Assembly (NCBI RefSeq): GCF_036507355.1 | Contig: NZ_AP027877.1 | Origin: Escherichia coli | GTDB lineage: Bacteria; Pseudomonadota; Gammaproteobacteria; Enterobacterales; Enterobacteriaceae | Reading direction: 5' to 3' (one strand) | DNA length: 64,000 nucleotides | Shown: positions 1-64,000 of the stretch, piece after piece | Layout: each line of letters begins with the position of its first letter | How positions within the stretch are numbered: position 1 is the stretch's first letter | Notes under the pieces: generated by a model | What the model saw: the letters and a program-made list of their open reading frames with translations, nothing else | Database searches by the model: none | What the model was told of the DNA's origin: nothing | Made by a program: the position numbers and the translations under genes

Positions 1-643
1 CGCTGGGTACGCCAGTCGCGTTTAGTGGTTTTTCCGAGTCAGGGTCACGCATACGTAGTGCCAGCGCCAGTTTGTTCAGCGGCGCGAGTTCACGACCCAG
101 TAGTACCATCATGATGATTAACATAATCGGCAGTGCGACCAACCACGGGATCAATTGCCCGGCAACAATCGCCAGCGCCATGTCTTCACGGTATTCCCAT
201 TCCTGACCAACAACGATGCGATATTTGCCATCAGGTGAGGTCATCCAGACAAAACGCCATTGATCTTTATCGCCCACCAGTTGCCCGTCAGCAAAACCTT
301 CCCGTTGATAGCTATAGGGAATATCTTCTCCGTTATCGCCATCGTTAAGGACCATTCTGCCGTCGTGGGTAAAGATGGCAAAGGTCAGCGCATCGTCATC
401 AACATGACCGTGTTTTAATTTATTTGGCGTCTGTGCCATGCGATCCGCCGCGTTGATTTCGTTGAGATCGAGCGTACTTAACCGCTTGGCAAACAGCATC
501 AGTTGGGTGTCGAACAATTCATCGACGTTATCCGTTGTTTGTTTCCAGGCGACAAAGCTGGAAAGCAGCCAGGTCACCGAGGCCAGAATTAAAAAGATTA
601 GCGTCAGCCTGACGCGCAGACTAAGACGTTGGGTAAATTTCAT
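1..643 (-). CDS. qseC: Sensor histidine kinase QseC, N-terminal part (gene continues beyond window start)
   Basis: Reverse-strand reading begins [13 protein letters not shown]... from the ATG at 641-643, overlapping the qseB stop (ATGA); matches the QseC N-terminus from memory. Confidence 0.9.
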
Positions 644-1299
644 TTCTCACCTAATGTGTAGCCAATACCATGCACGGTACGAATAAAATCACTACCGAGT
701 TTGCGTCGCAGATGATGCACATGCACTTCAACGGCATTACTGGTGACCTCTTCGTCCCAGGTATACAGTTTCTCTTCAATCAGTTTGCGCGGCAGTACCC
801 GACCAGCGTTACGCATCAGTAATTCCAGCAGGGCAAATTCTTTTGGTTTCAGTGTTAAGGGTTCGCCAGCCAGCGTGGCGATACGTTTGCCGGGGTCGAG
901 CATGACGTTACCGTGGCGCAGCTCGTTGCTGGCCTGGCCGTTGGTTCGGCGCATCAGAGCTTCCAGCCTGGCGGCGACTTCTATCAACGCAAAAGGTTTA
1001 CACAGATAATCGTCAGCTCCCAGACGCAGCCCTTCTACACGTTCCTCCAGCGCATCGCGCGCGGTCAGGATCAGTACCGGCTCACGCTGACCTTTTTCTC
1101 GCCATTCGCGCAAAATATCGCGACCATCCATGCCTGGTAAGGTTAAATCCAGGATCACCGCATCATAAGGTGCGCTATAAAGCGCCTCTTTTCCCTGACG
1201 ACCTTGTGTAAACCAGTCGACGCTAAAACCCATTTTACTAAGGCCCGTTTTGATGCCGTCGCCAATCAGCATGTCATCTTCTATCAGTAAAATTCGCAT
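640..1299 (-). CDS. qseB: Two-component response regulator QseB (OmpR family)
   Basis: 219-aa [18 protein letters not shown]... with receiver-domain aspartates and a winged-helix C-terminus; recognised as QseB. Confidence 0.95.
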
Positions 1300-1450
1300 T
1301 TTTTCATCCCTGCGATAACCGTATTTGCTGCCAGTAAACCGTGTTGTAACGCGCTCTGTACAGCACTAAATTTTATTTTTTTCCCTTAAGAAGTTGTTAA
1401 GGACTATCTTGTTAAATGCTCGGAAACAGACATTAAAGGGAGTAATAAAC

Positions 1451-1843
1451 ATGAAAAAATTCGCAGCAGTAATCGCAGTAATGGCCCTGTGCAGCGCACC
1501 GGTGATGGCAGCAGAGCAGGGCGGTTTTTCTGGCCCATCGGCAACGCAAAGTCAGGCCGGAGGATTCCAGGGGCCGAACGGCAGCGTAACGACTGTAGAA
1601 AGCGCAAAATCCCTGCGTGACGACACCTGGGTAACCCTGCGCGGCAATATCGTTGAACGCATCTCTGACGATCTCTACGTGTTCAAAGATGCCAGCGGTA
1701 CTATCAATGTTGATATCGACCACAAACGCTGGAACGGCGTGACGGTGACGCCGAAAGATACGGTTGAGATTCAGGGTGAAGTCGATAAAGACTGGAATTC
1801 TGTTGAAATTGACGTCAAACAGATCCGCAAAGTAAATCCGTAA
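1451..1843 (+). CDS. ygiW: BOF/YgiW-family periplasmic stress protein
   Basis: ORF 1394-1843 trimmed to internal ATG giving MKKFAAVIAVMALCSAPVMA signal peptide; recognised as YgiW. Confidence 0.9.
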   Translation: MKKFAAVIAVMALCSAPVMAAEQGGFSGPSATQSQAGGFQGPNGSVTTVESAKSLRDDTWVTLRGNIVERISDDLYVFKDASGTINVDIDHKRWNGVTVTPKDTVEIQGEVDKDWNSVEIDVKQIRKVNP

Positions 1844-1895
1844 TTGTTACCGCTCCCGGGATGCGTTCCCGGGAATAATTTCGCAGGGAGGCAAA

Positions 1896-2378
1896 ATGAC
1901 AAACCTGACACTGGATGTAAACATTATCGATTTCCCATCAATCCCTGTGGCGATGTTGCCGCACCGCTGTAGCCCTGAGTTGCTCAACTACAGTGTGGCG
2001 AAATTTATCATGTGGCGTAAAGAGACGGGGCTTTCTCCTGTTAACCAAAGCCAGACTTTTGGCGTCGCCTGGGACGACCCTGCCACCACCGCACCGGAAG
2101 CGTTTCGCTTTGATATCTGCGGCAGCGTTAGCGAACCGATTCCCGATAATCGTTATGGTGTGAGCAATGGTGAACTTACCGGTGGACGTTATGCCGTGGC
2201 CCGCCACGTTGGCGAGCTGGACGATATTTCACACACGATATGGGGCATTATTCGCCACTGGCTGCCTGCAAGCGGCGAGAAAATGCGTAAAGCACCGATT
2301 CTGTTTCACTACACCAATCTTGCCGAAGGGGTGACGGAGCAGCGACTGGAAACGAATGTTTATGTGCCGTTAGCGTGA
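1896..2378 (+). CDS. ygiV: GyrI-like small-molecule-binding domain protein YgiV
   Basis: 160-aa ORF MTNLTLDVNIIDFPSIPVAMLPHR...; recognised as YgiV. Confidence 0.85.
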   Translation: MTNLTLDVNIIDFPSIPVAMLPHRCSPELLNYSVAKFIMWRKETGLSPVNQSQTFGVAWDDPATTAPEAFRFDICGSVSEPIPDNRYGVSNGELTGGRYAVARHVGELDDISHTIWGIIRHWLPASGEKMRKAPILFHYTNLAEGVTEQRLETNVYVPLA

Positions 2379-2486
2379 TGGGGAATCTTTACCGGAGTGT
2401 GAGCCAAATCACTCGCGATAAGTTTGAGCGAACAATGCCACAGGCGTATTGTTGTTGGGCTTATAATTTCTCCGGTAAGGAATACC

Positions 2487-4094
2487 ATGTATACGCGAAA
2501 TTTATTATGGCTGGTCAGCCTGGTAAGTGCGGCTCCTCTCTACGCTGCTGACGTTCCCGCCAACACACAGCTCGCCCCGCAACAAGTCTTTCGTTACAAC
2601 AATCATAGCGACCCAGGTACGCTCGACCCGCAAAAGGTGGAGGAGAATACTGCTGCGCAGATTGTGCTGGATCTGTTTGAAGGTCTGGTATGGATGGACG
2701 GTGAAGGCCAGGTGCAGCCCGCTCAGGCTGAACGCTGGGAGATACTGGACGGCGGCAAGCGCTATATTTTCCATCTGCGTAGCGGTTTGCAGTGGTCCGA
2801 CGGTCAGCCTCTGACGGCAGAGGATTTTGTCCTCGGCTGGCAGCGCGCGGTTGACCCGAAAACGGCAAGCCCTTTTGCTGGCTATCTGGCACAGGCGCAC
2901 ATTAACAATGCCGCGGCTATTGTTGCGGGTAAAGCAGATGTTACATCGCAGGGTGTCAAAGCGACGGATGATCGTACTCTTGAAGTTACGCTTGAGCAGC
3001 CGGTTCCTTGGTTCACGACGATGCTCGCCTGGCCGACGCTGTTCCCGGTTCCTCATCATGTCATCGCTAAACATGGCGATAGCTGGAGTAAGCCAGAGAA
3101 CATGGTTTACAACGGTGCCTTTGTGCTTGATCAGTGGGTAGTTAACGAAAAGATTACTGCACGCAAAAATCCAAAGTACCGCGATGCGCAACATACAGTA
3201 TTGCAACAGGTTGAGTATCTGGCGCTGGATAATTCGGTCACCGGCTATAACCGCTATCGCGCGGGAGAGGTCGATCTCACCTGGGTTCCGGCGCAGCAAA
3301 TTCCCGCCATTGAAAAATCACTGCCTGGCGAGCTACGAATTATTCCGCGTCTGAACAGCGAATATTACAACTTCAACCTTGAGAAACCGCCATTTAACGA
3401 TGTGCGAGTGCGTCGGGCGCTATATCTTACGGTTGATCGACAGCTTATTGCGCAAAAGGTACTGGGGTTGAGAACGCCCGCAACCACGCTGACGCCGCCA
3501 GAGGTAAAAGGCTTTAGCGCGACGAGGTTCGATGAACTGCAAAAGCCAATGAGTGAGCGCGTCGCGATGGCAAAAGCCTTGCTGAAACAGGCGGGATACG
3601 ACGCCTCTCATCCGCTACGCTTTGAGCTGTTCTACAACAAGTACGATCTGCATGAAAAGACCGCGATAGCGTTGTCTTCCGAATGGAAAAAATGGCTGGG
3701 TGCACAGGTGACGCTGCGCACAATGGAGTGGAAAACCTATCTTGATGCCCGACGAGCCGGTGATTTCATGCTGTCTCGGCAGTCGTGGGATGCGACGTAC
3801 AATGATGCTTCCAGCTTCCTGAACACGCTCAAAAGCGATAGTGAAGAAAACGTCGGTCACTGGAAAAATGCGCAGTATGACGCCTTACTAAACCAGGCCA
3901 CGCAGATCACTGATGCGACAAAGCGTAATGCGTTGTATCAGCAGGCAGAAGTGATCATCAACCAGCAGGCACCGCTGATTCCTATCTACTATCAGCCGTT
4001 AATCAAACTGCTTAAACCCTACGTTGGCGGTTTTCCGCTGCATAATCCCCAGGATTATGTCTACAGCAAAGAGTTGTATATCAAGGCACATTGA
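2487..4094 (+). CDS. ygiS: Periplasmic solute-binding protein YgiS (oligopeptide-binding family)
   Basis: ORF 2424-4094 trimmed to ATG at 2487 (MYTRNLLWLVSLVSAAPLYA signal peptide, AAGGA RBS upstream); 535 aa family 5 SBP. Confidence 0.9.
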   Translation: MYTRNLLWLVSLVSAAPLYAADVPANTQLAPQQVFRYNNHSDPGTLDPQKVEENTAAQIVLDLFEGLVWMDGEGQVQPAQAERWEILDGGKRYIFHLRSGLQWSDGQPLTAEDFVLGWQRAVDPKTASPFAGYLAQAHINNAAAIVAGKADVTSQGVKATDDRTLEVTLEQPVPWFTTMLAWPTLFPVPHHVIAKHGDSWSKPENMVYNGAFVLDQWVVNEKITARKNPKYRDAQHTVLQQVEYLALDNSVTGYNRYRAGEVDLTWVPAQQIPAIEKSLPGELRIIPRLNSEYYNFNLEKPPFNDVRVRRALYLTVDRQLIAQKVLGLRTPATTLTPPEVKGFSATRFDELQKPMSERVAMAKALLKQAGYDASHPLRFELFYNKYDLHEKTAIALSSEWKKWLGAQVTLRTMEWKTYLDARRAGDFMLSRQSWDATYNDASSFLNTLKSDSEENVGHWKNAQYDALLNQATQITDATKRNALYQQAEVIINQQAPLIPIYYQPLIKLLKPYVGGFPLHNPQDYVYSKELYIKAH

Positions 4095-4231
4095 TGCCTT
4101 TATCGCCGTCGGAGCACGTCCGGCGGCGCTATTCACGCTGATCTCCTGTGACTCGACGCGGCAGATAATGTAGTATCTCCGGCAATATTGCCCCTTTGAA
4201 GGCTGGCGAATAAGTTGAGGAATCAGAATTA

Positions 4232-6490
4232 ATGAGCGATATGGCAGAGCGCCTTGCGCTACATGAATTTACGGAAAACGCCTACTTAAACTACTCCATG
4301 TACGTGATCATGGACCGTGCGTTGCCGTTTATTGGTGATGGTCTGAAACCTGTTCAGCGCCGCATTGTGTATGCGATGTCTGAACTGGGCCTGAATGCCA
4401 GCGCCAAATTTAAAAAATCGGCCCGTACCGTCGGTGACGTACTGGGTAAATACCATCCGCACGGCGATAGCGCCTGTTATGAAGCGATGGTCCTGATGGC
4501 GCAGCCGTTCTCTTACCGTTATCCGCTGGTTGATGGTCAGGGGAACTGGGGCGCGCCGGACGATCCGAAATCGTTCGCGGCAATGCGTTACACCGAATCC
4601 CGGTTGTCGAAATATTCCGAGCTGCTATTGAGCGAGCTGGGGCAGGGGACGGCTGACTGGGTGCCAAACTTTGACGGCACTTTGCAGGAGCCGAAAATGC
4701 TACCTGCCCGTCTGCCAAACATTTTGCTTAACGGCACCACCGGTATTGCCGTCGGCATGGCGACCGATATTCCACCGCATAACCTGCGTGAAGTGGCTCA
4801 GGCGGCAATCGCATTAATCGACCAGCCGAAAACCACGCTCGATCAGCTGCTGGATATCGTGCAGGGGCCGGATTATCCGACTGAAGCGGAAATTATCACT
4901 TCGCGCGCCGAGATCCGTAAAATCTACGAGAACGGACGTGGTTCAGTGCGTATGCGCGCGGTGTGGAAGAAAGAAGATGGCGCGGTGGTTATCAGCGCAT
5001 TGCCGCATCAGGTTTCAGGTGCGCGCGTACTGGAGCAAATTGCTGCGCAAATGCGCAACAAAAAGCTGCCGATGGTTGACGATCTGCGCGATGAATCTGA
5101 CCACGAGAACCCGACCCGTCTGGTGATTGTGCCGCGTTCCAACCGCGTGGATATGGATCAGGTGATGAACCACCTCTTCGCTACCACCGATCTGGAAAAG
5201 AGCTATCGCATTAACCTCAATATGATCGGTCTGGATGGTCGTCCGGCGGTGAAAAACCTGCTGGAAATCCTCTCCGAATGGCTGGTGTTCCGCCGCGATA
5301 CCGTGCGCCGCCGACTGAACTATCGTCTGGAGAAAGTCCTCAAGCGCCTGCATATCCTCGAAGGTTTGCTGGTGGCGTTTCTCAATATCGACGAAGTGAT
5401 TGAGATCATTCGTAATGAAGATGAACCGAAACCGGCGCTGATGTCGCGGTTTGGCCTTACGGAAACCCAGGCGGAAGCGATCCTCGAACTGAAACTCCGT
5501 CATCTTGCCAAACTGGAAGAGATGAAGATTCGCGGTGAGCAGAGTGAGCTGGAAAAAGAGCGCGACCAGTTGCAGGGCATTTTGGCTTCCGAGCGTAAAA
5601 TGAATAACCTGCTGAAGAAAGAACTGCAGGCAGACGCGCAAGCCTACGGTGACGATCGTCGTTCGCCGTTGCAGGAACGCGAAGAAGCGAAAGCGATGAG
5701 CGAGCACGACATGCTGCCGTCTGAACCTGTCACCATTGTGCTGTCGCAGATGGGCTGGGTACGCAGCGCTAAAGGCCATGATATCGACGCGCCGGGCCTG
5801 AATTATAAAGCGGGTGATAGCTTCAAAGCGGCGGTGAAAGGTAAGAGCAACCAACCGGTAGTGTTTGTTGATTCCACCGGTCGTAGCTATGCCATCGACC
5901 CGATTACGCTGCCGTCGGCGCGTGGTCAGGGCGAGCCGCTCACCGGCAAATTAACGTTGCCGCCTGGGGCGACCGTTGACCATATGCTGATGGAAAGCGA
6001 CGATCAGAAACTGCTGATGGCTTCCGATGCGGGTTACGGTTTCGTCTGCACCTTTAACGATCTGGTGGCGCGTAACCGTGCAGGTAAGGCTTTGATCACC
6101 TTACCGGAAAATGCCCATGTTATGCCGCCGGTGGTGATTGAAGATGCTTCCGATATGCTGCTGGCAATCACTCAGGCAGGCCGTATGTTGATGTTCCCGG
6201 TAAGTGATCTGCCGCAGCTGTCGAAGGGCAAAGGCAACAAGATTATCAACATTCCATCGGCAGAAGCCGCGCGTGGCGAGGATGGTCTGGCGCAACTGTA
6301 CGTTCTGCCGCCGCAAAGCACGCTGACCATTCATGTTGGGAAACGCAAAATTAAACTGCGTCCGGAAGAGCTACAGAAAGTCACTGGCGAACGTGGACGC
6401 CGCGGTACGTTGATGCGCGGTTTGCAGCGTATCGATCGTGTTGAGATCGACTCTCCTCGCCGTGCCAGCAGCGGTGATAGCGAAGAGTAA
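4232..6490 (+). CDS. parC: DNA topoisomerase IV subunit A
   Basis: 752-aa [35 protein letters not shown]... recognised as ParC; GyrA-like fold with catalytic Tyr region. Confidence 0.97.
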
Positions 6491-6723
6491 TATGCCGGGG
6501 AGGGCGCTGTTTCCTCCCGCTTGCAAGGAACGCCGGATGAAACGTTAAGTCGTCATCCGGCAGCGTATTCAACCCCCGGAAACGATAAAAATTCCCTTGA
6601 AACCGTTGTTTATTCATGCGTTGCGATTAACAATACGCTTTTCCAGAGAGCGGCTTTTAACAATGCCCTAACCTGATTTCAGGTGACGTACAATGCCAGT
6701 CTCTCAGACCTTCAGAGGGTGTT

Positions 6724-7461
6724 ATGCTATATATCTTTCGTCTTATTATTACCGTGATTTACAGCATCTTAGTCTGTGTATTCGGCTCCATTTACTGCCT
6801 TTTTAGCCCGCGTAACCCGAAACATGTGGCCACCTTTGGGCATATGTTTGGTCGTCTTGCGCCGCTGTTCGGCCTGAAAGTTGAGTGCCGCAAACCTGCA
6901 GATGCTGAAAGCTACGGCAATGCTATCTATATCGCTAACCACCAGAACAACTATGACATGGTGACAGCATCGAACATTGTGCAACCGCCGACGGTGACGG
7001 TAGGTAAAAAGAGCTTGCTGTGGATCCCCTTCTTCGGGCAGTTGTACTGGTTAACCGGCAACTTATTGATCGACAGAAACAATCGCACTAAAGCTCACGG
7101 CACTATTGCGGAAGTAGTGAATCATTTCAAAAAACGCCGTATTTCCATTTGGATGTTCCCGGAAGGAACCCGCAGCCGTGGTCGCGGCCTGCTACCGTTC
7201 AAGACTGGAGCATTTCACGCGGCAATTGCAGCAGGCGTCCCGATTATTCCCGTGTGCGTCTCTACAACTTCGAATAAGATTAATCTTAATCGACTGCACA
7301 ACGGTCTGGTGATTGTCGAAATGCTGCCGCCAATTGACGTCAGTCAGTATGGCAAAGATCAGGTTCGTGAGCTGGCTGCCCATTGTCGTTCGATAATGGA
7401 ACAAAAAATCGCCGAGCTCGATAAAGAAGTCGCAGAACGCGAAGCCGCCGGAAAAGTTTAA
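6724..7461 (+). CDS. plsC: 1-acyl-sn-glycerol-3-phosphate acyltransferase
   Basis: 245-aa ORF with NHQNNYD (HX4D acyltransferase motif) and FPEGTRS motif; recognised as PlsC. Confidence 0.95.
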   Translation: MLYIFRLIITVIYSILVCVFGSIYCLFSPRNPKHVATFGHMFGRLAPLFGLKVECRKPADAESYGNAIYIANHQNNYDMVTASNIVQPPTVTVGKKSLLWIPFFGQLYWLTGNLLIDRNNRTKAHGTIAEVVNHFKKRRISIWMFPEGTRSRGRGLLPFKTGAFHAAIAAGVPIIPVCVSTTSNKINLNRLHNGLVIVEMLPPIDVSQYGKDQVRELAAHCRSIMEQKIAELDKEVAEREAAGKV

Positions 7462-7535
7462 GTCGGCAATCTGTATTTTTGCGGGGAACACTTTCCTGCA
7501 CGGTATTACTTTAGCCAGTTTTACATGGAGCAAAT

Positions 7536-8948
7536 ATGTCACTCAGTCGGCGTCAGTTCATTCAGGCATCGGGGATTGCACTTTGTGCAGGCGCTGTTCC
7601 CCTGAAGGCCAGCGCAGCCGGGCAACAGCAACCGCTACCCGTTCCGCCGCTGCTTGAATCTCGCCGTGGGCAACCGCTGTTTATGACTGTACAACGTGCG
7701 CACTGGTCATTTACGCCAGGGACACGCGCGTCGGTCTGGGGAATCAATGGTCGTTACCTGGGGCCGACTATCCGCGTCTGGAAGGGCGACGATGTTAAGC
7801 TTATTTACAGCAACCGCCTGACAGAAAATGTCTCAATGACGGTGGCCGGGCTACAGGTACCAGGTCCGCTGATGGGCGGTCCGGCACGGATGATGTCGCC
7901 AAACGCTGACTGGGCACCCGTACTGCCTATTCGCCAGAACGCAGCTACTCTGTGGTATCACGCCAATACTCCCAACCGCACGGCTCAGCAGGTCTATAAC
8001 GGCCTTGCCGGAATGTGGCTGGTGGAAGATGAAGTCAGCAAGTCGCTGCCTATCCCCAACCATTATGGTGTGGATGATTTTCCGGTCATTATCCAGGATA
8101 AACGGCTGGATAACTTTGGTACGCCAGAATACAACGAACCGGGAAGCGGCGGCTTTGTTGGTGATACGCTGCTGGTTAACGGTGTACAAAGCCCGTACGT
8201 TGAAGTCTCGCGTGGCTGGGTGCGCTTGCGACTGCTGAACGCGTCGAACTCTCGTCGCTATCAACTACAGATGAGCGATGGTCGCCCGTTACATGTGATT
8301 TCTGGCGATCAGGGATTCCTGCCTGCTCCTGTATCGGTGAAGCAACTTTCGTTGGCACCGGGCGAGCGCCGCGAGATTCTGGTGGATATGAGCAACGGTG
8401 ATGAAGTGTCGATCACCTGTGGCGAAGCGGCGAGCATTGTTGATCGTATTCGTGGCTTCTTTGAGCCATCCAGCATTCTGGTTTCTACCCTGGTGCTAAC
8501 GCTGCGCCCAACCGGCCTTCTGCCGCTGGTCACAGACAGTCTTCCGATGCGCCTGCTGCCAACTGAAATCATGGCCGGTTCGCCGATTCGCAGTCGCGAT
8601 ATCAGTCTGGGTGATGACCCGGGTATTAATGGACAACTGTGGGACGTCAACCGTATTGATGTCACCGCGCAGCAAGGAACGTGGGAACGCTGGACGGTAC
8701 GCGCGGACGAGCCGCAAGCGTTCCATATTGAAGGCGTGATGTTCCAGATCCGTAACGTGAATGGTGCGATGCCGTTCCCGGAAGACAGAGGCTGGAAAGA
8801 TACCGTTTGGGTTGACGGACAAGTGGAGCTGCTTGTTTATTTCGGTCAGCCTTCCTGGGCGCACTTCCCGTTCTACTTCAACAGTCAGACGCTGGAAATG
8901 GCGGACCGTGGCTCGATTGGGCAACTGTTAGTCAATCCGGTACCGTAA
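7536..8948 (+). CDS. ftsP: Cell division protein FtsP (SufI), Tat-exported multicopper-oxidase-like
   Basis: 470-aa ORF starting MSLSRRQFIQASGIALCAGA (twin-arginine signal); recognised as FtsP/SufI. Confidence 0.95.
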   Translation: MSLSRRQFIQASGIALCAGAVPLKASAAGQQQPLPVPPLLESRRGQPLFMTVQRAHWSFTPGTRASVWGINGRYLGPTIRVWKGDDVKLIYSNRLTENVSMTVAGLQVPGPLMGGPARMMSPNADWAPVLPIRQNAATLWYHANTPNRTAQQVYNGLAGMWLVEDEVSKSLPIPNHYGVDDFPVIIQDKRLDNFGTPEYNEPGSGGFVGDTLLVNGVQSPYVEVSRGWVRLRLLNASNSRRYQLQMSDGRPLHVISGDQGFLPAPVSVKQLSLAPGERREILVDMSNGDEVSITCGEAASIVDRIRGFFEPSSILVSTLVLTLRPTGLLPLVTDSLPMRLLPTEIMAGSPIRSRDISLGDDPGINGQLWDVNRIDVTAQQGTWERWTVRADEPQAFHIEGVMFQIRNVNGAMPFPEDRGWKDTVWVDGQVELLVYFGQPSWAHFPFYFNSQTLEMADRGSIGQLLVNPVP

Positions 8949-8952
8949 TCTT

Positions 8953-8990
8953 CATACTCGCCCGAGGAGGGCGAGTATGGAATACTTTTC
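8953..8990 (+). terminator. Hairpin downstream of ftsP (putative intrinsic terminator)
   Basis: Inverted repeat CATACTCGCCC-GAGGAG-GGCGAGTATG followed by a moderately T-rich tract. Confidence 0.45.
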
Positions 8991-9058
8991 GATTTCTCTT
9001 TCGTTCCGGCTTATAATCCCCGGCCTTTGATTATTTTTTTATCATTTCTGGAAGCAAA

Positions 9059-11278
9059 ATGAGCTCTATCTCCCTGATCCAACCGGATCGCGACCTGTTC
9101 TCCTGGCCGCAGTACTGGGCCGCCTGTTTTGGACCGGCACCGTTTTTGCCGATGTCTCGTGAAGAGATGGATCAACTTGGCTGGGATAGCTGCGACATCA
9201 TTTTGGTTACTGGCGACGCGTATGTCGATCACCCAAGCTTCGGGATGGCGATTTGCGGTCGTATGCTGGAAGCGCAGGGCTTTCGCGTTGGGATCATCGC
9301 TCAGCCAGACTGGAGCAGCAAAGACGACTTTATGCGTCTGGGTAAACCGAATCTGTTTTTCGGTGTTACTGCTGGCAACATGGATTCGATGATCAACCGT
9401 TATACCGCCGATCGCCGTTTACGTCATGACGATGCCTACACGCCGGATAACGTCGCGGGTAAGCGCCCGGATCGCGCCACACTGGTTTATACCCAGCGTT
9501 GTAAAGAGGCGTGGAAAGATGTACCGGTGATCCTCGGTGGTATTGAGGCTAGTCTGCGCCGTACCGCGCATTATGATTACTGGTCCGATACCGTGCGCCG
9601 TTCCGTGCTGGTGGATTCGAAAGCCGACATGCTGATGTTTGGTAACGGTGAGCGTCCGCTGGTGGAGGTGGCGCACCGTCTGGCGATGGGCGAGCCAATT
9701 AGCGAAATCCGCGATGTGCGTAATACTGCGATTATCGTAAAAGAGGCGTTGCCAGGCTGGAGCGGTGTGGATTCTACTCGTCTTGATACCCCTGGGAAAA
9801 TCGACCCGATCCCGCATCCGTATGGCGAAGATTTGCCGTGTGCGGATAACAAACCGTTGGCCCCGAAAAAGCAGGAAGCTAAAGCTGTAACTGTGCAGCC
9901 GCCGCGCCCGAAACCGTGGGAAAAAACCTACGTATTGCTGCCTTCTTTCGAGAAAGTGAAGGGCGATAAAGTCCTGTACGCTCATGCTTCGCGCATTCTG
10001 CACCACGAAACCAACCCAGGCTGCGCCCGCGCATTGATGCAAAAACACGGTGACCGCTATGTGTGGATCAACCCGCCTGCTATCCCGCTTTCTACCGAAG
10101 AGATGGACTGCGTTTTTGCGCTGCCGTACAAGCGCGTGCCACATCCGGCCTATGGCAATGCCCGTATTCCGGCTTACGAAATGATCCGTTTTTCGGTCAA
10201 CATTATGCGCGGCTGCTTTGGCGGCTGCTCTTTCTGTTCTATCACCGAGCACGAAGGGCGCATTATTCAGAGCCGTTCCGAAGATTCGATCATTAATGAG
10301 ATCGAAGCGATCCGCGACACCGTTCCAGGTTTTACGGGCGTAATTTCCGATCTCGGTGGGCCAACTGCCAACATGTATATGTTGCGCTGCAAATCGCCAC
10401 GCGCTGAACAAACCTGCCGTCGTTTGTCCTGCGTTTACCCGGATATTTGTCCGCATATGGACACTAACCACGAACCGACGATCAACCTCTATCGCCGCGC
10501 TCGCGATCTGAAAGGCATTAAAAAGATTCTGATTGCCTCAGGCGTACGTTATGACATCGCCGTGGAAGATCCGCGCTATATCAAAGAACTGGCGACCCAT
10601 CACGTCGGCGGTTATCTGAAGATTGCTCCGGAACATACCGAAGAAGGGCCGTTGTCGAAGATGATGAAGCCGGGCATGGGCAGTTATGACCGCTTTAAAG
10701 AGCTGTTCGATACCTACTCGAAACAGGCAGGTAAAGAGCAGTATCTGATCCCGTATTTCATCTCTGCGCACCCCGGTACGCGTGATGAAGATATGGTGAA
10801 TTTGGCGCTGTGGCTGAAAAAGCATCGTTTCCGTCTCGACCAGGTACAGAACTTCTACCCATCGCCACTGGCTAACTCGACCACCATGTATTACACCGGG
10901 AAAAACCCGCTGGCGAAGATTGGTTATAAGAGTGAAGACGTCTTCGTACCGAAGGGCGACAAACAGCGTCGTTTGCATAAAGCGTTGTTGCGTTACCACG
11001 ATCCGGCAAACTGGCCGTTAATCCGTCAGGCGCTGGAAGCAATGGGTAAAAAGCATCTGATTGGCAGCCGTCGCGATTGCTTAGTGCCTGCGCCAACCAT
11101 TGAAGAGATGCGTGAGGCTCGTCGTCAGAACCGCAATACTCGTCCAGCGTTGACGAAACATACGCCGATGGCGACCCAGCGTCAGACGCCTGCTACGGCA
11201 AAAAAAGCGTCGTCTACGCAATCTCGTCCGGTGAATGCTGGGGCGAAGAAACGCCCTAAAGCGGCGGTTGGACGTTAA
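9059..11278 (+). CDS. ygiQ: Radical SAM protein YgiQ (UPF0313)
   Basis: 739-aa [23 protein letters not shown]...; contains CFGGCSFC radical-SAM cysteine cluster; lysine/alanine-rich C-terminal tail. Confidence 0.95.
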
Positions 11279-11320
11279 AAAAAATCCCCGGCAACTGACA
11301 TACTGCCGGGGATTTTTTTA
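11279..11320. terminator. Bidirectional rho-independent terminator between ygiQ and yqhH
   Basis: A-run, perfect hairpin ATCCCCGGCA...TGCCGGGGAT, then T-run (AAAAAAAATCCCCGGCAACTGACATACTGCCGGGGATTTTTTT). Confidence 0.65.
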
Positions 11321-11578
11321 TCATTCTGCGTACATACGCAAGCAGCGCAGGCAATCAAAATAGTCCTGTGCATCAAGACGCGTATTGGCTCTGTTAGCTT
11401 CGGATTTGGCAGCATAGATTTGTGGGCGTAGTGCTTTCATATCCTGCTCAAGCCGGGCGATTTTGGCATTTAATGTTTGTACATTGCTCGCCAGTTGATT
11501 GACCTTTTGCTCATTGACGCAGCCACTGAGCAAGCAGGTTGCCAGAACAACAGCTCCCACGGTGAAAATCGTTTTCAT
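11321..11578 (-). CDS. yqhH: Lipoprotein YqhH (Lpp-like)
   Basis: 85-aa [23 protein letters not shown] with lipobox LSGC; coiled-coil region; recognised as YqhH. Confidence 0.85.
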
Positions 11579-11628
11579 ATAGTGTTCCCTTTTATTTATT
11601 GTTCCGGCTAATTGTTATTTAATTCAGC

Positions 11629-12555
11629 TCATTGCTTTAATCTGGCGGCGGTTTTTGCCTCAATCTGCTTAAGTAGGCTGCCGCTGTTCGGGCGGATAAA
11701 ATCAGCGATTTCCCACTTACCTTCGCGCCGCTGTAAAACCAGTTCTTGTTCTTCGTTGTTGCCATTGGTCAGCGTAAAACGAACATGAATGCGGGCGGAA
11801 TCGGCGGTTTTCTCCAGGACACGAATTTCATCAACGCGTGAAAATAGCGACTCTTCGCCAAAACAGATCGGATTGTCGTAAATAAATTGCCGTTCTATTT
11901 GCATATCTTCTTCGGGATTGTTGGCCGTCTTGAAGGTGGTTTTATAGAAGGCGTTAACCGCCTGGCGGTAAGAGTCGGAAACCACCCACGTCCACGGCCA
12001 GCTATAATCGGCAATATGTTCAAAGAGTTCGGCAACAAAGGCTTCCGGCTGTTCTTTTTGCAACGAAGCTAAAGCGGCCAGCGTTTTTTCATTCTCGTTA
12101 TTAACTGCTTGTAAGACGCTGCCATGATTGCTGACAATATCGTCAATGACCCAACGACCATTTTCCGCCACCATTTTCAGTGTCTGCGTGGTCTTTTCTT
12201 TATCATCTTTAAAGATACGAAAGCGCACAACGGCATCGGCATGATCGGCGTCAGTTTGAGTTATCGCTACGCTTTCTAGCACCAGATCGCCAAAATCCTG
12301 ACAATCACAAACCGGATCATAATCCAGCCAGCCAATATTGCCCGGCAGCGTAAGATTGTCGTTCAGGGTAAGCGCCTGTTGAATACGCACAGAAGTTATC
12401 GCCCGCTCTCCGGTTTCACCAAAATAAGGGGCAGTGGCATCTGATTTATAGTTCTGATAAATATGCCGGACTGTTTGTTCTACGGTCTGTGAGGGGGGCT
12501 GTGCGTGTACGGTAAAACTTGCCAGGGCTGCTAAAAACAGAAGTATTATTTTCAT
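11629..12555 (-). CDS. yqhG: Periplasmic protein YqhG (DUF3828)
   Basis: 308-aa ORF with signal peptide MKIILLFLAALASFTVHA; recognised as YqhG. Confidence 0.85.
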   Translation of the reverse strand: MKIILLFLAALASFTVHAQPPSQTVEQTVRHIYQNYKSDATAPYFGETGERAITSVRIQQALTLNDNLTLPGNIGWLDYDPVCDCQDFGDLVLESVAITQTDADHADAVVRFRIFKDDKEKTTQTLKMVAENGRWVIDDIVSNHGSVLQAVNNENEKTLAALASLQKEQPEAFVAELFEHIADYSWPWTWVVSDSYRQAVNAFYKTTFKTANNPEEDMQIERQFIYDNPICFGEESLFSRVDEIRVLEKTADSARIHVRFTLTNGNNEEQELVLQRREGKWEIADFIRPNSGSLLKQIEAKTAARLKQ

Positions 12556-12754
12556 CTGTTTTTCACCTCTCCGTTGCGTTTATCCCGGATATAGATGAGT
12601 TGTTCTTTTAAGAGCTTCCGGCTCTGCATGATGATGTCCTTATATTTGGTATTCCTGAACAAGGAAGAGTAACAACGGGCGGGACGCGAGGGGAATAAAT
12701 GATTTCTGAAAAGTCCGGTAGCGGAACATTACCGCCACCGGGAGAATTTGCACG

Positions 12755-13582
12755 TTAGCCGCCGAACTGGTCAGGATCGGGACCGAGACGCTTGCCCTGA
12801 TCGAGTTTTGCAATTTCGCCGAGTTCGTCTTTGTCGAGACGGAAATCCCAGACATCAAAGTTTTCGGCAATACGTGAAGGTGTGACCGATTTCGGGATCA
12901 CCACCAGGCCGCTATCCAGATGCCAGCGGATAACAATCTGCGCCGGGGTTTTGCCGTATTTATCTGCCAGATCGCGAATGACTTTCTGATCGAAAACGCC
13001 TTTCCCTCCTTGCGCTAATGGGCTCCAGGATTCGGTCTGGATTTTGTGTGTCGCGTTCCAGGCGTGTAGCTGGCGTTGTTGCATCAGCGGATGAAGTTCG
13101 ATCTGGTTTATCACAGGCGTCACGCCAGTTTCATCAATCAGGCGTTGCAGGTGATGGATCTGGAAGTTGCACACGCCGATGCTTTTGATTAATCCCTCTT
13201 TTTGCAATTCGATCATGCCTTTCCATGCTTCGACATAATGGTCGATAGCGGGAACGGGCCAGTGCATTAAGTAGAGGTCGATATAATCAAGCTGTAGTTT
13301 TTTCAGGCTGTCGAGCAGGGCTTCGCGGGGGCGCTTGTGGTCGTCGTTCCACAGCTTAGTGGTGATGAACAGTTCTTCTCTGTTGACTGAGGCATTTTTC
13401 AGGGCTTTGCCGACACCTTCTTCGTTCTTATAGGCCGCGGCGGTATCAATCGAGCGATAACCCACTTCTAACGCTTTTTGAATGGCGGTGATTACTTCCT
13501 CATTACTTGCTTGCCAGACGCCCAGTCCCAACTGGGGCATGACATTGCCATCCTGTAGCTTAATAACGGTTGGATTAGCCAT
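12755..13582 (-). CDS. dkgA: 2,5-diketo-D-gluconate / methylglyoxal reductase A (aldo-keto reductase)
   Basis: 275-aa ORF MANPTVIKLQDGNVMPQLGLGVWQ...; recognised as DkgA. Confidence 0.95.
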   Translation of the reverse strand: MANPTVIKLQDGNVMPQLGLGVWQASNEEVITAIQKALEVGYRSIDTAAAYKNEEGVGKALKNASVNREELFITTKLWNDDHKRPREALLDSLKKLQLDYIDLYLMHWPVPAIDHYVEAWKGMIELQKEGLIKSIGVCNFQIHHLQRLIDETGVTPVINQIELHPLMQQRQLHAWNATHKIQTESWSPLAQGGKGVFDQKVIRDLADKYGKTPAQIVIRWHLDSGLVVIPKSVTPSRIAENFDVWDFRLDKDELGEIAKLDQGKRLGPDPDQFGG

Positions 13583-13686
13583 ACGTTCCTCCTTTATATG
13601 AACTCACCGGAGCAGGCTCCGGTGAGGTGTTGTGAACTTAAGTCTGGACGAAATGCCCGAAAACGAAAGTTTGAGGCGTAAAAAGC

Positions 13687-14850
13687 TTAGCGGGCGGCTT
13701 CGTATATACGGCGGCTGACATCCAGCGTAATGTCATGATTTTCGCCCAGTTGGGTCATGCCGTGCTCTTCCAGTTTTTTCAGCAAAGCCGGGATGGAGCT
13801 GCCGTCCAGACCGTAGTCGGAGAGGTGGGTCGGCACGCCTAATTGCTCAAAGAAATTGCGGGTTGCGGCAATCGCGGCGTCAATACGCTCATCGTCGGAA
13901 CCTTCAGTGATGTTCCAGACGCGTTCAGCATATTGCAGCAGCTTAGCGCGCTTGGTATCGCGTTTTTCATTCCACAGTGCAGGCAGGACGATAGCCAGTG
14001 TTTGCGCGTGATCCAGACCGTGCATCGCAGTCAGTTCGTGGCCCAGCATATGCGTTGCCCAGTCCTGCGGTACGCCAGCGCCAATCAAACCGTTCAGCGC
14101 CTGAGTCGCCGCCCACATGACGTTGGCGCGCACATCGTAGTTTTCTGGCTCTTTCAGGGCTTTCGGACCATCTTCGATCAGCGTCAGCAAAATGCCTTCT
14201 GCGAAACGGTCCTGAATTTTGGCATCAACCGGTTTGGTAACATACTGTTCCACGGTGTGTACAAAGGCGTCCACTACGCCGTTAGCCACCTGACGCGGCG
14301 GCAGGGTGTAGGTATAAACCGGATCGAGCACGGCAAATACGGGCTGAACATGGGCAGAATGGAACGCCTGCTTATCGCCTGTGGTTTTACGGGAGATCAC
14401 CGCACCGGCGTTGGATTCTGAACCGGTTGCTGGCAGCGTCAGCACACAGCCCATCGGGATGGCGCTTTTAATCTCTTTACCACCCGTTTGCAGAATGTGC
14501 CACGGATCGATATTTTCCGGATAGTTAGCCGCTGCGGCGATAAATTTGGTGCCGTCCAGTACAGAACCGCCGCCAACCGCCAGCAGGAAAGTCACTTTCT
14601 GTTCGCGAACCAGTTTCACGGCGTTCATCAGCGTTTCATAAGCCGGGTTTGGCTCAATACCGCCAAATTCCAGCACGTCCATGCCTTTCAGGGCATCCAG
14701 AACTTGATCGAGAACGCCGGTTTTTTTCACGCTGCCGCCACCGTAGGTAATCAATACGCGAGCATCGTGAGGAATTTGTTCGCGTAAACCAGCGATTGCG
14801 CCTTTACCAAACAGAATGCGGGTTGGGGTGTGCAGATTAAAGTTGTTCAT
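13687..14850 (-). CDS. yqhD: NADPH-dependent aldehyde reductase YqhD (iron-containing ADH family)
   Basis: ORF 13687-14874 trimmed to ATG at 14848-14850 giving [17 protein letters not shown]... (387 aa); recognised as YqhD. Confidence 0.95.
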
Positions 14851-14986
14851 TACTTGCTCCCTTTGCTGGGCCAATATGAGGGCAGAGAACGATCTGCCTG
14901 ATGTTTTTCATTGTGATCGCCAGCGCCCTGGCTCTCAATGCTCATTTCTGCCAATGTCTTGCCTATTTCTCCAGAGTGCTGGAGAA

Positions 14987-15943
14987 ATGCTACAAAATTG
15001 CGCACAATCAAATTGCCGCATTATTCCTAAGAAATTACGCGATATGAAACGTGAAGAGATTTGCCGCTTGCTGGCGGATAAAGTTAATAAACTGAAAAAT
15101 AAAGAAAATAGTTTGTCAGAACTGTTGCCCGATGTGCGTTTGTTGTATGGCGAGACGCCTTTCGCACGTACACCGGTGATGTACGAGCCTGGCATCATAA
15201 TTCTCTTTTCCGGACATAAAATCGGTTATATCAATGAACGCGTGTTTCGTTATGATGCCAATGAATACCTGCTGCTGACGGTGCCGTTGCCGTTTGAGTG
15301 CGAAACCTATGCCACGTCAGAGGTGCCGCTGGCAGGGTTGCGTCTCAATGTCGATATTTTGCAGTTACAGGAACTGTTGATGGACATTGGCGAAGATGAG
15401 CATTTCCAGCCGTCGATGGCAGCCAGCGGGATTAACTCCGCCACGTTATCAGAAGAGATTTTATGCGCGGCGGAGCGGTTACTCGACGTGATGGAGCGAC
15501 CACTGGATGCGCGTATTCTCGGCAAACAGATCATCCGCGAAATTCTGTACTACGTGCTGACCGGACCTTGCGGCGGCGCGTTACTGGCGCTGGTCAGTCG
15601 CCAGACTCACTTCAGTCTGATTAGCCGCGTGCTGAAACGGATTGAGAATAAATACACCGAAAACCTGAGCGTCGAGCAACTGGCGGCAGAAGCCAATATG
15701 AGCGTATCGGCGTTCCACCATAATTTTAAGTCTGTCACCAGCACCTCGCCGTTGCAGTATTTGAAGAATTACCGTCTGCATAAGGCGCGGATGATGATCA
15801 TCCATGACGGCATGAAGGCCAGCGCAGCAGCGATGCGCGTCGGCTATGAAAGCGCATCGCAATTTAGCCGTGAGTTTAAACGTTACTTCGGTGTGACGCC
15901 GGGGGAAGATGCGGCAAGAATGCGGGCGATGCAGGGGAATTAA
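14987..15943 (+). CDS. yqhC: AraC-family transcriptional activator YqhC
   Basis: ORF 14816-15943 trimmed to ATG 14987 ([13 protein letters not shown]..., 318 aa) to avoid overlap with divergent yqhD; C-terminal AraC HTH. Confidence 0.9.
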
Positions 15944-15982
15944 ATACGTTCCCGGTACAGCAGCCGGGAACGGGGAAAATCG

Positions 15983-16642
15983 TCAGGCGTTACAGTATTT
16001 TTTTTTAATCACCACAAACAGCGTGCCTAACAAGCCAGCGGTTAACAAGGCAATTGGCAGGATCATCAGGAACGTCATTACCTGATCTTCATGGCGTTTA
16101 ACGAACGGAATCATACTTAAGGCATAGCCGAAACTGGTTACCACGCTGACCCACAGCAATCCGCTTAACCAGTTGAAAAACTGGAAACGGCGGTTTGGCA
16201 GACCGGAAATTCCCGCCATGGTTGGCAGCAGCGTACGGACAAATGCAAGAAAACGTCCAGCCAGCAGCGCCAGCAGACCGTGGCGGTCAAACATGCAGGT
16301 GGCGCGCTGATGATATTTAGCAGGAAGCTGTGCCAGCCAGCCTTTCACCGTTTTGGTATTCCCTAACCAGCGCCCCTGAATATAACTTAGCCAGCAGCCC
16401 AGACTTGCTGCGGCGGTCAGAATCGCAATCGTAGGCAGAAAATCCATAACCCCCTGGGCAATCAATGCGCCTGCCAGTATCAACAAGCTGTCGCCTGGCA
16501 AAAATGAGGCGGGCAGCAGGCCGTTTTCTAAAAACAGCGTGGCAAACATGACAAAGTAAACAACGCTAACAATATGAGGATCCGCCAGCGCGGCAAAGTC
16601 GTGTTGCCAGAGAGCAGCGATGATATCTTGAATAACAGCCAT
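15983..16642 (-). CDS. yghB: DedA-family inner membrane protein YghB
   Basis: 219-aa hydrophobic [26 protein letters not shown]...; recognised as YghB. Confidence 0.9.
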
Positions 16643-16781
16643 GGACTTTCCTGTGGAACAGCGTTTAAGCCTTTATCTGCCTATTGTACTCCTGAATCGT
16701 CCGGGACGCCTTGATCCCGGACGCAACAATTTAAGACTTTTCACAATAAAATGTCTGCAAAATTGTCCAAAAGTGGCAATG

Positions 16782-17969
16782 TTATACAATCCGCGCAAAA
16801 CCGGCGTCCAGATCGGCAATCAGATCGTCGACATCTTCCAGACCAATATGCAGGCGAATCAAGGTCCCGCTAAAATCGATCTCGCCTTGTGGGCGAATGG
16901 CGGCGATATGTTCTGGTTGATTTGCCAGGATCAACGATTCATACCCGCCCCACGAGTAGGCCATGCTGAATAAACTGAAGTTATCCAGATAGTTCGCCAG
17001 CTCTTCATCATTGAGTTTTTTCTTAAGCACAAAGGAAAATAGCCCGCTGCTGCCTGTAAAGTCTCGTTTCCAGAATTCGTGTCCTTTACTGCCTGGCAGG
17101 GCAGGGTGGTTAACTCGCGCAACTTGCGGATGTTCTGCCAGCCATTCGGCCACTTTCAGACTGCTTTCATGATGTTGACGCAAACGCACACCTAATGTGC
17201 GCAGGCCACGGCTGGTTATATAGGCGGTATCAGCATCGACCATTTGGCCCATCAGATAGGCATTTTCCCGTAGCTGCTCCCAGCAACGGGCATTGCACAC
17301 CGCAGTGCCAATCATCGCATCTGAATGCCCAACCAGATATTTGGTGGCGGCCTGAATAGAAACATCGATGCCAAAATCCAGCGCCTTAAACAGCACACCG
17401 GCTGCCCAGGTGTTGTCGATCATAATGATGGCATCCGGCACCACACTGCGCACGGCGGCAACAATCGCCGGAACGTCGTGGACTTCCATAGTGATGGAAC
17501 CCGGCGATTCCAGAAATACGATTTTAGTGTTTGGCTGCAGATGCTTAACGATATCGGCACCAATCAGCGGATCAAACCATGATGTCGTTACGCCCAGTTT
17601 GCTGAGGATTTTGCTACAGAAATCCTGACTCGGTTCATAGGCGGTGTTGGTCATCAACACATGATCGCCCTGTTCGACAAAAGCAAGAATCGAATTAGCA
17701 ACCGCTGCCGCCCCGCAGGGAAATAGCGCGCAGCCTGCGCCACCTTCCAGTTCACACATCGCTTGTTGTAAGGAAAAATGGGTTAACGTTCCGCGCCGTC
17801 CATAGAACAACTCGCCATTGGCGCGATTGCGCGTCGCGTGCTTTTTGGCTTCCATACTGTCAAATACCAGCGAAGAAGCGCGCTGAATCACGCTATTTAC
17901 CGCGCCGAGAGTGTATTTTTTGCTGCGTCCTGCATTCACCAGTTGAGTATCAAGCTTTTTGTCCGCCAT
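16782..17969 (-). CDS. metC: Cystathionine beta-lyase
   Basis: ORF 16782-18104 trimmed to ATG 17967-17969 ([22 protein letters not shown]..., 395 aa); PLP-dependent fold; recognised as MetC. Confidence 0.95.
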
Positions 17970-18134
17970 GTCGGGATTCCTGTTTTTATACGTCTGGATG
18001 TCTAAACTAGCATGAATATTCGCGGGCGCATCCTGAAGAATTGGCATAAAGCAGAAAATTTTCGCAAATGGCGTGCTGGTGACTTTTTTACTGCGTAAAC
18101 GCAAGGAAAAGAAAGCAAAGGTACGGCAGTATGC

Positions 18135-18160
18135 AAATAGTAATGAGAACGACTATCAAT
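18135..18160 (+). promoter_or_regulatory. Fur-box-like sequence upstream of exbB
   Basis: AATAGTAATGAGAACGACTATCAATT resembles the GATAATGATAATCATTATC Fur consensus; exbBD is known to be iron-regulated. Confidence 0.35.
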
Positions 18161-18220
18161 TCGACGTCGTTTTGATATTATTATGCGCAGATTTTGTGAC
18201 TTGCGTCCTGGAGATACACA

Positions 18221-18955
18221 GTGGGTAATAATTTAATGCAGACGGACCTTTCCGTCTGGGGTATGTATCAGCACGCCGATATTGTCGTTAAGTGCGTGAT
18301 GATTGGGCTTATTTTGGCCTCCGTAGTCACCTGGGCAATCTTCTTCAGTAAGAGCGTAGAGTTCTTCAATCAGAAGCGTCGCCTTAAGCGCGAGCAGCAA
18401 CTGCTGGCTAAAGCGCGTTCCTTAAACCAGGCCAACGATATCGCCGCTGATTTTGGTAGCAAAAGCTTAAGCCTGCATTTGCTCAATGAAGCGCAGAATG
18501 AGCTGGAACTGTCAGAAGGCAGCGACGATAACGAAGGTATTAAAGAACGTACCAGCTTCCGTCTGGAGCGTCGGGTCGCCGCAGTAGGTCGTCAAATGGG
18601 CCGCGGTAACGGCTATCTGGCAACCATCGGCGCGATTTCGCCGTTCGTTGGGCTGTTTGGTACGGTCTGGGGCATCATGAACAGCTTTATTGGTATCGCG
18701 CAAACGCAGACCACTAACCTGGCAGTCGTTGCGCCGGGTATCGCAGAAGCTCTGTTAGCAACGGCAATCGGTCTGGTGGCAGCGATTCCGGCGGTCGTTA
18801 TCTATAACGTATTTGCACGCCAGATTGGCGGCTTTAAAGCGATGCTGGGTGATGTTGCAGCGCAGGTATTGTTGCTGCAAAGCCGTGACCTGGATCTGGA
18901 AGCCAGCGCCGCTGCGCATCCGGTTCGTGTCGCACAAAAATTACGCGCAGGATAA
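18221..18955 (+). CDS. exbB: TonB-system proton-channel protein ExbB
   Basis: 244-aa ORF from a GTG start, MGNNLMQTDLSVWGMYQHADIVV...; recognised as ExbB. Confidence 0.95.
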   Translation: MGNNLMQTDLSVWGMYQHADIVVKCVMIGLILASVVTWAIFFSKSVEFFNQKRRLKREQQLLAKARSLNQANDIAADFGSKSLSLHLLNEAQNELELSEGSDDNEGIKERTSFRLERRVAAVGRQMGRGNGYLATIGAISPFVGLFGTVWGIMNSFIGIAQTQTTNLAVVAPGIAEALLATAIGLVAAIPAVVIYNVFARQIGGFKAMLGDVAAQVLLLQSRDLDLEASAAAHPVRVAQKLRAG

Positions 18956-18961
18956 TGTCCG

Positions 18962-19387
18962 ATGGCAATGCATCTTAACGAAAACCTCGACGATAACGGC
19001 GAAATGCATGATATCAACGTGACGCCGTTTATCGACGTGATGTTGGTTCTGCTGATTATCTTTATGGTGGCGGCACCGTTAGCGACGGTAGATGTGAAGG
19101 TTAACTTGCCTGCTTCTACCAGCACGCCGCAGCCGCGCCCGGAAAAACCGGTTTATCTGTCGGTGAAGGCAGACAACTCGATGTTTATCGGTAACGATCC
19201 GGTCACCGATGAAACAATGATTACGGCGTTGAATGCGTTAACCGAAGGTAAGAAAGACACCACCATCTTCTTCCGAGCGGACAAAACCGTCGATTACGAG
19301 ACGTTGATGAAGGTAATGGATACGCTGCATCAGGCGGGTTATCTGAAGATAGGCCTGGTCGGCGAAGAAACCGCTAAAGCGAAGTAA
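18962..19387 (+). CDS. exbD: TonB-system protein ExbD
   Basis: 141-aa ORF MAMHLNENLDDNGEMHDINVTPFIDVMLVLLIIF...; recognised as ExbD. Confidence 0.95.
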   Translation: MAMHLNENLDDNGEMHDINVTPFIDVMLVLLIIFMVAAPLATVDVKVNLPASTSTPQPRPEKPVYLSVKADNSMFIGNDPVTDETMITALNALTEGKKDTTIFFRADKTVDYETLMKVMDTLHQAGYLKIGLVGEETAKAK

Positions 19388-19394
19388 AGTAGAA

Positions 19395-19610
19395 TTGCCT
19401 GATGCGCTACGCTCATCAGGCCTACAAAATCTATTGCAACATGTTGAATCTTCGTGCGTTTGTAGGCCGGATAAGGCGTTCACGCCGCATCCGGCATTAG
19501 GTGCTCAATGCCTGATGCGCTACGCTTATCAGGCCTACAAAATCTATTGCAACATGTTGAATCTTCATGCGTTTGTAGGCGGATAAGGCGTTTTCGCCAC
19601 ATCAGGTAAG
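19395..19610. repeat. Tandem REP (BIME-type) elements, two near-identical ~80-bp units
   Basis: GCCTGATGCGCTACGCT(C/T)ATCAGGCCTACAAAATCTATTGCAACATGTTGAATCTTC(G/A)TGCGTTTGTAGGC(C)GGATAAGGCG occurs twice (about 19397-19478 and 19510-19590); REP consensus palindromes. Confidence 0.8.
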
Positions 19611-19627
19611 AGTGAATTCACAATGAT

Positions 19628-19660
19628 GCCCGGTTGCTTTTCACAACCGGGCATTTTTTT
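19628..19660 (+). terminator. Rho-independent terminator (exbBD side) abutting the yghA stop
   Basis: Hairpin GCCCGGTTG-CTTTTCA-CAACCGGGC followed by TTTTTTT. Confidence 0.6.
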
Positions 19661-20543
19661 AACCTAAATGCTCGCCGCCGCACACGCCGTGCACTTCTGC
19701 GGTGACGTAGCTCGACTCCTGACTTGCCAGATAAACATATACAGGGGCCAGTTCCGCCGGTTGCCCCGCACGCTTCATCGGCGTTTTCTGACCAAACTGC
19801 GGGATCTTATCCTGCGTTTGTCCGCCGGAAATTTGCAGTGCTGTCCAGATCGGGCCTGGCGCGACAATATTCACCCGAATACCTTTCTCTGCGACCTGTT
19901 TTGCCAGGCCACGGCTGTAGTTCAGAATTGCCGCCTTCGTAGCTGCATAGTCCAGTAAATGCGGGCTTGGCTGGTATGCCTGGATTGACGAAGTGGTGAT
20001 GATACTTGCACCTTTCGGTAGCAGGGGTATCGCTTCCTGGGTTAGCCAGAACAGTGCGAAAACGTTAATGGCAAAGGTCTTTTGAAACTGTTCGCTGGTG
20101 AGGTCTGCAATATCAGGAATGGCAACCTGTTTCCCGGCGACCAGCGCCATAATATCCAGCCCACCTAAGGCCTTATGCGCTTCGTGAACCAGCGAACGGG
20201 CAAATTTCTCATCGCTTAAATCGCCTGGCAGCAGAACGGCTTTGCGTCCGCATTCTTCAATGATCTTTTTCACATCCTGAGCGTCTTCTTCTTCTACGGG
20301 AAGATAACTGATCGCCACGTCAGCCCCTTCACGCGCGTAAGCGATGGCGGCAGCGCGACCGATTCCGGAATCGCCCCCTGTCACCAGGGCTTTACGATCT
20401 TTCAGGCGACCGCTACCAACATAGGTTTTCTCGCCGCAATCCGGTACCGGTGTCATCTTCGCCTGGATGCCTGGCGTCGGTTGTTTCTGTTTGGGATATT
20501 CACCAGTGTAATACTGCGTGGTCGGGTCTTTTAAATGAGACAT
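19659..20543 (-). CDS. yghA: NADP-dependent short-chain dehydrogenase/reductase YghA
   Basis: 294-aa ORF with [10 protein letters not shown] Rossmann motif; recognised as YghA. Confidence 0.9.
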
Positions 20544-20664
20544 CGTTTTTCTCCCTTCAGGTTCAACGTCCTTTAAGGGTAGACGCTCTCGATGCGTTGA
20601 TAAGGGAACCAGGAAGATCCCTAACCCTCAGAATTATGCGACAAAGATTTAACGGATATGTTGA

Positions 20665-21228
<564 letters not shown>

Positions 21229-21267
21229 TCTGATTCGGGCGCGGTTCTCGCGCCCGTTATTAACAGG

Positions 21268-22308
21268 TCATTTATCGGAAGACGCCTGCCACAGATTCAG
21301 CTCGCCATCGGCGATATGCTGATCGATCTGCGCCAGCTCCTCGGTGCTAAATGTCAGATTATTCAGCGCCTGCACGTTCTCCTCAAGTTGCTCCGCGCGG
21401 CTGGCACCAACCAATACCGACGTCACTCGCTCATCTTTCAGCAACCAGCTTAACGCCATTTGCGCCATTGATTGTCCACGCTGCTGTGCCATGTCATTCA
21501 ATAATCGCAGGCTGTTGAGGTTGGCTTCGGTGAGCATTTTCGGCGTCAGACCACGAACTTTATTCCCTTCACGATGCATCCGTGAATCTTGCGGAATGCC
21601 GTTGAGATATTTTCCGGTCAGCAATCCCTGAGCCAGAGGAGTAAAGGCAATGCAGCCCACGCCGTTATTTTGCAGGGTATCCAGCAGGCCGCTTTTATCC
21701 ACCCAGCGGTTCAGTAAATTGTACGAAGGTTGATGAATTAACAGCGGAATTTTCCACTCGCGCAGTAACTCGACCATTTTTTGCGTCCGCTCTGGCGAGT
21801 AAGAGGAGATCCCGACATACAGCGCCTTACCGCTTTGTACCGCATGAGCCAGCGCAGAGGCGGTTTCTTCCATCGGCGTATTTTCATCGACGCGATGAGA
21901 GTAAAAGATATCGACATACTCAAGCCCCATACGCTTCAGGCTTTGGTCGAGGCTGGCGAGCAGGTATTTACGTGAACCGCCAGAGCCGTAAGGGCCGGGC
22001 CACATATCGTAGCCAGCCTTGGTAGAGATAATCAGTTCATCGCGATAAGCGGCAAAATCCTCCCGCAGCAGGCGACCAAAGTTCTCTTCTGCGCTTCCTG
22101 GAGGCGGCCCGTAATTGTTGGCTAAATCAAAGTGCGTAATGCCCAAATCAAACGCTTTGCGCAGGATCGCACGCTGTGGTTCCAGCGCGTTAACGTGACC
22201 GAAATTGTGCCATAAACCGAGCGATAACGCGGGCAGGCGTAAACCGCTTTTTCCGCAATAGCGGTATTGCATCTGCCCGTAACGTTCGGGATTCGCTAAC
22301 CAGACCAT
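21268..22308 (-). CDS. gpr: L-glyceraldehyde-3-phosphate reductase (aldo-keto reductase YghZ)
   Basis: 346-aa ORF MVWLANPERYGQMQYRYCGKSGLRLPALSLGLW...; recognised as Gpr/YghZ. Confidence 0.9.
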   Translation of the reverse strand: MVWLANPERYGQMQYRYCGKSGLRLPALSLGLWHNFGHVNALEPQRAILRKAFDLGITHFDLANNYGPPPGSAEENFGRLLREDFAAYRDELIISTKAGYDMWPGPYGSGGSRKYLLASLDQSLKRMGLEYVDIFYSHRVDENTPMEETASALAHAVQSGKALYVGISSYSPERTQKMVELLREWKIPLLIHQPSYNLLNRWVDKSGLLDTLQNNGVGCIAFTPLAQGLLTGKYLNGIPQDSRMHREGNKVRGLTPKMLTEANLNSLRLLNDMAQQRGQSMAQMALSWLLKDERVTSVLVGASRAEQLEENVQALNNLTFSTEELAQIDQHIADGELNLWQASSDK

Positions 22309-22464
22309 GACCTCTCCTTTCCACCGTTCAATTTCGAAACAATGTTTCTAGTTTAGCGATTCGCCAGCGCGTATCCCGTAGTCTGGCTCACAGAGTGACG
22401 AAAAACTGGGCAAAAACACGTGCTTATGCTTTGCTTAAAAAAACACCAACTGAGGAGTGCAACG

Positions 22465-23352
22465 ATGCCGCGTTTAACCGCCAAAGATTTCCCACAAGAG
22501 TTGTTGGATTACTACGACTATTACGCTCACGGGAAAATCTCGAAACGTGAGTTCCTCAACCTGGCGGCGAAGTATGCGGTGGGCGGGATGACGGCATTAG
22601 CGTTGTTTGATTTGCTCAAGCCAAATTATGCGCTGGCGACTCAGGTAGAGTTTACCGACCCGGAGATTGTTGCTGAGTACATCACGTATCCTTCGCCAAA
22701 TGGTCACGGCGAGGTACGGGGTTATCTGGTGAAACCCGCAAGGATGAGCGGCAAAACGCCAGCCGTGGTGGTGGTGCATGAGAATCGTGGACTGAATCCG
22801 TATATCGAAGATGTGGCACGGCGAGTGGCGAAGGCGGGGTATATCGCCCTGGCACCTGACGGCTTAAGTTCCGTTGGAGGTTATCCGGGAAATGATGATA
22901 AAGGTCGTGAGCTGCAACAGCAGGTTGATCCAACCAAACTGATGAATGATTTTTTTGCCGCAATTGAGTTTATGCAACGCTATCCGCAAGCGACAGGCAA
23001 AGTGGGTATTACCGGATTTTGCTATGGCGGTGGCGTATCGAACGCGGCGGCTGTCGCGTATCCGGAACTGGCCTGCGCGGTGCCGTTTTATGGTCGTCAG
23101 GCACCCACTGCCGATGTGGCGAAGATTGAAGCGCCTTTACTACTCCACTTCGCGGAACTGGACACCCGAATCAACGAGGGCTGGCCTGCTTACGAGGCGG
23201 CGTTGAAAGCCAATAATAAGGTTTATGAGGCGTATATCTATCCGGGGGTTAATCACGGATTCCATAATGATTCCACGCCCCGTTATGACAAATCTGCCGC
23301 CGATCTTGCCTGGCAAAGGACACTGAAATGGTTCGATAAATATCTCTCCTGA
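22465..23352 (+). CDS. yghX: Dienelactone-hydrolase-family protein YghX, apparently intact
   Basis: Uninterrupted ORF 22420-23352 (310 aa); likely start MPRLTAKDF at 22465; alpha/beta hydrolase with GFCYGG nucleophile-elbow-like motif. Confidence 0.8.
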   Translation: MPRLTAKDFPQELLDYYDYYAHGKISKREFLNLAAKYAVGGMTALALFDLLKPNYALATQVEFTDPEIVAEYITYPSPNGHGEVRGYLVKPARMSGKTPAVVVVHENRGLNPYIEDVARRVAKAGYIALAPDGLSSVGGYPGNDDKGRELQQQVDPTKLMNDFFAAIEFMQRYPQATGKVGITGFCYGGGVSNAAAVAYPELACAVPFYGRQAPTADVAKIEAPLLLHFAELDTRINEGWPAYEAALKANNKVYEAYIYPGVNHGFHNDSTPRYDKSAADLAWQRTLKWFDKYLS

Positions 23353-23470
23353 TAGGTTTATCTCTTACGGGATTACGTCTTAAACAAGCATGAAAAAATA
23401 GCGTGCGCAAAAGTCGTTCTTTGCCTAAAATATCGCTATATATGACAATATATAGTGAATGAGGTGAACG

Positions 23471-23758
23471 ATGAATAACCATTTTGGTAAAGGCTTAATG
23501 GCGGGATTAAAAGCAACGCATGCCGACAGTGCGGTTAATGTGACAAAATTCTGTGCCGATTATAAACGCGGTTTTGTATTAGGCTACTCACACCGGATGT
23601 ACGAAAAGACCGGAGATCGCCAGCTTAGCGCCTGGGAAGCGGGTATTCTGACGCGCCGCTATGGACTGGATAAAGAGATGGTAATGGATTTCTTTCGTGA
23701 GAATAATTCCTGTTCTACGTTGCGCTTTTTTATGGCCGGTTATCGCCTCGAAAATTGA
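23471..23758 (+). CDS. yghW: DUF2623 protein YghW
   Basis: 95-aa [30 protein letters not shown]...; recognised as YghW. Confidence 0.85.
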
Positions 23759-23946
23759 TCAAACATACGTATTATCTTGCTTTAATTAATTACACTAATG
23801 CTTCTTCCCTTCGTTTTAGCGCCCCGCCGCAGTATCATGATATCGATAACCATAATAAATGTGTGGTAAATGGCGCATCGATCGCATTATTGATTTTGCG
23901 ATTGAGGCAAAATATATGCCAGGTCTTCGCAACGGAATAACTATAA

Positions 23947-25065
23947 ATGACTGGAGATAACACCCTCATCCATTCTCACGGCATTAACCGTCGTGATTTC
24001 ATGAAGCTTTGTGCAGCATTAGCCGCCACCATGGGGTTAAGTAGCAAAGCCGCTGCAGAGATGGCCGAATCGGTTACTAACCCGCAGCGTCCGCCAGTTA
24101 TCTGGATTGGCGCTCAGGAGTGCACCGGTTGTACGGAATCTCTGCTTCGTGCAACGCATCCAACGGTAGAAAATCTCGTGCTGGAGACTATCTCTCTGGA
24201 ATATCACGAAGTGCTTTCCGCCGCCTTCGGTCATCAGGTCGAAGAGAACAAACATAACGCTCTCGAGAAGTACAAAGGGCAGTATGTGTTAGTGGTGGAT
24301 GGTTCCATCCCATTAAAAGATAACGGTATTTATTGCATGGTTGCCGGTGAGCCGATTGTGGATCACATCCGCAAAGCGGCGGAAGGCGCAGCAGCCATTA
24401 TCGCTATCGGTTCCTGCTCCGCGTGGGGCGGTGTTGCCGCAGCTGGAGTTAACCCAACTGGCGCAGTCAGCCTGCAAGAAGTTCTGCCAGGCAAAACCGT
24501 TATCAATATTCCGGGCTGCCCGCCGAACCCGCACAACTTCCTCGCGACCGTTGCGCACATCATCACTTACGGCAAACCGCCGAAACTGGATGACAAAAAC
24601 CGTCCGACCTTCGCCTATGGCCGTCTGATTCACGAACACTGCGAACGTCGCCCGCACTTCGATGCTGGTCGTTTTGCCAAAGAGTTCGGTGATGAAGGCC
24701 ACCGCGAAGGCTGGTGCCTGTACCACCTCGGCTGTAAAGGGCCAGAAACTTACGGCAACTGCTCAACGCTGCAATTCTGCGATGTTGGCGGTGTGTGGCC
24801 GGTGGCGATTGGTCACCCGTGCTATGGCTGTAACGAAGAAGGTATCGGCTTCCATAAAGGCATCCATCAGCTTGCCAACGTCGAAAATCAGACTCCGCGT
24901 TCACAGAAACCGGATGTTAACGCTAAAGAGGGCGGCAACGTCTCTGCAGGCGCTATTGGTTTGCTCGGCGGTGTGGTTGGGCTGGTTGCCGGTGTCAGCG
25001 TGATGGCGGTGCGTGAACTGGGTCGTCAGCAAAAGAAAGATAACGCTGACTCACGGGGAGAATAA
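23947..25065 (+). CDS. hybO: Hydrogenase 2 small subunit (Tat signal)
   Basis: 372-aa ORF with RRDFMK twin-arginine motif and Fe-S cysteine ligands; recognised as HybO. Confidence 0.95.
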
Positions 25066-25067
25066 CC

Positions 25068-26054
25068 GTGAACAGACGTAATTTTATTAAAGCAGCCTCC
25101 TGCGGGGCATTGCTGACGGGCGCGCTGCCGTCTGTCAGTCATGCGGCTGCTGAAAACCGCCCGCCAATTCCGGGATCGCTGGGGATGTTGTACGACTCGA
25201 CCTTGTGCGTAGGCTGCCAGGCTTGCGTCACCAAGTGTCAGGATATCAACTTCCCTGAACGTAACCCGCAAGGGGAACAGACCTGGTCGAACAACGACAA
25301 ACTGTCGCCGTATACCAATAACATCATTCAGGTGTGGACCAGCGGCACAGGGGTCAACAAAGACCAGGAGGAGAACGGCTACGCGTACATTAAGAAACAG
25401 TGTATGCACTGCGTCGATCCGAACTGTGTCTCTGTGTGCCCGGTCTCTGCACTGAAAAAAGATCCGAAAACCGGCATTGTCCATTACGACAAAGACGTGT
25501 GCACCGGTTGCCGTTACTGCATGGTCGCCTGTCCGTACAACGTGCCGAAGTACGACTACAACAACCCGTTTGGTGCGCTGCATAAGTGCGAGCTGTGCAA
25601 CCAGAAAGGTGTGGAACGTCTCGATAAAGGCGGTCTGCCTGGCTGCGTAGAAGTGTGCCCGGCGGGCGCGGTGATTTTCGGTACGCGTGAAGAGCTGATG
25701 GCGGAGGCGAAAAAACGTCTGGCGCTGAAGCCTGGCAGCGAATACCACTATCCGCGTCAGACGCTGAAATCTGGCGACACTTACCTGCATACGGTGCCGA
25801 AATATTATCCGCATCTGTACGGCGAGAAAGAGGGCGGCGGTACTCAGGTTCTGGTACTGACGGGTGTGCCTTATGAAAATCTCGACCTGCCGAAACTGGA
25901 CGATCTTTCTACCGGTGCGCGTTCCGAAAATATTCAACACACCCTGTATAAAGGCATGATGCTACCACTGGCTGTGCTGGCGGGCTTAACCGTGCTGGTT
26001 CGTCGCAACACCAAAAACGACCATCACGACGGAGGAGACGATCATGAGTCATGA
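25068..26054 (+). CDS. hybA: Hydrogenase 2 ferredoxin-type Fe-S subunit
   Basis: 328-aa ORF from GTG; RRNFIK Tat motif; multiple CxxCxxCxxxCP 4Fe-4S motifs; recognised as HybA. Confidence 0.95.
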
Positions 26055-27222
26055 TCCACAACCGCTGGGCGGCAAAATCATCAGTAAACCGGTCATGATT
26101 TTTGGACCGTTAATCGTCATCTGTATGCTCCTGATTGTGAAGCGTCTGGTGTTCGGTCTGGGCTCTGTCTCCGACCTGAACGGCGGCTTTCCGTGGGGCG
26201 TGTGGATCGCGTTTGACCTGCTGATCGGCACCGGCTTTGCCTGTGGCGGCTGGGCGCTGGCGTGGGCGGTATACGTCTTTAACCGTGGGCAATACCATCC
26301 GCTGGTGCGTCCGGCGCTGTTGGCGAGTCTGTTTGGTTACTCACTGGGTGGCTTGTCGATCACTATCGACGTGGGTCGCTACTGGAACCTGCCGTACTTC
26401 TACATTCCGGGTCACTTCAACGTGAACTCGGTACTGTTCGAGACGGCGGTCTGTATGACCATCTACATCGGCGTGATGGCTCTGGAGTTTGCTCCGGCAC
26501 TGTTTGAACGTCTGGGCTGGAAGGTGTCGCTACAGCGTCTGAACAAGGTGATGTTCTTCATCATCGCGCTCGGTGCGCTGCTGCCGACCATGCACCAGTC
26601 TTCAATGGGGTCGCTGATGATCTCGGCGGGCTACAAGGTGCATCCGCTGTGGCAGAGCTATGAAATGTTGCCGCTGTTCTCGCTGCTGACGGCGTTCATC
26701 ATGGGCTTCTCGATTGTCATCTTTGAAGGTTCACTGGTGCAGGCGGGTCTGCGTGGCAACGGTCCGGATGAAAAGAGCCTGTTCGTCAAGCTGACCAACA
26801 CCATCAGTGTGTTGCTGGCGATTTTCATCGTGCTGCGCTTTGGCGAGCTTATCTATCGCGACAAGCTGTCGTTAGCGTTTGCCGGTGACTTCTACTCCGT
26901 GATGTTCTGGATTGAAGTCCTGCTGATGCTCTTCCCGCTGGTCGTTCTGCGTGTGGCGAAGCTGCGTAATGATTCCCGCATGCTGTTCCTGTCAGCACTG
27001 AGCGCACTGTTAGGTTGTGCAACCTGGCGTCTGACCTATTCGCTGGTGGCATTCAACCCGGGCGGCGGTTACGCCTACTTCCCGACCTGGGAAGAACTGT
27101 TGATTTCTATTGGTTTTGTGGCTATTGAGATTTGCGCTTACATCGTACTCATTCGTCTACTGCCGATACTTCCTCCTTTAAAACAAAACGATCATAATCG
27201 TCATGAGGCGAGCAAAGCATGA
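26044..27222 (+). CDS. hybB: Hydrogenase 2 integral membrane subunit
   Basis: 392-aa polytopic membrane ORF overlapping the hybA end; recognised as HybB. Confidence 0.95.
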
Positions 27223-28922
27223 GCCAGAGAATTACTATTGATCCGGTAACCCGTATTGAGGGGCATTTACGCATCGATTGCGAAATCGAAAATGGCGTCG
27301 TTTCGAAAGCATGGGCTTCCGGTACCATGTGGCGCGGCATGGAAGAGATCGTGAAAAACCGCGATCCGCGCGATGCATGGATGATTGTGCAACGTATCTG
27401 TGGCGTATGTACTACCACTCACGCGCTGTCTTCCGTTCGTGCGGCAGAAAGTGCGCTGAATATCAACGTTCCGGTTAACGCGCAATACATCCGTAACATC
27501 ATTCTGGCTGCGCACACCACGCATGACCATATCGTTCATTTCTATCAGCTTTCGGCGCTGGACTGGGTGGACATCACTTCTGCACTGCAAGCTGACCCAA
27601 CCAAAGCCTCCGAAATGCTGAAAGGCGTTTCGACCTGGCATCTGAACAGTCCGGAAGAGTTCACTAAAGTTCAGAACAAGATCAAAGATCTGGTTGCCAG
27701 CGGTCAGTTGGGTATTTTCGCCAATGGCTACTGGGGTCACCCGGCGATGAAACTGCCGCCGGAAGTGAACCTGATTGCGGTAGCGCACTACCTGCAGGCG
27801 CTGGAGTGCCAGCGTGACGCTAACCGCGTCGTGGCGCTGCTGGGCGGTAAAACGCCGCACATTCAGAACCTGGCGGTAGGTGGTGTCGCGAACCCGATCA
27901 ACCTCGACGGTTTGGGCGTGCTGAACCTTGAGCGCCTGATGTACATCAAGTCTTTCATCGACAAGCTGAGCGACTTTGTTGAACAGGTTTATAAGGTTGA
28001 TACCGCAGTTATTGCCGCGTTCTACCCGGAATGGCTGACGCGCGGTAAAGGTGCGGTGAACTACCTGAGCGTGCCGGAATTCCCGACCGACAGTAAAAAC
28101 GGCAGCTTCCTGTTCCCGGGCGGCTACATTGAGAATGCGGATCTGTCCTCGTATCGTCCGATCACTTCTCATTCCGATGAATACCTGATCAAAGGCATTC
28201 AGGAAAGCGCGAAGCACTCCTGGTATAAAGACGAAGCGCCGCAGGCACCGTGGGAAGGTACCACCATTCCGGCTTATGATGGTTGGTCTGACGACGGGAA
28301 ATATTCCTGGGTGAAATCACCGACTTTCTACGGCAAAACGGTAGAAGTGGGTCCGCTGGCTAATATGCTGGTGAAACTGGCGGCAGGTCGCGAATCTACC
28401 CAGAACAAACTGAATGAAATCGTTGCGATTTATCAGAAACTGACTGGTAACACGCTGGAAGTGGAGCAACTGCACTCTACGCTGGGCCGTATTATTGGTC
28501 GTACCGTTCACTGCTGTGAATTGCAGGATATCCTGCAAAACCAATACAGTGCACTGATCACCAATATCGGCAAAGGCGATCACACCACCTTTGTGAAGCC
28601 GAACATTCCGGCAACGGGTGAGTTCAAAGGTGTTGGCTTCCTCGAAGCGCCGCGCGGTATGCTCTCTCACTGGATGGTTATTAAAGACGGTATCATCAGC
28701 AACTACCAGGCGGTTGTTCCATCAACCTGGAACTCTGGTCCGCGTAACTTCAATGATGACGTCGGTCCTTACGAGCAGTCGCTGGTGGGTACACCGGTTG
28801 CCGATCCGAATAAACCGCTGGAAGTGGTGCGTACCATTCACTCCTTCGACCCGTGCATGGCCTGTGCGGTACACGTAGTGGATGCTGACGGCAACGAAGT
28901 GGTTTCAGTGAAGGTTCTGTAA
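27219..28922 (+). CDS. hybC: Hydrogenase 2 large subunit ([NiFe])
   Basis: 567-aa ORF; N-terminal RICGVCTTTH and C-terminal DPCMACAVH Ni-binding motifs; start overlaps hybB stop (ATGA). Confidence 0.97.
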   Translation: MSQRITIDPVTRIEGHLRIDCEIENGVVSKAWASGTMWRGMEEIVKNRDPRDAWMIVQRICGVCTTTHALSSVRAAESALNINVPVNAQYIRNIILAAHTTHDHIVHFYQLSALDWVDITSALQADPTKASEMLKGVSTWHLNSPEEFTKVQNKIKDLVASGQLGIFANGYWGHPAMKLPPEVNLIAVAHYLQALECQRDANRVVALLGGKTPHIQNLAVGGVANPINLDGLGVLNLERLMYIKSFIDKLSDFVEQVYKVDTAVIAAFYPEWLTRGKGAVNYLSVPEFPTDSKNGSFLFPGGYIENADLSSYRPITSHSDEYLIKGIQESAKHSWYKDEAPQAPWEGTTIPAYDGWSDDGKYSWVKSPTFYGKTVEVGPLANMLVKLAAGRESTQNKLNEIVAIYQKLTGNTLEVEQLHSTLGRIIGRTVHCCELQDILQNQYSALITNIGKGDHTTFVKPNIPATGEFKGVGFLEAPRGMLSHWMVIKDGIISNYQAVVPSTWNSGPRNFNDDVGPYEQSLVGTPVADPNKPLEVVRTIHSFDPCMACAVHVVDADGNEVVSVKVL

Positions 28923-29416
28923 TGCGTATTTTAGTCTTAGGGGTCGGCAATATTTTGCTGACCGATGAAGCCATCGGTGTGCGGATTGTCGAAGCGTTAG
29001 AGCAACGATACATTCTGCCGGATTATGTTGAGATCCTCGATGGCGGCACGGCGGGAATGGAGCTGCTTGGCGACATGGCAAATCGCGATCATCTGATTAT
29101 TGCGGATGCCATTGTGTCGAAGAAGAGCGCGCCGGGAACGATGATGATCCTGCGGGATGAAGAAGTTCCGGCGTTGTTTACCAACAAAATCTCTCCGCAT
29201 CAGCTTGGCCTGGCCGACGTCTTGTCGGCCCTGCGCTTCACCGGCGAGTTTCCGAAAAAGCTGACCCTGGTCGGCGTAATTCCGGAATCGCTGGAGCCAC
29301 ACATCGGCTTAACGCCGACGGTTGAAGCAATGATTGAACCTGCGCTTGAGCAGGTTCTGGCTGCGCTGCGCGAATCAGGCGTGGAAGCCATCCCACGGGA
29401 GGAAGCTCATGACTGA
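28922..29416 (+). CDS. hybD: Hydrogenase 2 maturation endopeptidase
   Basis: 164-aa ORF MRILVLGVGNILLTDEAIGVRIVE...; recognised as HybD. Confidence 0.95.
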   Translation: MRILVLGVGNILLTDEAIGVRIVEALEQRYILPDYVEILDGGTAGMELLGDMANRDHLIIADAIVSKKSAPGTMMILRDEEVPALFTNKISPHQLGLADVLSALRFTGEFPKKLTLVGVIPESLEPHIGLTPTVEAMIEPALEQVLAALRESGVEAIPREEAHD

Positions 29417-29897
29417 AGAGATAGCAGGCTTCCAGACCTCCCCGAAGGCGCAAGTACAGGCAGCATTTGAAGAAATTGCCCGGCGTTCGATGCACGATCT
29501 CTCTTTTCTGCATCCTTCAATGCCGGTGTATGTTTCTGATTTTACGCTGTTCGAAGGTCAGTGGACGGGGTGTGTGATCACCCCGTGGATGCTGAGTGCG
29601 GTTATCTTCCCCGGCCCGGATCAACTCTGGCCGCTGCGCAAAGTGAGTGAAAAAATTGGTCTGCAACTGCCGTATGGCACCATGACCTTTACCGTTGGCG
29701 AACTGGACGGTGTTTCGCAATACCTCTCCTGTTCGCTGATGTCACCGCTTTCGCACAGTATGTCGATTGAAGAGGGCCAACGCCTGACGGATGACTGCGC
29801 ACGAATGATCCTTTCACTGCCAGTCACGAATCCGGATGTACCACACGCAGGGCGTCGCGCCCTGCTGTTTGGTCGCAGGAGTGGCGAAAATGCATGA
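29409..29897 (+). CDS. hybE: Hydrogenase 2-specific chaperone
   Basis: ORF 29334-29897 trimmed to ATG 29409 (MTEEIAGFQTSPKAQ..., 162 aa); recognised as HybE. Confidence 0.9.
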   Translation: MTEEIAGFQTSPKAQVQAAFEEIARRSMHDLSFLHPSMPVYVSDFTLFEGQWTGCVITPWMLSAVIFPGPDQLWPLRKVSEKIGLQLPYGTMTFTVGELDGVSQYLSCSLMSPLSHSMSIEEGQRLTDDCARMILSLPVTNPDVPHAGRRALLFGRRSGENA

Positions 29898-30231
29898 GTT
29901 GTCGCTTTGCCAGAGTGCCGTTGAAATTATCCAACGGCAGGCGGAGCAGCACGATGTTAAGCGCGTCACCGCCGTGTGGCTGGAAATTGGCGCGCTCTCC
30001 TGCGTTGAGGAGAGCGCCGTCCGTTTTAGTTTTGAAATTGTCTGCCACGGAACGGTGGCGCAAGGGTGCGATTTACATATCGTCTATAAACCCGCCCAGG
30101 CCTGGTGCTGGGATTGCAGCCAGGTGGTGGAGATTCATCAGCACGATGCGCAGTGTCCGCTCTGTCACGGCGAGCGGTTGCGTGTCGATACCGGCGATTC
30201 GCTGATCGTCAAAAGTATTGAAGTTGAATAA
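29890..30231 (+). CDS. hybF: Hydrogenase nickel-incorporation protein (HypA paralog)
   Basis: ORF 29836-30231 trimmed to ATG 29890 (MHELSLCQSAVEII..., 113 aa); CxxC...CxxC zinc motif. Confidence 0.9.
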   Translation: MHELSLCQSAVEIIQRQAEQHDVKRVTAVWLEIGALSCVEESAVRFSFEIVCHGTVAQGCDLHIVYKPAQAWCWDCSQVVEIHQHDAQCPLCHGERLRVDTGDSLIVKSIEVE

Positions 30232-30243
30232 CCGGAGTTAACA

Positions 30244-30492
30244 ATGTGTATTGGCGTTCCAGGCCAGGTGCTGGCTGTCGGTGAAGATATTCACCAGCTT
30301 GCGCAGGTTGAAGTATGTGGTATCAAGCGCGACGTGAATATCGCCCTGATTTGTGAAGGTAACCCTGCCGATCTACTGGGCCAGTGGGTGCTGGTACACG
30401 TCGGATTTGCCATGAGCATCATCGACGAAGATGAAGCCAAAGCCACATTAGACGCACTGCGCCAAATGGATTACGACATTACCAGCGCGTGA
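30244..30492 (+). CDS. hybG: Hydrogenase maturation factor (HypC paralog)
   Basis: 82-aa [35 protein letters not shown]...; N-terminal MC motif typical of HypC/HybG. Confidence 0.9.
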
Positions 30493-30494
30493 TG

Positions 30495-30612
30495 ATTAGC
30501 TTTCGTAGGTCTGATAAGACGCGGCAGCGTCGCATCAGGCATTGTGCTCGATTGCCGGATGCGGCGTGAACGCCTTATCCGGCCTGGATGGCTTGCTGCG
30601 ACGAACGCTAAC
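30495..30612. repeat. REP element pair between hybG and yghU
   Basis: GTAGGTCTGATAAGACGCGGCAGCGTCGCATCAGGC ... GCCGGATGCGGCGTGAACGCCTTATCCGGCCTGGA are REP-consensus palindromes. Confidence 0.7.
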
Positions 30613-30614
30613 CC

Positions 30615-31481
30615 TTACCCCTGACGCTTATCTTCCGTATTCGTCTCAAAATCACTGGCGTCATGGCGCTCATGCAACTGCTCGTTCAGCGGCCCGTTGG
30701 TGCGGTTAACAATACGCCCACGTTTCACCGCCGGACGTTCGCCCACTTCTTTTGCCCAGCGTTGCACATGCTTATAACTGCCCGCATCAAGAAACTCTGC
30801 GGCATCATATACGCCGCCTAATACCACATTGCCAAACCACGGCCAAATCGCCATATCCGCAATGGTGTACTCATCGCCCGCAACAAACTTATGCTGCGCC
30901 AGTTGCTTATCCAGCACGTCGAGCAGACGTTTGGCTTCCATGGTAAAGCGATTGATGGCGTACTCAATTTTCACCGGCGCGTAATGGTAAAAGTGACCAA
31001 AACCACCGCCGAGGAACGGCGCGGCACCCTGTAGCCAGAACAGCCAGTTCATTGCTTCAGTACGTTTAGCCAGATCCTGCGGCAAGAAGTAGCCAAATTT
31101 TTCTGCCAGATAAAGCAGGATCGAACCAGACTCAAACACGCGGATCGGCGGATTATGCGTATGATCGCGCAGCGCCGGGATCTTCGAGTTTGGGTTCACT
31201 TCGACAAAGCCGCTGGAGAATTGATCGCCATCGCCTATGCGTATCAGCCAGGCGTCGTACTCTGCACCAGTAACGCCCAGCGCCAGCAGCTCCTCAAGCA
31301 TAATCGTTACTTTCTGACCGTTCGGCGTTCCCAGCGAATAAAGTTGCAATGGATGTTTGCCAACGGGCAGCGTTTTTTCATGCGTCGGACCAGAAACCGG
31401 GCGATTGATATTGGCGAACGCGCCGCCAGCGGATTTATCCCACGTCCAGACTTTCGCGGGCTGATAAGTATTGTCTGTCAT
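30615..31481 (-). CDS. yghU: Glutathione S-transferase-like protein YghU
   Basis: ORF 30615-31529 trimmed to ATG 31479-31481 (MTDNTYQPAKVWTWDKS..., 288 aa); recognised as YghU. Confidence 0.9.
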   Translation of the reverse strand: MTDNTYQPAKVWTWDKSAGGAFANINRPVSGPTHEKTLPVGKHPLQLYSLGTPNGQKVTIMLEELLALGVTGAEYDAWLIRIGDGDQFSSGFVEVNPNSKIPALRDHTHNPPIRVFESGSILLYLAEKFGYFLPQDLAKRTEAMNWLFWLQGAAPFLGGGFGHFYHYAPVKIEYAINRFTMEAKRLLDVLDKQLAQHKFVAGDEYTIADMAIWPWFGNVVLGGVYDAAEFLDAGSYKHVQRWAKEVGERPAVKRGRIVNRTNGPLNEQLHERHDASDFETNTEDKRQG

Positions 31482-31685
31482 AGTGAGTTGCCTTCTGAGT
31501 GGTAGTGTTGAAGCAGTGTAGCAGGTCACTTGCTGTACAGAATGTGAATTTTTTAACCCTTTGCGCCAGCCGCTGCGATGAGGTGTATGATTAGTCTGAC
31601 CTCTGTCCGGTTAATGTCGCTGAGCAGGTAATCAGAGCACAACAATTACGCCAACTGCTTAGGTTGTATTGTTAAAGGTAAAGTG

Positions 31686-33545
31686 ATGAGCAAAGGAACG
31701 ACCAGCCAGGATGCCCCGTTCGGGACATTATTGGGCTACGCCCCAGGTGGGGTAGCAATCTACTCTTCAGATTACAGTTCTCTCGATCCGCAGGAATACG
31801 AAGATGACGCCGTATTCCGTAGCTATATCGACGACGAATATATGGGCCACAAATGGCAATGCGTTGAATTTGCTCGCCGTTTTCTCTTTCTGAACTACGG
31901 TGTGGTCTTTACTGACGTGGGTATGGCGTGGGAGATTTTCTCGCTGCGCTTCCTGCGTGAAGTGGTTAATGACAACATCCTGCCATTGCAGGCATTTCCT
32001 AACGGCTCGCCGCGTGCGCCGGTCGCGGGTGCGCTTCTTATCTGGGATAAAGGCGGTGAATTTAAAGACACTGGCCATGTCGCCATCATTACCCAATTAC
32101 ATGGCAACAAAGTCCGTATTGCGGAACAGAACGTGATTCATTCCCCGTTGCCGCAAGGGCAACAGTGGACGCGCGAACTGGAGATGGTGGTCGAAAACGG
32201 CTGCTATACCCTTAAAGATACTTTTGATGATACCACCATTCTGGGCTGGATGATCCAGACGGAAGATACTGAATACAGCTTACCGCAGCCGGAAATTGCA
32301 GGCGAGCTGCTGAAAATCAGCGGAGCGCGCCTGGAAAACAAAGGCCAGTTTGACGGTAAATGGCTGGATGAAAAAGATCCGCTACAAAACGCCTATGTGC
32401 AGGCCAACGGTCAGGTGATCAATCAGGATCCGTATCATTATTACACCATTACCGAGAGCGCCGAGCAGGAGCTGATTAAAGCCACCAACGAGCTGCACCT
32501 GATGTATCTTCACGCAACCGACAAGGTGCTGAAAGATGACAACCTGCTGGCGCTGTTCGACATTCCGAAAATCCTCTGGCCACGTTTGCGTCTCTCCTGG
32601 CAGCGTCGCCGTCACCATATGATCACCGGTCGTATGGATTTCTGCATGGATGAGCGTGGTCTGAAGGTTTACGAGTACAACGCCGACTCCGCCTCATGTC
32701 ATACCGAAGCGGGCTTGATCCTCGAACGTTGGGCGGAGCAGGGCTATAAAGGCAACGGCTTCAATCCGGCGGAAGGGCTGATTAACGAACTGGCTGGTGC
32801 CTGGAAACACAGTCGTGCACGTCCGTTTGTCCATATCATGCAGGACAAAGATATCGAGGAAAACTATCACGCGCAGTTTATGGAGCAGGCGCTGCACCAG
32901 GCGGGCTTTGAAACGCGTATCTTGCGCGGGCTGGATGAACTGGGCTGGGATGCTGCCGGGCAACTGATTGATGGGGAAGGGCGACTGGTTAACTGCGTGT
33001 GGAAAACCTGGGCGTGGGAAACCGCGTTTGATCAGATTCGTGAAGTTAGCGACCGTGAGTTTGCTGCGGTGCCAATCCGTACCGGTCATCCGCAAAACGA
33101 AGTGCGTCTTATCGACGTATTGCTGCGCCCGGAAGTGCTGGTCTTTGAGCCGCTGTGGACGGTGATCCCCGGCAACAAAGCGATTCTGCCGATCCTCTGG
33201 TCGCTGTTCCCGCACCATCGTTACCTGCTGGATACCGATTTCACTGTTAATGATGAATTGGTGAAAACAGGTTACGCAGTGAAACCGATTGCCGGTCGCT
33301 GTGGTAGCAATATCGACCTGGTCAGCCATCATGAAGAGGTGCTGGACAAAACCAGCGGTAAATTTGCCGAGCAGAAAAACATCTATCAGCAACTGTGGTG
33401 TTTGCCGAAAGTGGACGGGAAATACATTCAGGTATGTACCTTCACCGTTGGCGGCAACTACGGTGGGACGTGTTTGCGCGGTGATGAATCACTGGTTATT
33501 AAAAAAGAGAGTGATATTGAACCGTTAATTGTGGTGAAAGAGTAA
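31686..33545 (+). CDS. gss: Bifunctional glutathionylspermidine synthetase/amidase
   Basis: ORF 31683-33545; ATG at 31686 gives MSKGTTSQDAPFGTLLGYAP... (619 aa); CHAP amidase N-domain with Cys, ATP-grasp C-domain. Confidence 0.95.
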   Translation: MSKGTTSQDAPFGTLLGYAPGGVAIYSSDYSSLDPQEYEDDAVFRSYIDDEYMGHKWQCVEFARRFLFLNYGVVFTDVGMAWEIFSLRFLREVVNDNILPLQAFPNGSPRAPVAGALLIWDKGGEFKDTGHVAIITQLHGNKVRIAEQNVIHSPLPQGQQWTRELEMVVENGCYTLKDTFDDTTILGWMIQTEDTEYSLPQPEIAGELLKISGARLENKGQFDGKWLDEKDPLQNAYVQANGQVINQDPYHYYTITESAEQELIKATNELHLMYLHATDKVLKDDNLLALFDIPKILWPRLRLSWQRRRHHMITGRMDFCMDERGLKVYEYNADSASCHTEAGLILERWAEQGYKGNGFNPAEGLINELAGAWKHSRARPFVHIMQDKDIEENYHAQFMEQALHQAGFETRILRGLDELGWDAAGQLIDGEGRLVNCVWKTWAWETAFDQIREVSDREFAAVPIRTGHPQNEVRLIDVLLRPEVLVFEPLWTVIPGNKAILPILWSLFPHHRYLLDTDFTVNDELVKTGYAVKPIAGRCGSNIDLVSHHEEVLDKTSGKFAEQKNIYQQLWCLPKVDGKYIQVCTFTVGGNYGGTCLRGDESLVIKKESDIEPLIVVKE

Positions 33546-33558
33546 TACATGTTGTAGC

Positions 33559-33598
33559 AATCCCGTACTGATTATGAAGAATAGTCAGTACGGGGATT
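33559..33598. terminator. Stem-loop downstream of gss
   Basis: Near-perfect inverted repeat AATCCCGTACTGA ... TCAGTACGGGGATT; no strong T-run, so terminator function is uncertain. Confidence 0.35.
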
Positions 33599-33836
33599 AA
33601 TCAAAATATTCAATATTTATATATTCAAATATTTATTCATTTCATATGTGAATACATTAACCAGCAGAATGCCTGTGTTCTAATTATTTCTAAAGATTTT
33701 TAATGAATGCTTATTGTCTGATACACAAGAAATAACACTCTTTTTATCGTTAAAAAATGATATTTCACTTTGCCCACACCGTTAAAGTCACTGATAATGC
33801 GTCCGTTCGTAAATTCAAAATGGCGTAATCTAATAT

Positions 33837-35336
33837 ATGCTAAATTTATTTGTTGGCCTTGATATATACACAGGGCTTTTGTTATTACTTGCTCTGGCAT
33901 TTGTGTTGTTCTACGAAGCAATCAATGGTTTTCATGACACGGCGAATGCGGTGGCAACCGTTATTTATACTCGTGCCATGCAGCCACAGCTTGCCGTGGT
34001 GATGGCGGCATTTTTTAACTTTTTTGGCGTGTTATTGGGCGGACTTAGCGTTGCCTATGCCATTGTCCATATGTTGCCAACCGATTTGTTGCTGAATATG
34101 GGGTCAACCCACGGCCTGGCGATGGTCTTTTCCATGCTGCTGGCGGCGATTATCTGGAACCTGGGAACGTGGTTCTTCGGTTTACCGGCCTCCAGTTCGC
34201 ACACCTTGATTGGTGCGATTATCGGCATCGGTTTAACCAACGCGCTGTTAACCGGCTCATCGGTGATGGATGCGTTAAACCTGCGTGAAGTGACCAAAAT
34301 TTTCTCCTCGCTGATTGTTTCCCCTATCATCGGCCTGGTCATTGCGGGAGGCCTGATATTCCTGCTGCGCCGTTTCTGGAGCGGAACGAAAAAGCGTGAC
34401 CGTATTCACCGCATTCCGGAAGATCGCAAAAAGAAAAAAGGCAAACGTAAGCCGCCATTCTGGACGCGTATTGCGCTGATTGTTTCCGCTGCGGGCGTGG
34501 CGTTTTCGCACGGCGCTAACGACGGGCAGAAAGGGATCGGCCTGGTGATGCTGGTACTGGTGGGGATTGCCCCTGCTGGCTTCGTCGTCAATATGAACGC
34601 GTCCGGCTATGAAATTACCCGTACCCGCGATGCCGTTACCAACTTCGAACACTACCTGCAACAGCATCCTGAACTGCCGCAGAAGTTGATTGCGATGGAA
34701 CCTCCATTGCCTGCGGCATCGTCTGATGGCATGCAAGTAACGGAGTTTCACTGTCATCCGGCAAATACCTTTGATGCGATTGCGCGCGTTAAAACGATGC
34801 TGCCAGGCAATATGGAAAGTTACGAGCCGTTAAGCGTGAGTCAGCGCAGCCAGCTGCGCCGCATTATGCTGTGCATCTCTGATACCTCCGCGAAGCTGGC
34901 GAAACTGCCAGGCGTCAGTAAAGAAGACCAGAACCTGCTGAAAAAACTTCGCAGCGATATGTTAAGCACCATTGAGTACGCTCCGGTGTGGATCATCATG
35001 GCAGTAGCACTGGCGCTCGGCATTGGCACCATGATTGGCTGGCGTCGTGTTGCGATGACCATCGGTGAGAAGATTGGTAAGCGCGGCATGACGTATGCGC
35101 AAGGCATGGCGGCACAAATGACGGCGGCAGTGTCTATCGGTCTTGCCAGTTATATTGGGATGCCCGTCTCCACAACACACGTCCTCTCGTCTGCAGTTGC
35201 AGGGACGATGGTGGTGGACGGCGGTGGGTTACAGCGTAAAACGGTAACCAGCATCCTGATGGCGTGGGTATTTACTTTACCGGCGGCGATTTTTCTTTCT
35301 GGTGGGCTGTACTGGATAGCATTGCAGTTGATTTAA
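33837..35336 (+). CDS. pitB: Low-affinity inorganic phosphate transporter PitB
   Basis: 499-aa polytopic [42 protein letters not shown]...; recognised as PitB. Confidence 0.95.
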
Positions 35337-35384
35337 CCTTCCTGAAAATGCCCGGTCCTGGCGATCGGGCATTTCCATTTTTGG

Positions 35385-36077
35385 CTAGTGATAACCACGC
35401 GCGGTCATAAAATCCGTAATCGCTTTTTCTGCATCAACCAACACCTGTTCCAGTGGCTGATTGGCATCGATATCAACCAGTTGTGCACCACCAAAGGTTA
35501 ACTGTGGCGTTATGGCAATCTTCCTCGCCAGCGATTCCCGTTTATGGTCGGGTTTACGCATGCAGGCAACTTCAAGGTCAACATTGAGTTTGATGACCAG
35601 ATCAGGCTTATGGCTCGCCATCCAGTGAAACGCTTTACGTTCCTGGCTTGCCAGCCATGAGACAAAACGACCACCTTCAACGTTAGGTGGGAACACCGTA
35701 CCATCGTAAGCGCCAGGAATTTGGTCCTGAGGATAACGGTCGGTTAGAACAATTAACCCGCGACGACGACAGGCAAGCATATGACGAAAGCGCAGTAAGC
35801 GACGGGCGACAAACGCTGTAATTACCAGCGCCGGAACTGGTCCAGGCAATTTTTTTGCTGTTTTCACCTGATTTCGTTCAATTGTTTTATGTAAGGATTT
35901 TCCCATCAACGGTAATTTTGTCACTGCACGACCGACATTTCCGGCCTGTTTTCCTAAATGAACTCTTTCGGCAGCACCATATTTTTCGACAACGGTAATG
36001 AGATGTTCACACACCGTTGACTTGCCTGAACCATCGCTACCAATAACGGCAATTAATGGAGGTGTTATTGACTGCAT
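35385..36077 (-). CDS. yghT: P-loop kinase-like protein YghT (thymidylate/nucleoside-kinase-like fold)
   Basis: 230-aa ORF; Walker [13 protein letters not shown]-type motif LTDRYPQ, C-terminal RKPDH motif shared with YghS/YghR. Confidence 0.85.
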
Positions 36078-36155
36078 GAATATATCCTTTAATTTAAATA
36101 TCCATTAAAAATATTTATTTGGTTAATATGTTTTTATGAAAGCGTAATTCAGGTC

Positions 36156-36183
36156 AATGTCACAATTAACCATTGTCACAATA
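36156..36183. promoter_or_regulatory. Candidate operator in the yghT/yghS divergent promoter region
   Basis: AATGTCACAATT and the perfect 11-bp palindrome ATTGT-C-ACAAT lie 16 bp apart in an AT-rich 173-bp divergent intergenic region. Confidence 0.3.
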
Positions 36184-36250
36184 AGGTTGAACGGATATTC
36201 TGAGCACGGACCACGTAATATTCAATACATTATTTGCTGCCGGGTTTTTC

Positions 36251-36964
36251 GTGAATCAACGTAATATGTCAATAATTAATTCCACGCCAGTGCGTGTTAT
36301 TGCCATTGTAGGATGTGATGGTTCAGGTAAATCGACCCTCACGGCAAGCCTGGTAAATGAACTGGCAGCAAGAATACCAGCAGAACACATTTATCTCGGG
36401 CAATCGTCCGGGCGAATTGGCGAATGGATTTCACAGCTCCCTGTTATTGGCGCACCTTTTGGGCGTTATCTGCGAAGTAAAGCGGCACATGTGCACGAAA
36501 AGCCCTCAACACCGCCTGGCAATATTACTGCGCTGGTTATCTATCTGCTTTCCTGCTGGCGGGCGTACAAGTTTCGCAAAATGTTGTGTAGAAGCCAGCA
36601 AGGCCATCTGCTCATCACCGACCGCTACCCGCAGGTTGAAGTGCCGGGTTTTCGCTTTGATGGCCCGCAATTGGCAAAAACCACGGGCGGTAACGGTTGG
36701 ATAAAAATGTTAAGGCAGCGCGAGTTGAAGCTGTACCAATGGATGGCGTCTTATTTACCCGTATTGTTGATTCGTCTTGGCATTGATGAACAAACCGCGT
36801 TTGCGCGTAAACCTGACCACCAACTGGCAGCGTTACAGGAAAAAATCGCCGTTACGCCGCAACTGACATTCAATGGCGCAAAGATCCTTGAACTGGATGG
36901 TCGGCAACCAGCCGATGAAATTCTGCAAGCGTCACTACGCGCAATTCACGCCGCGCTTTCCTGA
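36251..36964 (+). CDS. yghS: P-loop kinase-like protein YghS (paralog of YghT/YghR)
   Basis: 237-aa ORF; Walker A GCDGSGKST, ITDRYPQ, ARKPDH motifs. Confidence 0.85.
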   Translation: MNQRNMSIINSTPVRVIAIVGCDGSGKSTLTASLVNELAARIPAEHIYLGQSSGRIGEWISQLPVIGAPFGRYLRSKAAHVHEKPSTPPGNITALVIYLLSCWRAYKFRKMLCRSQQGHLLITDRYPQVEVPGFRFDGPQLAKTTGGNGWIKMLRQRELKLYQWMASYLPVLLIRLGIDEQTAFARKPDHQLAALQEKIAVTPQLTFNGAKILELDGRQPADEILQASLRAIHAALS

Positions 36965-36995
36965 TCACCAAAATGGATAGGGGATGATTTAACGA

Positions 36996-37754
36996 ATGGA
37001 TGCACTACAAACACAAACTGTTATTAGTACAACCGCGCCGCAGCCCAACTACATTCCGGGGCTGATTGCGGTGGTCGGGTGTGATGGCACCGGTAAATCC
37101 ACACTGACCACCGACCTGGTGAAATCGCTGCAACAACACTGGCAAACCGAGCGGCGCTATCTGGGGCTGCTCTCCGGCGAAGACGGCGACAAAATCAAAC
37201 GATTGCCGTTGGTTGGCGTCTGGCTGGAACGGCGACTGGCGGCCAAATCCTCGAAAACCCAAAGCATGAAAACCAAATCTCCGGCGCTATGGGCGGCGGT
37301 GATTATGTACTGCTTCTCGCTGCGAAGAATGGCGAATCTACGCAAGGTTCAGCGACTGGCGCAAAGTGGCGTTCTGGTGGTCAGCGATCGCTTCCCGCAG
37401 GCTGAAATTTCGGGCTTTTATTATGATGGACCGGGGATTGGCGTCGAACGTGCGACCGGGAAAATAAGCATGTTTCTGGCGCAGCGCGAACGGCGTTTAT
37501 ACCAACAAATGGCGCAATATCGCCCGGAATTAATTATTCGCTTGGGCATTGATATTGAGACTGCCATCTCCCGCAAGCCTGACCATGACTATGCCGAGCT
37601 GCAGGACAAAATCGGTGTTATGTCGACGATTGGCTATAACGGCACAAAAATTCTTGAGATTGATTCCAGAGCGCCCTACAGCGAAGTGCTGGAACAGGCA
37701 CAGAAGGCGGTTTCTCTGGTTGCCATCGTTTCTGACCGCCGAAGTTTAACTTAA
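36996..37754 (+). CDS. yghR: P-loop kinase-like protein YghR (paralog of YghT/YghS)
   Basis: 252-aa ORF; Walker A GCDGTGKST, VSDRFPQ, SRKPDH motifs. Confidence 0.85.
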   Translation: MDALQTQTVISTTAPQPNYIPGLIAVVGCDGTGKSTLTTDLVKSLQQHWQTERRYLGLLSGEDGDKIKRLPLVGVWLERRLAAKSSKTQSMKTKSPALWAAVIMYCFSLRRMANLRKVQRLAQSGVLVVSDRFPQAEISGFYYDGPGIGVERATGKISMFLAQRERRLYQQMAQYRPELIIRLGIDIETAISRKPDHDYAELQDKIGVMSTIGYNGTKILEIDSRAPYSEVLEQAQKAVSLVAIVSDRRSLT

Positions 37755-37799
37755 GGCTGGCGGGATACTTTTTACTATCAACGATAAGGTCAGGCTGAA

Positions 37800-39149
37800 T
37801 TGGCGGGTTTTAACATCAAACATTGGTTTGCAGATGGCGCGTTTCGCACCATTATTCGCAATAGCGCCTGGTTAGGCTCCAGTAATGTCGTGAGCGCCTT
37901 GCTGGGTCTGTTGGCGCTCTCGTGTGCCGGTAAAGGGATGACGCCCGCCATGTTTGGCGTACTGGTGATTGTGCAATCGTACGCCAAGTCGATCAGCGAT
38001 TTTATTAAGTTTCAGACATGGCAGCTGGTGGTTCAGTACGGAACACCAGCATTAACCAACAATAATCCGCAGCAATTTCGCAATGTCGTCTCATTTTCCT
38101 TCTCGCTGGATATCGTCAGCGGCGCGGTGGCGATTGTCGGCGGCATTGCCTTACTGCCATTCCTTTCCCATTCATTAGGTCTGGATGACCAAAGCTTTTG
38201 GCTGGCGGCGCTGTATTGCACGTTCATTCCTTCAATGGCTTCCTCCACGCCGACCGGCATTCTGCGTGCGGTAGATCGCTTTGATTTGATTGCTGTACAG
38301 CAGGCGACGAAACCTTTTCTGCGCGCAGCGGGGAGCGTCGCAGCCTGGTATTTTGACTTTGGTTTTGCGGGTTTTGTTATTGCCTGGTACGTGTCGAATC
38401 TGGTTGGCGGCACCATGTACTGGTGGTTTGCCGCGCACGAATTACGCCGCAGAAATATCCATAACGCCTTCAAATTGAATCTGTTTGAGTCTGCCCGACA
38501 CATTAAAGGCGCGTGGAGTTTTGTCTGGTCAACCAACATTGCCCACTCCATCTGGTCGGCGCGTAACTCGTGCAGCACAGTGTTGGTGGGGATCGTGTTA
38601 GGACCCGCTGCCGCCGGGTTATTTAAAATCGCCATGACATTCTTCGATGCCGCCGGAACGCCAGCGGGTTTGCTGGGTAAAAGTTTTTACCCAGAGGTGA
38701 TGCGTTTAGATCCGCGCACCACCAGACCGTGGTTGTTAGGCGTGAAGTCCGGTTTACTGGCGGGCGGAATCGGTATTCTGGTGGCGCTCGCGGTGTTGAT
38801 CGTCGGCAAGCCGCTCATTTCGCTGGTGTTTGGCGTTAAGTATCTCGAAGCGTATGACCTGATTCAGGTGATGCTGGGCGCAATTGTGATCTCGATGCTG
38901 GGTTTCCCGCAGGAGTCATTGCTATTGATGGCGGGAAAACAGCGCGCTTTTCTCGTGGCGCAAACCATCGCCTCAATCGGCTACATCGTATTGCTGTTCA
39001 TGTTCTGTCATCTGTTTGGTGTGCTGGGAGCAGCGTTTGCTTACTTCGGTGGGCAATGTCTGGACGTGGCGCTCTCGTTAATTCCAACCTTAAAGGCATT
39101 TTTTCAGCGCCATTCCTTGCTTTATAACGCAGCCGGAGAGAAATCCTGA
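37800..39149 (+). CDS. yghQ: Polysaccharide-biosynthesis/MOP-flippase-family inner membrane protein YghQ (apparently full length)
   Basis: 449-codon ORF from a TTG at 37800 (true start may be an internal ATG); highly hydrophobic multi-TM protein; I recall K-12 YghQ as shorter. Confidence 0.8.
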   Translation: MAGFNIKHWFADGAFRTIIRNSAWLGSSNVVSALLGLLALSCAGKGMTPAMFGVLVIVQSYAKSISDFIKFQTWQLVVQYGTPALTNNNPQQFRNVVSFSFSLDIVSGAVAIVGGIALLPFLSHSLGLDDQSFWLAALYCTFIPSMASSTPTGILRAVDRFDLIAVQQATKPFLRAAGSVAAWYFDFGFAGFVIAWYVSNLVGGTMYWWFAAHELRRRNIHNAFKLNLFESARHIKGAWSFVWSTNIAHSIWSARNSCSTVLVGIVLGPAAAGLFKIAMTFFDAAGTPAGLLGKSFYPEVMRLDPRTTRPWLLGVKSGLLAGGIGILVALAVLIVGKPLISLVFGVKYLEAYDLIQVMLGAIVISMLGFPQESLLLMAGKQRAFLVAQTIASIGYIVLLFMFCHLFGVLGAAFAYFGGQCLDVALSLIPTLKAFFQRHSLLYNAAGEKS

Positions 39150-39973
39150 TGATGAGAAAATATTTCCCGCTTGAGGCGAGCGAGCATCTATTTGTTGCGA
39201 TTGAGGAAGATGATGTTGTTGATGCCCAGGTCAGTTTGCCGCCGACTATCGCACTAAGTTGTACCACCGAAATCATCCATGATAATTACGCGTTATGCCT
39301 GCAATTCTGGCTCAATGGCGTTGATCGTCAGGAATTACTTCGTTTAATTCGCAAACAAGCCAAAGGCGATGAGCTGACGACAGACGAGCGTAAACAGTTT
39401 AAATACATGCGAGCGCGCTACAAGCATCTACGTTTTGCACAACGGCTGTATTTAAAAAAGCATCAGGCCAGATTTTTATTCGGCAAAACGACCGTTTTTC
39501 TGGGACGTTTTCAGGACGGATTTCGTAACGGTAAGAAAAATATTGTGTCGTATTACGGCAACCTGTTACGAATTTATTTAAGCTCTCCGGTCTGGTCGTT
39601 GGTGAACTATTCATTACGCCATAGCCAGTTAGAAAGCGTAAGCGGTTTTATTGCCTATCGGCAAAAGCAAATGCATACCCTGAAAGAGATTATTGCCAAA
39701 CCGCGACTAACCGGCAGGGAATTTCATGATGTGCGAAAAATCATCAGCCAGCAGGTTTCTTATTACGACACCTTAAGATCGCTTGATCCTGAAAATAAAG
39801 AGGCGTTACAGATTTCCCGTTTCCTCGCCGCCATTAATGGCCTGATGGGGGATCAACACGACGACATGGTGGCGGATGATATGGAAAACCGCCAGTCGTA
39901 TGATGCACCGGTGGCGCTGGATAGCGATATTCGCCAGCGCTTAGAGCTGCTGATTTCGCGTTTTCCGCTATAA
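39149..39973 (+). CDS. Hypothetical basic protein (274 aa), no family recognised
   Basis: ATG overlaps the yghQ stop (TGATG), implying translational coupling; ORF MMRKYFPLEASEHLFVAIEEDDVV...; within a same-strand gene array. Confidence 0.65.
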   Translation: MMRKYFPLEASEHLFVAIEEDDVVDAQVSLPPTIALSCTTEIIHDNYALCLQFWLNGVDRQELLRLIRKQAKGDELTTDERKQFKYMRARYKHLRFAQRLYLKKHQARFLFGKTTVFLGRFQDGFRNGKKNIVSYYGNLLRIYLSSPVWSLVNYSLRHSQLESVSGFIAYRQKQMHTLKEIIAKPRLTGREFHDVRKIISQQVSYYDTLRSLDPENKEALQISRFLAAINGLMGDQHDDMVADDMENRQSYDAPVALDSDIRQRLELLISRFPL

Positions 39974-39981
39974 CCGGAGCA

Positions 39982-40545
39982 ATGATGTCATCTCGTTTGA
40001 TTATTGCGCTGATTATCATGCTCTTAGCCCCGGGTGTGCAGGCACACAATTTCGTCACTGGCAAAACGGTTACCCCTGTTTATATTCAGGAAGGCGGCGA
40101 GCTGCTTCTGAATAGCGACGACGAAATTCACTACCAAAAGTGGAACAGCACACAATTGGCGGGAAAAGTCCGAATTATCCAGTATATCGCCGGGCGTAAG
40201 TCGGCGAAGAAAAAGAACTCACTGTTAATTAAAGCGGTTGAAGCGGCAAACTTTCCGCAGGATCGTTTTCAGCCCACCACCATTGTGAACACCGATGATG
40301 CCATCTTTGGTACTGGCTATTTTGTTGTTGGCAAAATCGAAAAAAATAAACGCCACTATCCGTGGGCGCAATTCGTTATTGACGGCAATGGACAGGGACG
40401 CGTTGCCTGGCGCTTGCCGGAGCAGAGTTCAACCATTCTGGTGCTGAATAAAGCCGGGCAAATTCAGTGGGCAAAGGACGGCAGCCTGACGCCGGAAGAG
40501 GTAGATCATGTTATTGCGCTGGCGCAGAAACTGATCAATGAATAA
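39982..40545 (+). CDS. YtfJ-family periplasmic protein (paralog of E. coli YtfJ)
   Basis: 187-aa ORF with signal peptide; HNFVTGKTVTPVYIQEGGELLLNSDDEIHYQKWNSTQLAGKVRIIQYIAGR closely parallels my recollection of the YtfJ sequence. Confidence 0.7.
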   Translation: MMSSRLIIALIIMLLAPGVQAHNFVTGKTVTPVYIQEGGELLLNSDDEIHYQKWNSTQLAGKVRIIQYIAGRKSAKKKNSLLIKAVEAANFPQDRFQPTTIVNTDDAIFGTGYFVVGKIEKNKRHYPWAQFVIDGNGQGRVAWRLPEQSSTILVLNKAGQIQWAKDGSLTPEEVDHVIALAQKLINE

Positions 40546-40575
40546 AAAATTCAAAGGATTGAGGGCGTTAGTGAG

Positions 40576-41646
40576 ATGAAGCTGGTTGAACACTACATCA
40601 TGCGTGGTACGCGCCGTCTGGTGCTGATTATCGTCGGTTTTCTGATCTTTATTTTCGCCAGCTACTCCGCACAGCGTTATCTGACCGAAGCGGCAAATGG
40701 GACATTAGCTCTTGATGTTGTGCTGGATATCGTTTTCTACAAAGTGCTGATTGCACTGGAGATGTTGTTACCTGTTGGTCTGTATGTGTCAGTTGGCGTG
40801 ACGCTAGGGCAGATGTATACCGACTCGGAAATTACCGCTATCTCTGCGGCGGGGGGCAGTCCGGGACGCTTGTACAAAGCCGTTCTTTATCTGGCGATAC
40901 CGCTAAGTATTTTTGTCACCCTTCTGTCGATGTATGGTCGTCCGTGGGCTTATGCGCAGATTTATCAACTGGAGCAGCAGTCGCAGTCGGAGCTGGATGT
41001 TCGCCAGTTGCGGGCAAAGAAATTTAACACTAACGATAACGGACGAATGATCCTTTCGCAGACGGTTGATCAGGATAATAATCGCCTGACTGACGCGCTG
41101 ATTTATACTTCTACTGCCAATCGAACCCGCATTTTCCGCGCCCGTTCGGTTGATGTGGTTGACCCATCACCCGAGAAACCGACCGTTATGTTGCACAACG
41201 GCACTGCCTATCTTCTCGATCATCAGGGGCGTGACGACAACGAACAGATCTACCGTAATCTGCAATTACATCTGAATCCGCTGGATCAAAGCCCTAACGT
41301 CAAACGCAAAGCGAAATCGGTCACGGAGCTGGCGCGCTCCGTCTTTCCAGCCGATCATGCCGAACTGCAATGGCGACAAAGCCGTGGCCTGACCGCATTG
41401 TTGATGGCGCTGCTGGCCATTTCATTAAGTCGGGTAAAACCGCGGCAAGGGCGATTTTCAACATTATTGCCACTGACGTTGCTGTTTATTGCCATTTTTT
41501 ATGGCGGCGACGTCTGCCGTACGCTGGTGGCTAACGGCGCGATTCCCCTCATTCCTGGTTTGTGGTTAGTACCCGGACTCATGCTAATGGGCCTGCTGAT
41601 GCTGGTCGCACGCGACTTCTCTTTGCTGCAGAAATTTTCCCGATGA
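40576..41646 (+). CDS. LptF/LptG-family (YjgP/YjgQ) permease paralog 1
   Basis: 356-aa ORF; N-terminal TM segments; region LEMLLPVGLYVSVGVTLGQMYTDSEITAISAAG parallels the LptF motif [29 protein letters not shown] recalled from memory. Confidence 0.8.
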   Translation: MKLVEHYIMRGTRRLVLIIVGFLIFIFASYSAQRYLTEAANGTLALDVVLDIVFYKVLIALEMLLPVGLYVSVGVTLGQMYTDSEITAISAAGGSPGRLYKAVLYLAIPLSIFVTLLSMYGRPWAYAQIYQLEQQSQSELDVRQLRAKKFNTNDNGRMILSQTVDQDNNRLTDALIYTSTANRTRIFRARSVDVVDPSPEKPTVMLHNGTAYLLDHQGRDDNEQIYRNLQLHLNPLDQSPNVKRKAKSVTELARSVFPADHAELQWRQSRGLTALLMALLAISLSRVKPRQGRFSTLLPLTLLFIAIFYGGDVCRTLVANGAIPLIPGLWLVPGLMLMGLLMLVARDFSLLQKFSR

Positions 41647-42722
41647 ATGTTTTCAGTCGCTATTTAATCCGTCATCTCTTTCTCGGTTTTGCCGCCGCCG
41701 CAGGGCTATTGCTGCCGCTTTTTACCACCTTCAACCTGATTAACGAACTGGATGATGTCAGCCCGGGCGGTTATCGCTGGACTCAGGCGGTGCTGGTGGT
41801 GCTAATGACCTTACCGCGCACACTTGTCGAACTTTCGCCATTTATCGCCTTATTGGGAGGGATTGTCGGCCTGGGGCAGCTATCGAAAAACAGTGAGCTT
41901 ACCGCCATTCGCAGCACGGGGTTTTCTATCTTCCGTATTGCACTGGTGGCGCTGGTTGCCGGGATATTGTGGACTGTTTCGTTAGGCGCGATAGATGAGC
42001 GGGTAGCGTCGCCATTGCAGCAACAGGCGCTGCAAATCAAATCGACCGCCACCGCGTTGGGGGAGGACGATGACATTACCGGCAATATGCTGTGGGCCAG
42101 GCGCGGCAATGAATTTGTGACGGTGAAATCGCTGAATGAGCAGGGCCAGCCTGTGGGCGTGGAGATTTTTCATTATCGTGACGATCTCTCGCTCGAATCC
42201 TACATTTATGCACGCAGTGCCACCATTGAAGACGACAAAACGTGGATCCTGCATGGTGTGAATCATAAAAAATGGCTGAATGGCAAAGAAACGCTGGAAA
42301 CATTAGATAATCTTGCCTGGCAATCGGCCTTCACCAGTATGGATCTTGAAGAGCTATCGATGCCGGGGAATACTTTTTCTGTCCGTCAGCTTAATCATTA
42401 CATCCATTATTTGCAGGAAACCGGGCAACCCAGCAGCGAATACCGCCTTGCACTGTGGGAAAAACTGGGGCAACCCATCCTGACCCTGGCGATGATTTTG
42501 CTGGCTGTGCCGTTTACCTTTAGCGCCCCGCGCTCGCCAGGGATGGGTAGCCGTCTCGCTGTAGGCGTCATCGTTGGCTTACTCACCTGGATCAGCTATC
42601 AAATCATGGTCAATTTGGGATTGCTATTTGCGTTAAGCGCACCTGTTACCGCGCTCGGTTTACCGATAGCGTTTGTGCTGGTGGCGTTGAGCCTGGTGTA
42701 TTGGTATGACAGACAACATTAA
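41643..42722 (+). CDS. LptF/LptG-family (YjgP/YjgQ) permease paralog 2
   Basis: ORF 41562-42722 trimmed to ATG 41643 (MNVFSRYLIRHLFLGF..., 359 aa) overlapping the upstream stop (ATGA); same architecture as paralog 1. Confidence 0.8.
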   Translation: MNVFSRYLIRHLFLGFAAAAGLLLPLFTTFNLINELDDVSPGGYRWTQAVLVVLMTLPRTLVELSPFIALLGGIVGLGQLSKNSELTAIRSTGFSIFRIALVALVAGILWTVSLGAIDERVASPLQQQALQIKSTATALGEDDDITGNMLWARRGNEFVTVKSLNEQGQPVGVEIFHYRDDLSLESYIYARSATIEDDKTWILHGVNHKKWLNGKETLETLDNLAWQSAFTSMDLEELSMPGNTFSVRQLNHYIHYLQETGQPSSEYRLALWEKLGQPILTLAMILLAVPFTFSAPRSPGMGSRLAVGVIVGLLTWISYQIMVNLGLLFALSAPVTALGLPIAFVLVALSLVYWYDRQH

Positions 42723-42723
42723 A

Positions 42724-42750
42724 CCCGCCGTGGCGCAACACCACGGCGGG
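42724..42750. terminator. Hairpin between convergent operons (putative bidirectional terminator)
   Basis: CCCGCCGTGG-CGCAACA-CCACGGCGGG perfect 10-bp stem in the 34-bp gap between the two convergent stops. Confidence 0.5.
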
Positions 42751-42756
42751 CTCACA

Positions 42757-43929
42757 TTACTGCTTCAGAGTAGCAAATGCCTGAATGATGGCATCGATTT
42801 GCTCACGACTGTGGGCAGCGTTTACGCTACAGCGCAGCAGCGTGATGCCTGCAGGCGCGGCAGGTGGCAGGATAAGATTCACATAAACGCCCAGCGAAAT
42901 AAGCTCGCGCCAGATGCGTAAACCTTCCTCTTTCGAACCGATTATTACCGGCACTACCGGACTAATATGTGAACTTAACTCATAACTCAGCTTTTGCAGC
43001 CCGTCATACAGATGGTTGGCATTATCCATCAGTTTTTGCCGCAACTCTGGTTGAGTGGCAATGGTTCTTAACGACGAGCGCACGGTTGCAATGCAGGAAG
43101 GAGAAGGGGAGGCGGTAAAAATATACGGACGACTGCCGTAGCGCAGCACTTCCATCGCTTCCGAACCCACGGCAAAACCACCAATAGAAGCCAGGCTTTT
43201 ACTGAAGGTGCCAACGATAATATCCACATCATCTTCAACGCCAACGGCTTCAACCAGCCCGCGCCCCGTTGCGCCTAACACGCCAAACGAGTGAGCTTCA
43301 TCGACAATTAAATATCCGCCGAGACGACGTTTGATATCAACAATTTCCGCCAGCGGCGCAACGTCACCGAGCATACTGTAGATGCCCTCAACGATGATAA
43401 TCGCCTCTTTCGCCCGTTCACCGAGGCGAACCATGCGCCGTTCCAGATCTTTAGCATCGTTATGGCGGAAACGAATAATTTCCGCGCCACCGAGAGAACA
43501 GGCGTCATAAATACTGGCGTGGCTGTCAGCATCCAGTAACACCACGGCGTTATGGTCGGCAAGTGCGCTGATGACGCCTAAATTAGCGGTATAACCGGTT
43601 GAAAAAACGATAGCGGTAGGGCGATTGAAAAACTCAGCAATCTCTTTCTCTAACGCCAGATGCGGCGCATAACTGCCGTTTGCCATACGAGAACCGGTGG
43701 TGCCGGTGCCTTGGGCCGCTAACGCTGCCTGACCTTCGGCGATGGCATCATGATTGAAGGTTAATCCGAGATAATTATTGGTCCCGGCCAGAATCACTTT
43801 TTTATTGCCGATCCGGCCTTCGGTGGCGGAATACACTTCATCAATACAGGTGCCAAACGGTGTTAACCCGTTGTCACTAAATTGCAGACGCTCGCCAGCA
43901 AGGCGCGCATATTTATCGTATAGCCCCAT
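42757..43929 (-). CDS. PLP-dependent alpha-oxoamine synthase, serine-palmitoyltransferase-like
   Basis: 390-aa ORF; DEAHSFGVLG and GTFSKSLASIGGF (PLP-lysine motif of the AONS/SPT/KBL family); ATG overlaps the stop of the upstream ACP gene. Confidence 0.85.
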   Translation of the reverse strand: MGLYDKYARLAGERLQFSDNGLTPFGTCIDEVYSATEGRIGNKKVILAGTNNYLGLTFNHDAIAEGQAALAAQGTGTTGSRMANGSYAPHLALEKEIAEFFNRPTAIVFSTGYTANLGVISALADHNAVVLLDADSHASIYDACSLGGAEIIRFRHNDAKDLERRMVRLGERAKEAIIIVEGIYSMLGDVAPLAEIVDIKRRLGGYLIVDEAHSFGVLGATGRGLVEAVGVEDDVDIIVGTFSKSLASIGGFAVGSEAMEVLRYGSRPYIFTASPSPSCIATVRSSLRTIATQPELRQKLMDNANHLYDGLQKLSYELSSHISPVVPVIIGSKEEGLRIWRELISLGVYVNLILPPAAPAGITLLRCSVNAAHSREQIDAIIQAFATLKQ

Positions 43930-44177
43930 TATTTATTCTCCAGCCATGGAAGTAGAGTTTCCATTAATTGCGCAGGGGTTTTGACATCCAGCAGAATATT
44001 AATAGGAATGGAAATATCGAATCTGTCTTCCAGCATCATTAAGAGATCCATCACTTTGATCGACTCCAGGCCAAGATCGTTGACGAGATCGCTGTCGGGC
44101 TTAATTTCCACACCGTTTTCGACCAAATCCTGTAAACAGGAAAGGATGTAATCCATTACTATTTCACGATTTACCAT
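43929..44177 (-). CDS. Acyl carrier protein (dedicated, non-AcpP)
   Basis: 82-aa acidic ORF with DLGLESIKVMDL phosphopantetheine-attachment-type serine motif. Confidence 0.8.
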   Translation of the reverse strand: MVNREIVMDYILSCLQDLVENGVEIKPDSDLVNDLGLESIKVMDLLMMLEDRFDISIPINILLDVKTPAQLMETLLPWLENK

Positions 44178-44208
44178 AGAAACGTTAACACACCTTTAAA
44201 CAAGACAA

Positions 44209-45123
44209 TCAAAATAGCCCGTTGCGTAATGCGTGTTCCAGGCTAATCCCGGGAAACCAATTAATATCTTCAGAAATACGGTTATTACTTGCCGACCAGT
44301 CGGCGTGGGTTAATTCACGAATTTTCGAGCGGGTCAGCATAGGTTCTTTACCTGCCAGGCGACTCAACGCGGTACTGATATCCGCAAGGCAGGTGAGTAC
44401 CGGCAGAGGAATGCCAACCATTCGCACGGAACCACAACGGGCGTCGGCGGCAAGTTGCTGTACGCGTTGCCAGTCATAGCCGCCAGCGACGCCATCGCAT
44501 AATTCATAGGTTTGCGTCTGTACAGTTTCGGCGCTTAACCACTGACCCACTGCTTGCGCAAAATCGGTGACATGCAGGAAAGAGAGCTGTGTATCTGGTG
44601 CACCAAGTCGTGGCAGCAGGCCGCGCAGCATCCAGTCAAACAGCGGTTTTAACTCTTTATCGCCGGGACCATACACGGCTGTCGGGCGAAAAACGCCCAG
44701 CGTAATTTCGTCAGCCATTGCCGTCAGCCGTTGTTCGGCGACGTGTTTGGAATTTGCGTACCAGGAGAGCTCGGGATGGCGCGCCGCCAGCGAAGAGATA
44801 AACAGAAAACGTTGGCAAAAGCCGCTCTCTTTTGCTGCTTGCATCAGGCGCAGGCTGCCGTCAACGTTACAGTGGGTAAAAATCTCTTCTTTGTGTCCGC
44901 GCACTTGCCCGGCGCAATGGACCACCGCGCTGGCTCCGGCAACCAGTTCGCTAAGCGAATGTGTATCTTCCAGCGAACCGCGCACCCAAGTAAGATTATC
45001 ATTGACGTGAGCGCGGGCAGTACGCGTCAATGCGCGAACGTGAAAGCCGCGGGCGAGCAGGTTATCGATAATATATTTACCGATAAAACCGGTAGCGCCC
45101 GTCACCGCGACAGTTTGATTCAT
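44209..45123 (-). CDS. NAD(P)-dependent epimerase/dehydratase-family (extended SDR) reductase
   Basis: 304-aa ORF; N-terminal VTGATGFIGKYI Rossmann motif; YANSK (YxxxK) catalytic motif; start overlaps the upstream stop (ATGA). Confidence 0.8.
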   Translation of the reverse strand: MNQTVAVTGATGFIGKYIIDNLLARGFHVRALTRTARAHVNDNLTWVRGSLEDTHSLSELVAGASAVVHCAGQVRGHKEEIFTHCNVDGSLRLMQAAKESGFCQRFLFISSLAARHPELSWYANSKHVAEQRLTAMADEITLGVFRPTAVYGPGDKELKPLFDWMLRGLLPRLGAPDTQLSFLHVTDFAQAVGQWLSAETVQTQTYELCDGVAGGYDWQRVQQLAADARCGSVRMVGIPLPVLTCLADISTALSRLAGKEPMLTRSKIRELTHADWSASNNRISEDINWFPGISLEHALRNGLF

Positions 45124-46841
45124 GCCAGGGATTCCTGCACATGAAGGCTTGCAGCATAAGCCTTCTGATAACGTTTTTTCGCTTCCGCACGGGCAGGCTT
45201 GCCGGAGGACGTTCGGGGAATGCTGTGGGGCGGCAACAGATCGATAGCCGCGGTCACGCCAAATTCGCTTTGGATCCGTGCTGCCAGCGCGTGGATAAGC
45301 TGCCCGCGACGTTCTTCATCGCTGATCCGACACTGGATCTGCAAAATGATTTTTTCCTGGACGGTAACAAAAGCAATCGCATCGCCAGAATGAATTTCCG
45401 GTTCCTGTTCCGCTATATATTCAATATCCTGCGGCCAGATATTACGGCCACGAATAATAATCAGATCTTTAATGCGTCCGGTGACATACAGATAACCATC
45501 CAGCAGATAACCGAGGTCGCCAGTGTCTAACCAGCCCGTCGCGGCAATCTCGTCTTGCGAAGCCTGGTCGCCAAAGTAACCGCTCATCAGACTGGGACCG
45601 GAGATGCAAATATGGCCTACCACACGTTCCGCGACCGGCATACCTGCTTGATTGCGGATTTCAATACCATGTTCCGGCAACGCTTTGCCGCAGTTGACGA
45701 AAGTCGATACGGCGCGTGTCTCTGCACCCGGCGCGACGGCTTTACCCTGATATTCGAGGATGTCGCGATCCACTTCGTTAACTACAACCCCGGAGGCTTC
45801 ATCAGAGAAGCTGACAGCCAGCGCATTTTCTGCCAGGCCGTAGCACGGCATGAAAGTTTTATCGTCAAAGTTAACCTGACGGAAACATTCAGCGAATTGA
45901 TGGAGTTGTTCTGCGGAGATGGGTTCTGCACCAATACCAGCGACGCGCCAGCAGGAAAGATCCAGTTCAGCGAGATCTTTTTCATTCACGCGGCGCTGGC
46001 ACAATTCATAGCCAAACGGCGGCGCAACGGAAACGGTGCCGCGATTTTTACTGATCAATTTAAGCCATTGCAGAGGACGCATGGCAAAATCCTGAGTGCG
46101 CAAATAATCTACTGAAAGTTGCGTGGCGACGGGGGTCAGGAGAAAGCCGACCAGTCCCATATCATGGTAGAAAGGCAGCCAGGAGACGCAGCGGTCGCCA
46201 GGGCGTAATTTAATGCCGTCGTGGCTTATAGCACGTAGATTAGCCATCACTTCGCGATGGGTGATAATGACGCCACGGGGAAAACGGGTGCTGCCGGAGG
46301 TGTACTGGAGGTAGGCGATATCGTTCGGAACTGGACGCTGGAGCGCAACATCGGCTTCCGGTAATGCCTTAAACCAGGCGTGGCTTAAAACATGTAATTC
46401 GGGGTTGTCATGCGTCGCGGCATTGACCAGTGGCAACCACTCATCACCAGTGATAATGGCTGCGGGCTGGCAACTTGTCAGTAAACCCTGCAATTTGGCG
46501 CTCCAGGAATCCCGCTGACCAACGCCCATTGGAATCGCCAACGGGACGGCGACTAAGCCGGCATACTGGCAGGCAAAAAAAGCCTCTACGAACCCGCTAC
46601 TTGTTTCGGCAATCAGTGCCACGCGATCGCCTTTTTTCAGGTTCAGCGATAACAACCGCTTCGCACCAGCTTCGGCACGCGCTTTTAACGTCTGATATTC
46701 CAGTTGATCTTCAAGTTGGCAACGTCTGTCATAAAAATTCATTCCAGCGCTACTCAGAGCGGCGTAGTCCAAAGCATCAACCAGCGTTGGAAAATCGGCA
46801 TAGCGTATAGGTAGGGAATGCGTAAAGATTTTATTAGACAT
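45120..46841 (-). CDS. Fatty acyl-AMP ligase / acyl-ACP synthetase (adenylate-forming enzyme)
   Basis: ORF 45120-46850 (GTG) trimmed to ATG 46839-46841 (MSNKIFTHSL...); AMP-binding core motifs YTSGSTRFPRGV and TGDLGY...GRIKDLIIIRGRNI. Confidence 0.85.
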   Translation of the reverse strand: MSNKIFTHSLPIRYADFPTLVDALDYAALSSAGMNFYDRRCQLEDQLEYQTLKARAEAGAKRLLSLNLKKGDRVALIAETSSGFVEAFFACQYAGLVAVPLAIPMGVGQRDSWSAKLQGLLTSCQPAAIITGDEWLPLVNAATHDNPELHVLSHAWFKALPEADVALQRPVPNDIAYLQYTSGSTRFPRGVIITHREVMANLRAISHDGIKLRPGDRCVSWLPFYHDMGLVGFLLTPVATQLSVDYLRTQDFAMRPLQWLKLISKNRGTVSVAPPFGYELCQRRVNEKDLAELDLSCWRVAGIGAEPISAEQLHQFAECFRQVNFDDKTFMPCYGLAENALAVSFSDEASGVVVNEVDRDILEYQGKAVAPGAETRAVSTFVNCGKALPEHGIEIRNQAGMPVAERVVGHICISGPSLMSGYFGDQASQDEIAATGWLDTGDLGYLLDGYLYVTGRIKDLIIIRGRNIWPQDIEYIAEQEPEIHSGDAIAFVTVQEKIILQIQCRISDEERRGQLIHALAARIQSEFGVTAAIDLLPPHSIPRTSSGKPARAEAKKRYQKAYAASLHVQESLA

Positions 46842-46850
46842 ATACACCAC

Positions 46851-47211
46851 GAAAAAATTGGATATCCAAAATAAAATGACAATAATGCGGTGGATTATAT
46901 AGGCATAAAAGATAAATGAGATAGTATTTTCATCGGTGTGAAAATGAACATTGATTTAAATAATGAGTTTAAGTTTTTTGTTTTTATTGTGAATGATATT
47001 TAATTTATGAATATATTAAGAAGAAGCCTTGTCCGGTCGCCTTAAATCGACAAAAGGCATTGTGGCGCTTCTGCGTAGTCGCTGACCCTATCGTAATCAT
47101 TAATAAATACTATTTATTCGTCGTTTGTATTCATTGGGTTGATTATTAAGATGCCGTTCGTTGCTGTTGCAACCTGTTTTTCACCGTTAATTATTTGTTA
47201 TCCACAGAACT
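46851..47211. promoter_or_regulatory. AT-rich divergent promoter region between the FAAL operon and yghO
   Basis: 361-bp noncoding stretch, visibly AT-rich with A/T tracts (e.g. TTTAAATAATGAGTTTAAGTTTTTTGTTTTTATTGTGAATGATATTTAATTTATGAATATATTAAG), flanked by divergent starts. Confidence 0.4.
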
Positions 47212-48354
47212 ATGGAATGCGATCTGCTGATGATCAAAATTGAAAAAGTAATTAATAAAAATGACCTTAAGGCATTTATTGCTTTTCCGTCATCACTTTA
47301 TCCCGATGATCCAAACTGGATACCCCCTTTATTCATTGAACGCAGCGAGCATTTGTCTGCGAAGAATCCGGGGACGGACCATATCATCTGGCAGGCGTGG
47401 GTGGCAAAAAAAGCGGGGCAGATAGTTGGGCGTATTACCGCGCAAATAGATACCTTACACCGCGAGTGTTACGGCGAAGATACCGGTCATTTCGGCATGA
47501 TTGACGCCATTGATGATCCGCAGGTTTTTGCCGCGTTGTTTGGCGCAGCGGAAGCGTGGTTGAAGTCACAAGGTGCAAGTAAGATCAGCGGGCCTTTCAG
47601 CCTGAATATCAATCAGGAAAGCGGATTACTGATTGAAGGTTTTGACACACCACCCTGTGCGATGATGCCACACGGCAAACCGTGGTATGCCGCGCATATT
47701 GAACAACTGGGTTATCACAAAGGCATTGATTTACTGGCGTGGTGGATGCAGCGAACCGATCTCACTTTCTCTCCGGCGCTAAAAAAACTGATGGTTCAGG
47801 TGCGCAAAAAGGTGACCATTCGCTGCATCAATCGCCAGCGGTTTGCCGAAGAGATGCAGATCCTGCGTGAGATTTTCAACTCTGGCTGGCAGCACAACTG
47901 GGGATTTGTGCCGTTTACCGAACATGAATTCGCGACCATGGGCGACCAACTTAAATATCTGGTGCCGGACGATATGATCTACATCGCTGAGATTGATTCT
48001 GCACCTTGCGCGTTTATTGTCGGCTTGCCAAACATCAACGAGGCGATTGCCGATCTGAACGGATCGCTCTTTCCCTTCGGCTGGGCAAAATTGCTGTGGC
48101 GTTTGAAAGTCAGCGGTGTGCGAACTGCGCGAGTACCGCTGATGGGCGTGCGCGACGAGTATCAGTTCAGCCGCATCGGCCCGGTGATTGCGCTGTTATT
48201 GATTGAAGCCTTACGCGATCCGTTTGCCCGCCGGAAGATCGATGCGCTGGAGATGTCATGGATCCTCGAAACCAATACAGGCATGAATAACATGCTGGAA
48301 CGCATTGGGGCGGAGCCGTACAAGCGTTACCGATTGTATGAAAAGCAGATTTAA
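47212..48354 (+). CDS. yghO: YghO-family protein, putative GNAT-like N-acyltransferase, intact
   Basis: 380-aa ORF MECDLLMIKIEKVINKNDLKAFIAFPSSLYPDDPNWIPPLF...; recognised as YghO family, which I recall as a disrupted pseudogene in K-12; acyltransferase assignment is from family knowledge, not from motifs I can verify. Confidence 0.7.
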   Translation: MECDLLMIKIEKVINKNDLKAFIAFPSSLYPDDPNWIPPLFIERSEHLSAKNPGTDHIIWQAWVAKKAGQIVGRITAQIDTLHRECYGEDTGHFGMIDAIDDPQVFAALFGAAEAWLKSQGASKISGPFSLNINQESGLLIEGFDTPPCAMMPHGKPWYAAHIEQLGYHKGIDLLAWWMQRTDLTFSPALKKLMVQVRKKVTIRCINRQRFAEEMQILREIFNSGWQHNWGFVPFTEHEFATMGDQLKYLVPDDMIYIAEIDSAPCAFIVGLPNINEAIADLNGSLFPFGWAKLLWRLKVSGVRTARVPLMGVRDEYQFSRIGPVIALLLIEALRDPFARRKIDALEMSWILETNTGMNNMLERIGAEPYKRYRLYEKQI

Positions 48355-48360
48355 TACCAG

Positions 48361-49125
48361 CTAACTCAGGTTCATCTCCAGCGGCACCGCCGAGCGAATC
48401 AAATGGTGGCCTTCCAGCTCGATATCGTGGAGATTCTTTTTCACGGTCCGCACATGATCGCGTGCTGCGCGCTGGGCGACGTGCGGCAGCCGCTGCAACA
48501 CCGCGTTGTAGATCCGCGCATGCTGGCGATCGATCTGCTTTTTTTGCTGTGGTCGATGGTAGAGATTATTTACGCTGGCAAACACTGAATTAAACATCAG
48601 ATCGGTCAATGATTGCAGCGTAAACACCAACACCTGATTGTGAGAAGCCTGACAAATGGCGAGATGGAAAGCGTGATCCAACTGCGCATGTTCGATCAGC
48701 GAAATCTCTTTGTTGTTCTCACTGGCGGCGAGCATTTTTTCATAACAGCGGGTTATCACAACAAAATCAGCCTGGGTTCCCAGCGTTGCCGCAAGCCTTG
48801 CCGATTCGCCCTCCAGCAATGCGCGAACGTCGAGCAGATCATACAGCGTTCGCGGCTGCGTACTGAACAGATGGATCAGCGGGCTGGTGTCCTGCACCCG
48901 ATTAAGCCGTGCGACACGAGAATCGCGACCCTGCGCCGTTTCAATAATCCCGCGCCCGCGCAGCACGGTCAGCCCTTCACGCAGTGCGGAGCGTGAGAAC
49001 CCGAGCTTTTCACACAGTCGACGTTCCGAGGGAAGCGGCTGACCGACCTTCAGTACGCCGTCGATAATTAACCGTTCGATACTCTCTGCAACCACTTCGC
49101 AAATAGGGCGACGTTCATCTTTCAT
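48361..49125 (-). CDS. glcC: GntR/FadR-family transcriptional activator of the glc operon
   Basis: ORF 48361-49185 trimmed to ATG (MKDERRPICEVVAESIERLIIDG..., 254 aa); recognised as GlcC. Confidence 0.9.
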   Translation of the reverse strand: MKDERRPICEVVAESIERLIIDGVLKVGQPLPSERRLCEKLGFSRSALREGLTVLRGRGIIETAQGRDSRVARLNRVQDTSPLIHLFSTQPRTLYDLLDVRALLEGESARLAATLGTQADFVVITRCYEKMLAASENNKEISLIEHAQLDHAFHLAICQASHNQVLVFTLQSLTDLMFNSVFASVNNLYHRPQQKKQIDRQHARIYNAVLQRLPHVAQRAARDHVRTVKKNLHDIELEGHHLIRSAVPLEMNLS

Positions 49126-49375
49126 TCCCGGACCTCGTGCACAGGTAGGACCAATTTTTCTGTTCTTAACTCGCAAAACACGCACATCACGTAAGTGATT
49201 ATGTTACATCAATTTAACATTAAGTTAACCAAGACAAGGTCACAGAGCTGGAAAAAAAATGGTCTGACCGGTAGCTAAAGAGATAGACGAAAACGAAAAG
49301 CCCGCTTAATAACTGTTCACAGAAGCAGCGCGCAAAAATCAGCTGCCACACAACACAACAAAGCGAAGCCTACTC

Positions 49376-50875
49376 ATGAGCATCTTGTACGAAGAGCGTC
49401 TTGATGGCGCTTTACCCGATGTCGACCGCACATCGGTACTGATGGCACTGCGTGAGCATGTCCCTGGACTTGAGATCCTGCATACCGATGAGGAGATCAT
49501 TCCTTACGAGTGTGACGGGTTGAGCGCGTATCGCACGCGTCCATTACTGGTTGTTCTGCCTAAGCAAATGGAACAGGTGACAGCGATTCTGGCTGTCTGC
49601 CATCGCCTGCGTGTACCGGTGGTGACCCGTGGTGCAGGCACCGGGCTTTCTGGTGGCGCGCTGCCGCTGGAAAAAGGTGTGTTGTTGGTGATGGCGCGCT
49701 TTAAAGAGATCCTCGACATTAATCCCGTTGGTCGCCGCGCGCGCGTGCAGCCAGGCGTGCGTAACCTGGCGATCTCCCAGGCCGTTGCACCGCATAATCT
49801 CTACTACGCACCGGATCCTTCCTCACAAATCGCCTGTTCCATTGGCGGCAACGTGGCGGAAAATGCCGGTGGCGTCCACTGCCTGAAATATGGTCTGACC
49901 GTACATAACCTGCTGAAAATTGAAGTGCAAACGCTGGATGGCGAGGCACTGACGCTGGGATCGGATGCGCTGGATTCGCCTGGTTTTGACCTGCTGGCGT
50001 TGTTCACCGGATCGGAAGGTATGCTCGGCGTGACCACCGAAGTGACGGTAAAACTGCTGCCGAAGCCGCCCGTGGCGCGGGTTCTGTTAGCAAGCTTTGA
50101 CTCGGTAGAAAAAGCCGGACTTGCGGTTGGTGACATCATCGCCAATGGCATTATCCCCGGCGGGCTGGAGATGATGGATAACCTGTCGATCCGCGCGGCG
50201 GAAGATTTTATTCATGCCGGTTATCCCGTCGACGCCGAAGCGATTTTGTTATGCGAGCTGGACGGCGTGGAGTCTGACGTACAGGAAGACTGCGAGCGGG
50301 TTAACGACATCTTGTTGAAAGCGGGCGCGACTGACGTCCGTCTGGCACAGGACGAAGCAGAGCGCGTACGTTTCTGGGCCGGTCGCAAAAATGCGTTCCC
50401 GGCGGTAGGACGTATCTCCCCGGATTACTACTGCATGGATGGCACCATCCCGCGTCGCGCCCTGCCTGGCGTACTGGAAGGCATTGCTCGTTTATCGCAG
50501 CAATATGATTTACGTGTTGCCAACGTCTTTCATGCCGGAGATGGCAACATGCACCCGTTAATCCTTTTCGATGCCAACGAACCCGGTGAATTTGCCCGCG
50601 CGGAAGAGCTGGGCGGGAAGATCCTCGAACTCTGCGTTGAAGTTGGCGGCAGCATCAGTGGGGAACATGGCATCGGGCGAGAAAAAATCAATCAAATGTG
50701 CGCCCAGTTCAATAGCGATGAAATCACGACCTTCCATGCGGTCAAGGCGGCGTTTGACCCCGATGGTTTGCTGAACCCTGGGAAAAACATTCCCACGCTA
50801 CACCGCTGTGCTGAATTTGGTGCCATGCATGTGCATCACGGTCATTTACCTTTTCCTGAACTGGAGCGCTTCTGA
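49376..50875 (+). CDS. glcD: Glycolate oxidase FAD-binding subunit
   Basis: 499-aa ORF MSILYEERLDGALPDVDRTSVLMALREH...; recognised as GlcD. Confidence 0.95.
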   Translation: MSILYEERLDGALPDVDRTSVLMALREHVPGLEILHTDEEIIPYECDGLSAYRTRPLLVVLPKQMEQVTAILAVCHRLRVPVVTRGAGTGLSGGALPLEKGVLLVMARFKEILDINPVGRRARVQPGVRNLAISQAVAPHNLYYAPDPSSQIACSIGGNVAENAGGVHCLKYGLTVHNLLKIEVQTLDGEALTLGSDALDSPGFDLLALFTGSEGMLGVTTEVTVKLLPKPPVARVLLASFDSVEKAGLAVGDIIANGIIPGGLEMMDNLSIRAAEDFIHAGYPVDAEAILLCELDGVESDVQEDCERVNDILLKAGATDVRLAQDEAERVRFWAGRKNAFPAVGRISPDYYCMDGTIPRRALPGVLEGIARLSQQYDLRVANVFHAGDGNMHPLILFDANEPGEFARAEELGGKILELCVEVGGSISGEHGIGREKINQMCAQFNSDEITTFHAVKAAFDPDGLLNPGKNIPTLHRCAEFGAMHVHHGHLPFPELERF

Positions 50876-51927
50876 TGCTACGCGAGTGTGATTACAGTCA
50901 GGCGCTGCTGGAGCAGGTGAATCAGGCAATTAGCGATAAAACGCCGCTGGTGATTCAGGGCAGCAATAGCAAAGCCTTTTTAGGTCGCCCAGTCACCGGG
51001 CAAACGCTGGATGTGCGTTGTCATCGCGGCATTGTTAATTACGACCCGACCGAGCTGGTGATAACCGCTCGTGCCGGAACGCCGCTGGTGGCGATTGAAG
51101 CGGCGCTGGAGAGCGCCGGGCAAATGCTTCCCTGCGAGCCGCCGCATTATGGTGAAGAAGCCACCTGGGGCGGGATGGTCGCCTGCGGGCTGGCGGGGCC
51201 GCGTCGCCCGTGGAGCGGTTCGGTCCGCGATTTTGTCCTCGGCACGCGCATCATTACCGGCGCTGGAAAACATCTGCGTTTTGGTGGTGAAGTGATGAAA
51301 AACGTTGCCGGATACGATCTCTCACGGTTAATGGCCGGAAGCTACGGTTGTCTTGGCGTGCTCACTGAAATCTCAATGAAAGTGTTACCGCGACCGCGCG
51401 CCTCCCTGAGCCTGCGTCGGGAAATCAGCCTGCAAGAAGCCATGAGTGAAATCGCCGAGTGGCAACTCCAGCCATTACCCATTAGTGGCTTATGTTACTT
51501 CGACAATGCGTTGTGGATCCGCCTTGAGGGCGGCGAAGGATCGGTAAAAGCAGCGCGTGAACTGCTGGGTGGCGAAGAGGTTGCGGGTCAGTTCTGGCAG
51601 CAATTGCGTGAACAACAACTGCCGTTCTTCTCGTTACCAGGTACCTTATGGCGCATTTCATTACCCAGCGATGCGCCGATGATGGATTTACCCGGCGAGC
51701 AACTGATCGACTGGGGCGGGGCGTTACGCTGGCTGAAATCGACAGCCGAGGACAATCAAATCCATCGCATCGCCCGCAACGCTGGCGGTCATGCGACCCG
51801 CTTTAGTGCCGGAGATGGTGGCTTTGCCCCGCTATCGGCTCCTTTATTCCGCTATCACCAGCAGCTTAAACAGCAGCTCGACCCTTGCGGCGTGTTTAAC
51901 CCCGGTCGCATGTACGCGGAACTTTGA
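50875..51927 (+). CDS. glcE: Glycolate oxidase FAD-binding subunit GlcE
   Basis: 350-aa ORF MLRECDYSQALLEQVNQAISDK...; start overlaps the glcD stop. Confidence 0.95.
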   Translation: MLRECDYSQALLEQVNQAISDKTPLVIQGSNSKAFLGRPVTGQTLDVRCHRGIVNYDPTELVITARAGTPLVAIEAALESAGQMLPCEPPHYGEEATWGGMVACGLAGPRRPWSGSVRDFVLGTRIITGAGKHLRFGGEVMKNVAGYDLSRLMAGSYGCLGVLTEISMKVLPRPRASLSLRREISLQEAMSEIAEWQLQPLPISGLCYFDNALWIRLEGGEGSVKAARELLGGEEVAGQFWQQLREQQLPFFSLPGTLWRISLPSDAPMMDLPGEQLIDWGGALRWLKSTAEDNQIHRIARNAGGHATRFSAGDGGFAPLSAPLFRYHQQLKQQLDPCGVFNPGRMYAEL

Positions 51928-51937
51928 GGAGCAGGCT

Positions 51938-53161
51938 ATGCAAACCCAATTAACTGAAGAGATGCGGCAGAACGCGCGCGCGCTGGAAGCCGACAGCATC
52001 CTGCGCGCCTGTGTTCACTGCGGATTTTGTACCGCAACCTGCCCAACCTATCAGCTTCTGGGCGATGAACTGGACGGGCCGCGCGGGCGCATCTATCTGA
52101 TTAAACAGGTGCTGGAAGGCAACGAAGTCACGCTTAAAACACAGGAGCATCTCGATCGCTGCCTCACTTGCCGCAATTGTGAAACCACCTGTCCTTCTGG
52201 TGTGCGCTATCACAATTTGCTGGATATCGGGCGTGATATTGTCGAGCAGAAAGTGAAACGCCCACTGCCGGAGCGAATACTGCGCGAAGGATTGCGCCAG
52301 GTAGTGCCGCGTCCGGCGGTCTTCCGTGCGCTGACGCAGGTAGGGCTGGTGCTGCGACCGTTTTTACCGGAACAGGTCAGAGCAAAACTGCCTGCTGAAA
52401 CGGTGAAAGCTAAACCGCGTCCGCCGCTGCGCCATAAGCGTCGGGTTTTAATGCTGGAAGGCTGCGCCCAGCCTACGCTTTCGCCCAACACCAACGCGGC
52501 AACTGCGCGAGTGCTGGATCGTCTGGGGATCAGCGTCATGCCAGCTAACGAAGCAGGCTGTTGTGGCGCGGTAGACTATCACCTTAATGCGCAGGAGAAA
52601 GGGCTGGCACGGGCGCGCAATAATATTGATGCCTGGTGGCCCGCGATTGAAGCAGGTGCCGAGGCAATTTTGCAAACCGCCAGCGGTTGCGGCGCGTTTG
52701 TCAAAGAGTATGGGCAGATGCTGAAAAACGATGCGTTATATGCCGATAAAGCGCGTCAGGTCAGTGAACTGGCGGTCGATTTAGTCGAACTTCTGCGCAA
52801 GGAACCGCTGGAAAAACTGGCAATTCGCGGGGATAAAAAACTGGCCTTCCACTGCCCGTGTACCCTACAACATGCGCAAAAGCTGAACGGCGAAGTGGAA
52901 AAAGTGTTGCTTCGTCTTGGATTTACCTTAACGGACGTTCCCGACAGCCATCTGTGCTGCGGTTCAGCGGGAACATATGCGTTAACGCATCCCGATCTGG
53001 CACGCCAGCTGCGGGATAACAAAATGAATGCGCTGGAAAGCGGCAAACCGGAAATGATCGTCACCGCCAACATTGGTTGCCAGACGCATCTGGCGAGCGC
53101 CGGTCGTACCTCTGTGCGCCACTGGATTGAAATTGTAGAACAAGCCCTTGAAAAGGAATAA
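51938..53161 (+). CDS. glcF: Glycolate oxidase iron-sulfur subunit
   Basis: ORF 51791-53161 trimmed to ATG 51938 (MQTQLTEEMRQNARALEADSILRACVHCGFCTATCP, 407 aa); two CxxCxxCxxxCP clusters. Confidence 0.95.
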   Translation: MQTQLTEEMRQNARALEADSILRACVHCGFCTATCPTYQLLGDELDGPRGRIYLIKQVLEGNEVTLKTQEHLDRCLTCRNCETTCPSGVRYHNLLDIGRDIVEQKVKRPLPERILREGLRQVVPRPAVFRALTQVGLVLRPFLPEQVRAKLPAETVKAKPRPPLRHKRRVLMLEGCAQPTLSPNTNAATARVLDRLGISVMPANEAGCCGAVDYHLNAQEKGLARARNNIDAWWPAIEAGAEAILQTASGCGAFVKEYGQMLKNDALYADKARQVSELAVDLVELLRKEPLEKLAIRGDKKLAFHCPCTLQHAQKLNGEVEKVLLRLGFTLTDVPDSHLCCGSAGTYALTHPDLARQLRDNKMNALESGKPEMIVTANIGCQTHLASAGRTSVRHWIEIVEQALEKE

Positions 53162-53165
53162 AAAA

Positions 53166-53570
53166 ATGAAAACTAAAGTCATTCTTAGCCAGCAAATGGC
53201 GAGTGCAATTATTGCCGCAGGTCAGGAAGAGGCGCAGAAAAATAACTGGTCTGTTTCCATTGCTGTTGCCGATGACGGCGGTCATCTGCTGGCGTTAAGT
53301 CGCATGGACGATTGCGCGCCGATTGCGGCTTACATCTCCCAGGAGAAAGCGCGTACCGCCGCGCTGGGGCGTCGTGAAACTAAGGGCTATGAAGAGATGG
53401 TGAACAACGGACGTACCGCGTTCGTGACTGCGCCGTTATTAACGTCGCTGGAAGGCGGCGTACCGGTTGTTGTTGATGGGCAAATTATTGGTGCCGTGGG
53501 CGTTTCTGGTTTAACCGGAGCACAGGATGCGCAGGTCGCGAAAGCGGCAGCAGCGGTGTTGGCGAAATAA
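53166..53570 (+). CDS. glcG: GlcG (heme-degrading-like domain protein of the glc operon)
   Basis: ORF 53148-53570 trimmed to ATG 53166 (MKTKVILSQQMASAIIAAG..., 134 aa). Confidence 0.9.
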   Translation: MKTKVILSQQMASAIIAAGQEEAQKNNWSVSIAVADDGGHLLALSRMDDCAPIAAYISQEKARTAALGRRETKGYEEMVNNGRTAFVTAPLLTSLEGGVPVVVDGQIIGAVGVSGLTGAQDAQVAKAAAAVLAK

Positions 53571-53591
53571 GCGAAAACGAGGAGATAAACA

Positions 53592-55763
53592 ATGAGTCAA
53601 ACCATAACCCAGGGCCGTTTACGCATTGACGCCAATTTTAAACGTTTTGTGGATGAAGAAGTTTTGCCGGGAACAGGGCTGGACGCTGCGGCGTTCTGGC
53701 GCAATTTTGATGAGATCGTTCACGATCTGGCGCCAGAAAATCGTCAATTACTGGCAGAACGCGATCGCATTCAGGCGGCGCTGGACGATTGGCATCGCAG
53801 CAATCCGGGTCCGGTAAAAGACAAAGCGGCCTATAAATCTTTCCTGCGTGAACTGGGCTACCTGGTGCCGCAACCGGAGCGCGTGACGGTGGAAACCACG
53901 GGCATTGACAGCGAAATCACCAGTCAGGCGGGGCCACAGCTGGTGGTTCCGGCAATGAACGCCCGCTACGCGCTGAACGCGGCGAACGCTCGCTGGGGCT
54001 CACTGTACGATGCGTTATACGGCAGCGACATCATTCCGCAGGAAGGGGCGATGGTCAGCGGCTACGATCCGCAGCGCGGTGAGCAGGTTATCGCCTGGGT
54101 TCGGCGTTTCCTCGATGAATCACTACCGCTGGAAAACGGCAGCTATCAGGATGTGGTGGCGTTTAAGGTAGTTGATAAACAATTACGCATCCAGTTGAAA
54201 AATGGTAAAGAAACCACGTTACGTACCCCGGCGCAGTTTGTCGGTTACCGTGGCAATGCCGCTGCGCCGTCCTGCATTTTGCTGAAAAATAACGGCCTGC
54301 ATATTGAGCTGCAAATCGATGCCAACGGGCGGATTGGCAAAGACGATCCGGCGCACATCAACGATGTTATCGTCGAAGCGGCCATCAGTACCATTCTCGA
54401 CTGCGAAGATTCGGTCGCGGCGGTTGATGCGGAAGATAAAATCCTGCTGTACCGCAATCTGCTGGGCCTGATGCAGGGGACTCTGCAAGAGAAAATGGAG
54501 AAAAACGGTCGACAAATCGTGCGTAAACTGAATGACGATCGTCATTACACCGCCGCCGATGGCTCTGAAATTTCTCTGCACGGACGCTCGCTGCTGTTTA
54601 TCCGCAACGTGGGTCATTTGATGACCATTCCTGTGATTTGGGACAGCGAAGGCAATGAAATCCCGGAAGGCATTCTTGATGGCGTCATGACTGGCGCGAT
54701 TGCCCTCTATGATTTAAAAGTGCAGAAAAACTCGCGCACTGGCAGCGTCTATATTGTGAAACCGAAAATGCACGGTCCGCAGGAAGTGGCGTTCGCCAAC
54801 AAACTGTTTACCCGCATTGAGACAATGCTCGGTATGGCACCGAATACCCTGAAAATGGGCATTATGGATGAAGAACGTCGGACCTCGCTGAACTTGCGTA
54901 GCTGTATCGCTCAGGCGCGCAACCGCGTGGCGTTCATCAATACAGGTTTCCTCGACCGTACCGGCGATGAAATGCATTCGGTGATGGAAGCTGGCCCGAT
55001 GCTGCGTAAAAAACAGATGAAATCGACGCCGTGGATCAAAGCCTACGAGCGCAATAACGTGCTTTCCGGTCTGTTCTGTGGGCTGCGCGGTAAAGCGCAA
55101 ATCGGCAAAGGCATGTGGGCAATGCCGGATCTGATGGCGGACATGTACAGCCAGAAGGGCGATCAGTTGCGTGCCGGGGCGAACACGGCCTGGGTTCCGT
55201 CACCAACCGCCGCCACGCTGCATGCGCTGCATTACCACCAAACCAACGTACAGAGCGTGCAAGCTAACATTGCTCAGACCGAGTTCAATGCTGAATTTGA
55301 ACCGCTGCTGGACGATCTGCTGACCATTCCGGTTGCTGAAAACGCTAACTGGTCGGCGCAAGAGATCCAACAAGAGCTGGATAACAACGTGCAGGGGATT
55401 CTGGGTTACGTAGTGCGTTGGGTAGAGCAGGGGATTGGTTGTTCAAAAGTGCCGGACATTCACAACGTGGCGCTGATGGAAGACCGCGCAACGCTGCGCA
55501 TCTCCAGCCAGCATATCGCCAACTGGTTACGCCACGGCATTCTGACCAAAGAACAGGTGCAGGCATCGCTGGAGAACATGGCGAAAGTGGTTGATCAGCA
55601 AAACGCTGGCGATCCGGCTTATCGTCCAATGGTGGGGAATTTCGCTAACTCGTGTGCCTTTAAAGCTGCCAGTGATTTAATCTTCCTCGGTGTGAAACAG
55701 CCAAACGGCTATACCGAACCGTTATTACACGCCTGGCGTTTACGCGAAAAAGAAAGTCATTAA
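53592..55763 (+). CDS. glcB: Malate synthase G
   Basis: 723-aa [34 protein letters not shown]...; recognised as GlcB. Confidence 0.97.
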
Positions 55764-56118
55764 TAGCGTCAAAAAAAGCCCCGGCAAGTTTTATTGTCGG
55801 GGCTATTATAGTAACTGCGGTAGTACATTTATCCCGGAAATAACCGGAGCGATTATCAGGGTTTAACAATATTAAATACCCGTAGCGCATCACTAGCGGG
55901 ATTAAAACAATAATATGGACATCTTAACGATACTCTGCGCCTGCGTGTGCGGAACAGAAACCCTTACCCGATATACTTGTTATGCCAAAGGTAGCAATTG
56001 CGTTAGCAGCGTACTGTTGCTGTAAAGTATAACGCCTATATTTTACAGTTCAGTCCTCTTTTGCTTATTACAACCTTAATCATATCAAGCATATAAAGAT
56101 AATAAGAGACTGAACAAT

Positions 56119-57801
56119 ATGGTTACCTGGACCCAAATGTATATGCCGATGGGAGGACTGGGGCTATCCGCTCTGGTTGCCCTGATCCCAATAATATTCT
56201 TCTTCGTTGCACTTGCGGTATTACGTCTGAAAGGACATGTCGCCGGAGCGATAACCCTTATATTATCTATCCTGATTGCGATATTCGCCTTTAAAATGCC
56301 GATTGATATGGCATTTGCTGCTGCGGGCTATGGCTTTATTTATGGTTTATGGCCAATTGCGTGGATTATTGTCGCGGCGGTGTTCCTGTATAAATTAACC
56401 GTTGCCAGCGGACAGTTCGATATTATCCGCAGCTCGGTTATCTCCATCACCGACGATCAGCGTTTGCAGGTGTTACTGATTGGTTTCTCCTTTGGTGCGT
56501 TGCTGGAAGGAGCGGCTGGCTTTGGTGCGCCGGTGGCGATTACCGGTGCGCTGCTGGTGGGCCTGGGCTTCAAACCGTTATACGCGGCGGGGCTGTGTCT
56601 GATTGCCAATACTGCGCCGGTGGCGTTTGGTGCGTTGGGCGTGCCGATTCTGGTCGCCGGTCAGGTAACGGGAATCGATCCGTTCCACATTGGCGCAATG
56701 GCGGGACGTCAGTTACCGTTCCTGTCGGTTCTTGTGCCGTTCTGGCTGGTAGCAATGATGGACGGCTGGAAAGGGGTGAAAGAGACGTGGCCAGCGGCGC
56801 TGGTTGCTGGGGGAAGCTTCGCTGTCACTCAGTTCTTTACCTCTAATTATATTGGTCCGGAACTGCCGGATATTACTTCGGCGCTGGTGAGTATCGTCTC
56901 ACTCGCTTTATTCCTTAAAGTCTGGCGGCCGAAAAATACCGAAACGGCAATCAGCATGGGACAATCCGCAGGTGCGATGGTGGTAAATAAGCCATCTTCT
57001 GGCGGTCCCGTACCTTCAGAATATAGTCTGGGGCAAATCATTCGAGCGTGGTCACCGTTTTTAATCTTAACGGTGCTGGTCACCATCTGGACCATGAAGC
57101 CGTTTAAAGCGTTATTTGCTCCGGGCGGCGTGTTTTATTCACTGGTGATTAATTTCCAGATCCCTCATTTGCATCAACAAGTGTTGAAAGCGGCACCCAT
57201 TGTCGCCCAACCAACGCCAATGGATGCGGTGTTTAAATTCGACCCCCTCTCGGCTGGCGGCACCGCTATTTTTATTGCGGCGATTATCTCTATCTTCATC
57301 CTCGGCGTGGGCATCAAGAAAGGGATTGGCGTCTTTGCCGAAACGCTAATTAGTCTGAAGTGGCCGATATTGTCGATTGGCATGGTGCTGGCGTTCGCCT
57401 TCGTCACCAACTATTCCGGCATGTCCACCACGCTGGCGCTGGTACTGGCAGGTACAGGCGTGATGTTCCCGTTCTTCTCACCGTTCCTCGGTTGGCTGGG
57501 GGTATTCCTTACCGGCTCGGACACTTCTTCAAACGCCCTGTTTGGTTCACTGCAATCGACCACGGCGCAGCAAATCAACGTCTCTGACACTCTGCTGGTG
57601 GCAGCAAATACCAGCGGCGGCGTAACTGGCAAGATGATCTCCCCGCAATCTATCGCCGTGGCCTGCGCCGCGACGGGCATGGTGGGCCGAGAATCTGAAC
57701 TGTTCCGCTACACCGTGAAGCACAGTCTGATTTTTGCCAGCGTTATCGGCATTATCACGCTGCTGCAGGCGTATGTGTTTACTGGAATGTTAGTCTCGTA
57801 A
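56119..57801 (+). CDS. glcA: Glycolate/lactate permease (LctP family)
   Basis: 560-aa polytopic [37 protein letters not shown]...; recognised as GlcA. Confidence 0.95.
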
Positions 57802-57810
57802 GTCAATAAT

Positions 57811-57850
57811 GCCGGATGAAGGTAAATATCATCCGGCTTTCCATTTGTTT
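57811..57850 (+). terminator. Rho-independent terminator after glcA
   Basis: Hairpin GCCGGATGA-AGGTAAATA-TCATCCGGC followed by TTTCCATTTGTTTG. Confidence 0.6.
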
Positions 57851-58170
57851 GTCGTTTATCTCGCCAGGGAACCGTTTTTACGATTGGCTTCTTAATACAT
57901 AGTCTCCGTTTTACAATGCAAATTGTTTAATATTTATACGTCTGAGCTTCTGTGCTGGTTATAAAGCACCCACTTTCATGAGATCAATTTTAGTATGTTA
58001 TTACATTGCTACGTCTGTTCTTTTCATGACGAATGGCGTTTTTTCTCTTGTTTGTATTTTTCACGAGAGCAATGAGCAGATCAAAATTCCCAAAAACATA
58101 AGATTATTCGCAATGAATCGCCACGGGTTTAACAGACACCTCAGAGTCATTTAAGATGGCTTAAAGAGAG

Positions 58171-58455
58171 GTGCCCATGAGCGGTAAGCGTTATCCCGAA
58201 GAGTTTAAAATTGAAGCAGTCAAACAGGTTGTTGATCGCGGTTATTCTGTTGCCAGCGTTGCAACACGTCTCGATATCACCACCCACAGCCTTTACGCCT
58301 GGATAAAGAAGTACGGTCCGGATTCTTCCGCTAATAAAGAACAGTCAGATGCTCAGGCCGAGATCCGCCGTCTCCAGAAAGAGCTGAAGCGGGTTACCGA
58401 CGAACGGGACATATTAAAAAAAGCCGCGGCGTACTTCGCAAAGCTGTCCGACTGA
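58171..58455 (+). CDS. IS3-family transposase OrfA (HTH domain)
   Basis: 94-aa ORF MPMSGKRYPEEFKIEAVKQVVDRGYSVASVATRLDITTHSLYAWIKKYG... with leucine-zipper-like C-terminus typical of IS3 OrfA. Confidence 0.9.
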   Translation: MPMSGKRYPEEFKIEAVKQVVDRGYSVASVATRLDITTHSLYAWIKKYGPDSSANKEQSDAQAEIRRLQKELKRVTDERDILKKAAAYFAKLSD

Positions 58456-59324
58456 GGTACGCCTTTATCCGTGACAACACCTGTTGCTGGCCTGTTCGCC
58501 TGCTCTGTCGGGTGCTGGATGTTCATCCCAGTGGTTTTTACGCCTGGCTTCAGCAGCCGCATTCACAACGCCATCAGGCAGACCTGAGGCTGACAGGGCA
58601 GATTAAACAGTTCTGGCTGGAATCGGGATGCGTCTATGGTTATCGCAAAATCCATCTGGATCTGCGGGACAGCGGGCAACAGTGCGGAGTGAACAGAGTC
58701 TGGCGACTGATGAAACGTGTCGGGATAAAGGCTCAGGTCGGATACCGGAGCCCGCGGGCACGTAAAGGCGAGGCCAGTATCGTGTCGCCCAACAGGCTCC
58801 AGCGACAGTTCAATCCGGATGCTCCGGATAAGCGTTGGGTAACGGACATAACCTACATCAGGACCCACGAAGGCTGGCTGTATCTTGCCGTGGTTGTTGA
58901 TCTGTTCTCACGCAAAATTATCGGCTGGTCCATGCAATCCCGGATGACAAAGGACATTGTCCTGAACGCACTGCTGATGGCTGTATGGCGCCGTAATCCC
59001 CAAAAACAGGTGCTGGTTCATTCGGATCAGGGCAGTCAGTACACAAGCCATGAGTGGCAGTCGTTCCTGAAATCACACGGCCTGGAGGGCAGCATGAGCC
59101 GTCGCGGTAACTGCCATGATAATGCGGTTGCAGAAAGCTTTTTCCAGTTGTTGAAACGCGAACGGATAAAGAAAAAGATCTACGGAACGCGGGAAGAAGC
59201 CCGCAGCGATATTTTTGATTACATCGAAATGTTTTATAACAGTAAGCGTCGGCATGGTTCCAGCGATCAGATGTCACCGACAGAATATGAAAACCAGTAT
59301 TATCAACGGCTCGGAAGTGTCTAG
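58416..59324 (+). CDS. IS3-family transposase OrfB (DDE integrase core), expressed as OrfAB fusion by -1 frameshift
   Basis: -1 frame is open from the slippery site; contains WVTDITYIRTHEGWLYLAVVVDLFSRKIIGWSM, HSDQGSQYTS and CHDNAVAESFF DDE-core motifs; the first in-frame ATG is at 58512. Confidence 0.85.
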   Translation, partial: KKSRGVLRKAVRLRYAFIRDNTCCWPVRLLCRVLDVHPSGFYAWLQQPHSQRHQADLRLTGQIKQFWLESGCVYGYRKIHLDLRDSGQQCGVNRVWRLMKRVGIKAQVGYRSPRARKGEASIVSPNRLQRQFNPDAPDKRWVTDITYIRTHEGWLYLAVVVDLFSRKIIGWSMQSRMTKDIVLNALLMAVWRRNPQKQVLVHSDQGSQYTSHEWQSFLKSHGLEGSMSRRGNCHDNAVAESFFQLLKRERIKKKIYGTREEARSDIFDYIEMFYNSKRRHGSSDQMSPTEYENQYYQRLGSV

Positions 59325-59339
59325 ATTACCCGTGGCGAT

Positions 59340-59555
59340 TCAGTCATCAGTAATTACGCTGTCATCCAGTTTCGCATAACAGATACTGTCATCACCGGCT
59401 TCAATATAGCTGGAAAAATTCTCACTGATGAAGCGGTAGAAAAGGGCACCGAGTACATACTGTTTAAAATCCCATCCATCTACGGAGCCTCTGACATCAT
59501 TGGCAATGGCCCAGATTTGGCGGTGTAGCTCTGCACGCTGCTGAAGGCTTGTCAT
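59340..59555 (-). pseudogene. hsdM: Truncated type I restriction-modification methyltransferase (hsdM) N-terminal remnant
   Basis: 71-codon ORF MTSLQQRAELHRQIWAIANDVRGSVDGWDFKQYVLGALFYRFISENFSSYIEAGDDSI... matches the N-terminus of type IC HsdM (EcoR124-like) as I recall it, then runs directly into the IS right end. Confidence 0.7.
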
Positions 59556-59758
59556 TTTGTATCCTGTTGTATGATTCTTAAGTACTGTTATTGGCCCGAT
59601 TTTATCGTAATTTCATATTGATGACAGGCTTTGTATGTCATACGTTGCACTGAGAGTTCGTTTGCCCGGTTGTGTAGGCAGCGCTCTTTCAGCCAGGTCA
59701 GTAGAAACGTTGCGCTGACGATAAATACTGAAGCCCCAATACCATCGGGGCTGAACGT

Positions 59759-61636
59759 TCAGTCGGTGAGAATTTCTTCATCCGTATCCATTGTGGATGG
59801 TGATGAATCTATTTTTGTTGTAAGAAATACCCGATTCAGTAGTCTTTGCTTCAGGGCGTTTCTTCGCTCATTGTAGAACTCCGGGAAGCGACTGAACTCA
59901 ATATTTTCATCTGAAACTAACAGCATTGATGGCGAATAGTTGTTTGATGGCTGAGATAGCCATTGTTTCAGGGAAGTATCCTGTTTACTTATATTCTGAG
60001 AGTGATTCAGTAAATGAAGATTAGGTATGGTGTCCCAGTGCTCCGGATTTTCATAAAAGCTGAGGTTCTCTGGTGTATTCGCAACATAATCTAATTTTTC
60101 AAGATATTTCTTTGAAAAATGATTTCTTGGGTGAAGGTGATCAATATGAAACACCTCGGTCGGATTCATTTCAGGGAACAGAAGATGCAATAGTGCGCGG
60201 CAACGACCTTCGCCATATCTGATATTGAGAAGGCTTTCGATGTATTCGTCGTCAAATCTGAGGTCTTTATTCGAGCCTTTATATCTGTCAATAATCTTCT
60301 CAAGAGGAAAGTGAATATCTGAAAGACTATTTTTCATTACATCTCTGATACTCGTGAGTAGCGCATCTGCCTGGCTTCCAAAGATCCCTTTCAGAAGTAC
60401 CATGTAAAACCACTGGCTAATTACTGAGCGTTCATTGTGGTTTTTATTCAGGAGATTAATCGTTGTATATAATGGATGTCCACTGGTTTGCTTTTTGTAA
60501 AGCCAGTAGACCACAGGAATGACTGCATTTTTAGATATCAAAGACTGTGGATTGATGCCGAATCGCCTGATAAGAATAAAGGTCTCCTTGATACAGGATT
60601 TTATTTCAGACCATTGTTGTTGTATCTTACCGACCTCCTCTGAAGTGAAGTTTTTTACTTTGAACCGGACGTCAGAGTCAATAAGCATCAGGCTGGTTTT
60701 TAAGAACCAGTCTCTTTCAATATAAAAACCCATTTCATTATTCTGATAAATGTTTTTTGTCAGTTCATCCAGTTCTTTTCTGAAATCACCCTGCCAGTGC
60801 GCTACCGCTATTGACATCAGTAAGTCTGAAAACTCAAGTTTTGTCCCCCCGCTGTTCGTGCGGATGAAAACATCCAGCACATGATCAATGTCCTGACTGC
60901 TCTCATTGAAGTAGTGGATAAGATTCTCAGTTCTTATCTTGGTATAAAGTTTAAGCAGAGTTTTTCTGGAAAATTCACTGGAAATGAGATCTCTTTTTTC
61001 AAGTTCTGGTACGACAACGTTAAATAAAATATCATCAGGCGAATCATGTTGCTCGTATTTGAATATTTCGTGCAGGCAGAACCAGTGATGTTTGTTATCG
61101 GCAAGTGAATCAGTATATTGCTTCTCGGTCAGGAACCTGAAGTTATACTTCATCATGAGCTCATCGTCTGACTTAAGTGGCGCGGTTAAATCGACGTAAA
61201 GCTTTCTGGGTGGCAGGATGCGATCATCCTGTGCCGAAGGCCACCACATCCGGGGCTGTTTATACGCATACGTTCCACACAATCCAATATATAATGATGT
61301 GAGACGCTGCTGACCATCAATCACGGCCTTGAAATCATGAAACCCAGCATTTGTTGCTACGCAGGGGTTTTCTTCATTAAATCGCTGACAGTATTCTTTC
61401 AGGAACTCATAGAATTTGTAATCATTTTTAATACTGGCACTACGGATATCCCACATCATGAAAGAGTTTATCGGGTAGTCTCGCATGATGGAATCAAACA
61501 GCAAACATATCTGACTGCTGCTCCAGACGAACTTCCTCTGAATTGCAGGCAGAAGATAGTGGCGTAAATTAATTGAATCTATCGCTTGTTTTATCGTTAT
61601 TGCTTTTTCATACTGGCCAGCCATCATAAACCTCAT
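59759..61636 (-). CDS. DUF262/DUF1524 (GmrSD-like) putative type IV restriction / defence nuclease
   Basis: 625-aa ORF; N-terminal DUF262 signatures (LPAIQRKFVW, LFDSIMRDYPINSF, VIDGQQRLTSLYIGL); C-terminal His-Me/HNH-like DUF1524 region (HIDHLHPRNHF ... NLHLLNHSQN). Confidence 0.8.
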   Translation of the reverse strand: MRFMMAGQYEKAITIKQAIDSINLRHYLLPAIQRKFVWSSSQICLLFDSIMRDYPINSFMMWDIRSASIKNDYKFYEFLKEYCQRFNEENPCVATNAGFHDFKAVIDGQQRLTSLYIGLCGTYAYKQPRMWWPSAQDDRILPPRKLYVDLTAPLKSDDELMMKYNFRFLTEKQYTDSLADNKHHWFCLHEIFKYEQHDSPDDILFNVVVPELEKRDLISSEFSRKTLLKLYTKIRTENLIHYFNESSQDIDHVLDVFIRTNSGGTKLEFSDLLMSIAVAHWQGDFRKELDELTKNIYQNNEMGFYIERDWFLKTSLMLIDSDVRFKVKNFTSEEVGKIQQQWSEIKSCIKETFILIRRFGINPQSLISKNAVIPVVYWLYKKQTSGHPLYTTINLLNKNHNERSVISQWFYMVLLKGIFGSQADALLTSIRDVMKNSLSDIHFPLEKIIDRYKGSNKDLRFDDEYIESLLNIRYGEGRCRALLHLLFPEMNPTEVFHIDHLHPRNHFSKKYLEKLDYVANTPENLSFYENPEHWDTIPNLHLLNHSQNISKQDTSLKQWLSQPSNNYSPSMLLVSDENIEFSRFPEFYNERRNALKQRLLNRVFLTTKIDSSPSTMDTDEEILTD

Positions 61637-61697
61637 ATGTTATATTAGCTGGCCTATTTTAATTTATTGCGTGTCGGTAGTACAGTCTTTGCACAAA

Positions 61698-62027
61698 CTA
61701 ATTTATGCAATGGAAAAGCTGACGGCTCGGTTTGTGTTTTTCATTCGGGTAGACTCGCATTGCGGATGCACAAAGTGATGAAACCTGTCTTGCTATATTT
61801 TTACCGAAGTTAACAAGTAGGCCGTGCTTTATTTTTTCACCCTCTGCCCTGATGCTGATGACAAAGCTGAACTGATATACGATTACCTCAATGAGGTCAT
61901 TGCCAAATGTTATGATGGCGGCGTTGTTTATTTCATATTCATAATCCCTCAGGTCAGTGTTAAGTCTTGCTGTTGCATTTACAAGTGCGTATTCTTTATC
62001 GATAATCATAACTTTCTCACTTATCAT
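61698..62027 (-). CDS. Hypothetical small protein (109 aa)
   Basis: ORF with ATG start between the WYL regulator and the DUF262/DUF1524 gene on the same strand; no recognisable motif. Confidence 0.45.
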   Translation of the reverse strand: MISEKVMIIDKEYALVNATARLNTDLRDYEYEINNAAIITFGNDLIEVIVYQFSFVISIRAEGEKIKHGLLVNFGKNIARQVSSLCASAMRVYPNEKHKPSRQLFHCIN

Positions 62028-62067
62028 GTTAATGTGATTTAATCATCACTAATAATATGTTGTGATT

Positions 62068-62781
62068 TTAATTACGATTATTCGTCTGTTTACTCCCGTA
62101 ATGCATTATCTGATGAATAATGTTCATGTGGGGTAAGGCTTCCATAAAGTCAGACTGTTCAATCAGCGAAATGAGTGTGTTATCGATCTCAAACGTTGTA
62201 TCCGGTAATACCTCAACCAGCCTGATTCGGGACAGGGAAATAACGAACACGCCCGATGACGTACATCCGGCAAGAAACCACTCCGCATGGCTGCAAAGCA
62301 GACGATAGGGATGAACGGTATGGCTGACGTTTTCGTCGGTTCTGATACGCACCTTGGTCTGGTTAAGTATGGCGAGCGTTAGTCTGCTGAAATCACCGAA
62401 CAGCGTGGGTTTCTGGCGCGGCTCCGGGAGCATAATCCGGTAGGGTGAAGGGTGCTCCCCGTCAAGCAGAAGGCTCAGCAGTTTGGCATCCATCGCGGGT
62501 AACAGACGGTCAAGATGCAGCAGTCTCGCCAGTATCTTCATATCTCGTTCCGTGCGGCGACGAAAGTAATGTGAGGCAAGCTGATACACGCCGTTGCTCT
62601 GTTCAATATCAAGGTAGGTCAGACGGACGTTGAAATCCCGCCGCAGCGTTCGCGTTGTCACTCCAAATTCTTCTGCCAGCGTCCCGATATGCAGCTTTTC
62701 ACCCTGAAACAAACGGCTCAGGATGATGGAAAGGCGGGTTGCCAGTCTGTCATGTTCGTTTTCTTGTGTTATCAGCGTCAT
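62068..62781 (-). CDS. WYL-domain transcriptional regulator (HTH + WYL), BrxR/CapW-like
   Basis: 237-aa ORF; N-terminal HTH (IGTLAEEFGVTTRTLRRDF); central W[YF]L-type region (HPYRLLCSHAEWFLAGCTSSGVFVISLSRIRLVEVL). Confidence 0.7.
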   Translation of the reverse strand: MTLITQENEHDRLATRLSIILSRLFQGEKLHIGTLAEEFGVTTRTLRRDFNVRLTYLDIEQSNGVYQLASHYFRRRTERDMKILARLLHLDRLLPAMDAKLLSLLLDGEHPSPYRIMLPEPRQKPTLFGDFSRLTLAILNQTKVRIRTDENVSHTVHPYRLLCSHAEWFLAGCTSSGVFVISLSRIRLVEVLPDTTFEIDNTLISLIEQSDFMEALPHMNIIHQIMHYGSKQTNNRN

Positions 62782-62883
62782 ACATCATTTCCGAATTTAG
62801 CCGGGAAATGATGCCAGCAGTAGCGGACAGGATTTGTCCACCCTCTGAAGTTTTTTAAAGTCTGAATACCTTAAATGTAAGTG

Positions 62884-63633
62884 CTAAACGTCAGTATTCT
62901 CAGGTGAATAAAGATGCTTCTGGCGCATGTAGGCAATAAAAATGCAGGATGGTAGCGTCACCCGGTATGCGGGACCGGCTAAATCAATCAGCAGCCAGAG
63001 AGAACTGAGCACCCAGCCCACAGGACCGGCAAAAGCGCCCATGGTACGCGTCAGCATGGCATTTCCTGCAACGGTCAGCCCTCTGCCTAACAGGGCTTTC
63101 GCCACACCATTTGTGACAACAAGTGCCATCTGATAGGCCGCAAACCCGGATGTTTTTATCCCCGCCTGGATTGCCATGGTCAGCAACTCCGGCGTGGGGT
63201 TGCTGTAGCCTGTCTGCAATTCTTCCGCCACGGTCTTTAACTGATCGGGCGTCATCTTCTCAAGGCTTTTCTCCAGGATCTTCATCAGCAGATTCATTTC
63301 AATGGTTTCAACACTGGATTTGTTGTTGTAGTTCACCTTCATTTTATCGCAGGCATCGGTGAGAATTTCCCGGTACGGCACCCCTTTACCCCAGCGGAGC
63401 AGCGTGGCAAAGCTGTTCGCCCCAAACGTCTGAACCTCGGCGGCAATGGCATCCCAGTAGCGCGGGTGGTTGGGCTTGTGTTTTTTATACTGAGGATCAT
63501 AGGTCAGCGTTTCCGTGATGCGTGCCAGTCCGTCTTTCGGATCGCAGATAAGCACAGAAACCAGTAAATCCAGATCGTCACGATGGCAGTGGCGCAGAAA
63601 CTCAAGGTCGGGGTCGTGTCGGTAGGTAGCCAT
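62884..63633 (-). CDS. Hypothetical protein, possibly YaaW-like (UPF0174/DUF3944)
   Basis: 249-aa ORF; acidic N-terminal DDLDLLVSVL region and glycine-rich hydrophobic C-terminus (GAFAGPVGWVLSSLWLLIDLAGPAY); family assignment from memory, low certainty. Confidence 0.4.
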   Translation of the reverse strand: MATYRHDPDLEFLRHCHRDDLDLLVSVLICDPKDGLARITETLTYDPQYKKHKPNHPRYWDAIAAEVQTFGANSFATLLRWGKGVPYREILTDACDKMKVNYNNKSSVETIEMNLLMKILEKSLEKMTPDQLKTVAEELQTGYSNPTPELLTMAIQAGIKTSGFAAYQMALVVTNGVAKALLGRGLTVAGNAMLTRTMGAFAGPVGWVLSSLWLLIDLAGPAYRVTLPSCIFIAYMRQKHLYSPENTDV

Positions 63634-63707
63634 ATTTCACCTCATTGCAGATATTGGACCTGACAGTTTAAGGAAGCCACCGGACAGGGCTTGTCCGCCT
63701 GAAAAAC

Positions 63708-63745
63708 AAAAAAGTAAAAAAAACCTGCCGAAAGCAGGTTTCTGT
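63708..63745 (-). terminator. Rho-independent terminator for the partial minus-strand gene at the window end
   Basis: Hairpin AACCTGC-CGAAA-GCAGGTT; on the minus strand it is followed by a T-rich run (plus-strand AAAAAACAAAAAAGTAAAAAAA). Confidence 0.55.
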
Positions 63746-63776
63746 TCACCGGATGGAGGTATAACGCGTCGGGATT

Positions 63777-64000
63777 ACTTTCCGCGCCATTCCTTTTCCA
63801 CTTTATCCGCAAAAGCATCGCACTGCCGGGCATATTCCGGGTTATAGAGCAGCTCCGACTGCGAAAGCTGCATGGCGGTCATGCTGCCGTTACGGGCATT
63901 TGATTCGAGCCAGGTTCTGCCATAGGTTTTGTTCATCACCTGAAGTACCCGGTTGAATACCGGTCCGTTGAAGCGGGCATTGAGATTAACGCCTTTTACC
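63777..64000 (-). CDS. Partial CDS (C-terminal 74 codons), unknown product; gene continues beyond window end
   Basis: Open minus-strand frame ending ...VLQVMNKTYGRTWLESNARNGSMTAMQLSQSELLYNPEYARQCDAFADKVEKEWRGK then TAA at 63777-63779, followed by the terminator. Confidence 0.55.

What the first reader, a model, noticed from the sequence alone, without database searches (positions are those of the whole stretch)
59340..59555. Type I methyltransferase (hsdM) cut after 71 codons by the IS boundary
Seen in sequence: the ORF matches the type IC HsdM N-terminus as I recall it and reads straight into the IS right inverted repeat. The rest of hsdM and any hsdS/hsdR are absent, so the strain has lost this RM system while retaining its promoter-proximal stub.
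Basis: partly seen in the sequence, partly recalled or inferred. Interest (0 to 1): 0.4.

Follow-up and report, generated by a model that had tools for sequence, protein, structure and literature searches.

The report
IS-truncated type IC hsdM remnant
This is the dead 5' end of an EcoR124-type (type IC) restriction-modification methyltransferase gene, left when a deletion next to an ISEhe3-like insertion sequence removed the rest of the system; it is an ordinary pseudogene.

Summary
On the minus strand, 59555..59343 encodes 71 codons. These are 69/71 identical to residues 3-73 of EcoR124II HsdM (E 2.7e-42) and 213/213 nt identical to the start of intact 518-aa hsdM genes in other E. coli. The stop codon (59342..59340, TGA) is the terminal TCA of a 1,229-bp IS3-family element at 58114-59342, which is ISEhe3-like and looks intact.

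It is not a simple insertion. The other side of the IS is the core intergenic DNA just downstream of glcA, the two flanks share no target-site duplication, and the window holds no further hsdM, hsdS or hsdR.

In relatives, the same defence island sits at tRNA-Phe (pheV), in the order glcA side, hsdR, hsdS, hsdM, DUF262, pheV. The window has the same order and orientation. The junction therefore has the topology of an IS-associated deletion. That deletion removed hsdM codons 72-518, hsdS, hsdR, the island's left arm and the core DNA up to glcA.

The 203-bp upstream region, a promoter-like site and the ribosome-binding site are retained, but the stub has under half of the HsdM N-terminal domain and no catalytic domain. 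Loss across the whole genome cannot be checked from one window. Interest is low and the kind is already known.

The parts
59343..59555 (-). hsdM remnant: codons 1-71 of a type IC (EcoR124-like) HsdM
   Evidence: 69/71 aa identical to EcoR124II HsdM residues 3-73. Pfam HsdM_N positions 1-45 of 135. 213/213 nt identical to intact hsdM of L001, L002 and L005.
59340..59342 (-). Stop codon TGA of the stub, supplied by the terminal TCA of the IS right end
   Evidence: Read from the sequence. IS and hsdM homology boundaries.
58114..59342 (+). IS3-family insertion sequence, 1,229 bp, ISEhe3-like, apparently intact, single copy in the window
   Evidence: 99.8-99.9% identical to many 'IS3 family transposase' copies in E. 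coli. TG...CA ends. Pfam HTH_Tnp_1 on OrfA and HTH_21 plus rve on OrfB. The exact 92-aa OrfA sequence is named 'ISEhe3 transposase A' in UniRef. Only a self-hit in the window.
58114..58151 (+). IS left inverted repeat (TGAATCGCCACGGG...)
   Evidence: Inverted-repeat pair I1: 38 nt, 76% complementary.
59305..59342 (+). IS right inverted repeat (...CCCGTGGCGATTCA), which abuts hsdM codon 71
   Evidence: Inverted-repeat pair I1.
58177..58455 (+). IS orfA (92 aa from the ATG; the listed GTG start is at 58171)
   Evidence: ORF list, Pfam HTH_Tnp_1, exact-sequence look-up.
58416..58422 (+). Slippery heptamer A AAA AAA for the -1 programmed frameshift from orfA to orfB
   Evidence: Sequence. The orfB frame is open from 58395 through to the stop at 59322-59324. 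Relatives are annotated 'programmed frameshift'.
58395..59324 (+). IS orfB reading frame (DDE/rve transposase domain), in the -1 frame relative to orfA
   Evidence: Translation. Pfam rve, HTH_21, rve_2 and rve_3.
59556..59758 (-). Retained hsdM upstream intergenic region (203 bp) between the DUF262 stop codon and the hsdM ATG. It includes AGGA (59562-59565), 6 nt before the ATG.
   Evidence: 1-4 mismatches in 203 nt compared with intact loci. Sequence.
59599..59627 (-). Promoter-like site (CTGTCA, 17-nt spacer, TAAAAT); candidate hsdM promoter
   Evidence: Consensus scan, 9/12 match, with the number of sites in the region no higher than in shuffles. The CTG...TAnAAT pattern recurs at the same distance upstream of type IC hsdM in three otherwise unrelated contexts (alignment A1, columns about 163-195). 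Function is inferred, not shown.
57802..58113 (+). Left flank: core glcA 3' intergenic DNA, joined directly to the IS left end
   Evidence: 99.1-99.4% match to the DNA downstream of glcA in 37 E. coli genomes, ending exactly at 58113. glcA is the ORF 56119-57801 (Pfam Lactate_perm; annotated glcA).
59759..61636 (-). Intact upstream neighbour: DUF262/GmrSD_N protein (PADLOC HEC-05), part of the same island
   Evidence: Pfam GmrSD_N, E 1.9e-33. PADLOC HEC-05, E 5e-231. 99% identical to the DUF262 protein of L001.

Best explanation
The 71-codon ORF is a non-functional remnant of a type IC (EcoR124-like) hsdM gene. That gene belonged to an hsdM-hsdS-hsdR operon on a defence island at tRNA-Phe (pheV). 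A 1,229-bp ISEhe3-like IS3-family element now joins hsdM codon 71 directly to the intergenic DNA downstream of the core gene glcA. The most likely history is an IS-associated deletion, either homologous recombination between two directly oriented copies of the IS or an adjacent deletion by the IS itself. It removed hsdM codons 72-518, hsdS, hsdR, the left arm of the island and the core or accessory DNA between the island and glcA. The IS terminal TCA supplies an in-frame TGA immediately after codon 71. The native upstream region (promoter-like site and ribosome-binding site) is still there, so a 71-aa peptide may be made. That peptide covers under half of the HsdM N-terminal domain and none of the methyltransferase domain, so this locus can no longer modify or restrict DNA. 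What is shown: the identity of the stub, the exact boundary, the identity and intactness of the IS, the absence of a target-site duplication, the absence of partner genes in the window, and collinearity with intact relatives. What is inferred: the deletion mechanism, expression of the stub, and loss of the system genome-wide.
For: - **Identity of the stub.** 69/71 identical to EcoR124II HsdM. The intact allele (L001, 518 aa) matches it end to end with 1,152 bits. Pfam HsdM_N is matched.
- **What the stub lacks.** The intact protein has HsdM_N at residues 10-157 and N6_Mtase at 171-479. The stub stops at residue 71.
- **Exact boundary.** hsdM homology starts at 59343. The IS spans 58114-59342.
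- **Left flank.** It is glcA 3' DNA up to 58113.
- **No target-site duplication.** The flanks are ...TTCGCAA and GTCATCAG.... Another copy of the same IS at a simple insertion has a 3-bp duplication, ACA (L016).
- **No partner genes.** tblastn finds no HsdS, HsdR or HsdM residues 72-518 in the window.
- **Intact relatives.** They show gss, pitB ... hsdR, hsdS, hsdM, DUF262 ... integrase, pheV, yqgA (L005; L002). Window 33473-34039 (gss/pitB) and 59343-64000 both align to L001 on the + strand and in the same order. That is deletion topology, not inversion.
- **Recent and strain-specific.** There is no nucleotide change in the stub compared with intact alleles. Neither junction occurs in 5,426 complete E. 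coli genomes, and the IS-hsdM junction, the only one scanned there, is absent from the GTDB species representatives. The exact 71-aa product is on record once: BED20957.1, 'hypothetical protein VEE46_07250', on a 4.64-Mb contig.
Against: Only 64 kb of the genome is visible, so a relocated remainder of the operon, or a second type IC system elsewhere, cannot be excluded. The island is mobile and sits at pheU or inside frvX in other strains. The collinearity argument therefore assumes a pheV location, and pheV lies beyond the window's end. The ancestral content between glcA and the island cannot be reconstructed, because relatives differ there: a Tad pilus and T6SS remnants in L013, a kps capsule cluster in L002. 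The promoter call is a 9/12 consensus match in a region where shuffles give as many sites. No reads are available to verify the assembly across a multi-copy IS.
Confidence: 0.85

Rival explanations
1. Inversion or translocation between two ISEhe3 copies. The remainder of hsdM, together with hsdS and hsdR, survives elsewhere in the genome next to another copy of the IS, so the DNA was rearranged rather than lost.
For: The missing target-site duplication fits any recombination between two IS copies. This IS is multi-copy in many E. coli genomes, with up to 16 places per genome matching the IS-containing query.
Against: Both flanks are in the native relative order and orientation seen in genomes with the intact island at pheV. 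An inversion would place the segment to the right of the IS in reverse orientation. Even if true, hsdM would remain split and inactive.
Confidence: 0.05
2. Assembly artefact. Two real ISEhe3 copies, one downstream of glcA and one inside or near hsdM, were collapsed or misjoined, so the junction does not exist in the cell.
For: A 1.2-kb multi-copy repeat is a classic misjoin point. The two junctions tested here are otherwise unseen in the collections each was searched against.
Against: The only public record of the exact stub lies on a 4,643,937-bp, chromosome-sized contig, so the source assembly is apparently finished. The flanks are collinear neighbours, not random partners. Comparable deletions in the same interval exist in other finished genomes, for example the IS1-bounded junction between truncated pitB and the island in L001 and L005. 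In either case hsdM would still be interrupted at nt 213 by the IS.
Confidence: 0.05
3. Simple insertion of the IS into an otherwise complete hsdM, with the 3' part of the gene on the other side of the IS.
For: This is the commonest way an IS inactivates a gene.
Against: The other side of the IS is glcA 3' intergenic DNA. There is no hsdM remainder anywhere in the window. There is no target-site duplication.
Confidence: 0.01
4. The 71-aa product is a retained, functional small protein, for example an HsdM N-terminal fragment that interferes with assembly of incoming type IC enzymes, rather than debris.
For: The start codon, Shine-Dalgarno sequence and upstream region are intact. Stubs of similar length exist in other contexts: an 82-aa ORF in L007-L010 on at least 10 contigs.
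Against: Zero divergence from intact alleles indicates a recent event, not conservation. The exact product is on record in a single genome. The similar lengths of other stubs are largely imposed by the length-restricted cluster that was read. The fragment is under half of one domain.
Confidence: 0.02

Closest known systems
HsdM of the type IC restriction-modification family (EcoR124I/II; PDB 7bst, 7bto-7btr)
   Same: Residues 1-71 are 97% identical to EcoR124II HsdM residues 3-73. Intact alleles of the same island gene are near-identical over all 518 aa. In relatives, hsdM is followed by hsdS and by an hsdR with the EcoR124_C domain.
   Different: Only 71 of 518 codons remain. The methyltransferase domain, hsdS and hsdR are missing. 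The locus is on a chromosomal island at a tRNA-Phe gene next to a DUF262/HEC-05 gene. From my own knowledge, not tested here, EcoR124I itself is plasmid-borne.
ISEhe3 (IS3 family)
   Same: 1,229 bp with TG...CA ends and imperfect 38-nt inverted repeats. OrfA (HTH_Tnp_1) and OrfB (rve) overlap in the -1 frame with an A AAA AAA slippery site. The exact OrfA sequence is labelled 'ISEhe3 transposase A' in UniRef.
   Different: It was not compared with the ISfinder reference sequence, so the name rests on a database label. This copy lacks the 3-bp target-site duplication seen at a simple insertion of the same IS.
IS-bounded deletions at the E. coli pheV island / glc-pitB interval
   Same: RCAD0514 and AHM9C68I have IS1 copies joining a truncated pitB to the same island. 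PKF8 has IS1 cutting the DUF262 gene next to pheV. In each case an IS sits at a junction between core and island DNA with genes missing.
   Different: Here the IS is ISEhe3-like rather than IS1. The breakpoints are glcA 3' DNA and hsdM codon 71, so the RM system itself was destroyed.

Membership tests
Type IC HsdM (EcoR124I family) | High sequence identity to EcoR124I/II HsdM, as opposed to the IA, IB or ID families | tested here: met
   The stub is 69/71 identical to 7bst_D, E 2.7e-42, and the stub search (maximum E-value 1) returned no EcoKI (type IA) HsdM. In the full-length search with the intact allele, EcoKI HsdM (2y7c, 2ar0) scores only E ~1e-16 against E = 0 for 7bst_D.
Type IC HsdM (EcoR124I family) | HsdM N-terminal domain (Pfam PF12161) | tested here: met
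   37.2 bits against a cut-off of 24.5, but only profile positions 1-45 of 135 are present. The intact protein covers positions 1-133.
Functional type I methyltransferase subunit | N6_Mtase catalytic domain (PF02384), which holds the AdoMet-binding and catalytic motifs | tested here: not met
   The domain lies at residues 171-479 of the intact protein. The stub ends at residue 71, and no further HsdM-like sequence is in the window.
Complete type I RM system | Adjacent hsdS (specificity) and hsdR (restriction) genes | tested here: not met
   tblastn with HsdS and HsdR from L001 finds nothing in the window. The rest of the genome cannot be tested.
IS3 family insertion sequence | OrfA (HTH) and OrfB (DDE/rve) in 0 and -1 frames with a slippery heptamer | tested here: met
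   Pfam HTH_Tnp_1, rve and HTH_21. A AAA AAA at 58416-58422 with the orfB frame open across it.
IS3 family insertion sequence | Terminal inverted repeats ending 5'-TG...CA-3' | tested here: met
   TGAATCGCCACGGG... and ...CCCGTGGCGATTCA; 38-nt arms.
IS3 family insertion sequence | Short (3-4 bp) direct target-site duplication at a simple insertion | tested here: not met
   The flanks CAA and GTC differ. Copy L016 has ACA on both sides. This fits a deletion or recombination junction and does not count against family membership.
ISEhe3 | Near-identity to the ISfinder ISEhe3 reference sequence | not testable with these tools
   The only evidence is a UniRef name on the identical OrfA and my recollection of a 1,229-bp length for ISEhe3.

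The most novel reading that the evidence does not exclude
The 5' end of type IC hsdM, around codons 71-73, could be a recurrent breakpoint, or a preferentially retained and expressed stub. Independent truncations are seen here after codon 71 (ISEhe3-like IS) and after codon 73 in a fimbrial island (L007-L010), where the stub is fused to a 3' fragment of a different IS3-family transposase. A Shigella sonnei contig (L006) also diverges right after nt 213. If the pattern is non-random, it could reflect an IS target preference or selection for an N-terminal HsdM peptide. The evidence does not exclude this. However, the similar lengths are largely explained by the length-restricted protein cluster that was read.
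Probability: 0.04. Interest if true: 0.4.

Novelty: already known. Interest (0 to 1): 0.1.

Why it matters
It matters little beyond annotation and strain biology.
- The ORF should be labelled an hsdM pseudogene fragment. GenBank currently calls the identical product a 'hypothetical protein'.
- This locus has lost one restriction barrier, while the neighbouring DUF262/HEC-05, WYL-regulator and JukA-like defence genes are intact.
- The case adds one more example of the glcA-to-pheV interval being reshaped by IS-bounded deletions.

Tried and rejected
- **IS-hsdM junction in the GTDB species representatives.** I scanned for the 31-nt junction and found no match.
- **Contigs encoding the exact 71-aa product.** The contig index had no record, although the protein collection holds it once as BED20957.1. 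So the source genome could not be fetched to search for hsdS and hsdR elsewhere.
- **Either IS junction in 5,426 complete E. coli genomes.** Neither junction is present.
- **A hotspot at codons 63-73.** The many 63-73-aa 'partial' HsdM N-termini in draft assemblies might have indicated one. I rejected this. They end at contig ends, they were read from a cluster that only admits similar lengths, and the known allelic SNPs end at nt 147. Contig breaks a k-mer or so further on are therefore what two near-identical hsdM copies in one genome would produce. This last step is inference.
- **The tblastn alignment of HsdM continuing into the IS.** It runs through stop codons at about 24% identity and is spurious.
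- **Target-site duplications at three other copies of the IS.** Only one (L016) is a clean simple insertion, with a 3-bp duplication. L015 and L017 show none.

Full report
**The observation.** The window has a minus-strand ORF at 59340..59555 encoding MTSLQQRAELHRQIWAIANDVRGSVDGWDFKQYVLGALFYRFISENFSSYIEAGDDSICYAKLDDSVITDD.
- It passes the Pfam HsdM_N gathering threshold, covering profile positions 1-45 of 135.
- It matches residues 3-73 of EcoR124II HsdM (PDB 7bst_D) at 69/71 identity, E 2.7e-42.
- The full-length gene in relatives (518 aa, WP_072663497.1) aligns end to end with EcoR124II HsdM at 1,152 bits. EcoKI-type HsdM scores only about 1e-16.

**The boundary.**
- Megablast against 5,426 complete E. 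coli genomes shows homology to intact 'type I restriction-modification system subunit M' genes starting exactly at 59343.
- Homology to a widespread 'IS3 family transposase' element covers about 58114 to 59342.
- The 38-nt inverted-repeat arms are 58114-58151 and 59305-59342.
- The 213 coding nucleotides are identical to the first 213 nt of intact hsdM in three genomes.
- So hsdM is cut exactly after codon 71. The TGA that closes the ORF is the IS terminal TCA read on the other strand.

**The IS.**
- It is 1,229 bp with TG...CA ends.
- OrfA carries HTH_Tnp_1, and OrfB carries HTH_21 and rve.
- The frames overlap at -1, with an A AAA AAA heptamer at 58416-58422 and an open orfB frame across it.
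- It is 99.8-99.9% identical to many other copies, so it looks intact.
- The identical 92-aa OrfA is labelled 'ISEhe3 transposase A' in UniRef. This agrees with my recollection that ISEhe3 is 1,229 bp. I could not compare it with the ISfinder reference.
- It occurs once in the window.

**Not a simple insertion.**
- The DNA left of the IS (57802-58113) is the core sequence downstream of glcA. It matches 37 genomes at about 99% right up to 58113.
- The flanks (...TTCGCAA and GTCATCAG...) share no direct repeat. Another copy of the same IS at a clean insertion has a 3-bp duplication, ACA (L016).
- tblastn with HsdM, HsdS and HsdR from an intact relative finds only the 71-codon stub in the window.

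**What was there before.** Relatives carry the same 4.66 kb to the right of the cut at 97-99.8% identity. In them the order is hsdR, hsdS, hsdM, DUF262, a small hypothetical gene, a WYL/HTH regulator, a DUF3944 (YaaW) gene, and onward.
- In AHM9C68I and PKF8 this island lies at tRNA-Phe pheV next to yqgA and speC.
- In G3/10 it lies at pheU.
- In GPEC1189 it lies inside frvX.

So it is a mobile defence island. In the pheV genomes the chromosome reads gss, pitB ... [island: hsdR, hsdS, hsdM, DUF262 ...], pheV. The window's gss/pitB segment (33473-34039) and its island segment (59343-64000) both align to RCAD0514 on the + strand and in that order. The junction therefore has the A-IS-D topology of a deletion, not of an inversion.

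The lost DNA includes hsdM codons 72-518 (1.34 kb), hsdS (about 1.2 kb), hsdR (3.1 kb), the island's left arm, and whatever lay between the island and glcA. That interval varies among relatives: a Tad pilus cluster and T6SS remnants in TB06052, and a kps capsule cluster in PKF8. Its size cannot be given.

The mechanism is inferred. It was either recombination between two direct IS copies or an IS-adjacent deletion.

**What remains.**
- The 203-bp region between the DUF262 stop codon and the hsdM ATG differs from intact loci at only 1-4 positions.
- It has AGGA 6 nt before the ATG.
- It has a promoter-like CTGTCA-17-TAAAAT site at 59627..59599.
- A CTG...TAnAAT pattern recurs at the same distance upstream of type IC hsdM in three unrelated contexts: an mcrBC/DUF4942 locus, a P1-like phd-doc context and a fimbrial island. 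That gives modest support for a promoter that travels with the gene.
- Expression of the stub is plausible but untested.
- The product would carry under half of HsdM_N (residues 10-157 in the intact protein) and none of N6_Mtase (residues 171-479). It cannot methylate DNA.

**Age and distribution.**
- The stub shows no substitutions against intact alleles.
- Neither junction occurs in the 5,426 complete genomes.
- The IS-hsdM junction, the only one scanned there, is absent from the GTDB representatives.
- The exact 71-aa product is on record once, as BED20957.1, 'hypothetical protein VEE46_07250 [Escherichia coli]', on a 4,643,937-bp contig.

This looks like a recent, strain-specific event in a finished chromosome. 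A finished assembly also lowers, but does not remove, the chance of misassembly at the repeat.

**Limits.** The window is 64 kb. Whether the strain has another hsd locus, or a relocated remainder of this one, cannot be tested here, and the source genome could not be fetched.

**Verdict.** It is an ordinary IS-generated pseudogene of a well-known family. Interest is low.

Noticed in passing
window 59759-61636 (-): The gene directly upstream of the hsdM stub is intact. It is a 622-625-aa DUF262/GmrSD_N protein that matches PADLOC HEC-05 (E 5e-231). Its C-terminal part contains an H..H motif, HIDHLHPRNH. So this candidate type IV-like defence gene survives while its type I neighbour is gone.
   Followed up: partly
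window 62068-62781 (-) and 62884-63633 (-): A WYL/HTH regulator (PADLOC WYL, Pfam HTH_DeoR plus WYL) lies next to a DUF3944 protein that matches PADLOC JukA (E 6e-72). The island to the right of the stub therefore looks like a multi-system defence island. A JukB partner was not looked for.
   Followed up: no
L002, L005 (pheV); L014 (pheU); L003 (inside frvX): The same island module (hsdRSM, DUF262, a WYL/HTH regulator and the DUF3944/YaaW (JukA-like) gene; in three of the four loci also tyrosine recombinases and a DUF927 gene) sits at three different chromosomal sites in different E. coli. One of these sites splits the frvX coding sequence.
   Followed up: partly
L001 365-2356; L005 8364-10355: RCAD0514 and AHM9C68I have two IS1 copies joining a truncated pitB directly to the island's left arm. 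This is an independent IS-bounded loss of the whole yghQ-to-glcA interval that the window still has.
   Followed up: partly
L007-L010 (stub at 6001-6249 in L007-L009, 3686-3934 in L010): A second, independent type IC hsdM stub occurs on at least 10 contigs. It is an 82-aa ORF made of codons 1-73 joined to a 3' fragment of a different IS3-family transposase (its C-terminal residues ...EIFYNRQRRHSRLGNISPAAFREKYHQMAT are readable in another frame). It lies between an A_deaminase-like gene and a GerE/DsbA/fimbrial usher cluster. The breakpoint is only about 7 nt from the one in the window.
   Followed up: partly
L006 6001-6221 (Shigella sonnei NQDE01000063.1): A type IC hsdM next to phd-doc in a P1-like context diverges from the other alleles right after nt 213 (GATGAC|CTTCAACG), and the contig ends 8 nt later. 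This could be the same breakpoint or just a divergent allele. Unresolved.
   Followed up: no
L015 (E. coli G4/9, NZ_CP060073.1 4052793-4054625): Another copy of the same ISEhe3-like element lies between an hsdS gene and mcrB, again without a target-site duplication. This may be a second case of this IS remodelling a restriction locus.
   Followed up: no
P0018-P0027 (draft assemblies; for example L011, L012): Dozens of draft E. coli contigs end 189-219 nt into a type IC hsdM; one 70-aa form (P0018) is on 58 contigs, some of them about 340 kb long. The likely cause is contig breaks where two near-identical hsdM copies in one genome become indistinguishable. This was not tested.
   Followed up: partly
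window 59329: The right inverted repeat of this IS copy has C where three other copies have T (GATTACCCGTGG versus GATTATCCGTGG). This makes the outer 14 nt of the two ends perfectly complementary here.
   Followed up: no
window 42757-46850 (-): ORFs of 390, 304 and 576 aa have about the same sizes and order as the spt (serine palmitoyltransferase), epimerase and fatty acyl-AMP ligase genes upstream of yghO in TB06052 (L004). The match is by size and position only and was not verified.
   Followed up: no
window 57978-58154 (+): A 58-aa ORF runs from the glcA 3' intergenic DNA across the IS left end. It is a chance hybrid ORF created by the junction.
   Followed up: no

Follow-up and report, generated by a model that had tools for sequence, protein, structure and literature searches.

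In an Escherichia coli genome (assembly GCF_036507355.1, contig NZ_AP027877.1), a gene for a DUF262-type protein lies beside the broken start of a type I restriction-modification (R-M) operon. The locus raises the question of what kind of enzyme the gene encodes, and whether it is likely to work without its neighbour. The window analysed was a stretch of 64,000 nucleotides. The evidence makes it very likely that the gene encodes a type IV restriction enzyme of the GmrSD-like BrxU clade, intact and probably able to act autonomously, and each part of this reading is taken up below.

The gene and its relatives

59759..61636, minus strand: predicted BrxU-clade GmrSD-like type IV restriction enzyme gene (six-frame ORF list, 625 codons, ATG start)

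The six-frame ORF list bore out the frame given by an earlier sequence-only reading (minus strand, 625 aa). The true start is probably M4 (ATG-4, 61627) or M5 (ATG-5, 61624), which gives a product of 622 or 621 aa. A GAGG at ~61629-61632, readable as a ribosome-binding site, lies 3 nt 5' of ATG-4 and 6 nt 5' of ATG-5, and the protein length in database annotations is 622 or 621 aa. The AF2 monomer model (pLDDT 92.3, pTM 0.87) carries a low-confidence acidic C-terminal tail of 25 residues.

Homology of this frame to known families is far beyond chance, and 770 cluster representatives (50% identity) matched the protein at E<=1e-30. Its 90%-identity cluster holds ~3,900 sequences, with Escherichia, Klebsiella, Enterobacter, Citrobacter, Serratia and Cronobacter among the members, and the protein was found at 97-100% identity in several enterobacterial genera. 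The database label is only 'DUF262 domain-containing protein', and NCBIfam profiles gave no match to it. A literature search for activity, expression or substrate data on the protein or its 90%-identity cluster found none, and no accession numbers or peptide strings of the cluster were found in the available portions of the supplements of Silas et al. 2025.

Comparison with BrxU and other DUF262 enzymes

The best PADLOC model was PDLC04151 (E 5.4e-231, 766 bits), a sister HMM within HEC-05, which aligned over protein residues 4-604 and profile positions 19-594 of 600. The other three HEC-05 models reached 154-435 bits, and the next family outside HEC-05 reached 47 bits. HEC-05 corresponds to BrxU, and activity against phage is known for one of its members that shares 99.2% identity with BrxU. 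In a phmmer search of the PDB the sole matches were the BrxU entries 7p9k/7p9m (E 5.1e-99, residues 9-600), and BLASTP against BrxU gave 35% identity across 600 residues (E 6e-110). Foldseek with the AF2 model also placed BrxU 7p9k on top (2.5e-35, 612 aligned columns); the TM score between the monomer model and 7p9k was 0.49-0.52 because the domain orientations differ. The spans of the HEC-05 and 7p9k matches agree with the earlier view that both domains are full length.

The protein is thus collinear end to end with BrxU of Escherichia fergusonii pEFER (PADLOC HEC-05, GmrSD_ECOR21), and shares with it a DUF262 domain, a helical linker and a DUF1524-type His-Me finger. These comparisons place it, at full length, in the BrxU clade of the GmrSD-like type IV restriction enzymes. 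It differs from BrxU in having LLFDS in place of RLFDS, in the acidic C-terminal tail noted above, and in its partner, which is a type I R-M system here and BREX for BrxU. At 35% identity, specificity and inhibitor sensitivity may differ from those of BrxU.

Membership in the clade of classical GmrSD (E. coli CT596 / Eco94GmrSD) was considered and rejected. Pairwise BLASTP against GmrSD_CT596 was only marginal: a stretch of 106 N-terminal residues aligned at E 0.004, and the C-terminal part at E 1.2. Both proteins have the N-terminal DGQQR domain, and their C-terminal motifs are collinear: IDHLHP here stands against IDHLMP, and NLHLLNHSQNIS here against NLTLLNLSVNRS, the latter also being collinear with the second finger motif NLHLLNHSQNISK. 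By analogy, restriction of phage DNA with modified cytosine would be the biology held in common. Since the clade differs, Ip1 sensitivity and glucosyl-hmC specificity are not transferable.

The same DUF262 + DUF1524 architecture also occurs in phosphorothioate-sensing nickases of the SspE/DndI type, and the protein could in principle be one of these instead of a modified-cytosine-dependent enzyme. Foldseek returned DndI (9jfl) and SspE (6jiv) at E ~5e-4, and PADLOC gave a weak SspE match (4.6e-5), but this match was limited to 14 residues (104-117) around DGQQR. The BrxU match was better by ~30 orders of magnitude, and no ssp/dnd modification genes were present in the window's last 10 kb or in the intact relatives. 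An enzyme of this type is therefore extremely improbable, and the SspE-like reading was rejected.

Conserved residues of the two domains

The following motifs were located in the translation.

61490..61504, minus strand: LLFDS (residues 45-49), corresponding to the RLFDS motif by which BrxU binds nucleotide and switches its dimer state (BrxU alignment, translation)
61304..61318, minus strand: DGQQR (residues 107-111), NTP gamma-phosphate and hydrolysis motif of the DUF262/ParB-like domain (translation)
60128..60142, minus strand: DHLHP (residues 499-503), first element of the His-Me finger (translation, BrxU alignment, 99-homologue alignment)
59984..60022, minus strand: NLHLLNHSQNISK (residues 539-551), second strand and helix of the beta-beta-alpha-Me finger (alignment, predicted secondary structure)

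Conservation was assessed in an alignment of 99 diverse homologues with 31-60% identity to the protein. Mutagenesis of BrxU has identified S42, Q101, R102, D474 and H475 as essential for defence and cleavage, with D474A and H475A abolishing both. The counterparts of these residues, S49, Q110, R111, D499 and H500, are all present and invariant in the 99 homologues, in line with the earlier description of the catalytic-looking motifs as intact. Substitutions fall at positions that are non-essential or of partial effect in BrxU, where R38, N485, N519 and E528 are replaced by L45, K510, I549 and Q558. R38 of BrxU is dispensable and position 45 is variable among the homologues, and mutations of N519 and E528 have partial in vivo effects.

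The sequence-only reading had proposed HMM searches for both domains. For the N-terminal one, Pfam GmrSD_N/DUF262 (PF03235) matched residues 16-276 directly (E 1.9e-33), and DGQQR stands where that reading had placed it and is invariant in 99/99 homologues. For the C-terminal one, Pfam DUF1524/GmrSD_C (PF07510) gave no match to the protein even at E<=10, and the precomputed annotations of the 120 homologues closest to it in the database also lack this domain. Among the 99 aligned homologues, 26 matched PF07510 at E<=0.001, and 53 did so at E<=0.1. The C-terminal region also aligns to the DHIYP domain of the BrxU crystal structure, a domain that its authors assign to DUF1524. The DUF262 half of the assignment was thus direct, and the DUF1524 half stands on the homologues, on full-length homology to BrxU and on motif collinearity with GmrSD_CT596.

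HIDHLHP occupies residues 497-503 (nt 60128-60148), and its DHLHP part sits at the end of the strand predicted at 496-500. The AF2 topology continues with a strand at 540-544 and a helix at 545-551. D499, H500 and N539 are invariant, P503 is kept in 92/99 homologues, and N548 and K551 are each kept in 98/99. Judged from this pattern, the predicted nuclease core is D499-H500-x-x-P503, N539, N548 and K551. The earlier description of this region as a His-rich HNH-like block was right in the placement of the motifs, but the richness in His is mostly incidental. Only H500 is invariant, with His at 497 in 70/99 homologues, at 502 in 52/99 and at 541 in 7/99, and the four commonest residues at 506 and at 545 do not include His.

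Loss of the downstream type I operon

58114..59342, plus strand: IS3-family insertion sequence (IS), 1229 bp, with 38-nt imperfect terminal inverted repeats and a two-ORF transposase
59343..59555, minus strand: hsdM 5' remnant, 71 codons of ~518 (NCBIfam TIGR00497 2e-28; PADLOC MTase_I)
59732..59752, minus strand: 9-bp GC-rich hairpin directly past the stop codon of the BrxU-type gene, then a weak U-tract (-17.3 kcal/mol, z -2.2)

The truncation of the neighbouring hsdM, noticed earlier, was confirmed. Over its residues 1-63 the remnant matches a 518-aa HsdM (L001; tblastn) at 100% identity, homology to the intact loci begins exactly at 59343, and the IS end supplies the in-frame stop. Full-length copies of the IS (99.9% identity, annotated 'IS3 family transposase') occur in 178 E. 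coli genomes. The bases flanking the element form no target-site duplication. A tblastn search of the window found neither the rest of hsdM, nor hsdS, hsdR or a second IS copy; a complete set of hsdM, hsdS and hsdR, and with it a functional type I R-M neighbour, was absent from the window. Scanning the window for Rfam families and tRNA genes gave nothing in or near the locus.

At least 70 complete E. coli genomes carry the regulator described below, the small ORF, the BrxU-type gene and the start of hsdM together. Four intact loci were inspected; in each of them hsdM-hsdS-hsdR lies downstream on the same strand, and the distance from the gene to hsdM in those from E. coli is ~200 bp. The 'stand-alone' state ascribed to the gene is therefore secondary: it had the type I operon directly downstream until the IS cut hsdM after codon 71. 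None of the complete E. coli genomes in the collection shares the exact IS junction, which points to an event that is recent and confined to this strain.

Such a history would also fit a silent or decaying remnant, whose frame is intact merely through the recency of the IS event while expression or selection has been lost. Besides the missing junction in other genomes, the destroyed adjoining operon and the weak promoter predictions speak for this view. Against it, E. coli GPEC1189, where hsdMSR is intact, encodes an identical protein, and the gene has zero substitutions relative to the copy in an intact locus. The upstream region with the regulator and the small ORF is 99.8% identical to that of the intact locus, and the IS lies downstream of the gene, not upstream. 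A copy in a further locus with intact hsdMSR (L003) is one residue apart from the protein. We consider a decaying remnant very unlikely. With the essential BrxU residues intact and an identical copy beside an intact type I system, it is a reasonable inference that the gene is probably functional, as had been supposed.

Shuffled sequence gave at least as many promoter calls as the real one, and neither the promoter nor the terminator scan made a usable call near the gene. The hairpin past the stop codon was not called by the consensus terminator scan; it is possibly a weak terminator between the BrxU-type gene and hsdM. A promoter-like site precedes hsdM. Loss of the downstream operon could affect the mRNA stability of the BrxU-type gene.

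In the E. coli loci that are intact, the gene precedes hsdM by ~200 bp on a shared strand; this position, and the retention of the cassette as a unit, would be expected of a non-autonomous accessory of the type I system. Such an accessory would need HsdM, HsdS, HsdR or their methylation, and would have been inert since the IS event. However, both close and distant homologues live without a type I system. A copy at 95.8% nucleotide identity adjoins brxA-brxB-brxC-pglX, a homologue with 66% identity takes the place of BrxU within BREX, between pglX and pglZ, and a 48%-identical homologue stands alone amid housekeeping genes. BrxU by itself and GmrSD_ECOR21 by itself confer defence, and the hairpin past the stop together with the promoter-like site before hsdM suggests separate transcription units. 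Dependence on the type I system is accordingly highly improbable, and the gene is better read as an autonomous type IV enzyme.

Genomic context is no defining feature of the BrxU protein family. BREX embedding was not seen at this locus, and the window and its closest loci pair the gene with type I R-M. In their 'guilt by embedding' study, Payne et al. 2024 found that type I R-M and Hma systems often have BrxU and other GmrSD-like genes embedded in them, oriented the same way. Compared with embedded defence genes of the PrrC/EcoprrI paradigm, the gene here precedes hsdM and does not lie between R-M genes, and, unlike in those cases, the R-M partner is absent from the window. The related L003 locus also has PrrC between hsdS and hsdR.

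The upstream regulator and small ORF

61698..62027, minus strand: conserved small ORF (103-109 aa) of the island backbone, between regulator and nuclease gene
62068..62781, minus strand: HTH(DeoR-type)-WYL transcriptional regulator, 237 aa (Pfam HTH_DeoR 6e-6, WYL 5e-4; PADLOC WYL 4e-15)
62783-62813, before the HTH-WYL gene: perfect 10-nt inverted repeat, candidate operator

The arrangement resembles that of BrxR/CapW-type WYL regulators, in which an HTH-WYL gene lies upstream of defence genes on the same strand with an inverted repeat before its own gene. It differs from BrxR in that a sequence search with the 237-aa regulator did not hit any BrxR of solved structure. The Hafnia island keeps the regulator as part of its backbone and carries other cargo, which has the opposite orientation. 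Given the missing BrxR match and this cargo swap, control of the nuclease by the HTH-WYL protein remains a candidate function.

The small ORF has 76 homologues, all named ones from Enterobacterales and none with a Pfam domain, and it gave no match in the PDB. In Hafnia it lies on the same backbone with other downstream cargo. Among the upstream island genes, PADLOC found no JukB partner for a JukA-like gene.

Discussion

We propose, by analogy with BrxU, that the DUF262/ParB-like N-terminal domain would bind and hydrolyse NTP through LLFDS and DGQQR, and that NTP binding would drive a dimer-to-monomer cycle like that of BrxU, an intertwined homodimer which comes apart when NTP binds. The divergent DUF1524 His-Me finger (D499-H500...N539...N548/K551) would then cut incoming DNA with modified cytosine of the 5mC, 5hmC or glucosyl-hmC class, and host DNA without the modification would be spared. 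We infer that the gene is expressed and its product active.

The gene belongs to the cargo of an integrative defence island that has spread horizontally, where it is placed directly before hsdM-hsdS-hsdR. As it adjoins a type I R-M operon, the pair would cover modified and unmodified invaders. In this window an IS3-family element, leaving no target duplication, has removed everything past hsdM codon 71, with the type IV enzyme as the surviving arm.

A bolder idea, which we regard as rather unlikely, is that this divergent BrxU paralogue differs from BrxU in modification specificity or phage-inhibitor profile (for example by resistance to T4 Ip2 or IPI*), and that it, with whatever cargo fills the slot, answers to the HTH-WYL protein and the orphan small ORF as a portable sensing module.

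The protein is an ordinary member of a well-studied defence family and opens no new question. Its assignment gives a precise annotation, that of a BrxU-clade type IV restriction enzyme, to a widespread 'DUF262 domain-containing protein', although the practical value of this is modest. The protein could also add a data point to the arms race between GmrSD enzymes and phage inhibitors. The locus offers a clean natural case of a paired defence, type IV with type I, in which one arm outlives the IS-mediated loss of the other.

Reading frame and family assignment

The six-frame ORF list gives a single long ORF on the minus strand at exactly 59759..61636 (625 codons, starting with ATG), and the sequence-only reading had placed both this ORF and its two motifs correctly, as the translation confirmed.

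Motifs in the nuclease (translation; residue numbers from the 625-codon ORF)
Residues 45-49, minus strand, LLFDS
Residues 107-111, minus strand, DGQQR
Residues 497-503, minus strand, HIDHLHP
Residues 539-551, minus strand, NLHLLNHSQNISK

The sequence 5' of the gene contains ATGAGGTTTATGATG, and GAGG lies 3 nt 5' of ATG-4 and 6 nt 5' of ATG-5. This spacing, together with public annotations of 622 or 621 aa, suggests that the actual protein is probably 3 or 4 residues shorter than the 625 first proposed. G+C content falls from 52-58% in the glc operon immediately upstream to 39-43% in the nuclease region, a low value expected of acquired DNA.

Pfam assigned GmrSD_N/DUF262 (PF03235) to residues 16-276 (E 1.9e-33) and no other noteworthy domain. 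In PADLOC, the entire protein (residues 4-604) matched HEC-05, the BrxU family (PDLC04151, E 5.4e-231); the runners-up were the three remaining HEC-05 models, and all other families scored at most 47 bits. Payne et al. report anti-phage activity for their HEC-05 representative, which shares 99.2% identity with BrxU. When all PDB chains were searched by sequence, Escherichia fergusonii BrxU (7p9k/7p9m) was the sole match, with nuclease residues 9-600 aligned to BrxU 2-575; by BLASTP, 35% of 600 residues were identical and 55% positive. The classical GmrSD of E. coli CT596 (sequence from Silas et al., Supplementary Dataset 5) gave just a marginal N-terminal match, although its C-terminal motifs are collinear with those of the nuclease (IDHLMP against IDHLHP, and NLTLLNLSVNRS against NLHLLNHSQNIS). 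Membership of the CT596 clade was rejected on that N-terminal E of 0.004, compared with 5.1e-99 for BrxU. The HEC-05 and BrxU matches instead place the nuclease, by sequence, in the BrxU clade of the GmrSD-like superfamily. The earlier interpretation was partly supported, with four corrections, one of them the assignment to BrxU instead of classical GmrSD.

Identity of the C-terminal domain

The DUF1524 search proposed in the sequence-only reading, run directly with Pfam on the nuclease, fails: PF07510 gives no match even at E ≤ 10. When 99 aligned homologues were scanned one by one, 26 matched PF07510 at E ≤ 0.001, rising to 53 at E ≤ 0.1. The C-terminal region also aligns with the BrxU domain that was solved and named a DUF1524 HNH nuclease by the BrxU authors. 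An AlphaFold model built from the 99-sequence alignment was confident (pLDDT 92.3, pTM 0.87), with strands at 496-500 (D499-H500 at the end) and 540-544 and a helix at 545-551, an order predicted to form the beta-beta-alpha-Me arrangement. Foldseek against the PDB ranked the BrxU chains on top (E 2.5e-35 to 4.5e-31, about 610 aligned columns), followed by DndI (9jfl) and SspE (6jiv) at about 5e-4, and no other structure at E ≤ 0.001. TM-scores against the BrxU chains were about 0.5, which is due to a differing domain orientation in the crystal's intertwined dimer. Because of the homologues' PF07510 matches, the BrxU alignment, the predicted topology and the Foldseek ranking, the domain is assigned, indirectly, to DUF1524.

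Conservation of essential residues

Searched exhaustively, 1.84 billion cluster representatives yielded 3892 relatives at E ≤ 1e-3 (770 at E ≤ 1e-30), and the majority of the best were collinear with the nuclease end to end. In the alignment of 99 full-length representatives (31-60% identity to the nuclease), Q33, W38, S49, P55, D107-G-Q-Q-R111, F257, R259, N261, L267, D499, H500, N539 and R591 were invariant, and P503, L540, L543, N548 and K551 were each present in at least 92%. The block described as His-rich was borne out for H500, but its remaining histidines are mostly incidental: H497 occurs in 70, H502 in 52 and H541 in 7 of the 99, and His ranks outside the four commonest residues at both 506 and 545.

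In BrxU, S42A/D, Q101A, R102A, D474A and H475A abolish both defence and cleavage of DNA; Q35A, R38A and N485A are indistinguishable from wild type, and for N519A and E528A the effect is limited to a weakening in vivo (Picton et al.). All five essential residues are kept, as S49, Q110, R111, D499 and H500; the tolerated or partial positions align to Q42, L45, K510, I549 and Q558.

Disruption of the type I locus

Homology in other E. coli starts precisely at 59343 and extends to the window end (97.8-99.8% identity), and at least 80% of 59343-62800 is present in 70 of 5426 complete E. coli genomes. Intact loci have the order HTH-WYL regulator, 103-aa ORF, DUF262 gene, hsdM, hsdS, hsdR and a '5-fold beta-flower' protein, on one common strand in E. 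coli. The island has tyrosine recombinases and a DUF927 protein at its flanks and varies in chromosomal site among E. coli. The nuclease product is identical to that of GPEC1189 and differs only by Q127K from that of a second relative, L003, both with intact loci. The 'stand-alone' state read from the sequence is secondary and not the design, since in intact relatives hsdM-hsdS-hsdR follow the DUF262 gene.

Features downstream of the nuclease gene
59343-59555, minus strand, hsdM 5' remnant, 71 codons (TIGR00497, E 2e-28), 203 bp downstream of the nuclease stop codon
58114-59342, IS3-family element, 1229 bp, 38-nt imperfect terminal repeats, directly abutting the hsdM remnant

The element joins DNA downstream of glcA to hsdM codon 71; in O145 strains the glcA-side flank leads into a Flp/Tad pilus cluster. 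It has no target-site duplication and its flanks differ (gcaa and gtca), and it therefore points to DNA having been deleted or rearranged here, not to a simple insertion; the junction implies deletion, inversion or IS-IS recombination. Neither the rest of hsdM, hsdS and hsdR nor a second IS copy was found within the 64-kb window, and the junction occurred in none of the complete E. coli genomes.

The beta-flower gene, without a PADLOC match, lies 3' of hsdR at 7699-8037 and 7665-8003 in two annotated intact loci (L001 and L002), and L003 has a 112-aa ORF at this position. L003 also carries a PrrC-like anticodon-nuclease homologue between hsdS and hsdR (14833-16152; PADLOC E 2.6e-129, Pfam AAA_13), and thus three defence modules. 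Rfam placed C0719 sRNA in the glcB-glcA intergenic region (55819-56040, minus strand, 291 bits), ES173 at 13621-13684 and naRNA4 at 19465-19535 and 30508-30584.

Independence from neighbouring genes

E. coli MIN11 (L004, 7179-11019) carries the nuclease gene at 95.8% nucleotide identity beside brxA-brxB-brxC-pglX, with an IS1 in between; evidently, this gene shuttles between type I R-M and BREX surroundings. In marine gammaproteobacteria, BREX pglX and pglZ enclose a 66%-identical homologue, and a 48%-identical one is solitary between dapD-like and arsC/dapE-like housekeeping genes. BrxU and the identical ECOR21 enzyme each confer defence by themselves. On this comparative evidence, the nuclease would not depend on its neighbours. 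A 9-bp GC-rich hairpin 3' of its stop codon (-17.3 kcal/mol, z -2.2) and a promoter-like site 5' of hsdM, both weak predictions, hint at separate transcription units.

Upstream regulator and island backbone

Features upstream of the nuclease gene
61698-62027, minus strand, small ORF, 103-109 aa, conserved at 50-97% identity
62068-62781, minus strand, HTH_DeoR and WYL protein, 237 aa (Pfam; PADLOC WYL 4e-15)

The 237-aa protein does not resemble any solved BrxR structure in sequence. Directly 5' of its start codon, a perfect 10-nt inverted repeat, CATCATTTCC-N11-GGAAATGATG (62783-62813), is a candidate autoregulatory operator. BrxR-type regulators occur beside type IV and type I systems, and by that analogy this regulator may control the nuclease. 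The small ORF has 76 homologues (the named ones all Enterobacterales), without a Pfam domain in any, and itself no PADLOC or PDB match; it invariably follows the HTH-WYL gene, also with differing downstream cargo. Hafnia alvei keeps DUF2787, LRAT, short HTH, 127-aa ORF, DUF3944, HTH-WYL and small ORF genes, followed by different genes in opposite orientation. Therefore, the regulator and small ORF are island backbone, and the DUF262-hsdMSR block is exchangeable cargo. The YaaW/DUF3944 protein of this backbone (62884-63633, minus strand), also present in Hafnia, matched PADLOC JukA (E 6e-72), but in relatives the neighbouring genes of the island yielded no JukB partner.

Functional meaning

By its sequence, the nuclease is a new addition to a family that has been well characterised; its activity is predicted, and its genomic context is already in the literature. 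By analogy with BrxU, its DUF262 domain would bind and hydrolyse NTP through LLFDS and DGQQR, and host DNA without modification would escape it. In the intact island, the type IV enzyme would complement a type I system whose target is unmodified DNA; of the two, just the type IV arm is left in this strain.

What the first reader, a model, noticed from the sequence alone, without database searches (positions are those of the whole stretch)
61698..62781. WYL-domain regulator paired with an unknown 109-aa ORF upstream of the nuclease
Seen in sequence: an HTH followed by a W[YF]L-type ligand-binding region, with a 41-bp gap to a small ORF and then 62 bp to the nuclease gene. The small protein has no recognisable motifs and could be an accessory or effector component.
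Basis: partly seen in the sequence, partly recalled or inferred. Interest (0 to 1): 0.5.

Follow-up and report, generated by a model that had tools for sequence, protein, structure and literature searches.

The report
Mobile-island backbone genes beside a swappable nuclease
The WYL regulator and the small unknown gene are real, but they belong to the conserved backbone of a pipolin-like mobile island in E. coli, and the nuclease next to them is one of several interchangeable defence cargos rather than their partner.

Summary
On the minus strand lie an HTH-WYL regulator (62068-62781), a small conserved gene (ORF 61698-62027; the start kept across the family gives 103 aa, 61698-62009) and a DUF262 nuclease gene (59759-61627/61636).

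The interpretation does not hold. The nuclease is a BrxU/GmrSD-type (PADLOC HEC-05) type IV restriction enzyme, which two preprints describe as acting without a partner protein. In Hafnia, Limnobaculum, Morganella and Kluyvera the same backbone is present, with the genes DUF2787, LRAT, a small DeoR HTH, YaaW, WYL and the small ORF in that order. Homology there stops within a few bases of the small ORF's stop codon, and different cargo follows.

Distant relatives of the small ORF (26-47% identity) sit in a true pipolin next to the piPolB gene, and in gut-metagenome elements between a DUF927 primase-helicase and an integrase, with no DUF262 gene.

The small protein is usually basic and under purifying selection. 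Its predicted ferredoxin-like fold is closest to IS200/IS605 TnpA and RAYT, but it lacks the HUH and tyrosine catalytic motifs. Its biochemical role is unknown; a DNA-binding role in the element's life cycle is my guess.

A palindrome, GGACA-N5-TGTCC, occurs only upstream of the WYL and YaaW genes. It is a candidate operator. Overall this is an ordinary new member of a published element class.

The parts
62068..62781 (-). HTH-WYL transcriptional regulator, 237 aa. It is a short form: wHTH, linker, WYL beta-barrel and two C-terminal helices, without a full WCX domain.
   Evidence: Pfam HTH_DeoR and WYL, PADLOC WYL E 4e-15. Profile hit to PafBC WYL domains, E 2e-7. AF2 model pLDDT 70.7. Foldseek top hits are PafBC, CapW, BrxR and DriD. 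It is about 60 aa shorter in the WCX region than 300-aa relatives.
61698..62009 (-). Small conserved backbone gene, 103 aa (the longest ORF runs to 62027, 109 aa). Predicted ferredoxin-like beta-alpha-beta-beta-alpha-beta fold, closest to Y1 HUH transposases but without their catalytic motifs. It is the last gene of the conserved island module.
62825..62839 (.). Palindrome GGACA-N5-TGTCC, 43 nt upstream of the WYL start codon. Candidate operator. A -10-like CATCAT (62808-62813, minus strand, with TG upstream) follows after 11 nt.
   Evidence: Only 2 matches in 64 kb, with 0.05 expected. Arms are invariant and the spacer varies across genera, while the flanking intergenic DNA diverges. In all related loci it is present only at these two positions.
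63682..63696 (.). Second copy of the GGACA-N5-TGTCC palindrome, 48 nt upstream of the YaaW start codon. A -10-like TAAACT (63665-63670, minus strand) follows after 11 nt.
62884..63633 (-). YaaW/DUF3944 (JukA-like) backbone gene directly upstream of the WYL gene. It carries the same palindrome in its promoter region.
   Evidence: Pfam DUF3944 and Ubiq_cyt_C_chap; PADLOC JukA E 6e-72. 92-99% identical across genera. No JukB among the neighbours.
62028..62063 (-). Conserved 36-nt non-coding block between the WYL gene and the small ORF. It contains the palindrome TGATTaAATCA (62035-62045). Function unknown; possibly a promoter or operator for the small ORF.
   Evidence: Near-invariant from E. coli to Hafnia and Limnobaculum while the adjacent WYL C-terminus diverges. 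The palindrome changes by a compensatory pair to CGATTaAATCG in Limnobaculum.
62783..62813 (-). 10-bp perfect inverted repeat, CATCATTTCC-N11-GGAAATGATG, abutting the WYL start codon. It is either an RNA hairpin covering the Shine-Dalgarno sequence, or its left arm is the -10 element.
   Evidence: RNA fold -14.5 kcal/mol, z -2.9.
59759..61627 (-). BrxU/GmrSD-type (HEC-05) type IV restriction enzyme gene. This is cargo, not part of the backbone.
   Evidence: GmrSD_N E 2e-33; HEC-05 E 5e-231. BrxU 7P9K E 5e-99 over the full length, with DGQQR and HxDHxxP retained.
59340..59555 (-). First 71 codons of hsdM, the remnant of the type I R-M cargo that follows the nuclease gene in intact relatives.
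   Evidence: HsdM_N E 5e-9. Intact hsdMSR in L001 and L002.
58171..59324 (+). ORFs of an IS3-family insertion sequence that cuts off hsdM.
   Evidence: HTH_Tnp_1 E 4e-20; rve E 1e-33.

Best explanation
The WYL regulator and the small ORF are the last two genes of the conserved backbone of a pipolin-like integrative island. The full backbone, seen in relatives, runs: integrases, a DUF927 primase-helicase in place of piPolB, two orphan genes, DUF2787, LRAT, a small DeoR HTH, another orphan, YaaW, WYL, small ORF. The defence cargo slot begins immediately after the small ORF's stop codon. In this lineage it holds a stand-alone BrxU-type type IV restriction enzyme plus a type I R-M system, which here is cut by an IS.

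Inferred: the WYL protein is a dimeric wHTH regulator that binds the two GGACA-N5-TGTCC palindromes at its own promoter and the YaaW promoter. By analogy with CapW, DriD and PafBC it would switch state when its WYL domain binds a ligand such as ssDNA.

Inferred, with low confidence: the small protein is a nucleic-acid-binding factor for the element's own life cycle, meaning excision, integration directionality or replication control. It is usually basic and has a TnpA/RAYT-like fold without catalytic residues. Only the backbone-versus-cargo assignment is shown. The biochemical role of the small protein is a guess.
For: - Backbone versus cargo. The same gene order, with 69-99% identical small ORFs and 82-99% identical WYL proteins, is seen in E. 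coli, Enterobacter, Pseudocitrobacter, Mixta, Hafnia and Limnobaculum; Morganella and Kluyvera carry partial or truncated copies of it. DNA homology ends within a few nt of the small ORF stop, and the downstream genes differ.
- Link to pipolins. In a true pipolin (L018, whose 864-aa gene matches DNA_pol_B_2 at E 1e-5 and is 88-94% identical in DNA to E. coli genes annotated as type-B polymerase), integrase, two orphans, DUF2787, LRAT and the small ORF are homologous to the E. coli island at 29-56% identity.
- Published context. PMC11551731 describes gammaproteobacterial pipolins as bimodular. The core is IntSXT, DUF2787, a WYL protein and orphan proteins, the defence cargo is exchangeable, and piPolB-less pipolin-like islands exist.
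- Other contexts of the small-ORF family. It lies divergent from a 300-aa WYL/WCX gene and convergent with an 866-aa PolB-like gene. It also lies between a DUF927/HTH_56 primase-helicase and an integrase, with overlapping ORFs.
- Operator. BrxR likewise binds inverted repeats with a 5-bp spacer at two sites (PMC9122601).
- Small protein. Family pI is mostly 8-10.
Against: - In E. coli and close relatives WYL, the small ORF, DUF262 and hsdMSR are collinear, with short gaps and no predicted terminator. Read-through control of the cargo by the WYL promoter is therefore possible in this lineage.
- The small-ORF family is missing from the canonical E. coli pipolin examined (L031), so it is not a universal core gene.
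- The fold match to Y1 transposases is marginal (Foldseek E about 3e-3, TM about 0.5). The fold is a common ferredoxin-like one, and no HUH motif, catalytic Tyr or Pfam Y1_Tnp signal is present.
- No direct evidence shows which HTH protein binds the palindrome. A stand-alone DeoR-type HTH paralogue is encoded upstream.
- This window's own small protein has pI 7.8, not clearly basic.
Confidence: 0.72

Rival explanations
1. One reading: WYL regulator, small protein and DUF262 nuclease form one three-gene defence system, with the small protein as an accessory, effector or immunity component of the nuclease.
For: The three genes are collinear and tightly spaced, with no predicted terminator. The junction between the nuclease gene, the small ORF and the end of the WYL gene is intact in about 108 of 5426 E. 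coli genomes, and the trio occurs in several Enterobacteriaceae. WYL regulators are known next to BrxU in pEFER (PMC9122601).
Against: The cargo after the small ORF is swapped in four genera, with the break at the stop codon. Distant family members occur without any DUF262 gene. BrxU/HEC-05 is described as functioning independently. Natural IS knock-outs exist in both directions.
Confidence: 0.06
2. The small protein is a regulatory partner of the WYL regulator, for example an anti-repressor, co-regulator or signal relay, forming a two-gene control module of the island.
For: It lies directly downstream of WYL in the enterobacterial islands. It is divergently paired with a canonical WYL/WCX gene in L023. 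A strongly conserved non-coding block with a palindrome showing a compensatory change lies between the two genes. It evolves faster than its neighbours.
Against: Family members occur with no WYL gene nearby: after LRAT in pipolin L018, and between primase-helicase and integrase in gut elements. Known WYL regulators (BrxR, CapW, DriD) need no small partner (background knowledge).
Confidence: 0.17
3. The small ORF is a spurious or decaying ORF with no function.
For: No domain hits. Frequent IS disruption in E. coli. The highest dN/dS in the module.
Against: dN/dS of 0.24-0.29 indicates purifying selection. The family is conserved down to 26% identity, with invariant L20, G69, L98 and F99 and near-invariant Y7, R15, Y87 and Q97. 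The Shine-Dalgarno sequence and start are conserved. The AF2 fold is confident.
Confidence: 0.02

Closest known systems
Gammaproteobacterial pipolins and piPolB-less pipolin-like islands (Mateo-Caceres et al. 2024, PMC11551731)
   Same: Integrative island with tyrosine recombinases. Conserved core of DUF2787, a WYL protein and orphan genes. Exchangeable defence cargo such as type I R-M and GmrSD-like genes. Core genes are 29-56% identical to a true pipolin.
   Different: No piPolB; a DUF927 primase-helicase sits next to an integrase instead. An extra DeoR-HTH, orphan, YaaW and WYL block lies between LRAT and the small ORF. The small-ORF family is absent from the canonical E. coli tRNA-Leu pipolin checked.
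BrxR / CapW / DriD / PafBC wHTH-WYL regulators
   Same: N-terminal wHTH plus WYL beta-barrel. These are the best structural matches. The candidate operator is an inverted repeat with a 5-bp spacer present at two promoters, as for the BrxR R-BOX1 and R-BOX2.
   Different: It is only 237 aa and lacks most of the WCX domain. There is no sequence-level hit to the BrxR or CapW structures. It is encoded as a mobile-element backbone gene rather than as a dedicated regulator of one defence system. Its palindrome arms are 5-6 bp, against 11 bp for BrxR.
BrxU / GmrSD type IV restriction enzymes (HEC-05)
   Same: The downstream 622-aa protein aligns over its full length with BrxU (7P9K, E 5e-99) and keeps the DGQQR and HxDHxxP motifs. 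It is embedded next to a type I R-M system, as reported for GmrSD-like genes.
   Different: This comparison concerns the neighbouring cargo gene, not the flagged pair. The protein is a diverged homologue of BrxU (identity not computed) and its activity is untested.
IS200/IS605 TnpA and RAYT (Y1 HUH transposases)
   Different: No HUH motif on strand 3. No C-terminal helix carrying the catalytic Tyr. No Pfam Y1_Tnp signal. The small protein is about 25-50 aa shorter. This is a resemblance of fold only.

Membership tests
wHTH-WYL transcriptional regulators | N-terminal (winged) helix-turn-helix | tested here: met
   Pfam HTH_DeoR at 16-51, E 2e-6. The AF2 model has helices 9-53 and a beta-hairpin at 59-68.
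wHTH-WYL transcriptional regulators | WYL domain (Sm-like five-stranded barrel with the W[YF]L motif) | tested here: met
   Pfam WYL 21.9 bits against a 21.8 cut-off. PADLOC WYL E 4e-15. W168-F169-L170 present. PafBC WYL domains hit at E 2e-7. Five strands at 142-196. Foldseek hits to PafBC, CapW, BrxR and DriD.
wHTH-WYL transcriptional regulators | C-terminal WCX dimerisation domain | tested here: not met
   About 60 aa are missing relative to the 300-aa WYL/WCX relatives (P0126, L023). Only two helices follow the barrel.
wHTH-WYL transcriptional regulators | Binds an inverted repeat at its own promoter, with ligand (ssDNA) control through the WYL domain | not testable with these tools
   A candidate operator, GGACA-N5-TGTCC, was found and is conserved. 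Binding and ligand response need experiments.
BrxR family (sensu Picton 2022) | Sequence homology to BrxR | tested here: not met
   phmmer and a family profile against PDB sequences gave no hit to 7QFZ or 7T8K. Only fold-level similarity was found.
Pipolin | Primer-independent PolB (piPolB) hallmark gene | tested here: not met
   Intact relatives carry a DUF927 protein (E 4.5e-34) and have no PolB gene annotated in the fetched regions. The island is therefore 'pipolin-like', not a pipolin.
Pipolin | Core of IntSXT-type integrase, DUF2787, WYL protein and orphan proteins | tested here: met
   Integrase 46%, orphans 43% and 54%, DUF2787 46%, LRAT 56% and small ORF 29% identical to pipolin L018. 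Most of these genes lie beyond the window end and were seen in L001 and L002.
Pipolin | Bimodular: conserved core plus variable defence cargo | tested here: met
   PMC11551731.
GmrSD/BrxU type IV restriction enzyme (the neighbouring nuclease) | DUF262 with DGQQR, plus C-terminal DUF1524 His-Me finger, in one polypeptide | tested here: met
   GmrSD_N E 2e-33. The full-length alignment to BrxU retains DGQQR and HIDHLHP, against HVDHIYP in BrxU. Pfam did not report DUF1524 itself.
Y1 HUH transposase (IS200/IS605 TnpA, RAYT), for the small ORF | HUH metal-binding motif on strand 3 and catalytic Tyr on a C-terminal helix | tested here: not met
   Strand 3 reads SFVISIR, with no conserved His pair anywhere in the family. 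The protein ends after strand 4. No Y1_Tnp Pfam hit in 21 members.
Y1 HUH transposase (IS200/IS605 TnpA, RAYT), for the small ORF | Overall fold | tested here: inconclusive
Juk defence system (for the YaaW neighbour) | JukA together with JukB | tested here: not met
   JukA model E 6e-72. No JukB hit among eight neighbouring backbone proteins.

The most novel reading that the evidence does not exclude
The small-ORF family is a domesticated, catalytically dead Y1-transposase/RAYT-like DNA-binding protein, used by pipolin-like and DUF927-type integrative elements. It would act either as a new kind of recombination directionality or replication-origin factor, or as the factor that defines the cargo-exchange junction located at its own 3' end.
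Probability: 0.1. Interest if true: 0.6.

Novelty: new member of a known kind. Interest (0 to 1): 0.3.

Why it matters
- It corrects a tempting guilt-by-association reading. Genes next to a defence nuclease can be mobile-element backbone rather than defence components.
- It places the cargo slot of a pipolin-like island to within a few bases of the small ORF's stop codon.
- It gives a testable operator for the island's WYL regulator.
- It flags a small, rare protein family (37 clusters at 50% identity among 1.84 billion proteins) that accompanies two unrelated replication modules, piPolB and DUF927, and whose function is unknown.

None of this overturns current understanding.

Tried and rejected
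- Searches of the small ORF against Pfam, NCBIfam, PHROGs and PADLOC gave nothing significant, including 21 family members scanned singly and 8 distant members against PHROGs.
- A profile search of PDB sequences with the small-ORF family gave no hit even at E<=10.
- The AFDB50 fold library was unavailable.
- The genome-contig scan returned only 8 loci, so the census is small.
- An Rfam scan of 59000-64000 gave only a chance-level hit.
- The supplementary data of the pipolin paper are not held. I therefore could not check whether the small ORF is one of its named 'orphan' core clusters.
- Small ORF as antitoxin or immunity protein for the nuclease: rejected, because IS-disrupted copies coexist with an intact nuclease gene.
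- Active HUH nuclease: rejected, because the motifs are absent.
- The sigma-70 promoter scan gave no more hits than shuffled sequence.
- I did not try a fused-chain AF2 prediction of a WYL-small complex, because the tool returns no interface metrics.

Full report
**What is there**

The window is E. coli chromosome; positions 59700-62900 are 100% identical to strain GPEC1189. On the minus strand the genes run as follows.

- A YaaW/DUF3944 gene at 62884-63633.
- An HTH-WYL regulator at 62068-62781.
- A small ORF at 61698-62027.
- A DUF262 gene at 59759-61636.
- A 71-codon hsdM remnant at 59340-59555. It is cut by an IS3-family element (58171-59324) that abuts lldP.

**The regulator**

The evidence for an HTH-WYL regulator is consistent.

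- Pfam finds HTH_DeoR at residues 16-51 and WYL at 131-190, the latter just above threshold.
- A PADLOC WYL model matches the full length at E 4e-15.
- A profile of the family hits both WYL domains of PafBC.
- The AF2 model (pLDDT 70.7) has a wHTH, a poorly predicted linker, a five-stranded barrel and two C-terminal helices.
- All 24 of its Foldseek hits at E<=1e-3 are PafBC, CapW, BrxR or DriD.

It is a short form. About 60 residues of the WCX domain present in 300-aa relatives are missing. It also has no sequence-level hit to the BrxR or CapW structures.

**The small ORF**

The small ORF is a real gene of 103 aa, not 109.

- M7 is the only family-invariant start and is preceded by a conserved GAGA/GAGG/GGAG Shine-Dalgarno sequence.
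- The upstream ATG is absent in Hafnia and Limnobaculum.
- RefSeq annotates the 103-aa form.
- dN/dS is 0.24-0.29. That indicates purifying selection, but the gene evolves three to five times faster than the WYL gene (0.06-0.10) and YaaW (0.03-0.06).

The family is small: 76 clusters at 90% identity, all named members from Enterobacterales. An exhaustive profile search found only 37 clusters at 50% identity among 1.84 billion proteins. Across members down to 26% identity, L20, G69, L98 and F99 are invariant, and Y7, L9, R15, I27, L65, Y87 and Q97 are nearly so. Most members are basic, with pI 8-10; the window protein has pI 7.8.

**The nuclease**

The DUF262 protein matches PADLOC HEC-05 at E 5e-231. 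It aligns over its full length with BrxU (7P9K, E 5e-99) and keeps the DGQQR and HxDHxxP motifs. According to bioRxiv 10.1101/2024.01.29.577857, HEC-05 is BrxU, a GmrSD-like type IV restriction enzyme. Such genes are often embedded beside type I R-M systems. bioRxiv 10.1101/2024.04.04.588119 says HEC-05 and HEC-06 'function independently'. An accessory protein is therefore not expected.

**Comparative context**

Intact E. coli relatives (L001, L002) show an island with the following order:

1. tyrosine recombinases;
2. a DUF927 protein;
3. a co-oriented run of orphan 117 aa, orphan 143 aa, DUF2787, LRAT, a DeoR-type HTH of 79 aa, orphan 128 aa, YaaW, WYL and the small ORF;
4. DUF262 and hsdMSR.

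In Hafnia alvei and Limnobaculum the whole backbone through the small ORF is conserved. There YaaW is 92-96% identical, WYL 82-88% and the small ORF 69-72%. The genes after the small ORF differ between lineages and lie on the opposite strand.

| Lineage | Genes after the small ORF |
|---|---|
| Hafnia (L003) | 106-aa ORF, a 611-aa protein and an AAA_5/McrB-like 838-aa protein (PDC-M26A, E 7e-24) |
| Morganella (L014) | a membrane protein and a GHKL ATPase |
| Limnobaculum (L006) | three unknown proteins |
| Kluyvera intermedia (L015) | a CapP-like fragment |

DNA alignment shows homology ending within a few nt of the small ORF stop codon, and even the C-terminal tails of the protein differ.

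Within E. coli every departure from the trio that I inspected involves an IS. Genome counts here are estimates from sampled hit lists.

- About 33 genomes have an IS3 element inside the small ORF with the nuclease gene intact.
- About 33 genomes have an IS1-truncated nuclease gene with WYL and the small ORF intact.
- Strain ABWA45 has ISKpn26 directly after the small ORF.

**Distant relatives of the small ORF**

- P0086 (29% identity) lies in an element at the uvrC-pgsA/tRNA locus. The order is integrase, orphans, DUF2787, LRAT, small ORF, then convergently an 864-aa PolB-like gene, an HTH_17 excisionase-like gene and a second integrase. That 864-aa gene matches DNA_pol_B_2 at E 1e-5 and is 88-94% identical in DNA to E. 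coli genes annotated as type-B DNA polymerase. This is a pipolin. Its integrase, two orphans, DUF2787 and LRAT are 43-56% identical to the E. coli island proteins.
- P0081 (43% identity) lies divergent from a canonical 300-aa HTH-WYL-WCX gene and convergent with an 866-aa PolB-like gene.
- P0097 and P0104 (30-36% identity) lie in gut-metagenome elements, between a DUF927/HTH_56 primase-helicase (phrog_8841) and an integrase, with overlapping ORF ends.
- The canonical E. coli tRNA-Leu pipolin I inspected has no family member, so the gene is frequent but not universal.

PMC11551731 describes exactly this architecture for gammaproteobacterial pipolins. The core near the integration site comprises IntSXT, DUF2787, a WYL protein and orphan proteins. 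The defence cargo is exchangeable. The paper also reports piPolB-less pipolin-like islands.

**Fold of the small protein**

AF2 with 25 family sequences gives pLDDT 78.7 and pTM 0.71. The topology is beta1, alpha, alpha, beta2, beta3, alpha, alpha, beta4.

- Foldseek independently ranks RAYT and the ISDra2, IS200 and IS608 TnpA proteins first, but only at E 3e-3 to 1e-2 and TM about 0.5.

The defining catalytic features are absent. Strand 3 reads SFVISIR, with no conserved histidines. The chain ends after strand 4, so there is no Tyr-bearing helix. No member hits Pfam Y1_Tnp. I therefore treat this as a fold resemblance that suggests nucleic-acid binding, not as family membership.

**Regulatory DNA**

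- *Palindrome.* GGACA-N5-TGTCC occurs exactly twice in 64 kb, against 0.05 expected. One copy is 43 nt upstream of the WYL start codon and the other 48 nt upstream of the YaaW start codon. In all 13 related loci carrying this module it occurs only at these positions. The arms are invariant while the spacer and the distal intergenic DNA diverge.
- *Promoter layout (inference).* Each palindrome is followed after exactly 11 nt by a -10-like hexamer: TG-n-CATCAT for WYL and TAAACT for YaaW. No -35 element is evident, so the palindrome sits where -35 would be. That fits a repressor like BrxR or CapW, or a -35-replacing activator like PafBC or DriD. BrxR's experimentally defined sites are also inverted repeats with a 5-bp spacer at two promoters (PMC9122601).
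- *Which protein binds is untested.* A stand-alone HTH paralogue, DeoR-79, is encoded upstream.
- *Block before the small ORF.* A 36-nt block between WYL and the small ORF (62028-62063) is nearly invariant across genera. Its palindrome shows a compensatory change. Its role is unexplained.
- *Inverted repeat at the WYL start.* A 10-bp perfect inverted repeat abuts the WYL start codon. As RNA it folds at -14.5 kcal/mol with z -2.9, but its left arm may simply be the -10 element.

**Conclusion**

The regulator and the small ORF are backbone genes of a pipolin-like integrative island. The BrxU-type nuclease and the type I R-M system are cargo inserted directly after the small ORF.

In this lineage, co-orientation and the absence of a predicted terminator leave open the possibility that backbone transcription reads into the cargo. 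That would be opportunistic, because in other lineages the cargo is convergent.

The small protein's biochemical role remains unknown. My best guess is a DNA-binding role in excision or replication. It rests on three observations: the family's position between the replication gene and the integrase in the gut-metagenome elements, its usually basic character, and its fold. A role as a partner of the WYL regulator is the main alternative.

Noticed in passing
window 62884-63633 (minus strand); L001 16075-20093: The YaaW/DUF3944 gene matches PADLOC JukA at E 6e-72, but no JukB is found among the neighbouring backbone genes. It is a 92-99% conserved backbone gene and shares the GGACA-N5-TGTCC palindrome with the WYL promoter. 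It may be a JukA-like sensor used by the mobile element rather than part of a Juk defence system.
   Followed up: partly
window 58171-59555 and 56119-57801: The type I R-M cargo is destroyed in this strain. hsdM is cut after 71 codons by an IS3-family element (HTH_Tnp_1 plus rve ORFs), which is followed by lldP. Intact relatives carry hsdMSR there.
   Followed up: partly
L021 (E. coli SC516), L030 (NT1F10), L029 (ABWA45), L022 (plasmid pEC22-NDM-5): There is recurrent IS traffic at this junction: IS3 inside the small ORF, IS1 inside the nuclease gene, and ISKpn26 exactly after the small ORF stop. An IS-scrambled copy of the WYL, small-ORF and DUF262 segment sits on NDM-5 plasmids next to a type II Zorya system.
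   Followed up: partly
L014 (Morganella morganii) about 8650-8730: The 3' half of a tRNA-Phe sequence directly abuts a YaaW gene truncated to residues 117-249. This suggests a deletion or recombination that removed the rest of the backbone.
   Followed up: no
window 61615-61654: An inverted repeat with a 7-bp perfect core (GGCCAGC/GCTGGCC) brackets the Shine-Dalgarno sequence and start codons of the BrxU-like gene. It could be a translational control hairpin or chance.
   Followed up: no
L001 16536-16775 (beyond the window end): A 79-aa stand-alone DeoR-type HTH matches the N-terminal part of the PADLOC WYL model (E 3e-6). It looks like a paralogue of the WYL regulator's DNA-binding domain and is an alternative candidate binder of the palindrome.
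   Followed up: no
window 62028-62063: A non-coding block between the WYL gene and the small ORF is nearly invariant across genera. Its palindrome TGATTaAATCA changes by a compensatory pair in Limnobaculum. No explanation yet.
   Followed up: partly
L031 (E. coli HCM-25C-3 pipolin at tRNA-Leu): This canonical E. coli pipolin has different 106-aa and 130-aa orphan genes and a 308-aa HTH regulator where the small-ORF family would be expected. The small-ORF family is therefore patchy among pipolins.
   Followed up: partly

Follow-up and report, generated by a model that had tools for sequence, protein, structure and literature searches.

Near one end of the 64,000-nucleotide stretch of Escherichia coli DNA analyzed here (hereafter the window) lies a genuine conserved gene, not a chance open reading frame, whose product is almost certainly a full-length member of the YaaW/JukA family. 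Together with the YfjR-family HTH-WYL regulator encoded directly downstream, this jukA-like gene constitutes a two-gene module on a mobile genomic island. By a slight balance of probability, we read the gene as encoding a WYL-controlled, JukB-less JukA-type sensor that would act early against nucleus-forming jumbo phages. The gene itself is an already known, ordinary and listed JukA homologue, and the operator shared by the two genes, as well as the link to YfjR, are a modest new detail.

The 249-aa open reading frame had been delimited in the first-pass annotation exactly as we find it, and its strand, which was not given there, is minus (Table 1). Its ATG start codon follows a GAGGT Shine-Dalgarno sequence at a distance of 5 nt, both read directly from the sequence; the GC content of the ORF is 0.53 and its GC3 0.63, and the longest ORF antisense to it is 79 aa. 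The flanks agree with the earlier description, since a terminator-like hairpin ends the upstream gene and the WYL regulator lies on the other side, after a gap of 102 bp. The glycine-rich, hydrophobic C-terminus described earlier is also borne out, as 10 Gly and 14 Ala lie among the last 99 residues, hydrophobic residues and Gly together account for 61% of this segment, its Kyte-Doolittle profile peaks at 1.53, and Gly/Ala-rich hydrophobic helices extend over about residues 148-242. The N-terminus, by contrast, had been called acidic; its first 60 residues are indeed charged, but with 10 D/E against 9 K/R and 5 His they are mildly acidic at most. The AlphaFold2 (AF2) model of the protein is all-alpha with a pLDDT of 81, and residues 181-220, at 55-68, have the lowest values in an otherwise confident model.

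Table 1. Features at and around the jukA-like gene (coordinates are those of the window)
Feature	Position	Strand	Basis or remark
jukA-like/YaaW-family CDS	62884..63633	-	249 aa; ORF, Pfam, PADLOC JukA, homology to WP_064670466.1, AF2 model
Shine-Dalgarno GAGGT of jukA-like gene	63639..63643	-	sequence read directly
Palindrome GGACA-N5-TGTCC, putative operator 1	63682..63696	.	48 nt before jukA-like ATG
Intrinsic-terminator-like hairpin and T-run after 128-aa gene	63719..63743	-	terminator scan, 11-bp stem
Conserved 128-aa hypothetical gene, 3' part, cut at window end	63775..64000	-	RefSeq CDS in L001 at 21775-22161
Palindrome GGACA-N5-TGTCC, putative operator 2	62825..62839	.	43 nt before regulator ATG
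HTH(DeoR-type)+WYL regulator, YfjR/YafY family, 237 aa	62068..62781	-	Pfam, PADLOC, YfjR homology
Small conserved hypothetical ORF, 3' of regulator	61698..62027	-	109 aa as ORF, 103 aa in RefSeq
DUF262/GmrSD-N protein, PADLOC candidate HEC-05	59759..61636	-	GmrSD_N E=2e-33; HEC-05 E=5e-231
Type I R-M hsdM remnant, first 71 aa only	59340..59555	-	HsdM_N E=5e-9
IS3-family insertion sequence	58114..59342	+	38-nt inverted repeats; HTH_Tnp_1 and rve ORFs

Assignment of the protein to the YaaW family (UPF0174/DUF3944) had been offered as a guess, together with an HMM search for DUF3944 as a means of checking it, and the guess was right. Pfam places DUF3944 (PF13099) at residues 4-38 (E=2.1e-9, 37.5 bits against a cut-off of 24) and the ubiquinol-cytochrome c chaperone domain PF03981 at residues 58-228 (E=2.3e-8, 34.7 bits against a cut-off of 21.5), and RefSeq names for the gene are "YaaW family protein" or "DUF3944 domain-containing protein". 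Both domains occur in 36 of 36 aligned homologues (alignment A2), and the 26 residues that are invariant among these sequences are all kept in the JukA-like protein. A database search yielded 743 homologues at E<=1e-5, with identities of 53-99% among the 120 listed, while a scan of viral_contigs gave only 4 homologous loci, at 53-54% identity. Two PADLOC JukA models match the protein over its full length (PDLC04113, E=6e-72; PDLC04111, E=8e-70); the JukA models also match YaaW of E. coli K-12 (E=1e-57), and hence such a match proves family membership, not a function in defense. WP_064670466.1 of E. coli 1916D18 is encoded at the matching island position and is identical to the JukA-like protein at 246 of 249 residues (99%). 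Since the Juk preprint (doi 10.1101/2022.09.17.508391) lists this accession in its 'JukA_accessions' sheet, the jukA-like gene has already been catalogued.

Within the family, the protein stands apart from the YaaW of K-12 (b0011, UPF0174), with which it has in common the Pfam architecture and a similar length (237 aa in K-12 and 249 aa here). The two proteins align end to end with 27% identity, and the JukA-like protein scores 89.8 bits against the NCBIfam YaaW equivalog model NF007593, far short of its cut-off of 395 bits. Orthology with K-12 YaaW is ruled out by these two results, and the JukA-like protein is a distant paralogue. K-12 yaaW is a core gene, located beside yaaI (DUF2541), satP and dnaK and containing the antisense gene mbiA, whereas the window gene lacks this core-genome setting and is borne on an accessory island. 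K-12 YaaW is annotated as a 'putative enzyme-specific chaperone', and the PF03981 match would allow the same label for the JukA-like protein, which would then be a housekeeping, YaaW-type chaperone located on an island by chance. We consider this very improbable, given the distance from K-12 YaaW in both identity and bit score, the lack of a yaaI/DUF2541 neighbor and of any client enzyme gene nearby, the restriction of the gene to a small minority of E. coli genomes together with its near-identity across genera (see below), and the fact that the label is itself only a Pfam-derived prediction.

The jukA-like gene occurs in 133 of 5426 complete E. coli genomes (2.5%) and lies inside an integrase-bearing island, so that its earlier attribution to an accessory island stands. 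Its placement at the 'distal end' of that island does not, because the apparent end is the edge of the window. The core genes of the window up to glcA match E. coli LR-50, and LR-50 and 1916D18 have the glc-side chromosomal context in common with the window; in both, the island is flanked by the glc/yghD side and by tRNA-Phe (pheV), and continues for ~9.7 kb beyond jukA. The order past jukA in these two genomes is a 128-aa ORF, a DeoR-type HTH gene, LRAT, DUF2787, two hypothetical genes, an integrase, DUF927, a second integrase and finally tRNA-Phe. By this comparison, the jukA-like gene sits in the middle of a pheV-type island. In the window, the inner edge of the island is marked by the IS3-family element, which truncates hsdM after 71 aa and has eliminated hsdS and hsdR. 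The island neighbors of the gene are defense genes (HEC-05/DUF262 and type I restriction-modification (R-M) genes); the HEC-05/DUF262 gene is neighboring defense cargo and stands outside the pair formed by jukA and the WYL regulator. Some equally close JukA homologues are found among ribosomal-protein or metabolic genes.

The same block also occurs elsewhere. In strain GPEC1189, the segment that extends from jukA to the hsdM remnant shows 99.8% identity, but is part of a different island, inserted in frvX, which keeps the full hsdMSR; the jukA copy there carries a 1-bp deletion at window position 62995 and is truncated to 214 aa. Outside E. coli, Pseudocitrobacter and Buttiauxella encode an identical protein (100%) and Enterobacter species one with 98% identity, a pattern that indicates horizontal transfer in the recent past. 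The shortened GPEC1189 copy, as well as the insertion sequence that truncates hsdM in an eroding island, could be taken to mean that the gene is a decaying, non-functional passenger. We hold this to be extremely unlikely, as the ORF in the window is complete, is preceded by a good ribosome-binding site and preserves every invariant residue of the family, and as 98-100% identical, intact copies are found in seven other species.

YaaW was renamed JukA by Li et al. 2022 (doi 10.1101/2022.09.17.508391), a functional identity of the family that the first-pass annotation had overlooked. According to a 2026 review, JukA is present in >20% of Gram-negative bacteria. In Pseudomonas aeruginosa PA14, JukA senses the phage phiKZ, relocates from a diffuse cytoplasmic distribution to the injection site and recruits the effector JukB, without which it is insufficient, and infection is halted before early transcription (bioRxiv 2022.09.17.508391). 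Ten of the 17 juk operons tested were protective; family members of six other genera gave phage immunity with JukB and three more without it, namely the JukAs of Escherichia, Janthinobacterium and Vibrio, which are sufficient alone and arrest phiKZ without degradation of the phage DNA. [quoted passage not shown] The PA14 JukA (PA14_03360, WP_003137196.1) resembles the protein in the window in family, size and hydrophobic C-terminal region, its loss-of-function positions coincide by spacing with the conserved core motif, and the window fits the setting reported for the family, a defense island with WYL and R-M neighbors. The difference lies in the partner, which is JukB in PA14 and a WYL regulator here, where no jukB was found in the island.

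For comparison at the residue level, the partial sequences in Table 4 of the preprint were translated. Among the homologues tested there, those nearest to the JukA-like protein are Jo24 (47% identity across some 120 aa of the N-terminal part), Jo1 (44%) and Rhodospirillum Jo23 (44%); in PAO1, Jo24 and Jo1 failed to protect against Pseudomonas phages, and Jo23 gave immunity with JukB (bioRxiv 2022.09.17.508391). A motif of the form FG-x-N-S/T...R...G-x-x-Y-x-E...IE is common to the JukA-like protein and to seven JukA homologues from operons that give immunity. In PA14 JukA, loss of function was reported for residues NS66-67, RK73-74, Y79 and E104, and deletion of residues 161-214 abolished both localization and immunity (bioRxiv 2022.09.17.508391). 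By spacing only, and with one residue of insertion allowed, these positions match N73, S74, R80, Y87, E112 and the hydrophobic region of the JukA-like protein, of which R80, Y87 and E112 are invariant in the 36 sequences of alignment A2; the equivalent of PA14 K74, assigned likewise by spacing only, is W81.

PADLOC found neither JukB nor any other known effector among 16 island proteins, of which 12 belong to the pheV-type island (3 from the window itself and 9 from the copies in its relatives) and 4 further ones to the GPEC1189 island. With no jukB found among these, the window gene falls outside the two-gene definition of JukAB. The 109-aa and 128-aa neighbors of the jukA-regulator pair match no family in Pfam or PADLOC. 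Conservation of the 128-aa gene is limited to the clade with >=73% JukA identity and the 109-aa ORF is co-conserved only in the close clade L019-L026, which excludes both as general partners of JukA. A JukA with a transcription-factor neighbor and no recognizable effector has counterparts in the stand-alone operons of Escherichia Jo6 (WP_121372120.1) and Janthinobacterium Jo11, both of which consist of jukA and an XRE gene, and of Vibrio Jo3. In the synthesized Jo6 and Jo11 constructs, however, the XRE-type gene comes first, whereas in the window a YfjR-family HTH(DeoR-type)+WYL gene follows downstream with its own copy of the operator; the subtype composed of jukA and a YfjR-family regulator is absent from the 17 operons tested in the preprint.

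The ability of some JukAs to protect alone also bears on a reading in which the protein would be a self-contained membrane sensor and effector, its Gly/Ala-rich hairpin damaging the early-infection vesicle or the inner membrane so that JukB is not needed. We regard this as unlikely. The composition of the C-terminal 99 residues, in which hydropathy peaks at a value that is borderline for a transmembrane segment, is compatible with such a role; the low pLDDT at residues 181-220 would suit a segment that changes conformation; and loss of residues 161-214 deprives PA14 JukA of localization and function. Similarity to ClyA-type alpha-pore-forming toxins was also noted (Foldseek E 0.5-1.6; Pfam HlyE E 0.05 in 2 of the 36 members), but neither result is significant, and the resemblance to these toxins was rejected. 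The diffuse cytoplasmic state of PA14 JukA and its dependence on JukB weigh against membrane damage by JukA, as does the 2026 review, which sets out the EPI-vesicle model and ascribes pore formation to JukB, not JukA.

The regulator gene is the conserved downstream neighbor of the jukA-like gene. Its product contains HTH_DeoR (E=2e-6) and WYL (E=2e-4, 21.9 bits against a cut-off of 21.8) domains, matches the PADLOC WYL model (E=4e-15) and is 37% identical to K-12 YfjR (E=4e-39). WYL regulators such as BrxR and CapW control defense loci; BrxR-type regulators are longer than the 237 aa of the window protein. In a species-level scan, for which one genome per species was taken, 80 jukA-homologue loci were obtained, and in 31 of these a homologue of the regulator lies directly 3' of jukA on the same strand, at a distance of 32-109 bp. 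All 31 belong to Enterobacterales or Gilliamella, and every one of their regulators is a homologue of YfjR from the K-12 cryptic prophage CP4-57, at 30-45% identity. The pair is recognizable over considerable distances, with 82% (JukA) and 59% (regulator) identity to the window proteins in Edwardsiella, and 64% and 40%, respectively, in Rouxiella, where the island is of a different type.

Evidence for a regulatory tie between the two genes comes from the palindrome GGACA-N5-TGTCC, which occurs 2 times in the 64-kb window against an expectation of 0.05, once 5' of jukA and once 5' of the regulator gene. It is kept at both sites in Edwardsiella and at the single 5' site in Rouxiella. Counted with up to one mismatch, it is found within 200 bp upstream of jukA in 20 of the 31 regulator-linked loci and in 0 of 49 others (Fisher p=2e-11); a relaxed core, ACAnnnCCTGTC, is found in 19/31 and 0/48, and the remaining regulator-linked loci have variants such as CAYACCCTGTC. 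The palindrome also lies upstream of K-12 yfjR, in a region carrying GGACACCACCTGTCC and GTCCATACCCTGTCC; K-12 YfjR thus resembles the window regulator in its HTH_DeoR+WYL architecture as well as in this site, and differs in that no jukA is present between the operator and yfjR. Our inference is that, with the palindrome as a putative operator, the regulator acts on both jukA and its own gene.

The hairpin that follows the 128-aa gene is predicted to insulate jukA from upstream transcription, and a terminator at this position implies that jukA may be transcribed from a promoter of its own within the ~85 bp in which the palindrome lies; a simple scan of the minus strand upstream of jukA gave no sigma-70 promoter. 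In the island of the relatives, a 79-aa DeoR-type HTH protein, weakly matching the N-terminus of the PADLOC WYL model, is encoded two genes upstream of jukA, beyond the end of the window, and could also bind the palindrome. The WYL regulator is favored as the binder because it alone is present in all 31 loci. The literature on YfjR is thin and conflicting, as gSELEX lists it as regulating solely its own operon in K-12, whereas ChIP-exo in K-12 detected no YfjR binding.

The YfjR link also underlies the main rival to a jumbo-phage sensor, according to which the jukA-like gene would belong to a YfjR regulon and serve island biology, as a backbone module of CP4-57-type/pheV-type islands with a role in their maintenance, in the exclusion of competing mobile elements or in host physiology, and would be connected with defense by association only. 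Besides the YfjR homology of all the adjacent regulators and the restriction of K-12 YfjR to its own operon in gSELEX, this would accord with the occurrence of the CP4-57 backbone gene YfjQ/DUF932 no more than 4 kb away in 14 of the 31 regulator-linked loci, with the position of the Rouxiella pair between DUF932 and YfjT, RadC and CbtA, and with that of the pair in the E. coli and Edwardsiella islands, within a conserved block that adjoins variable R-M cargo. On the other hand, the JukAs of six other genera confer immunity with JukB and three more do so alone, without an island context, and members 50-60% identical occur in different phyla and in widely differing surroundings, as would suit a self-contained function. 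On these grounds, we think a purely island-related role fairly unlikely.

The sensor that we narrowly prefer would work as follows. The WYL regulator would bind the palindrome and set the expression of jukA and of its own gene, so that the two genes would be autoregulated as a unit, like K-12 yfjR. On injection by a nucleus-forming jumbo phage of the Chimalliviridae type, the JukA-like protein would move to the entry site and, on the early-infection vesicle there, might recognize phage proteins that are ejected or early. Its Gly/Ala-rich hydrophobic C-terminal helices probably bring it there, a function for this region as a localization element being suggested by the loss of both localization and immunity in the PA14 deletion. 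Infection would be arrested before phage transcription and nucleus assembly, either by the JukA-like protein alone, in the manner published for the JukAs of Escherichia, Janthinobacterium and Vibrio, or together with an effector whose gene lies elsewhere.

As to its significance, the analysis adds little new biology, and places a YaaW-like ORF that had been uncharacterized in the published defense family JukA. What extends beyond this is the conserved palindrome, which ties jukA to a YfjR-family WYL regulator in ~40% (31/80) of the closest species-level homologues. If confirmed, the operator hypothesis would explain how jukA genes that lack a JukB are controlled, as well as the role of YfjR-type regulators.

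The jukA-like gene, named for the sensor of the jumbo-phage-killer defence, lies in a block extending to hsdM that is shared with the locus of E. coli GPEC1189 (L001), the two copies being 99.8% identical. The GPEC1189 copy is contained within an island of ~31 kb inserted into frvX, and not at pheV, the tRNA-Phe gene used as the integration site in close relatives. Thus, the jukA-like-to-hsdM block moves between island types. In the GPEC1189 jukA-like gene one C is missing, at the position corresponding to window 62995, which shifts the frame and shortens the product to 214 aa, as is also annotated in RefSeq; the gene may truly be inactivated there, or the missing base may be an error in the assembly.

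Features of the jukA-like neighbourhood and its relatives
Feature	Sequence	Coordinates	Strand	Remarks
Shared block	window; L001	59343-64000; 17344-22000		jukA-like gene, WYL regulator, 109-aa ORF, DUF262 gene, hsdM start
IS3-family insertion sequence	window	58114-59342		1229 bp; 38-nt imperfect inverted repeats; HTH_Tnp_1 and rve ORFs
hsdM remnant	window	59340-59555		71 aa; adjoins IS3-family element
DUF262/GmrSD-N protein	window	59759-61636	-	PADLOC HEC-05, E=5e-231
79-aa DeoR-type HTH protein	L001	22236-22475	-	just past window end; two genes upstream of jukA
Palindrome and variant, yfjR 5' region	E. coli K-12 (L099)	12516-12530 and about 12628-12642

Since hsdS and hsdR of the type I restriction-modification system are absent from the island in the window but present in GPEC1189, and only a remnant of hsdM is left, this system is dead in the window strain. 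The DUF262/GmrSD-N protein matches HEC-05, which in PADLOC, a set of defence-system profile models, denotes a candidate single-gene defence system; Pfam recognizes its N-terminal domain only, and its C-terminus carries His-rich HNH-like motifs. Two further PADLOC candidate systems are matched by other island genes, PDC-S08 by the '5'-nucleotidase' of the GPEC1189 island (L001 9881-10858, E=8e-126) and PDC-S29 by an EcsC-like protein upstream of jukA in Rouxiella (L006 4437-5060, E=2e-56).

In one metagenomic genome (L012 6759-7628), the gene after a JukA homologue is unannotated and 288 aa long, and the next one encodes a protein of 289 aa. The C-terminal half of the latter is a second JukA-like domain (PADLOC JukA, residues 122-285, E=9e-22), which makes the JukA arrangement at this locus a tandem or divergent one.

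The palindrome found upstream of the jukA-like gene and of its WYL regulator, a member of the YfjR family, also precedes yfjR in CP4-57 of K-12 (GGACACCACCTGTCC), together with a variant (GTCCATACCCTGTCC). This recurrence suggests a putative YfjR operator common to the whole family, of which we found no earlier description in the literature. The 79-aa protein weakly matches (E=3e-6) the N-terminal part of the PADLOC WYL-regulator model to which the regulator belongs. It appears to be a relative of the regulator that has the HTH alone, and the two could compete for the same putative operator.

Pseudocitrobacter vendiensis and Buttiauxella warmboldiae (L019, L020) encode a JukA-like protein 100% identical to that of the window; for Enterobacter species and Silvania (L021-L025) the identity is 98%, and the same genes flank the jukA-like gene at these loci. 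Such identity, in the same gene context, is evidence of a very recent transfer of this island segment between genera.
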